The position numbers and the translations under genes are program-made. The notes under the pieces were generated by a model, which saw only the letters and a list, made by a program, of their open reading frames with translations, was not told the origin of the DNA and ran no database searches. A stretch of DNA of 9,717 nt from a virus (taxonomy: Duplodnaviria; Heunggongvirae; Uroviricota; Caudoviricetes): the IMG/VR virus record IMGVR_UViG_2695420646_000016, one strand, 5' to 3'. Below, piece by piece: positions 1 to 9,717 of the stretch (within the stretch, counting starts at the first letter, position 1; every line of letters starts with the position of its first letter).

Positions 1-669
1 GCAGCGACGCACACACTCCCTCTGGCGTCACCGGGCATGGCGCGCATCTGCCTTTACGGGGATTTACAACGATTTGGCCGCCGCATCGACCTTCGTGTGA
101 AAACGGGGGCTGAAGCCATTCGGGCGCTGGCCACACAGCTCCCGGCGTTTCGTCAGAAACTGAGCGACGGCTGGTATCAGGTACGGATTGCCGGGCGGGA
201 CGTCAGCACGTCCGGGTTAACGGCGCAGTTACATGAGACTCTGCCTGATGGCGCTGTGATTCATATTGTTCCCAGAGTCGCCGGGGCCAAGTCAGGTGGC
301 GTATTCCAGATTGTCCTGGGAGCAGCCGCCATTGCCGGATCATTCTTTACTGCCGGAGCCACCCTTGCAGCGTGGGGGGCAGCCATTGGGGCCGGTGGTA
401 TGACCGGCATCCTGTTTTCTCTCGGTGCCAGTATGGTGCTCGGTGGTGTGGCCCAGATGCTGGCACCGAAAGCCAGAACTCCCCGTATACAGACAACGGA
501 TAACGGTAAGCAGAACACCTATTTCTCCTCACTGGATAACATGGTTGCCCAGGGCAATGTTCTGCCTGTTCTGTACGGGGAAATGCGCGTGGGGTCACGC
601 GTGGTTTCTCAGGAGATCAGCACGGCAGACGAAGGGGACGGTGGTCAGGTTGTGGTGATTGGTCGCTGA
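1..669 (+). CDS. I: Tail (tip) assembly protein I, lambda gpI-like; 5' partial, start codon lies just upstream of the window
   Basis: Frame 1 is open from base 1 and translates as AATHTLPLASPG before the track's Met at 37, matching my recollection of the lambda gpI N-terminus (MAATHTLPLASPGMARICLYGDLQRF...). Stop TGA at 667-669. Gly/Ala-rich hydrophobic middle segment. Sits directly upstream of J, as in lambda. Confidence 0.88.
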   Translation, partial: AATHTLPLASPGMARICLYGDLQRFGRRIDLRVKTGAEAIRALATQLPAFRQKLSDGWYQVRIAGRDVSTSGLTAQLHETLPDGAVIHIVPRVAGAKSGGVFQIVLGAAAIAGSFFTAGATLAAWGAAIGAGGMTGILFSLGASMVLGGVAQMLAPKARTPRIQTTDNGKQNTYFSSLDNMVAQGNVLPVLYGEMRVGSRVVSQEISTADEGDGGQVVVIGR

Positions 670-687
670 TGCAAAATGTTTTATGTG

Positions 688-708
688 AAACCGCCTGCGG
701 GCGGTTTT
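688..708 (+). terminator. Short GC hairpin with T-tract in the I-J intergenic spacer (terminator-like or RNA-structure element)
   Basis: aaaccgcc (688-695), loop tgcg, ggcggttt (700-707), then tgtcattt. Perfect 8-bp inverted repeat seen directly. Lies inside an operon, so it may be an attenuator or stability element rather than a full terminator. Confidence 0.35.
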
Positions 709-729
709 GTCATTTATGGAGCGTGAGGA

Positions 730-3700
730 ATGGGTAAAGGCAGCAGTAAGGGGCATACCCCGCGCGAAGCGAAGGACAACCTGAAGTCCACGCAGTTGCT
801 GAGTGTGATCGATGCCATCAGCGAAGGGCCGGTTGAAGGTCCGGTGGATGGATTAAAAAGCGTGCTGCTGAACAGTACGCCGGTGCTGGACAGTGAGGGG
901 AATACCAATATATCCGGCGTCACGGTGGTGTTCCGGGCCGGTGAGCAGGAGCAGACACCGCCGGAGGGATTTGAATCATCCGGCTCCGAGACGGTGCTGG
1001 GTACGGAAGTGAAGTACGACACGCCGATTACCCGGACCATCACGTCGGCAAACATCGACCGTCTGCGCTTTACCTTCGGTGTGCAGGCACTGGTGGAAAC
1101 CACCTCAAAGGGGGACCGGAATCCGTCGGAAGTCCGCCTGCTGGTTCAGATACAGCGTAATGGTGGCTGGGTGACGGAAAAAGACATCACCATTAAAGGC
1201 AAAACCACCTCGCAGTATCTGGCCTCGGTGGTGGTGGGTAACCTGCCGCCGCGCCCGTTCAATATCCGGATGCGCAGGATGACGCCGGACAGCACCACAG
1301 ACCAGCTGCAGAACAAAACGCTCTGGTCGTCATACACCGAAATCATCGATGTGAAACAGTGCTACCCGAACACGGCACTGGTCGGCGTACAGGTGGATTC
1401 GGAGCAGTTCGGCAGCCAGCAGGTGAGCCGTAATTATCATCTGCGCGGGCGTATTCTGCAGGTGCCGTCGAACTATAACCCGCAGACTCGGCAATACAGC
1501 GGTATCTGGGACGGAACGTTTAAGCCAGCATACAGCAATAACATGGCCTGGTGTCTGTGGGATATGCTGACCCATCCACGCTACGGCATGGGGAAACGTC
1601 TTGGTGCGGCGGATGTGGACAAATGGGCGCTGTATGTCATCGGCCAGTACTGCGACCAGTCAGTGCCGGACGGCTTTGGCGGCACGGAGCCGCGCATCAC
1701 CTGTAATGCGTACCTGACCACACAGCGCAAGGCGTGGGATGTGCTCAGTGATTTCTGCTCGGCGATGCGCTGTATGCCGGTATGGAACGGGCAGACGCTG
1801 ACGTTCGTGCAGGACCGACCATCAGATAAGGTGTGGACCTATAACCGCAGTAATGTGGTGATGCCGGATGATGGCGCGCCGTTCCGCTACAGCTTCAGCG
1901 CCCTGAAGGACCGCCATAATGCCGTTGAGGTGAACTGGATTGACCCGAACAACGGCTGGGAGACGGCGACAGAGCTTGTTGAAGATACGCAGGCCATTGC
2001 CCGTTACGGTCGTAACGTCACGAAGATGGATGCCTTTGGCTGTACCAGCCGGGGGCAGGCGCACCGCGCCGGGCTGTGGCTGATTAAAACGGAACTGCTG
2101 GAAACGCAGACCGTGGACTTCAGCGTGGGTGCGGAAGGGCTTCGCCATGTACCGGGGGATGTCATTGAAATCTGCGATGATGACTATGCGGGTATCAGCA
2201 TCGGCGGGCGCGTGCTGGCGGTGAACAGCCAGACCCGGACGCTGACGCTCGACCGTGAAATCACGCTGCCATCCTCCGGTACCACGCTGATAAGCCTGGT
2301 TGACGGAAGTGGCAATCCGGTCAGCGTGGAGGTCCAGTCCGTCACCGACGGCGTGAAGGTAAAAGTGAGCCGTGTTCCTGACGGCGTTGCCGGATACAGC
2401 GTGTGGGGGCTGAAGCTGCCGACGCTGCGCCAGCGCCTGTTCCGCTGCGTGAGTATCCGTGAGAACGATGACGGCACGTATGCCATCACCGCCGTGCAGC
2501 ATGTACCGGAAAAAGAGGCCATCGTGGATAACGGGGCGCACTTTGACGGCGACCAGAGCGGCACGGTGAATGGTGTCACGCCGCCAGCGGTGCAGCACCT
2601 GGCCGCAGAAGTCACTGCAGACAGCGGGGAATATCAGGTGCTGGCGCGATGGGACACACCGAAGGTGGTGAAGGGCGTGAGCTTCCTGCTCCGTCTGACC
2701 GTAACAGCGGACGACGGCAGTGAGCGGCTGGTCAGCACGGCCCGGACGACGGAAACCACATACCGCTTCAGGCAACTGGCGCTGGGGCGTTACACGCTGA
2801 CGGTCCGGGCGGTAAATGCGTGGGGGCAGCAGGGCGATCCGGCATCGGTATCGTTCCGGATTGCGGCACCGGCAGCGCCTGTCACTATTGAACTGATACC
2901 AGGGTATTTTCAGATAACAGCGGTCCCGAAACTGGCTGTATATGACCCGACGGTGCAGTTTGAGTTCTGGTTCTCGGAAAAGCGGATTATCGATATCAGG
3001 CAGGTTGAAACCAGCGCGCGTTATCTTGGTACGGCGCTGTACTGGATAGCCGCCAGTAGCAATATTAAGCCGGGTTATGATTATTACTTTTATATCCGCA
3101 GCGTGAACACCGTTGGTAAATCGGCATTTGTGGAGGCCGTTGGTCGGGCGAGCGATGATGCGGAAGGTTATCTGAATTTTTATAAAGGGTTGATCAATAA
3201 AACGCATCTCGGCAAGGAACTGCTGGAAAACTTTGAGCTGACGGAAGATAACGCCAGCAAACTGGAGGAGTTTTCGAAAGAGTGGAAGGACGCCAACGAT
3301 AAATGGAATGCCATGTGGGGCGTCAAAATTGAGCAGACCAAAGACGGCAAACATTATGTCGCGGGGCTTGGCCTCAGCATGGAGGATACGGAGGAAGGCA
3401 AACTGAGCCAGTTCCTGGTTGCCGCTAACCGTATCGCGTTTATTGACCCGGCAAACGGGAATGAAACGCCGATGTTTGTGGCGCAGGGCAACCAGATATT
3501 CATGAACGACGTGTTCCTGAAGCGCCTGACAGCCCCCACTATTACCAGCGGTGGCAGTCCTCCGGTATTTTCCCTGACATCAGACGGAAAGCTGACCGCT
3601 AAAAATGCGGATATCAGTGGTAGTGTGAATGCGAACTCAGGAACGCTCAACAATGTCACGATTAACCAGAACTGTACGATTAAGGGCATGCTGGAGGCGA

Positions 3701-4143
3701 CTCAGGTCAGAGGTGACTTCGTTAAAGCTGTATCCAAATCATTTCCGAAACAGGCTGGTACGTGGGGTAACACGGAAACACCAAACGGGACGGTTACAGT
3801 CACCATCAGCGATGATCATAACTTTGACCGTCAAATCATTATTCCGCCCATTATCTTTAACGGAATAGCGTATAGCGATCCGGGAAGTGGTAATAACCCG
3901 GGAGGTACAAGATACACGGGTTATGGTTTTGAAGTTCGCAAAAACGGTGTATTAATCGCATCCAGAGAAACTAAAGGGGCCATTCCCGGTAGCTACAGTG
4001 CGGTTATTGATATGCCGAGTGGCAGGGGAAGCGTCACTCTGGAGTTTAAGGTTTTCCATAAAGGCAATCAGTGGGCAGGTAATATCACCGACTGTACGGT
4101 GATTGTGACCAAAAAAGCCGCTTCCGGCATCAGTATTCGTTGA
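730..4143 (+). CDS. J: Host specificity protein J (central tail fibre / tail tip), 1137 aa
   Basis: Long ORF with ATG at 730 preceded by GGAG at 718-721. N-terminus [34 protein letters not shown]... and most of the length match lambda gpJ as I recall it. The last ~150 aa differ from lambda J and the DNA becomes more AT-rich. Stop TGA at 4141-4143. Confidence 0.95.
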
Positions 4144-4164
4144 AATTGTTATAACCCATATAAG

Positions 4165-4188
4165 GGCACCAGAAATGGTGCCTTTTTT
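4165..4188 (+). terminator. Rho-independent terminator-like hairpin downstream of J
   Basis: ggcacc (4165-4170), loop agaaat, ggtgcc (4177-4182), followed by tttttt (4183-4188). Confidence 0.6.
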
Positions 4189-4212
4189 ATTGCAGAAAAG
4201 CGAGAGGTAATT

Positions 4213-4812
4213 ATGCGTAAACTTTATGCCGCCATTTTGTCCGCAGCCATTTGTCTGGCCGTATCCGGTGCGCCTGCATGGGCGTCTGAACATCAGTCCA
4301 CGCTGAGCGCGGGGTATCTTCATGCCCGGACGAACGTTCCCGGCAGTGATGATCTGAACGGGATTAACGTGAAATACCGTTATGAGTTTACGGACACACT
4401 GGGGCTGGTGACGTCATTCAGCTATGCAGGAGACAAGAATCGCCAGCTTACCCGTTACAGCGATACCCGCTGGCATGAAGATTCCGTGCGTAACCGCTGG
4501 TTCAGCGTGATGGTGGGGCCGTCTGTGCGCGTGAATGAATGGTTCAGCGCGTATGCGATGGCGGGTATGGCTTACAGCCGTGTGTCGACTTTCTCCGGGG
4601 ATTATCTCCGCGTAACTGACAACAAGGGGAAAACGCACGACGTGCTGACCGGAAGTGATGACGGTCGCCACAGCAACACGTCTCTGGCGTGGGGAGCTGG
4701 CGTGCAGTTTAACCCGACCGAATCCGTGGCCATTGATATTGCTTATGAAGGCTCCGGCAGTGGCGACTGGCGCACTGACGGTTTCATCGTGGGTGTCGGT
4801 TATAAGTTCTGA
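4213..4812 (+). CDS. lom: Outer membrane protein Lom (Ail/Lom family beta-barrel; lysogenic-conversion moron), 199 aa
   Basis: SD gagagg at 4202-4207, ATG at 4213. Signal-peptide-like N-terminus [24 protein letters not shown] followed by SEHQ. Alternating aromatic/hydrophobic beta-strand pattern and C-terminal ...GVGYKF typical of outer-membrane barrels. Sequence matches lambda Lom as recalled. Confidence 0.9.
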
Positions 4813-4838
4813 TTAGCCAGGTAACACAGTGTTATGAC

Positions 4839-4866
4839 AGCCCGCCGGTTCAGGCGGGCTTTTTTG
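4839..4866 (+). terminator. Rho-independent terminator downstream of lom
   Basis: agcccgcc (4839-4846), loop ggttca, ggcgggct (4853-4860), followed by tttttt. Confidence 0.7.
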
Positions 4867-4876
4867 TGGGGTGAAT

Positions 4877-7810
4877 ATGGCAGTAAAGATTTCAGGTGTA
4901 CTGAAAGACGGCACAGGAAAACCGGTACAGAACTGCACAATCCAGCTGAAAGCAAAACGTAACAGCACCACGGTGGTGGTGAACACGCTGGCCTCAGAAA
5001 ATCCGGATGAAGCCGGGCGTTACAGCATGGACGTTGAGTACGGGCAGTACAGCGTTATTCTGTTGGTGGAAGGATTCCCGCCGTCACATGCCGGGACCAT
5101 CACCGTGTATGAAGATTCTCAACCCGGTACGCTGAATGATTTTCTCGGTGCCATGACGGAGGATGATGCCCGTCCGGAGGCACTGCGCCGTTTTGAACAG
5201 ATGGTGGAAGAGGTGGCGCGTAACGCGTCCGCAGTGGCACAGAACACGGCAGCCGCGAAGAAGTCAGCCAGTGATGCCAGCACATCTGCCAGTGAGGCGG
5301 CAACCCATGCGACTGATGCTGCAGACTCAGCACGCGCAGCCAGCACGTCAGCCGGACAGGCCGCGACGTCGGCTCAGGAGGCTTTTTCCAGCGCAGGAAC
5401 GGCATCAGCAAAAGCCTCTGAGGCATCAAAAAGTGCTGCCGCTGCAGAGTCCTCAAAAAGCGCGGCGGCTACCAGTGCCGATGCGGCGAAAACGTCAGAA
5501 ACGAATGCGGCAGCGTCACAACAATCAGCAGCCACTTCTGCATCCACCGCGACCACGAAAGCGTCAGAAGCTGCCTCCTCAGCCCGGGATGCGTCGGCTT
5601 CAAAAGAGGCGGCAAAATCATCAGAAACGAACGCATCATCAAGCGCCAGTAGTGCCGCTTCCTCGGCAACGGCGGCAGGAAATTCCGCGAAGGCGGCAAA
5701 GACGTCTGAGACAAACGCTAAGTCCTCTGAAACGGCAGCGGAACAGAGTGCCTCAGCTGCGGCAGGCTCAAAAACAGCGGCTGCATCATCTGCCAGTGCC
5801 GCGTCAACAAGTGCCGGGCAGGCCTCAGCCAGTGCCACCGCCGCCGGAAAATCGGCAGAAAGTGCTGCATCGTCCGCTTCAACAGCCACAACGAAGGCTG
5901 GCGAAGCCGCTGTACAGGCCAGCGCAGCAGCGAGGTCTGCTTCCGCAGCGAAGACATCCGAGACGAACGCGAAAGCGTCGGAAACCAGCGCAGAATCCTC
6001 AAAAACGGCTGCCGCATCGTCCGCCAGTTCGGCGGCGTCATCGGCATCATCTGCGTCTGCTTCAAAAGATGAGGCGACCAGACAGGCGTCAGCAGCAAAG
6101 GGCAGCGCCACGACGGCATCCACGAAGGCGACAGAGGCAGCTGGCAGTGCGACGGCGGCAGCTCAGAGCAAAAGTACGGCGGAATCCGCGGCAACGCGCG
6201 CCGAGACAGCGGCAAAACGGGCAGAGGATATTGCATCCGCCGTGGCGCTTGAGGATGCGAGCACGACGAAAAAGGGGATAGTACAGCTCAGCAGTGCGAC
6301 TAACAGCACTTCCGAGTCACTGGCGGCAACGCCAAAAGCCGTTAAGGCCGCGTATGAGCTGGCTAACGGGAAATACACCGCACAGGATGCAACGACAGCA
6401 CAGAAAGGGATAGTTCAGCTTAGCAACGCGACCAACAGCACATCTGAAATGCTGGCGGCAACGCCAAAGTCGGTAAAGACAGCCTATGACCTTGCTAACG
6501 GGAAATATACTGCTCAGGACGCTACGACAGCACAAAAAGGAATTGTCCAGCTCAGTAGTGCAACCAACAGCGCATCTGAAACGCTTGCCGCGACACCGAA
6601 AGCAGTGAAAGCAGCTAATGATAATGCGAATGGTCGGGTACCTTCTGCCCGTAAGGTGAATGGTAAGGCGCTTTCAGCGGATATAACACTGACGCCGAAA
6701 GATATTGGTACGCTTAACTCAACAACAATGTCGTTCAGCGGTGGTGCTGGTTGGTTCAAATTAGCAACGGTAACCATGCCACAGGCGAGTTCTGTTGTTT
6801 CAATTACGTTGATTGGTGGCGCGGGATTTAACGTGGGGTCACCTCAACAGGCAGGTATATCTGAACTTGTTTTGCGTGCAGGTAATGGTAATCCGAAGGG
6901 GATTACTGGTGCTTTATGGCAGCGCACATCGACAGGGTTTACAAATTTTGCCTGGGTCAATACATCTGGTGATACTTACGATATTTACGTTGCAATCGGA
7001 AATTATGCGACTGGTGTAAATATTCAATGGGATTATACCAGTAATGCCAGCGTGACGATTCATACGTCACCAGCATATTCTGCTAATAAGCCGGAAGGGT
7101 TAACGGACGGTACAGTTTATTCACTCTATACGCCATCAGAGCAGTTTTATCCGCCTGGCGCACCAATCCCGTGGCCATCGGATACCGTTCCGTCTGGTTA
7201 TGCCCTGATGCAGGGGCAGACTTTTGACAAATCTGCCTACCCGAAACTTGCAGCCGCTTATCCGTCAGGCGTGATCCCTGATATGCGTGGCTGGACGATT
7301 AAGGGCAAACCTGCCAGTGGTCGTGCCGTATTGTCTCAGGAACAGGACGGCATTAAATCGCACGCCCACAGCGCCAGTGCATCCAGTACGGATTTGGGGA
7401 CGAAAACCACGTCGTCGTTTGATTATGGTACTAAGTCTTCAAATGCCACTGGTGACCATAACCACAGCCGAGGCACTATGGAAATTACCGGTACTCTCGG
7501 TTACTTCAGAAGTGATAGCGGTAATTTCTATACAGCAAGTGGAGCATTTACACTGGGTGGCTCTGCGCCAGCCCATGGATTTACGGGCTCTCAATTTACT
7601 TATGGTGTTCCTGTAAACTTTAACGCTTCCAGAACCTGGTCTGGTGCCACAAGCACTACAGGTAACCATGCGCACTCTGTTCCAATTGGTGCTCATGCGC
7701 ACTCCGTTGCGATTGGTTCACATGGACACACCATCACCGTTAACGCTGCTGGTAACGCGGAAAACACCGTCAAAAACATCGCATTTAACTATATTGTGAG
7801 GCTTGCATAA
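4877..7810 (+). CDS. stf: Side tail fibre protein Stf, about 977 aa, intact single ORF
   Basis: N-terminus [26 protein letters not shown]... matches lambda Stf. The track starts at GTG 4871, but ATG 4877 reproduces the lambda start and is preferred. Contains an Ala/Ser-rich shaft, 3 tandem 44-aa repeats and a C-terminal HxH-rich domain ending ...[18 protein letters not shown]. Stop TAA at 7808-7810 overlaps the tfa ATG. Confidence 0.9.
5230..6250 (+). repeat. Compositionally biased Ala/Ser/Thr-rich low-complexity region of Stf, with degenerate internal repeats
   Basis: About 340 codons dominated by GCN/TCN/ACN. Recurrent modules such as AKTSETNA(A/K)(A/S)SE at roughly 5490, 5617, 5700 and 5950. 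Both alternative frames and the minus strand stay open across it (track ORFs 5163..6281 and 5374..6123), a typical artefact of such bias. Confidence 0.75.
6263..6630 (+). repeat. Three tandem 132-bp (44-aa) repeats inside stf (phage tail-fibre repeat module)
   Basis: Units begin near 6263, 6395 and 6527: T(T/A)(K/Q)KGIVQLS(S/N)ATNS(T/A)SE(S/M/T)LAATPK(A/S)VK(A/T)AY(E/D)[11 protein letters not shown]. The third unit diverges after ...AANDNANG. The conserved Gly codon recurs at 6275, 6407 and 6539, giving an exact 132-nt period. Confidence 0.85.
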
Positions 7811-8394
7811 TGGCATTCAGAATGAGTGAACAAGCACGGACCATAAAAATTTATAATCTGCTGGCCGGAACTAATGAATTTATTGGTGAAGGTGACGCAT
7901 ATATTCCGCCTCATACAGGTCTGCCAGCAAACAGTACCGATATTGCACCGCCAGATATTCCGGCTGGCTTTGTGGCTGTTTTCAACAGTGATGAGGCATC
8001 GTGGCATCTCGTTGAAGATCATCGGGGTAAAACGGTTTATGACGTAGCTTCCGGCGACGCGTTATTTATTTCTGAACTCGGCTTATTACCGGAAAATGTT
8101 ACCTGGTTATCGCCGGAAGGGGAGTTTCAGAAGTGGAACGGCACAACCTGGGTGAAAGATGCAGAAGCAGAAAAACTGTTCCGGATCCGGGAGGCGGAAG
8201 AAACAAAAAACAACCTGATGCAGGTAGCCAGTGAGCATATTGCGCCGCTTCAGGATGCTGCAGATCTGGAAATTGCAACGGAGGAAGAAACCTCATTGCT
8301 GGAAGCCTGGAAAAAGTATCGGGTGTTGCTGAACCGTGTTGATACATCAACTGCACCTGATATTGAGTGGCCTACGAACCCTGTCAGGGAGTAA
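7810..8394 (+). CDS. tfa: Tail fibre assembly protein Tfa (tail-fibre chaperone), 194 aa
   Basis: ATG at 7810 overlaps the stf stop (taATGg), implying translational coupling. SD gtgagg at 7796-7801. N-terminus [53 protein letters not shown] matches lambda Tfa as recalled. Stop TAA at 8392-8394. Confidence 0.92.
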
Positions 8395-8441
8395 TCATTG
8401 GGATTATGCCGCAGCACGTCTTAAGCAAGAACGTGCTGCGG
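8245..8441 (+). repeat. Direct repeat copy A: 3' end of tfa plus downstream hairpin
   Basis: 8251-8394 aligns to 9289-9432 with about 15 mismatches in 144 bp by manual count. The following ~47 bp, including the hairpin, is also conserved with copy B. Confidence 0.85.
8409..8441. terminator. Perfect 11-bp-stem hairpin between convergent tfa (+) and the methyltransferase gene (-); candidate bidirectional terminator or RNA element
   Basis: ccgcagcacgt (8409-8419), 11-nt loop, acgtgctgcgg (8431-8441). A T-run (8452-8457) follows on the + strand but is 10 nt from the stem, so terminator function is uncertain. Confidence 0.45.
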
Positions 8442-8448
8442 TTGGATG

Positions 8449-9117
8449 CTATTTTTTCCCTGAAGCGGAAAACATTACTACAGTACCTTGAACCTTGGTT
8501 TTAACATTCTCGAAATGCTCTGAGAGTATATGTGTTAAGCCTTCTTCGGAATCTTTTGTGTTTGAAAAGATGCCTTTCTGATTGTAAATGCGCATCAGTT
8601 TTTGACCGAAGCTATTGTGCACAACTCCATCGCCAAGAATTGTGGCTCCGTATAGAGTTCCATCGTCAGTTAAGGCCTGCGCCGCATTGCGTATTACACA
8701 GCTTTTTGTAGATATATTTCCAGGCAGGCAGTGAAGAAGGTAAAACATGGAAATGGAATCAAATTGACCATGTAACGCCGCGGGATAAGGTTCAAAAACA
8801 TCATGGCTAATTTTATGTTTAATTTTTGATTCCCCAGCCCTTGTAGATGCCGCGTTCAGGCTAGCTTCGTTCAAATCCATTAAAGATATCAGACTACTCT
8901 CAGGTACGTGAGTAAGGTAAAACCCAGTTCCAACACCAATATCCAGATGGTTGTTACCTACATGTTCCAGAAAGTGTGGAAGAAGGTGTTCCTTTGTAGG
9001 ACATCCCCATGCAAGCCGATTTGATACTCCCAAAACCCACCAGTCATAAAGCTTTAGGGTAAGTGGTGTGTAAATTTTAGCCCCATCATCTGTGTTTTTT
9101 TTCATTGATTTCACCAT
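8449..9117 (-). CDS. Class I (Rossmann-fold) SAM-dependent methyltransferase, substrate unknown; AT-rich moron
   Basis: 222-aa ORF with stop TAG at 8449-8451. SAM-binding motif I LDIGVGTGF (hh-D-h-G-x-G-x-G), acidic post-I residue in ISLMDLNE, motif II-like QFDSISMFYLLHCLP, motif III-like LTDDGTLYG. About 38% GC versus about 55-65% in the tail genes. The start may be the second Met (9105), which has a GGTGA SD 5 nt upstream; Met at 9117 has none. Confidence 0.75.
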   Translation of the reverse strand: MVKSMKKNTDDGAKIYTPLTLKLYDWWVLGVSNRLAWGCPTKEHLLPHFLEHVGNNHLDIGVGTGFYLTHVPESSLISLMDLNEASLNAASTRAGESKIKHKISHDVFEPYPAALHGQFDSISMFYLLHCLPGNISTKSCVIRNAAQALTDDGTLYGATILGDGVVHNSFGQKLMRIYNQKGIFSNTKDSEEGLTHILSEHFENVKTKVQGTVVMFSASGKK

Positions 9118-9282
9118 GTTATAGTTTTATTTGTGAATTAAATCAATTATGGCGATGAATTACAAGGGGTTAAATGCTGCCGCAGCATAGCGATATTGAA
9201 ATAGCCTGGTATGCTTCGATACAGCAGGAGCCGAATGGCTGGAAGACCGTCACCACACAGTTCTACATCCAGGAATTCAGTG

Positions 9283-9432
9283 CCACTGCAGGATGCTGTA
9301 GATCTGGAAATCGCAACGGAGGAAGAAAGATCGTTGCTGGAGGCATGGAATAAATATCGGGTATTGTTGAATCGTGTTGATACATCAACTGCACCTGATA
9401 TTGAGTGGCCTGCAAATCCTGTCAGGGAGTAA
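9283..9432 (+). pseudogene. Tail fibre assembly protein C-terminal fragment (tfa remnant), direct-repeat copy B
   Basis: Encodes ...[49 protein letters not shown], matching the last ~49 aa of the Tfa at 7810-8394. No Tfa N-terminal domain; the upstream part of track ORF 9211..9432 has no Tfa similarity. Same stop context gagtaatcattggg. Confidence 0.75.
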
Positions 9433-9480
9433 TCATTGGGATTATGCCGCAGACACGTCGTATGCAGGAACGTGCTGCGG
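9283..9480 (+). repeat. Direct repeat copy B: tfa 3' end plus degenerate copy of the hairpin
   Basis: Aligns to 8245-8441. The hairpin arms are imperfect here (ccgcagacacgtcg ... aacgtgctgcgg). Confidence 0.85.
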
Positions 9481-9546
9481 CTAGTTTGTGAGCTTTCGAT
9501 AGTGGTTGTTATTTTTGCCCTTATTTGTTCCGGAGGCCATGGTTCA

Positions 9547-9717
9547 ATGGTCCGTCTGCCCCCTGTGGTGATGTCAGCAAAATCAGCCACTGCGCGAACC
9601 ACAATAGCCCGGGAAGATGCTGAAGATCACCAGGTAAAGCTATCAGCGCAGAAACTGGAAGAACTGCTCGCATCAATGGTTAAGGATGAGGTTGATCGCA
9701 ATGATGGGATTTATTGA
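9547..9717 (+). CDS. Hypothetical small protein, 56 aa, function unknown
   Basis: ATG at 9547 preceded by a strong SD GGAGG (9532-9536). Translates as MVRLPPVVMSAKSATARTTIAREDAEDHQVKLSAQKLEELLASMVKDEVDRNDGIY, stop TGA at 9715-9717. Charged, probably helical C-terminal half. I cannot place it in a family from memory. The track's longer 9436 start lies inside repeat copy B and lacks an SD. Confidence 0.4.
   Translation: MVRLPPVVMSAKSATARTTIAREDAEDHQVKLSAQKLEELLASMVKDEVDRNDGIY

Follow-up and report, generated by a model that had tools for sequence, protein, structure and literature searches.

The window, the whole 9,717-nucleotide stretch of viral DNA that we analyzed, covers the tail-tip end of a late operon like that of lambda, as judged from its open reading frames (ORFs) and their Pfam matches. 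Its J gene combines a trunk close to that of lambda with a C-terminal receptor-binding domain (RBD) that, by sequence comparison, is of the classical 434 host-range (h434) tip type. The tip seems to have been acquired by recent cassette exchange between lambdoid phages, and OmpC, instead of the LamB used by lambda, is its probable receptor. The features referred to below are as follows, in the gene order I–J–lom–stf–tfa:

37–669: I (Pfam match)
730–4143, + strand: J, tip attachment/central tail fiber protein, 1137 aa (ORF, translation, Pfam, BLASTP)
730–3540, + strand: lambda-like J trunk, with hub, FNIII/Ig domains, helical shaft and most of the β-prism fiber (DNA identity bins)
3541–4181, + strand: putative exchanged cassette, comprising the last ~35 shaft codons, the RBD with its stop codon and the first part of the J–lom spacer (zero-difference run)
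3640–4143, + strand: strongly divergent part coding for the RBD, aa ~971–1137 (DNA and protein identity)
4162–4195, + strand: terminator-like hairpin (4162–4185) and T run after J (consensus scan)
4213–4812, + strand: 434-type lom, coding for an Ail/Lom outer-membrane protein of 199 aa (Pfam Ail_Lom, E 2e-119)
4839–4860: terminator-like hairpin after lom (consensus scan)
4871–7810: stf, long side tail fiber gene, 979 aa (ORF list and Pfam match)
7810–8394: tfa (ORF list and Pfam match)
3′ of tfa, − strand: methyltransferase-like gene
9211–9717: tail-fiber assembly gene fragments

Results and discussion

Gene context and the lambda-like trunk of J

All five ORFs of the I–J–lom–stf–tfa context of a lambda-type gpJ were found with matching Pfam families, and those of J, lom, stf, and tfa are intact with full-length matches. 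The hairpins after J and after lom both lie where the record of phage 434 has annotated terminators; the consensus scan gave two sites against 1.2 expected in shuffled sequences, a match alone being weak evidence. Three ORFs overlapping the end of J or the start of lom (3952–4323 and 3354–3689 on the − strand, 3629–3868 on the + strand) had no Pfam match and were treated as spurious. An Rfam scan of 3400–5000 gave no matches.

J possesses the full gpJ domain order, with six Pfam families in the same succession as in lambda (Phage-tail_3, FNIII-A_GpJ, Ig_J, Ig_J_second, Phage_Tail_Tip, and Ig_GpJ_C), every one far over its cut-off. The first-pass annotation, made from the letters and translations of the window, had described J as a close match to lambda gpJ over most of its length, and this was confirmed: residues 1 to ~975 are 97–98% identical to lambda J (reference J02459), with 45–50 matches per 50 residues up to residue ~950, the exception being residues 801–850 (41/50). 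From residue 951 to residue 1137, the matches drop to 38, 21, 15, and 13 per 50, and in the whole-protein BLASTP alignment with lambda J (88% identity) every gap falls within the last ~130 residues. At the DNA level, most 150-nt bins of the trunk are 92–99% identical to lambda and 434, and the trunk differs from lambda h434, IdasGreatGrand, and lambda by 144–151 mismatches over 2811 nt.

Separately, a patch at 2830–3310 is less similar to lambda and 434, the bins at its two ends being 83% and 84% identical and the DNA between them 91%. The corresponding segment of J, residues 701–860, has a best match of at most 88% to any sequenced phage and is the sole feature particular to this window.

The tip of J and its 434-type relatives

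At ~3640–3650, the DNA similarity to lambda collapses, the identity going from ~93% to ~50%. The first-pass annotation had quoted a peptide from this region, which is indeed found in the J translation (ORF 730–4143), and had stated that the last ~150 residues do not match lambda. The divergence is strong, with a protein identity to the lambda C-terminus of 37–41%, clearly short of anything above 90%, and four indel sites; however, homology is evident, and the tip is a diverged homolog of the lambda tip, not an unrelated sequence. Residues 1001–1136 (nt 3730–4137) score 91 bits with Pfam PF12421 (Ig_GpJ_C), whose gathering cut-off is 26.2, and the match spans profile positions 1–134 of 135. When the tip alone was compared with solved structures by phmmer, gpJ chains were the only matches, namely, A8 gpJ (9wca/9wcb, E 5.5e-31) and lambda gpJ (8xcj, E 6e-23; 8xcj/8xck/8iyk, ~1e-22).

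Modeled with AlphaFold2 from its single sequence, the tip came out as all-beta with low confidence (mean pLDDT 50.3), and the best four Foldseek matches of this low-confidence model were 9wcb, 9wca, 8xck, and 8xcj (TM ~0.55, rmsd ~10 Å). Loop assignments taken from the model are tentative at such a pLDDT, and homology to the solved gpJ tips was taken as decisive.

We searched 50,697 phage records by tblastn with the last 157 residues of J. Thirty-five records were at least 99% identical, a set including ev099, IdasGreatGrand, and many Stx1a- and Stx2c-converting phages, these being 100% identical in protein; a further 39 were 90–99% identical, among them lambda h434 imm21 and mEp460, both at 95.5%. 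Every other match among these records was below 60%. Aligned with phage 434 (OL657226) and lambda h434 imm21 (OM418627), both sequences coming from Feiss et al. 2022 (PMC9119081), the tip is identical at 150/157 residues (95.5%) and gap-free. Because the identity to 434 J is this high and involves no indels, we assign the tip to the 434 type, and the window carries the classical h434 allele type. Over 3640–4143, the DNA is 100% identical to IdasGreatGrand and 81–100% (per 60 nt) or 91–94% (per 150 nt) identical to 434; against phages whose tips are of other types, the identity is 35–63%.

The differences from the 434 tip comprise 26.5 synonymous and 8.5 non-synonymous changes. Since dS is 0.29 and dN/dS 0.08, the tip protein has been held constant despite much silent divergence from 434, and it is under purifying selection.

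This conservation bears on another reading, in which the region is part of a prophage remnant undergoing decay and the divergent, more AT-rich end of J is a product of drift and not a working module. Tail-fiber assembly genes are indeed present as fragments at 9211–9717, and the window may be prophage-derived, as the block at the end of J occurs in thousands of E. coli chromosomes. Nevertheless, we regard decay as extremely unlikely in view of the intact J, lom, stf, and tfa genes, the base-for-base identity of the tip to that of an isolated phage, and the selection on its protein.

Borders of the exchanged cassette

The identity to IdasGreatGrand is not confined to the RBD. From 3541 to 4181 (641 nt), the two DNAs are identical at each base, while upstream 151 of 2811 positions differ (5.4%) and downstream 25 of 669 (3.7%). 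The chance of a run of this length at ~5% divergence can be estimated as roughly 0.95 to the power of 641. A perfect run of 641 nt between flanks that are 4–5% diverged thus indicates a recent transfer of this cassette between lambdoid phages by homologous recombination. Variants of the 434 type that are absent from lambda start at 3552.

Compared with lambda, the block of low identity (~50%) runs past the stop codon of J and through lom to ~4710, an extent that would be misleading as to the size of the exchanged unit. The Lom protein of the window shares 99% identity with that of 434 but only 45% with the 206-aa Lom of lambda, which is the odd one out. Turner, PhiR30_1, and Stx2a_JNE122398 encode other tip types (43–45% identity) and have Lom proteins 96–99% identical to that of the window. 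The DNA similarity to these three phages is high up to ~3650, 35–63% at 3695–4140, and high again from ~4155. Owing to these breakpoints and to the shared 199-aa Lom, the variable unit is the tip alone. We also considered the J tip and lom as one co-inherited functional module and rejected this, as the three phages combine three other tip types with nearly the same Lom.

The tip thus acts as an exchangeable cassette of ~0.5–0.64 kb, flanked on both sides by a conserved homology arm: upstream the J shaft, downstream (the 3′ arm) the J–lom spacer with the 199-aa lom. A 434-type RBD is joined to a lambda-like trunk at the junction between the β-prism fiber and the Ig-like tip domain.

Base composition of J

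The first-pass annotation had also reported that the DNA turns from GC-rich to AT-rich over the divergent span. A drop in J is real (0.600 over 730–2849 vs 0.493 over 2850–4143, chi-square p 1e-9), and at the divergent part the GC content of third codon positions (GC3) drops from 0.60 to 0.46 (p 0.008). However, the step in total GC sits elsewhere: its maximum-likelihood change point is 2880 (LLR 20.8), ~770–800 bp upstream of the loss of similarity, and the stretch between the two is still 83–93% identical to lambda. Total GC did not differ between 3690–4143 (0.476) and 2850–3689 (0.502; p 0.39), and no second change point in J rose above the permutation null.

The tip has a GC content of 0.474, compared with 0.551 for its lambda counterpart (p 0.02), but all the non-lambda tip types compared are low in GC (0.47–0.51), and the lambda tip is the exception. 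Composition was therefore rejected as a marker of the swap, since the change point at 2880 is not the breakpoint and low GC is common to non-lambda tips.

Probable receptor of the tip

When the J of lambda is replaced by the 434 gene, the phage binds OmpC, the receptor of 434 (PMC3509688; PMC11101478, citing older genetics). Adsorption that depends on OmpC and not on LamB is on record for 434 and lambda h434 only. Because the tip of the window is of the 434 allele type, OmpC is favored over LamB, and the conservation of the tip protein relative to 434 (dN/dS 0.08) likewise favors a conserved receptor. We thus consider OmpC, by analogy with 434, to be quite probably the receptor of this allele. 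The earlier reading of the C-terminal ~150 residues as a different host-range module, probably directed at a receptor other than LamB, gains support from the kinship with 434, the receptor being deduced from this close relative. The hosts on record speak for the viability of such a tip: E. coli for IdasGreatGrand, whose tip is identical, and E. coli K-12 MG1655 for PhiR26_1, whose tip is 97.5% identical.

That gpJ tips of this fold bind OmpC is seen in 9wcb, in which the A8 gpJ tip is complexed with the OmpC of E. coli EDL933, A8 being a gpJ engineered to use OmpC (PMC11338833). The J of phi330, whose tip type is 35–40% identical to both 434 and lambda, also uses OmpC (PMC12502783).

The lambda tip is an Ig-like domain that enters the porin with its four bottom loops, and binding spreads the three tips, sends a twist up the fiber, and opens the tail (PMC11101478). 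By analogy with the lambda and A8 gpJ structures, from which the fold details and the trimer–porin mechanism are drawn, three copies of the RBD would make up the far end of the central tail fiber, as in lambda, and their bottom loops would insert into a trimeric outer-membrane porin. Porin binding would then trigger a rearrangement of the fiber, upon which the tail tube opens. We infer a transmission mechanism like that of lambda because the trunk is 97–98% identical to that of lambda.

Sequence type and receptor may nevertheless be loosely coupled, in which case the tip could still bind LamB as that of lambda does. Phage 21 illustrates this point: its tip is 49% identical to that of lambda, yet its native receptor is LamB, and a single mutation in its J adds OmpC (PMC11336670). 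Moreover, this LamB-using tip is 81% identical to the OmpC-binding tip of A8, itself 100% identical to the Turner tip. Receptor use in the gpJ family is thus labile, and very few substitutions can change it. On the other hand, the nearest characterized relative of the window tip, 434 at 95.5%, is an OmpC user, and identity to both known LamB binders is just 40–42%, so that LamB binding seems very unlikely here. OmpC remains the receptor that we prefer.

A subtler alternative is that the fold is of the 434 type but that the substitutions relative to 434 shift its specificity, either to a subset of OmpC variants (e.g., those of O157 vs K-12) or to a different general porin, OmpF being one example. 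The seven differences, from the window to 434, are S1004A, Q1008K, A1009V, N1019D, S1049D, R1099G, and W1115R. Five of them fall in four indel-rich segments, where lambda and A8 have indels and which are probably, albeit tentatively, receptor-contact loops; a post hoc binomial estimate for 5/7 in ~37/157 residues gives p ~0.01. In the low-confidence model (pLDDT 50), six of the seven positions are in loops. The exact allele is carried by Stx1a and Stx2c phages linked to O157 in the Eligo preprint, the OmpC-binding chimeras A8 and 1A2 accept different OmpC variants (PMC11338833), and in lambda and phage 21 one mutation in J is enough to gain a receptor (PMC11336670). Against such a shift stand the dN/dS of 0.08 relative to 434, the lack of any insertion or deletion among the seven changes, and the record of K-12 MG1655 as the host of PhiR26_1, 434 itself infecting laboratory E. 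coli. We judge the shift improbable, while OmpC recognition as in 434 is the reading that we retain.

In a wider form, the common natural allele, which Stx1a/Stx2c phages share with coliphages of the gut, may differ from the laboratory 434 allele in the set of OmpC variants that it recognizes or may use one more porin, which we see as an outside chance. If true, a few loop residues on a freely exchanged cassette would tune the receptor range of lambdoid and Stx phages. Literature searches returned no receptor data on IdasGreatGrand, ev099, the Stx1a/Stx2c phages, or the PhiR phages and no experiments on exactly this tip allele. As to whether the OmpC-binding chimera 1A2 carries it, a search of supplements of Brodel et al. 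and of the follow-up preprint did not yield the 1A2 sequence.

Distribution and significance

Of 5426 complete E. coli genomes, 1888 contain the block formed by the end of J and lom (3640–4830) with at least 80% coverage, and in 403 records the best match was at least 99% identical. That the C-terminus of J is swapped as a module is decades-old knowledge, and so is the h434 allele. The allele, its exchange as a module, and its probable receptor are all established, and identical proteins are already public; the window presents an ordinary, widespread cassette swap and adds no new biology. Its practical value lies in annotation, where the tip should be assigned to the 434 type with OmpC as its probable receptor, instead of the LamB of lambda. 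This matters for predicting the host range, superinfection, and spread of related Stx phages, as well as for the choice of gpJ tips in engineered lambda-based delivery particles.

Comparison with known systems

Among solved structures, the window tip is best matched by that of the A8 gpJ chimera with OmpC (9wca/9wcb; Brodel et al. 2024, PMC11338833). At 46–49% identity, the A8 tip is nevertheless of another sequence type, and the contacts by which A8 and the 434 type recognize OmpC need not coincide. The phage 21 tip is 42% identical to that of the window, which places the latter outside the A8/phage 21-type RBDs.

With the lambda gpJ RBD, solved with LamB (8xcj/8xck; Ge & Wang 2024, PMC11101478), the window tip shares the PF12421 domain and its C-terminal position after the β-prism fiber. 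It differs by a loop 6 aa longer at residues ~1050–1055, one of the four indel sites.

The RBD proteins of IdasGreatGrand (PP925829), ev099 (LR597635), and the Stx1a/Stx2c phages (LC7278xx) are 100% identical to that of the window, and the remainder of their J differs by ~5% in DNA. The ev099 J is 1165 aa long and has another shaft segment, with 41–64% identity over 3130–3490.

Phage 434 is the closest characterized system. Its J is likewise 1137 aa long with an RBD 95.5% identical and free of indels, its Lom, also of 199 aa, is 99% identical, and its terminator lies at the same offset after J. The 434 J differs by the 7 RBD substitutions, mostly in putative loops, and by 28 substitutions elsewhere, 19 of which are located in residues 718–844, within the divergent patch at residues 701–860.

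A second divergent patch within J

The tail-tip protein gene J contains a second mosaic patch:

2830-3310, mosaic patch in J (aa ~701-860), covering the second Ig/FNIII domain and the start of the helical shaft

Identity to lambda, 434, PhiR26_1, and IdasGreatGrand across this patch was 81-91% per 150-nt bin (bins of 83%, 91%, and 81-84%), and its dS was 0.43-0.46 against 434, IdasGreatGrand, and PhiR26_1, where the flanks reached only 0.09-0.15. The closest phage match, among 50,697 phage records, was 88% identical. The GC change point of J, at 2880, falls at the 5′ edge of the patch. Among complete E. coli genomes, the top match to 2700-4200 was 97.9% (strain E2, poultry).

Side tail fibre gene and downstream end

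The side tail fibre gene is long and intact, with Phage_fiber_2 repeats and a collar domain:

4871-7810, stf, side tail fibre gene (979 aa)

Tandem 132-bp units are present at 6270-6615 (2.6 copies, 77% matches), and A far outnumbers T across ~5250-6600 (AT skew 0.34-0.44).

The end of the window, downstream of tfa, carries the following features:

8449-9117, minus strand, YbcY-like SAM-methyltransferase gene (phrog_2132, E 4e-157)
9147-9602, minus strand, 151-aa ORF without a family match, after the methyltransferase gene
9211-9432 and 9436-9717, plus strand, two short ORFs matching tail-fibre assembly and tail-fibre proteins

The matches of the two short ORFs are confined to the C-terminal parts of these proteins, and the ORFs resemble what is left of a second fibre module.

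lom and its flanking hairpins

The gene that follows J is lom, with a terminator-like hairpin on either side:

4162-4195, terminator-like hairpin and T run, immediately after J
4213-4812, lom (199-aa Lom)
4839-4870, terminator-like hairpin and T run, immediately after lom

The phage 434 record annotates terminators at both of these positions; two terminators would then flank lom, the hairpin count from the terminator scan being not above the shuffled expectation. The Lom of the window is 99% identical to that of 434 but shares only 45% identity with the 206-aa Lom of lambda. Lom of the window type (96-99% identity) also adjoins other J tip types, at loci L007 (Turner), L008, and L011; lom behaves as a conserved recombination arm with no linkage to receptor type.

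Base composition and receptors of J tips

In a comparison of J tips (the C-terminal receptor-binding domain) from nine phages, with loci L001 and L006-L012, every non-lambda type examined had a GC of 0.47-0.51 and a GC3 of 0.47-0.54, all below the values of the 800 nt upstream (upstream GC3 0.60-0.66). The lambda tip is the exception (GC 0.55, GC3 0.62). The low-GC tips could reflect a shared lower-GC source of cassettes or relaxed codon adaptation.

The OmpC-binding receptor-binding domain of the A8 gpJ chimera (PDB 9wca/9wcb) is 100% identical to the Turner J tip and 81% identical to that of phage 21, whose native receptor is LamB. Since the A8 and phage 21 tips are this similar, one tip sequence type holds different receptors, making moderate identity between tips an unsafe guide to the receptor.

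Follow-up and report, generated by a model that had tools for sequence, protein, structure and literature searches.

The cluster of His-x-His (HxH) motifs near the C-terminus of the side tail fibre (Stf) encoded here is very probably the metal-binding core of a receptor-binding tip of the T4 gp37 type, carried by the Stf of a lambdoid prophage. The window, by which we mean the whole stretch of DNA analysed (9,717 nt; IMG/VR record IMGVR_UViG_2695420646_000016), is, according to its ORF list and a Pfam scan, a lambdoid prophage tail module with the genes I, J, lom, stf and tfa, all on the + strand, as is every feature located below. The ORF list and Pfam place gpI at 37-669, gpJ, recognised by seven J-specific Pfam domains, at 730-4143, and the Ail/Lom protein Lom, also assigned by Pfam, at 4213-4812. 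The stf gene (4871-7810; 979 codons from GTG) has the features expected of a lambda-type Stf, namely an N-terminal phage_tail_N domain (PF08400, E=7.4e-72, residues 3-136) and a position downstream of J and lom in the same order as in lambda, and it also matches Phage_fiber_2 three times and Collar (E=6.5e-12). As the lambda Stf begins MAVKISG, translation of stf probably starts with the ATG at 4877 rather than the GTG at 4871; residue numbers used here count from the GTG at 4871, and all would be lower by 2 with the ATG start. Long low-complexity stretches are present in Stf outside the tip.

DNA like that of the window is present in most complete Escherichia coli genomes, and at least 80% of the stretch from stf to the end of the window is carried by 355 of 5426 of them. 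Downstream of the tail module, the 3' end of tfa is present in a second copy and cargo has been inserted. The duplicated part of tfa raised the idea of an invertible tail-fibre segment of the Mu Gin or e14 Pin type, which was rejected as the copies are direct, and a search for inverted repeats of at least 30 nt found none. The motifs could be structurally meaningful and stf nevertheless be a relic in a defective prophage from which no fibre is made, given that the window shows only the tail module, with the duplicated tfa end and cargo behind it, and that stf is frameshifted in laboratory lambda (PMC9659904; PMC7291167). We consider this rather improbable, because J, lom, stf and tfa are all full-length intact ORFs and no fewer than 11 complete genomes carry the stf tip at 100% identity.

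Stf contains five HxH motifs, which account for 10 of its 14 His residues. Motif 1 (His831/His833, SHAHS, 7361-7369) aligns with T4 His883/885, motif 2 (His863/His865, DHNHS, 7457-7465) with T4 His915/917, motif 3 (His933/His935, NHAHS, 7667-7675) with T4 His980/982, motif 4 (His942/His944, AHAHS, 7694-7702) with T4 His989/991 and motif 5 (His951/His953, SHGHT, 7721-7729) with T4 His998/1000. The preliminary description of this DNA had quoted two strings, GDHNHSRG and [25 protein letters not shown], and both are present in the stf frame (residues 861-868, nt 7451-7474, and residues 931-955, nt 7661-7735, respectively). It had also counted five motifs in roughly 95 residues and placed them at 7440-7740. 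The number five is right, but the quoted strings hold only four motifs, spanning 91 residues and all within that interval, and the fifth lies upstream of it at 7361-7369, so that all five extend over 123 residues. ORFs in other frames and on the minus strand over 7287-7702 were considered and are without any support, and an Rfam scan of 7300-7800 gave no match.

The cluster is not due to chance, because shuffling almost never gives five motifs. With 20,000 shuffles per test, five were reached in none for the whole protein, in none for the last 300 residues and in one for the last 170 residues, the mean count being 0.18 to 0.64. Motifs 3-5 form a 9-residue tandem repeat, seen in the DNA as a 27-nt repeat at 7667-7724 that includes motif 4, and together with the low-complexity stretches elsewhere in the protein this could be taken to mean that the cluster merely reflects a short tandem repeat or a biased composition and plays no part in binding metal. 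This explanation is already disfavoured and is extremely improbable, since motifs 1 and 2 are outside the repeat, five motifs are hardly ever obtained by shuffling, the His residues are the most conserved residues while their neighbours vary, and they align with the metal ligands of a solved structure.

That structure is the T4 gp37 tip. When the last 279 residues of Stf were compared with PDB sequences using phmmer, 2xgf_A was matched with E=1.3e-79 (query 46-279 to chain 15-242), a match that covers Stf residues 746-979 and with them the whole collar and needle; the only other match, to the short tail fibre 9cuy, was confined to the collar. In BLASTP, Stf 748-979 and T4 gp37 801-1026 share 64% identity (E=2e-75), distributed very unevenly, with 77% in the collar and descending arm, 80% in the ascending arm and C-terminal strand and 25% in the centre (867-925). 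Using the T4 domain limits of PMC6957217, where D11 (882-1009) is a needle inserted into the collar domain D10, the N-terminal part of the collar domain corresponds to Stf residues 758-829 (7142-7357; T4 gp37 D10, 811-881), which include the PF07484 Collar match at 763-810 (E about 1e-12). The needle and head inserted into it correspond, by alignment to 2XGF/T4 gp37, to residues 830-962 (7358-7756; T4 gp37 D11, 882-1009), and the C-terminal part of the collar to residues 963-979 (7757-7807; T4 1010-1026). In this last part two positions differ from T4 (NAENTV vs NTENTV), and the last residues, [16 protein letters not shown], are shared by Stf and T4 gp37. Seven HxH motifs occur in the sequence of the T4 needle (883, 915, 929, 966, 980, 989 and 998), and the five of Stf align one-to-one with those at 883, 915, 980, 989 and 998; counterparts of the head-proximal 929/931 and 966/968 are absent from Stf.

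Likeness to the T4 gp37 tip had earlier been put forward as an analogy. The match to 2XGF, together with the alignment of every HxH motif to one in T4, shows that the reading as a T4 gp37-type metal-binding tip is grounded in homology and goes beyond analogy, and the tip displays all those defining features of the gp37/Stf tip family that can be tested. Phage_fiber (PF03335), which models a 14-residue HxH repeat, scored 13.7 bits on Stf (E=0.073, three stretches), below a cut-off of 20 bits that is the threshold of the model and not a structural criterion, and 35.1 bits on the T4 tip (six stretches); the lower sum may plausibly be put down to the smaller number of HxH repeats. A single-chain AlphaFold2 model of 746-979, made with a 69-sequence alignment, had a mean pLDDT of 45 and a pTM of 0.19, and a poor model is plausibly to be expected when one chain of an intertwined, chaperone-dependent trimer is modelled alone.

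Conservation among homologues had been proposed as a check on the role of these His residues. Across 98 cluster representatives whose tip is intact and shares 53-100% identity with that of the window, all ten are 98-100% conserved (100% for motifs 1, 3, 4 and 5 and 98% for motif 2), and the earlier interpretation therefore stands. They are the most conserved residues in the representatives down to 53% identity, with varying neighbours, whereas conservation is 2% for the lone His902 and mean column identity is 7% for the head segment. Eight of the ten are also invariant or nearly so among the best 120 database proteins plus T4. Motif 2 had an apparent conservation of 85% in the first alignment, which is due to a real subclass of 18 homologues; of 122 close homologues, only these 18 lack it, and they have another class of head.

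The number of HxH motifs in intact tips of the family ranges from four to eight, seven being the commonest, and hence the five found here are within the family range. Tips with more motifs are longer, a trend that agrees with a remark in the Bas63 study, where T4-like tips of Felixounavirus are described with six or seven di-His motifs and the authors suggest that the number may be proportional to needle length (PMC12609058). The commonest spacing of the motifs in the family is 32,14,X,14,9,9, with X = 35-56, and in the window it is 32,70,9,9. As 70 = 14+42+14, the needle appears to keep its seven-site length, and this suggests that the two head-proximal sites were lost by substitution rather than by deletion. 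Without gaps, their positions would be taken by G877/F879 and A919/R921, a placement that is to be read as probable, as it comes from the spacing and from an alignment running through a region of 25% identity. The flanking pattern N-x-S-x-T-[F/W]-S has been retained (NASRTWS in the window vs NHSHTFS in T4). By BLASTP, T4 G921 and F970, which are reported to pack together in the trimer core (PMC6957217), align with Stf G868 and W923. H929A and H931A are both lethal in T4 gp37 (PMC6957217), and as these essential residues are among the missing sites, the head-proximal part must be built differently.

Seven iron atoms are coordinated by the HxH His along the T4 needle (PMC6957217; PMC12609058), and in T4-type tips the chain doubles back at a small head to give a six-stranded needle (PMC12609058). 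In the structure that we infer for Stf, including its trimer geometry, the occupancy and identity of its metal, the packing in place of the two lost sites and its receptor, three Stf chains would form a collar (residues 758-829 and 963-979) by homology with 2XGF, and a long six-stranded beta needle would be inserted into it, each chain descending to a small head and then returning. The descending strand would contribute two sites (831/833 and 863/865) and the ascending strand three (933/935, 942/944 and 951/953). At each HxH motif, two His from each of the three chains would face the trimer axis, and the six would coordinate one metal ion octahedrally. With five motifs and one ion per motif in a trimer, five axial ions are therefore predicted per trimer. 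They would act as internal rivets that lock the register of the strands and stiffen a thin fibre that has only a small hydrophobic core of the usual kind. Packing without metal would hold the distal third of the needle, which would end in an exchangeable, receptor-contacting head.

The metal would most likely be Fe2+, as iron is the metal in T4. The same architecture could hold another metal, Zn2+, Ni2+ or Co2+, according to what is available during folding, since a sequence cannot identify the metal and octahedral His6 sites accept several divalent ions. The T4 short tail fibre gp12, which binds Zn2+ at a His-coordinated site, provides a precedent, and the match to 9cuy is also to a short tail fibre, though only in the collar. 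A metal other than iron nevertheless seems unlikely, as iron is reported at all HxH sites of the nearest solved homologue, which shares 77-80% identity with Stf near the motifs (PMC6957217; PMC12609058). Iron in such fibres has also been proposed to have a part in receptor recognition by mimicking siderophore-bound iron, the 'Ferrojan horse', and thus not to be purely structural; it is a published hypothesis that cites the HxH motifs of gp37 and lambda (PMC11705849 citing Bonnain 2016). For the tip described here this is scarcely credible, because by homology the ions would be buried on the trimer axis, the sites nearest the receptor-binding head are the two that have been lost, and the receptors reported for the T4 and lambda fibres are OmpC or LPS rather than siderophore receptors (PMC6957217; PMC7291167).

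The variable, His-free head segment (residues 867-925, 7469-7645) replaces the T4 stretch that includes 929/931, 966/968 and the receptor-binding head. It is unlike the OmpC/LPS-binding head of T4 (25% identity) or of lambda and instead resembles the fibres of Felixounavirus, and when the needle and head were used to search the PDB no solved structure like the head segment was found. The same search, with needle and head alone, returned mycobacterial L,D-transpeptidases (E about 0.12-0.27), which were rejected as chance matches because such values exceed any reasonable threshold. Only 15 of 5426 complete E. coli genomes, O104:H4 strains included, have the head segment, 14 of them with an identity of at least 99%. 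It is also present, with 75-77% nucleotide identity, in Felixounavirus phages, many of them isolated on O157:H7, and in one T4-like phage, and the fibre of the Felixounavirus Ro111lw shares 70% protein identity over a 119-residue alignment that spans it. As the corresponding part of T4 gp37 binds the receptor (PMC6957217), segment 867-925 is most likely an exchangeable head that sets a receptor specificity different from that of T4.

Taken jointly, these features may point to a distinct sub-architecture of the gp37 needle, in which the full seven-site length is kept, the two head-proximal iron sites have given way to metal-free packing around G877/F879 and A919/R921, and a rare head module circulates through temperate lambdoid prophages, such as those of E. 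coli O104:H4, as well as the virulent Felixounavirus phages and one or more T4-like phages. We put this forward tentatively, the odds being somewhat against it as a whole. If it is true, a fibre with a suitably compensating core could do without the metal sites next to the head, and the head would represent a separate receptor specificity.

The preliminary description had also pointed to an adjacent Tfa chaperone, and this is borne out. The gene for the tail fibre assembly chaperone, tfa (7810-8394), has a start codon that overlaps the stf stop codon, and its product matches PF02413 (E=4.8e-44) and is homologous both to the lambda Tfa (94% identity) and to T4 gp38 (29% identity, E=3e-17). The C-terminal part of this product is also similar to the Mu Tfa (5YVQ_B, E=1e-8), and the lambda Tfa has been modelled on 5YVQ (PMC7291167). 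This neighbour would act as a chaperone of the gp38/Tfa type and fold the Stf tip. The preliminary description had further suggested that a metal-stabilised needle may be what calls for such a chaperone. Lambda Tfa replaces gp38 in folding gp37 (PMC9659904 citing Montag 1989), and fibre and chaperone are known to move together as a module (PMC9659904; PMC7291167). Hence, given the homology of Tfa and the literature on replacement of gp38 and on module exchange, the co-occurrence of fibre and chaperone is well supported. The pairing of Stf/Tfa with gp37/gp38 is a long-published case of module exchange.

The T4 gp37 tip (2XGF) is the closest of the known systems, with five HxH motifs at equivalent positions, the same 32 and 9,9 spacings, an identical last 16 residues and a homologous partner chaperone (gp38 for Tfa). 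It differs in having seven motifs, the two nearest the head having become non-His in the window, and in a head that is unrelated in sequence (25% identity) and probably has a different receptor. It is also the tip of a myovirus long fibre, whereas that of the window is on the side fibre of a lambdoid siphovirus. Stf/Tfa of lambda (Ur-lambda) resembles the window in the order J, lom, stf, tfa, in the N-terminal domain PF08400, in the collar, in the last 25 residues ([25 protein letters not shown]), which are identical, and in Tfa (94%). However, the lambda Stf has eight HxH motifs and a longer, different head region, and is 774 residues long, compared with 979 residues and three Phage_fiber_2 repeats in the window. 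Residues 578-774 of the lambda Stf have been modelled on 2XGF (PMC7291167) and the HxH motifs are reported to be conserved in lambda (PMC11705849).

Tips of Felixounavirus (Ro111lw, wV8, HY02, EC6 and O157 typing phages, with Bas63 examined by cryo-EM) share the His-free head segment and flanking HxH motifs, but these are virulent myoviruses and not lambdoid prophages. The Ro111lw fibre has four HxH motifs, a different C-terminal end and a divergent collar, the Pfam Collar model finding no match in the stretch scanned. The study of Sf14, another phage whose fibre matches the tip in the window, reported no homologues of the Mu-type chaperone. Spike proteins of contractile tails (P2 gpV, Mu gp45, Sf14 gp47 and the puncturing apex of Bas63) are similar in that one HxH per chain supplies six His to one axial iron, but this is a single site at a membrane-piercing tip and the proteins are not homologous to Stf.

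The iron-binding HxH needle of T4 gp37 was reportedly solved in 2010, by Bartual. The HxH iron needle, the modelling of the lambda Stf on 2XGF, the substitution of Tfa for gp38 and the presence of HxH motifs in lambda are all already published, and an identical tip sequence is already in public databases. The finding is thus correct but ordinary, the structure being well known and not new, and all that is mildly new is the five-site needle of apparently full length, whose distal part is free of His and whose head is rare and widely exchanged. Its value is chiefly for annotation, in that the collar, the needle, the five predicted metal sites and the exchangeable head can be assigned at residue level. 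The head variant, which is rare in E. coli genomes and also occurs in phages isolated on O157:H7, could aid the engineering of fibre specificity, as it shows which parts of the needle are constant and which are swapped. RefSeq genome records name Stf only as 'phage tail protein' or 'prophage tail fiber N-terminal domain-containing protein'.

In the fibre tip, the variable, His-free head segment (7469-7645, + strand), which lies between the descending and ascending arms of the needle, is rare in E. coli: of 5426 complete genomes only 15 carry it, among them those of O104:H4 strains, in which it is 100 % identical. The segment was also found at 75-77 % nucleotide identity in virulent phages of the genus Felixounavirus, many of which have O157:H7 as isolation host, and in one T4-like phage. 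It appears to be a module that has been exchanged across three phage morphotype lineages.

In E. coli O104:H4 2009EL-2071 (NC_018661.1, locus L004, 3579-6952), a tip identical to that in the window is carried by a shorter Stf of 930 residues, and in this prophage tfa is followed directly by potB with no methyltransferase cargo, so that one and the same tip is found in different prophage contexts. In a subclass of the close homologues (P0033 and 17 others), which have yet another type of head, HxH motif 2 of the descending strand is missing, and the 'core' HxH motifs are therefore not universal.

Downstream of tfa, a class I SAM-dependent methyltransferase gene (8449-9117, - strand; phrog_2132, a PHROG of unknown function) sits between the two copies of a 171 nt direct repeat (8244-8414 and 9282-9452, 90 % identical to one another). 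The repeat is a duplication of the 3' end of tfa, and a leftover tfa fragment remains as an ORF of 73 codons (9211-9432). The GC content of the methyltransferase gene is lower, at about 0.38-0.45 compared to about 0.44-0.51 in the flanks, and the gene looks like cargo inserted 3' of tfa. An invertible fibre segment was also considered and rejected, because the repeat copies are direct and a search for inverted repeats of 30 nt or more found none.

A match to the Rfam family IS009 (RF02111) at 8153-8351 (+ strand), scoring 225.7 bits against a gathering score of 117, lies wholly inside the tfa coding sequence, in its 3' half. Either the family describes a candidate small RNA that has been annotated inside the tfa genes of prophages, or it may have been built on coding sequence.

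The ORF at 9436-9717 (+ strand) matches the tail-fibre-related PHROGs phrog_7703 and phrog_1141, and may be part of a second fibre-related module. In matching E. coli genome records, a DUF4376 protein is among the features around this position. The ORF reaches the last base of the window and its listed translation includes no stop codon, hence it probably continues beyond the window.

Within stf, a 132 nt tandem repeat (6270-6615, + strand; 2.6 copies, 77 % match) corresponds to three Phage_fiber_2 (PF03406) repeats, whereas the lambda Stf sequence includes a single unit of this type. The shaft (window about 5200-6250, about residues 110-460) is of low complexity and rich in Ala, Ser and Thr, which accounts for several long ORFs that overlap it in other frames or on the minus strand (e.g. 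5163-6281, +, and 5374-6123, -) and are almost certainly artefacts. Read from the GTG at 4871 in the ORF list, stf begins MNMAVKISG (4871-4879 onwards), while the N-terminus of lambda Stf is MAVKISG. The ATG at 4877 is probably the actual start, in which case residue numbers shift by 2.

Follow-up and report, generated by a model that had tools for sequence, protein, structure and literature searches.

The DNA analysed here, a stretch of 9,717 nucleotides assigned to a Caudoviricetes virus (the window), carries a lambda-type late/tail block whose last gene is tfa. The tfa stop codon lies at 8394 and a gene on the minus strand follows, a gene layout that the first-pass annotation had described correctly. 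This end of the window contains the following features.

7810-8394, plus strand: tfa, an intact tail fibre assembly gene of 194 aa (full-length match to PF02413, Caudo_TAP, E = 5e-44)
8244-8441, plus strand: left direct-repeat copy, with tfa codons ~146-194, the stop codon and hairpin H1
8409-8441, plus strand: hairpin H1 (CCGCAGCACGT, 11-nt loop, ACGTGCTGCGG), terminator-like, situated where the late operon ends and bounding the cassette on its left
8449-9105, minus strand: cargo gene for a class I SAM-dependent methyltransferase of the ybcY family, 218 aa (Pfam Methyltransf_12/23/25/11)
9118-9146, minus strand: predicted sigma-70-type promoter of the methyltransferase gene, read from the sequence (-35 TTGATT at 9146-9141, 17-nt spacer, -10 TATAAC at 9123-9118)
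9174-9188, no strand: 15-bp perfect palindrome ATGCTGCCGCAGCAT upstream of this promoter, likewise a sequence reading
9174-9432, plus strand: tfa', a tfaX-type remnant with ~80 C-terminal codons from another tfa allele (C-terminal match to PF02413)
9282-9480, plus strand: right direct-repeat copy, with the 3' end of tfa', its stop codon and hairpin H2
9447-9480, plus strand: hairpin H2 (dG -26.5 kcal/mol), identical to the second hairpin of lambda, after ea47
9540-9717, plus strand: remnant of a DUF4376-type, tail-fibre-related gene that leaves the window (PHROG 7703/1141, 'tail fiber protein')

The window tfa is ~91% identical to lambda orf-194, and the last 151 nt of the gene, together with 47 nt downstream of it, recur in direct orientation beyond the methyltransferase gene. 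A repeat search of the window returned two blocks, 8244-8414/9282-9452 at 90% and 8415-8441/9454-9480 at 89%, which are divided by a 1-nt indel inside the hairpin. In a global alignment, the left and right copies were identical at 178/199 positions (89.4%; bl2seq E = 4.6e-74). Direct repeats with about 90% identity had been proposed in the first-pass annotation; both their presence and the degree of identity were confirmed, and only the edges had to be moved slightly, to 8244-8441 and 9282-9480. The divergence between the copies is mostly synonymous (pS 0.36, pN 0.04, pN/pS 0.11, Fisher p = 4e-6), which indicates that they are two once-functional tfa alleles and not a decayed duplication. Many of the differences between the two copies are ordinary polymorphisms common among tfa alleles, so that chimeric patterns by themselves are no proof of crossover. 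The left arm from ~8335 to H1 is invariant among the six carriers that retain the left tfa end, and its carrier-specific marks are ACGAAC at 8374-8379 and the H1 loop.

The methyltransferase gene (GC content 41.1%) and the whole segment 8442-9281 (41.3%) are AT-rich compared with the tail genes (54-59%) and tfa (47.7%), and no 657-nt window across positions 1-8394 fell under 45.5% GC. The value of ~38% given originally for the gene was too low, although the gene is indeed well below the tail genes. Its GC3 was 35.3% versus 57.6% for the tail genes (Fisher p = 2.6e-10), and synonymous codon usage differed as well (G-test p = 3e-12), whereas the GC3 difference from the adjoining tfa alone was not significant (p = 0.086).

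The tfa' remnant falls short of a full domain, covering only positions 83-130 of the 131 positions of PF02413, and its frame is broken; we therefore consider it a pseudogene fragment. The disruption of the frame in the window is an 11-bp deletion (GAGTATATTGC) at 9281/9282 that was absent from all 3,267 E. coli genomes spanning the junction, and in other carriers the DNA repeat begins ~15 bp further left than in the window. At the protein level, Tfa homology extends leftward to about 9174-9195, and this leftward part of the remnant is a Tfa-like frame without DNA similarity to the resident tfa. In other carriers (L001, L007, phage 204576) an intact ATG-initiated ORF of 89 aa runs through tfa', and it aligns with some phage Tfa proteins from residue 8-9 and with lambda Tfa from residue 27. 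Apart from the Nissle type, all carriers have the same sequence at 9174-9341. A tblastn search for the source allele of the remnant's left part gave distant Tfa alignments only. H277 was considered as the source of this divergent part and rejected, since a deletion has joined its stf to tfa'.

The methyltransferase ORF extends over 8449-9117 and has an alternative upstream ATG at 9117; based on the position of the promoter and the lengths of the PHROG and Nissle proteins, we place the start at the ATG at 9105 (218 aa). PHROG 2132 matches the protein full-length (218/218 positions, E = 4e-157), and a cluster of 6,589 sequences contains a protein 100% identical to it. Across 30 homologs, neither SAM motif I (DIGVGTG) nor the acidic residues vary, and the AF2 model has a pLDDT of 91.4. 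In K-12, the ybcY sequence TTGATT-17-TATAAC was listed in genomic SELEX with the RpoD holoenzyme, and the spacer that holds this promoter was also bound by H-NS (PMC3946193). The palindrome ATGCTGCCGCAGCAT upstream of the promoter has the 10-mer TGCCGCAGCA in common with the left arm of the hairpin; every tfa'-type carrier retains it, and the Nissle type has a changed version.

Hairpin H1, which the 3' end of the methyltransferase gene abuts, has an 11-bp stem with a dG of -28.6 kcal/mol (z -4.4); its pattern occurred 0 times in 200 shuffles, and lambda, L003 and L004 have retained it behind tfa. For H2, the similarity to lambda continues ~35 nt downstream. The consensus terminator scan flagged H2 and not H1, where the T-run begins 9 nt past the stem. 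With its T-run offset or interrupted, the hairpin is not a canonical intrinsic terminator. A sub-threshold match was obtained between the hairpin and the 3' hairpin of the Shigella sRNA model CssrB. The 34-bp hairpin has sequence-invariant arms (CCGCAG(A)CACG...CGTGCTGCGG): among 10 copies the loops and flanks vary and a single compensatory change was found. The base of the stem is the exact point at which homology ends in four unrelated left contexts. Many prophages contain the element, and it marks the distal end of Qin. Two other assignments were rejected: a small minus-strand ORF through the second lambda hairpin has its frame broken by a 1-nt indel between lambda and Qin, and the Rfam 'IS009' matches are the tfa coding region itself. 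The sole mention of IS009 that we found in the literature is a generic prophage-associated hit. The hairpin sequence also appears unlike the REP consensus of REP/BIME elements.

The cassette is widespread. At ≥95% identity it was present in 3,844/5,426 complete E. coli genomes, and at ≥99% identity in 2,840 records, with up to 4 copies per genome; the whole 1.9-kb stretch was found at ≥99% in only 29 records. It is carried by the isolated phages PhiR26_1, 2G7b, ev243, Turner and Kati, and was also found in inducible phages. The joint between the methyltransferase gene and tfa' is common to 3,437/3,830 carrier genomes, and its presence in ~90% of carriers indicates a single origin of this joint. 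A right joint lies inside tfa' at ~9342 in K-12 and at ~9388 in O157, 2G7b and PhiR26, and there is none in the prophage type integrated at ompW. In S65EC, debris of a pin module lies to the left of the cassette. An origin as an invertible segment of the Pin/Gin kind was rejected, the repeats being direct.

At the ompW site, we found 20 empty genomes versus roughly 360 occupied ones with identical flanks. The empty allele has the layout tfa-hairpin-DUF4376' with one tfa end and no cassette, so that variants in which a single tfa end replaces the cassette, as anticipated in the first-pass annotation, do exist in prophages of the same site. The right repeat copy from ~9373 rightward is identical to the resident tfa end of these empty-site prophages, and 9/10 sampled empties carry exactly the 3' end seen right of 9373 in the window. 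RefSeq has a DUF4376 pseudogene at the equivalent place, and this downstream flank is common to the empty-site prophages. The prophage backbones of the sampled empties match the window at just 76-92% identity in J and stf, so that no sampled empty is a recent derivative. In one of them, EFF60, the carrier-specific left arm is joined to H2, with the switch within a 34-bp identity block. Most sampled empty sites look never-occupied and not excised, and only EFF60 has the signature expected of loss. The earlier suggestion that the repeats could allow loss by homologous recombination agrees with the EFF60 junction.

The slot after tfa accepts other cargo as well. Lambda is without the cassette and has ea47 there; elsewhere we found an AAA-ATPase/McrC (McrBC-like) pair, a set of GIY-YIG, Dcm and REase genes (an R-M system), pinQ, and a catalase/yciEFG-like cluster. 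The view of the post-tfa region as a hotspot is borne out by this alternative cargo and the empty sites. The first-pass annotation had named as contrary outcomes a segment invariably present in related prophages and a composition like that of the flanking genes; instead, empty and alternative-cargo variants exist, and GC content and codon usage differ from the tail genes.

We interpret 8442-9281 as a moron positioned after the tail-fibre module and moved by homologous recombination between tfa ends, and consider this reading about 80% probable. It draws on the direct repeat and the base composition, on the alternative cargo and the empty sites that are allelic to the cassette, and on the three distinct right joints and the conservation of the unit; which way individual events went, and by which recombination enzymes, we infer. 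The moron would be an AT-rich transcription unit, complete in itself and targeted by H-NS, that runs opposite to the phage late operon in a variable slot directly past the terminal hairpin of the tail-fibre module. The mobile unit would consist of H1, the methyltransferase gene, its promoter and the 5' part of a pseudogenised tfa from a foreign phage (9174-~9341), and the joint between the methyltransferase gene and the foreign tfa would have arisen once, probably by an illegitimate event. With tfa-end sequence on both of its sides, such a unit would be movable by ordinary homologous recombination into any lambdoid phage with a related tfa, either by host RecA or by phage functions of the Red/RecET type. 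The left crossover would fall in tfa/H1, and the right one would pair the remnant with the tfa 3' end that the recipient already has. For the ompW prophage type, the right crossover may be placed at ~9373-9411, and everything rightward would be the resident tfa end, H2 and native DNA. The same repeats would permit occasional loss of the cassette. The mosaic junctions support recombination inside the repeat, in agreement with the exchange between tfa genes of different phages suggested originally. A donor remnant ending at ~9387, as in PhiR26, would leave only ~15 bp of identity for the ompW right crossover.

Since the two copies are direct repeats of one orientation with just 1 kb between them, they might instead stem from a tandem duplication of the tfa 3' end in situ, on either side of an inserted gene, with the redundant copy slowly diverging thereafter. 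We regard this as very improbable: a redundant copy in decay would not be expected to show so low a pN/pS with its synonymous bias, the Tfa-like frame in the leftward part of the remnant has no counterpart in the DNA of the resident tfa, and the remnant-specific SNPs accompany the methyltransferase gene in unrelated prophages while the resident tfa varies. The rejection of a recent tandem duplication in the first-pass annotation was thus well founded. A different mechanism of movement would follow if the hairpin were an attC-like site-specific recombination site or a protein-binding site, with a dedicated recombinase moving the cargo and the tfa homology being incidental. The invariance of the stem arms against varying loops and flanks, the homology breaks at the stem base, the pair of direct copies on either side of lambda ea47 and the frequency of the element in prophages would fit this. 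However, no recombinase is consistently adjacent to the cassette among the neighbouring genes, the right-hand joints lie inside tfa' and not at the hairpin, and the EFF60 junction sits in a plain block of sequence identity. A selected terminator or insulator together with recent common ancestry would equally explain the conservation, and the CssrB match, although sub-threshold, fits an RNA 3' end; a site-specific origin is accordingly unlikely. To a similarly small degree we credit the idea that carriers without the deletion have in the tfa' ORF a short but functional Tfa paralogue, with the methyltransferase gene and tfa' forming a selected divergent pair and not cargo plus debris. The unbroken 89-aa ORF, the 101-aa Tfa annotated in PhiR26_1 and the strong conservation of 9174-9341 speak for it. 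Against it, the ORF has been broken independently in several lineages (the 11-bp frameshift in the window, an internal stop in K-12), its C-terminus is replaced or truncated in O157, 2G7b and PhiR26, and PGAP calls it a pseudogene in most genomes; moreover, the plus-strand tfaX promoter (PMC3946193) would initiate transcription downstream of the ATG of the ORF.

As for the cargo itself, the model of YbcY resembles small-molecule or lipid methyltransferases rather than DNA methylases. The structural neighbours were PmtA, JHAMT, PfPMT and NodS, and the best Foldseek match was PmtA 8ys9 (15-17% identity, TM 0.63-0.66). The protein fell far below the family cut-offs for the phospholipid N-methyltransferase PmtA (NF045882, 15.7 bits vs 390) and for the RquA NCBIfam (16.9 vs 175). 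Non-phage homologs with 56-68% identity, also AT-rich, occur in the chromosomes of Enterobacter, Yersinia and Erwinia, where they are lone genes, and the methyltransferase appears to be a cellular-type enzyme captured by a phage. That a phage-borne methyltransferase might be an anti-restriction or orphan DNA methylase, as is common in phage accessory regions, is suggested by the R-M systems that fill the same slot in other prophages. Yet Pfam and NCBIfam gave no DNA-methylase family match, the (D/N/S)PP(Y/F) and PCQ/ENV motifs are absent from the sequence, PADLOC gave no match, none of the best structural neighbours acts on nucleic acids, and the homologs of other genera stand alone in their chromosomes; we consider this reading highly improbable. 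The first-pass annotation, for its part, had made no claim that the enzyme is a DNA methylase. A role in anti-phage defence was rejected as well, as PADLOC returned a non-significant match only. So was the capture of a methyltransferase and esterase pair: the alpha/beta-hydrolase adjoining the cassette in the ompT phages is unrelated to the esterases that adjoin the chromosomal homologs (BLASTP E = 0.82 and 0.005, over short stretches). The captured enzyme would act on a small molecule or lipid of the host in the lysogen, i.e., in lysogenic conversion. More speculative, and in our view doubtful, is the combination of a hairpin serving as a dedicated boundary of cargo slots (a recombination linker or protein-bound insulator) and, separately, of YbcY acting in lysogenic conversion by methylating a lipid or metabolite of the host, an enzyme kept up in ~70% of E. 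coli.

Beyond this locus, the cassette is a quantified example of a leftover gene fragment that becomes a portable homology arm for cargo transfer between phages. It also draws attention to an intact, highly conserved and uncharacterised methyltransferase in prophages of ~70% of E. coli genomes, and to a conserved hairpin that delimits cargo slots, phage lambda included.

The best enzyme neighbours in structure and sequence, PmtA, JHAMT, UbiG and the phosphoethanolamine methyltransferases, share with YbcY the Rossmann fold and the conserved SAM motif I, but only 13-21% identity, at TM-scores of 0.55-0.68. As a locus, the cassette of the window is the ybcY cassette of the K-12 prophage DLP12 (tfaD'-ybcY-tfaX), a likeness that the first-pass annotation had pointed to; it is an already known element and a typical moron. 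In K-12 BW2952 a truncated tfa precedes it, a tfa remnant comes after it and appY-ompT come next, and the two loci share 96% DNA identity over the tfa 3' end, hairpin, methyltransferase gene, promoter and tfa', including an identical promoter motif TTGATT-17-TATAAC. They differ in that the left tfa of K-12 is truncated and fused to a terminase fragment, whereas that of the window is intact, and in that K-12 ybcY has lost its start codon by a 2-nt deletion and is a pseudogene, whereas the window methyltransferase gene is intact. In addition, K-12 tfaX is another allele from ~9342, has an internal stop and lacks H2 before appY-ompT, while the remnant of the window reaches its stop codon and H2; the K-12 prophage is at argU and that of the window at ompW. 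The element has been annotated since the K-12 genome and fits the moron/mosaic picture of lambdoid phages, leaving the understanding of these phages unchanged. We found no description of the repeat-bracketed structure in the literature on ybcY, tfaX, the post-tfa hotspot and exchangeable effector loci.

Close counterparts are the morons of lambdoid phages in the sense of Juhala and Hendrix, with lom and bor as examples, and the variable cargo region that separates the tail-fibre genes from att. Like such morons, the cassette forms a transcription unit independent of its surroundings, with a predicted promoter, a bounding hairpin and atypical composition, lies between conserved modules, is present or absent among related phages and is predicted to be expressed in the prophage. 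The locus combines a promoter motif (predicted here) and a flanking terminator-like hairpin with distinct composition and presence/absence at a module boundary. As regards a site-specific cassette, several left joints are at the hairpin stem base, and the right joints are inside tfa'. Unlike the usual moron, which sits between unrelated sequences, this one has a portable homology arm in the form of a foreign tfa fragment and is bracketed by ~200-bp direct repeats. The start of the lambda b-region (tfa-hairpin-ea47-hairpin) is the same slot, in which two direct hairpins, the second identical to H2, bracket one reverse-strand cargo gene; it differs in that the cargo is ea47, there is no tfa remnant, and the repeat consists of the hairpin and a few tens of bases.

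The element downstream of tfa is the already annotated ybcY/tfaX cassette, which behaves as a typical moron at an established hotspot. The window covers the right end of a lambda-type tail module whose genes, from gpI to tfa, all lie on the plus strand:

37-669, plus strand, gpI
730-4143, plus strand, gpJ
4213-4812, plus strand, lom
4871-7810, plus strand, stf
7810-8394, plus strand, tfa
8409-8441, hairpin H1, fold -28.6 kcal/mol
after tfa, minus strand, class I SAM-dependent methyltransferase (MT) gene
9146-9118, minus strand, MT promoter motif TTGATT-17-TATAAC
right of MT, C-terminal piece of a tail fibre assembly protein (the tfa remnant)
9447-9480, hairpin H2, fold -26.5 kcal/mol

A tandem pair of 27-nt units (81% identical to each other) near the 3′ end of stf, at 7667-7720, gives the protein a repeated HAHSVxIG motif. 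Downstream of the remnant lies a DUF4376-type tail-fibre-related gene fragment (9540-9717; PHROG 'tail fiber protein'), next to which relatives have either Rha/ash genes or, immediately, the split ompW gene; the presence of this fragment indicates that the locus consists of stacked leftovers of successive tail-fibre module replacements.

The direct repeat of the tfa 3′ end reported in the first-pass annotation is real: its copies (8244-8441 and 9282-9480) were identical at 178 of 199 positions with a single 1-nt indel (bl2seq, E = 4.6e-74). Each comprises the final ~50 codons of tfa with their stop codon, followed by a hairpin whose stem is 11 bp long. Many of the differences are ordinary polymorphisms common to tfa alleles, and the divergence is mostly synonymous (pS 0.36, pN 0.04, pN/pS 0.11; Fisher p = 4e-6), showing that both copies evolved as working genes. 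As judged from this alignment, they are different tfa alleles. The Rfam model RF02111 ('IS009', a candidate sRNA) gave a full-score match to the tfa 3′ coding region (8153-8351) and a sub-threshold one at 9156-9389; it also matches tfa of lambda and of Qin-type prophages, and may reflect conserved tfa coding sequence rather than RNA structure. RefSeq also has a 45-aa ORF (WP_001309429; ~8367-8504, plus strand; labelled 'nucleocapsid protein' in K-12) running from the tfa end across the hairpin into the 3′ end of MT; this annotation is probably spurious.

The segment had also been described as AT-rich at about 38% GC. The contrast with the tail genes was confirmed for both composition and codon usage, but the value was not: the MT gene has 41.1% GC, compared with 54-59% in the tail genes and 47.7% in tfa. 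Its GC3 is 35% versus 58% in the tail genes (p = 2.6e-10), its synonymous codon usage differs from theirs (p = 3e-12), and no window of MT size in the tail block is equally AT-rich. Against tfa alone, the GC3 contrast was non-significant (p = 0.086).

The suggested likeness to the tfaD-ybcY-tfaX arrangement proved correct: the stretch recurs in DLP12 of K-12 with 96% identity, in the order truncated tfaD, disabled ybcY, tfaX, appY-ompT. K-12 ybcY is frameshifted according to RefSeq; our alignment placed a 2-nt deletion that removes the start codon. The 840-bp core (8442-9281) was present at ≥95% identity throughout in 3,844 of 5,426 complete E. coli genomes, with at most four copies per genome, and was ≥99% identical in 2,840 records. 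Isolated temperate phages carry it too, among them PhiR26_1, PhiR29/30, 2G7b, ev243, Turner and Kati. In PhiR26_1 and 2G7b it has tfa on one side and a hydrolase-ompT(-int) block on the other, and these two phages look like intact DLP12 relatives. In both, ompT and alpha/beta-hydrolase cargo occupies the space between cassette and genome right end, adjoining the integrase gene in 2G7b, which suggests that the K-12 ompT region is the decayed end of a phage of this kind. For the stf-to-end region of the window, the nearest relatives were prophages of strains such as UTI89, S88, APEC O1 and NU14, and all close relatives carried the cassette.

The MT promoter motif is listed for ybcY in genomic SELEX with the K-12 RpoD holoenzyme, and the K-12 spacer holding it is also bound by H-NS (PMC3946193). 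Since the first ATG (9117) lies directly against the predicted promoter, translation likely starts from the one at 9105; the resulting 218 aa agree with the PHROG 2132 profile and the Nissle annotation. The protein matched only generic class I methyltransferase families, with weak sequence similarity to JHAMT and UbiG, and its SAM-binding residues were invariant in 30 homologs. The AlphaFold model was confident (pLDDT 91.4), and its best structural neighbours, PmtA, JHAMT, phosphoethanolamine MT, NodS and natural-product MTs, are small-molecule or lipid methyltransferases, with no nucleic-acid methylase among them. On these grounds a DNA-methylase role is excluded, which is an addition of the present analysis; we found minimal published information on ybcY. 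PADLOC gave no defence-system match for MT. In Enterobacter, Yersinia and Erwinia, homologs with 56-68% identity stand alone in the chromosome, the Enterobacter one likewise AT-rich, and intermediate homologs in Citrobacter and Salmonella lie within prophage or island cargo regions. We conclude that MT is a captured cellular-type gene whose product, in the lysogen, probably methylates a metabolite or lipid of the host.

The window differs from all other carriers of the cassette by an 11-bp deletion (GAGTATATTGC) at 9281/9282, which puts the tfa remnant out of frame and makes the repeat look shorter. The deletion was absent from all 3,267 E. coli genomes that span this junction and is therefore either private to the source or a sequencing error. 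In the other carriers, the ATG equivalent to 9174 starts an 89-aa frame that continues into the Tfa C-terminus. Alignment with this frame begins at residue 8-9 for some phage Tfa proteins and at residue 27 for lambda Tfa; thus, the remnant represents ~80 codons of a more divergent tfa, whose DNA-level likeness to the resident gene is limited to its last ~50 codons. It is a pseudogene, disrupted separately in different lineages by a frameshift in the window, an internal stop in K-12 and a replaced C-terminus in O157, 2G7b and PhiR26. At 9174-9188, ~30 bp upstream of the MT promoter -35 element, lies a perfect palindrome of 15 bp (ATGCTGCCGCAGCAT) that has the 10-mer TGCCGCAGCA in common with the hairpin left arm. 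The Nissle-type allele has an altered version of this palindrome, which may be an operator or what is left of a further hairpin copy.

MT, its promoter region and remnant positions 9174-9341 were essentially invariant across K-12, O157, S65EC, strain 300709, 2G7b and PhiR26. Of these, only O157 lacks the common H1-type left arm: its hairpin differs in the loop, and no tfa end lies to the left of it. Beyond the constant part on the right, the point of divergence within the remnant takes three forms: ~9342 for K-12, ~9388 for O157, 2G7b and PhiR26, and none for the ompW-site type, whose remnant continues to its stop codon, H2 and the DUF4376 fragment. The MT-promoter-remnant joint was present in 3,437 of 3,830 carrier genomes; the remaining ones have the 97%-identical Nissle-type allele, which diverges at ~9200 and is without the remnant. 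In UR21/11-869 (L155 1239-3260), tfa, the left hairpin and MT are all lost and a truncated stf is fused straight to the remnant at the equivalent of ~9220, another independent rearrangement at the locus.

Variants with a single tfa end in place of the cassette, as the first-pass annotation had envisaged, do exist. The predicted deletion product (7810-8441 joined to 9481-9717) occurs as a single contiguous stretch, and with a query short enough that carriers cannot attain 80% coverage we counted 20 empty genomes; as 381 genomes hold both flanks, ~360 are occupied. All ten empties examined were prophages at the same ompW site, beside yciE-trp, where the best matches to the repeat region also lie. 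Nine of them, from the equivalent of 8374 rightward, are exactly the right copy of the window beyond 9373, which places the right-hand crossover of the insertion at ~9373-9411; by sequence, these nine look like the never-occupied state. The empty site of EFF60 joins the carrier-specific left arm (ACGAAC at 8374-8379) to an H2-type hairpin, with the switch point inside a 34-bp block identical between both copies. This junction has the signature expected from excision via repeat recombination and is likely one excision product. The polarity of gain and loss is tentative: in J and stf, backbone identity between the empties and the window is no more than 76-92%. The three right-hand joints, the allelic empty sites and the one likely excision product identify the tfa fragment as a portable homology arm; this evidence, together with the definition of the mobile unit, is added here. 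The original observation was thus confirmed and its interpretation as cargo exchange supported.

The region after tfa is indeed the cargo hotspot it had been taken for, with other prophages carrying an AAA-ATPase/McrC pair, a GIY-YIG protein with Dcm and a type II endonuclease, or pinQ in this slot, and lambda carrying ea47. O157 has a catalase/yciEFG-like stress cluster left of the hairpin-MT-remnant unit; in strain 644-PT8 (L006 2337-4550) it consists of a paralogous Mn catalase and yciE-, yciF- and yciG-like genes between tfa and the unit, with an orphan hairpin copy on its right.

The 34-bp hairpin recurs at the boundaries of such cargo slots. Its stem arms were invariant in ten copies apart from one compensatory change (in lambda), its loops and flanks were variable, and homology ends exactly at the stem base in four unrelated contexts. 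A copy lies at 6321-6354 of locus L005, and Qin-type prophages have one near their distal end. The hairpin was found in at least 120 viral contigs and is common in prophage-derived ones; joined to ~60 nt of conserved sequence on its downstream side, it occurs in 1,153 E. coli genomes, always in unannotated DNA. Positions 8409-8440 matched the 3′-terminal stem-loop of the Shigella sRNA model CssrB (RF02799) below threshold (36 bits, E = 2e-5), a similarity which hints that transcripts may end at the hairpin in vivo. Most simply, the hairpin would be a late-operon terminator or insulator kept at module boundaries that also gives recombination homology; a specific recombination or protein-binding role is a less likely alternative. 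In lambda, two direct copies (L011 3601-3634 and 5190-5223) flank ea47, the second being identical to H2 and similar also in the ~35 nt downstream; the same hairpin is doubled around ea47 there, as it is around MT in the window.
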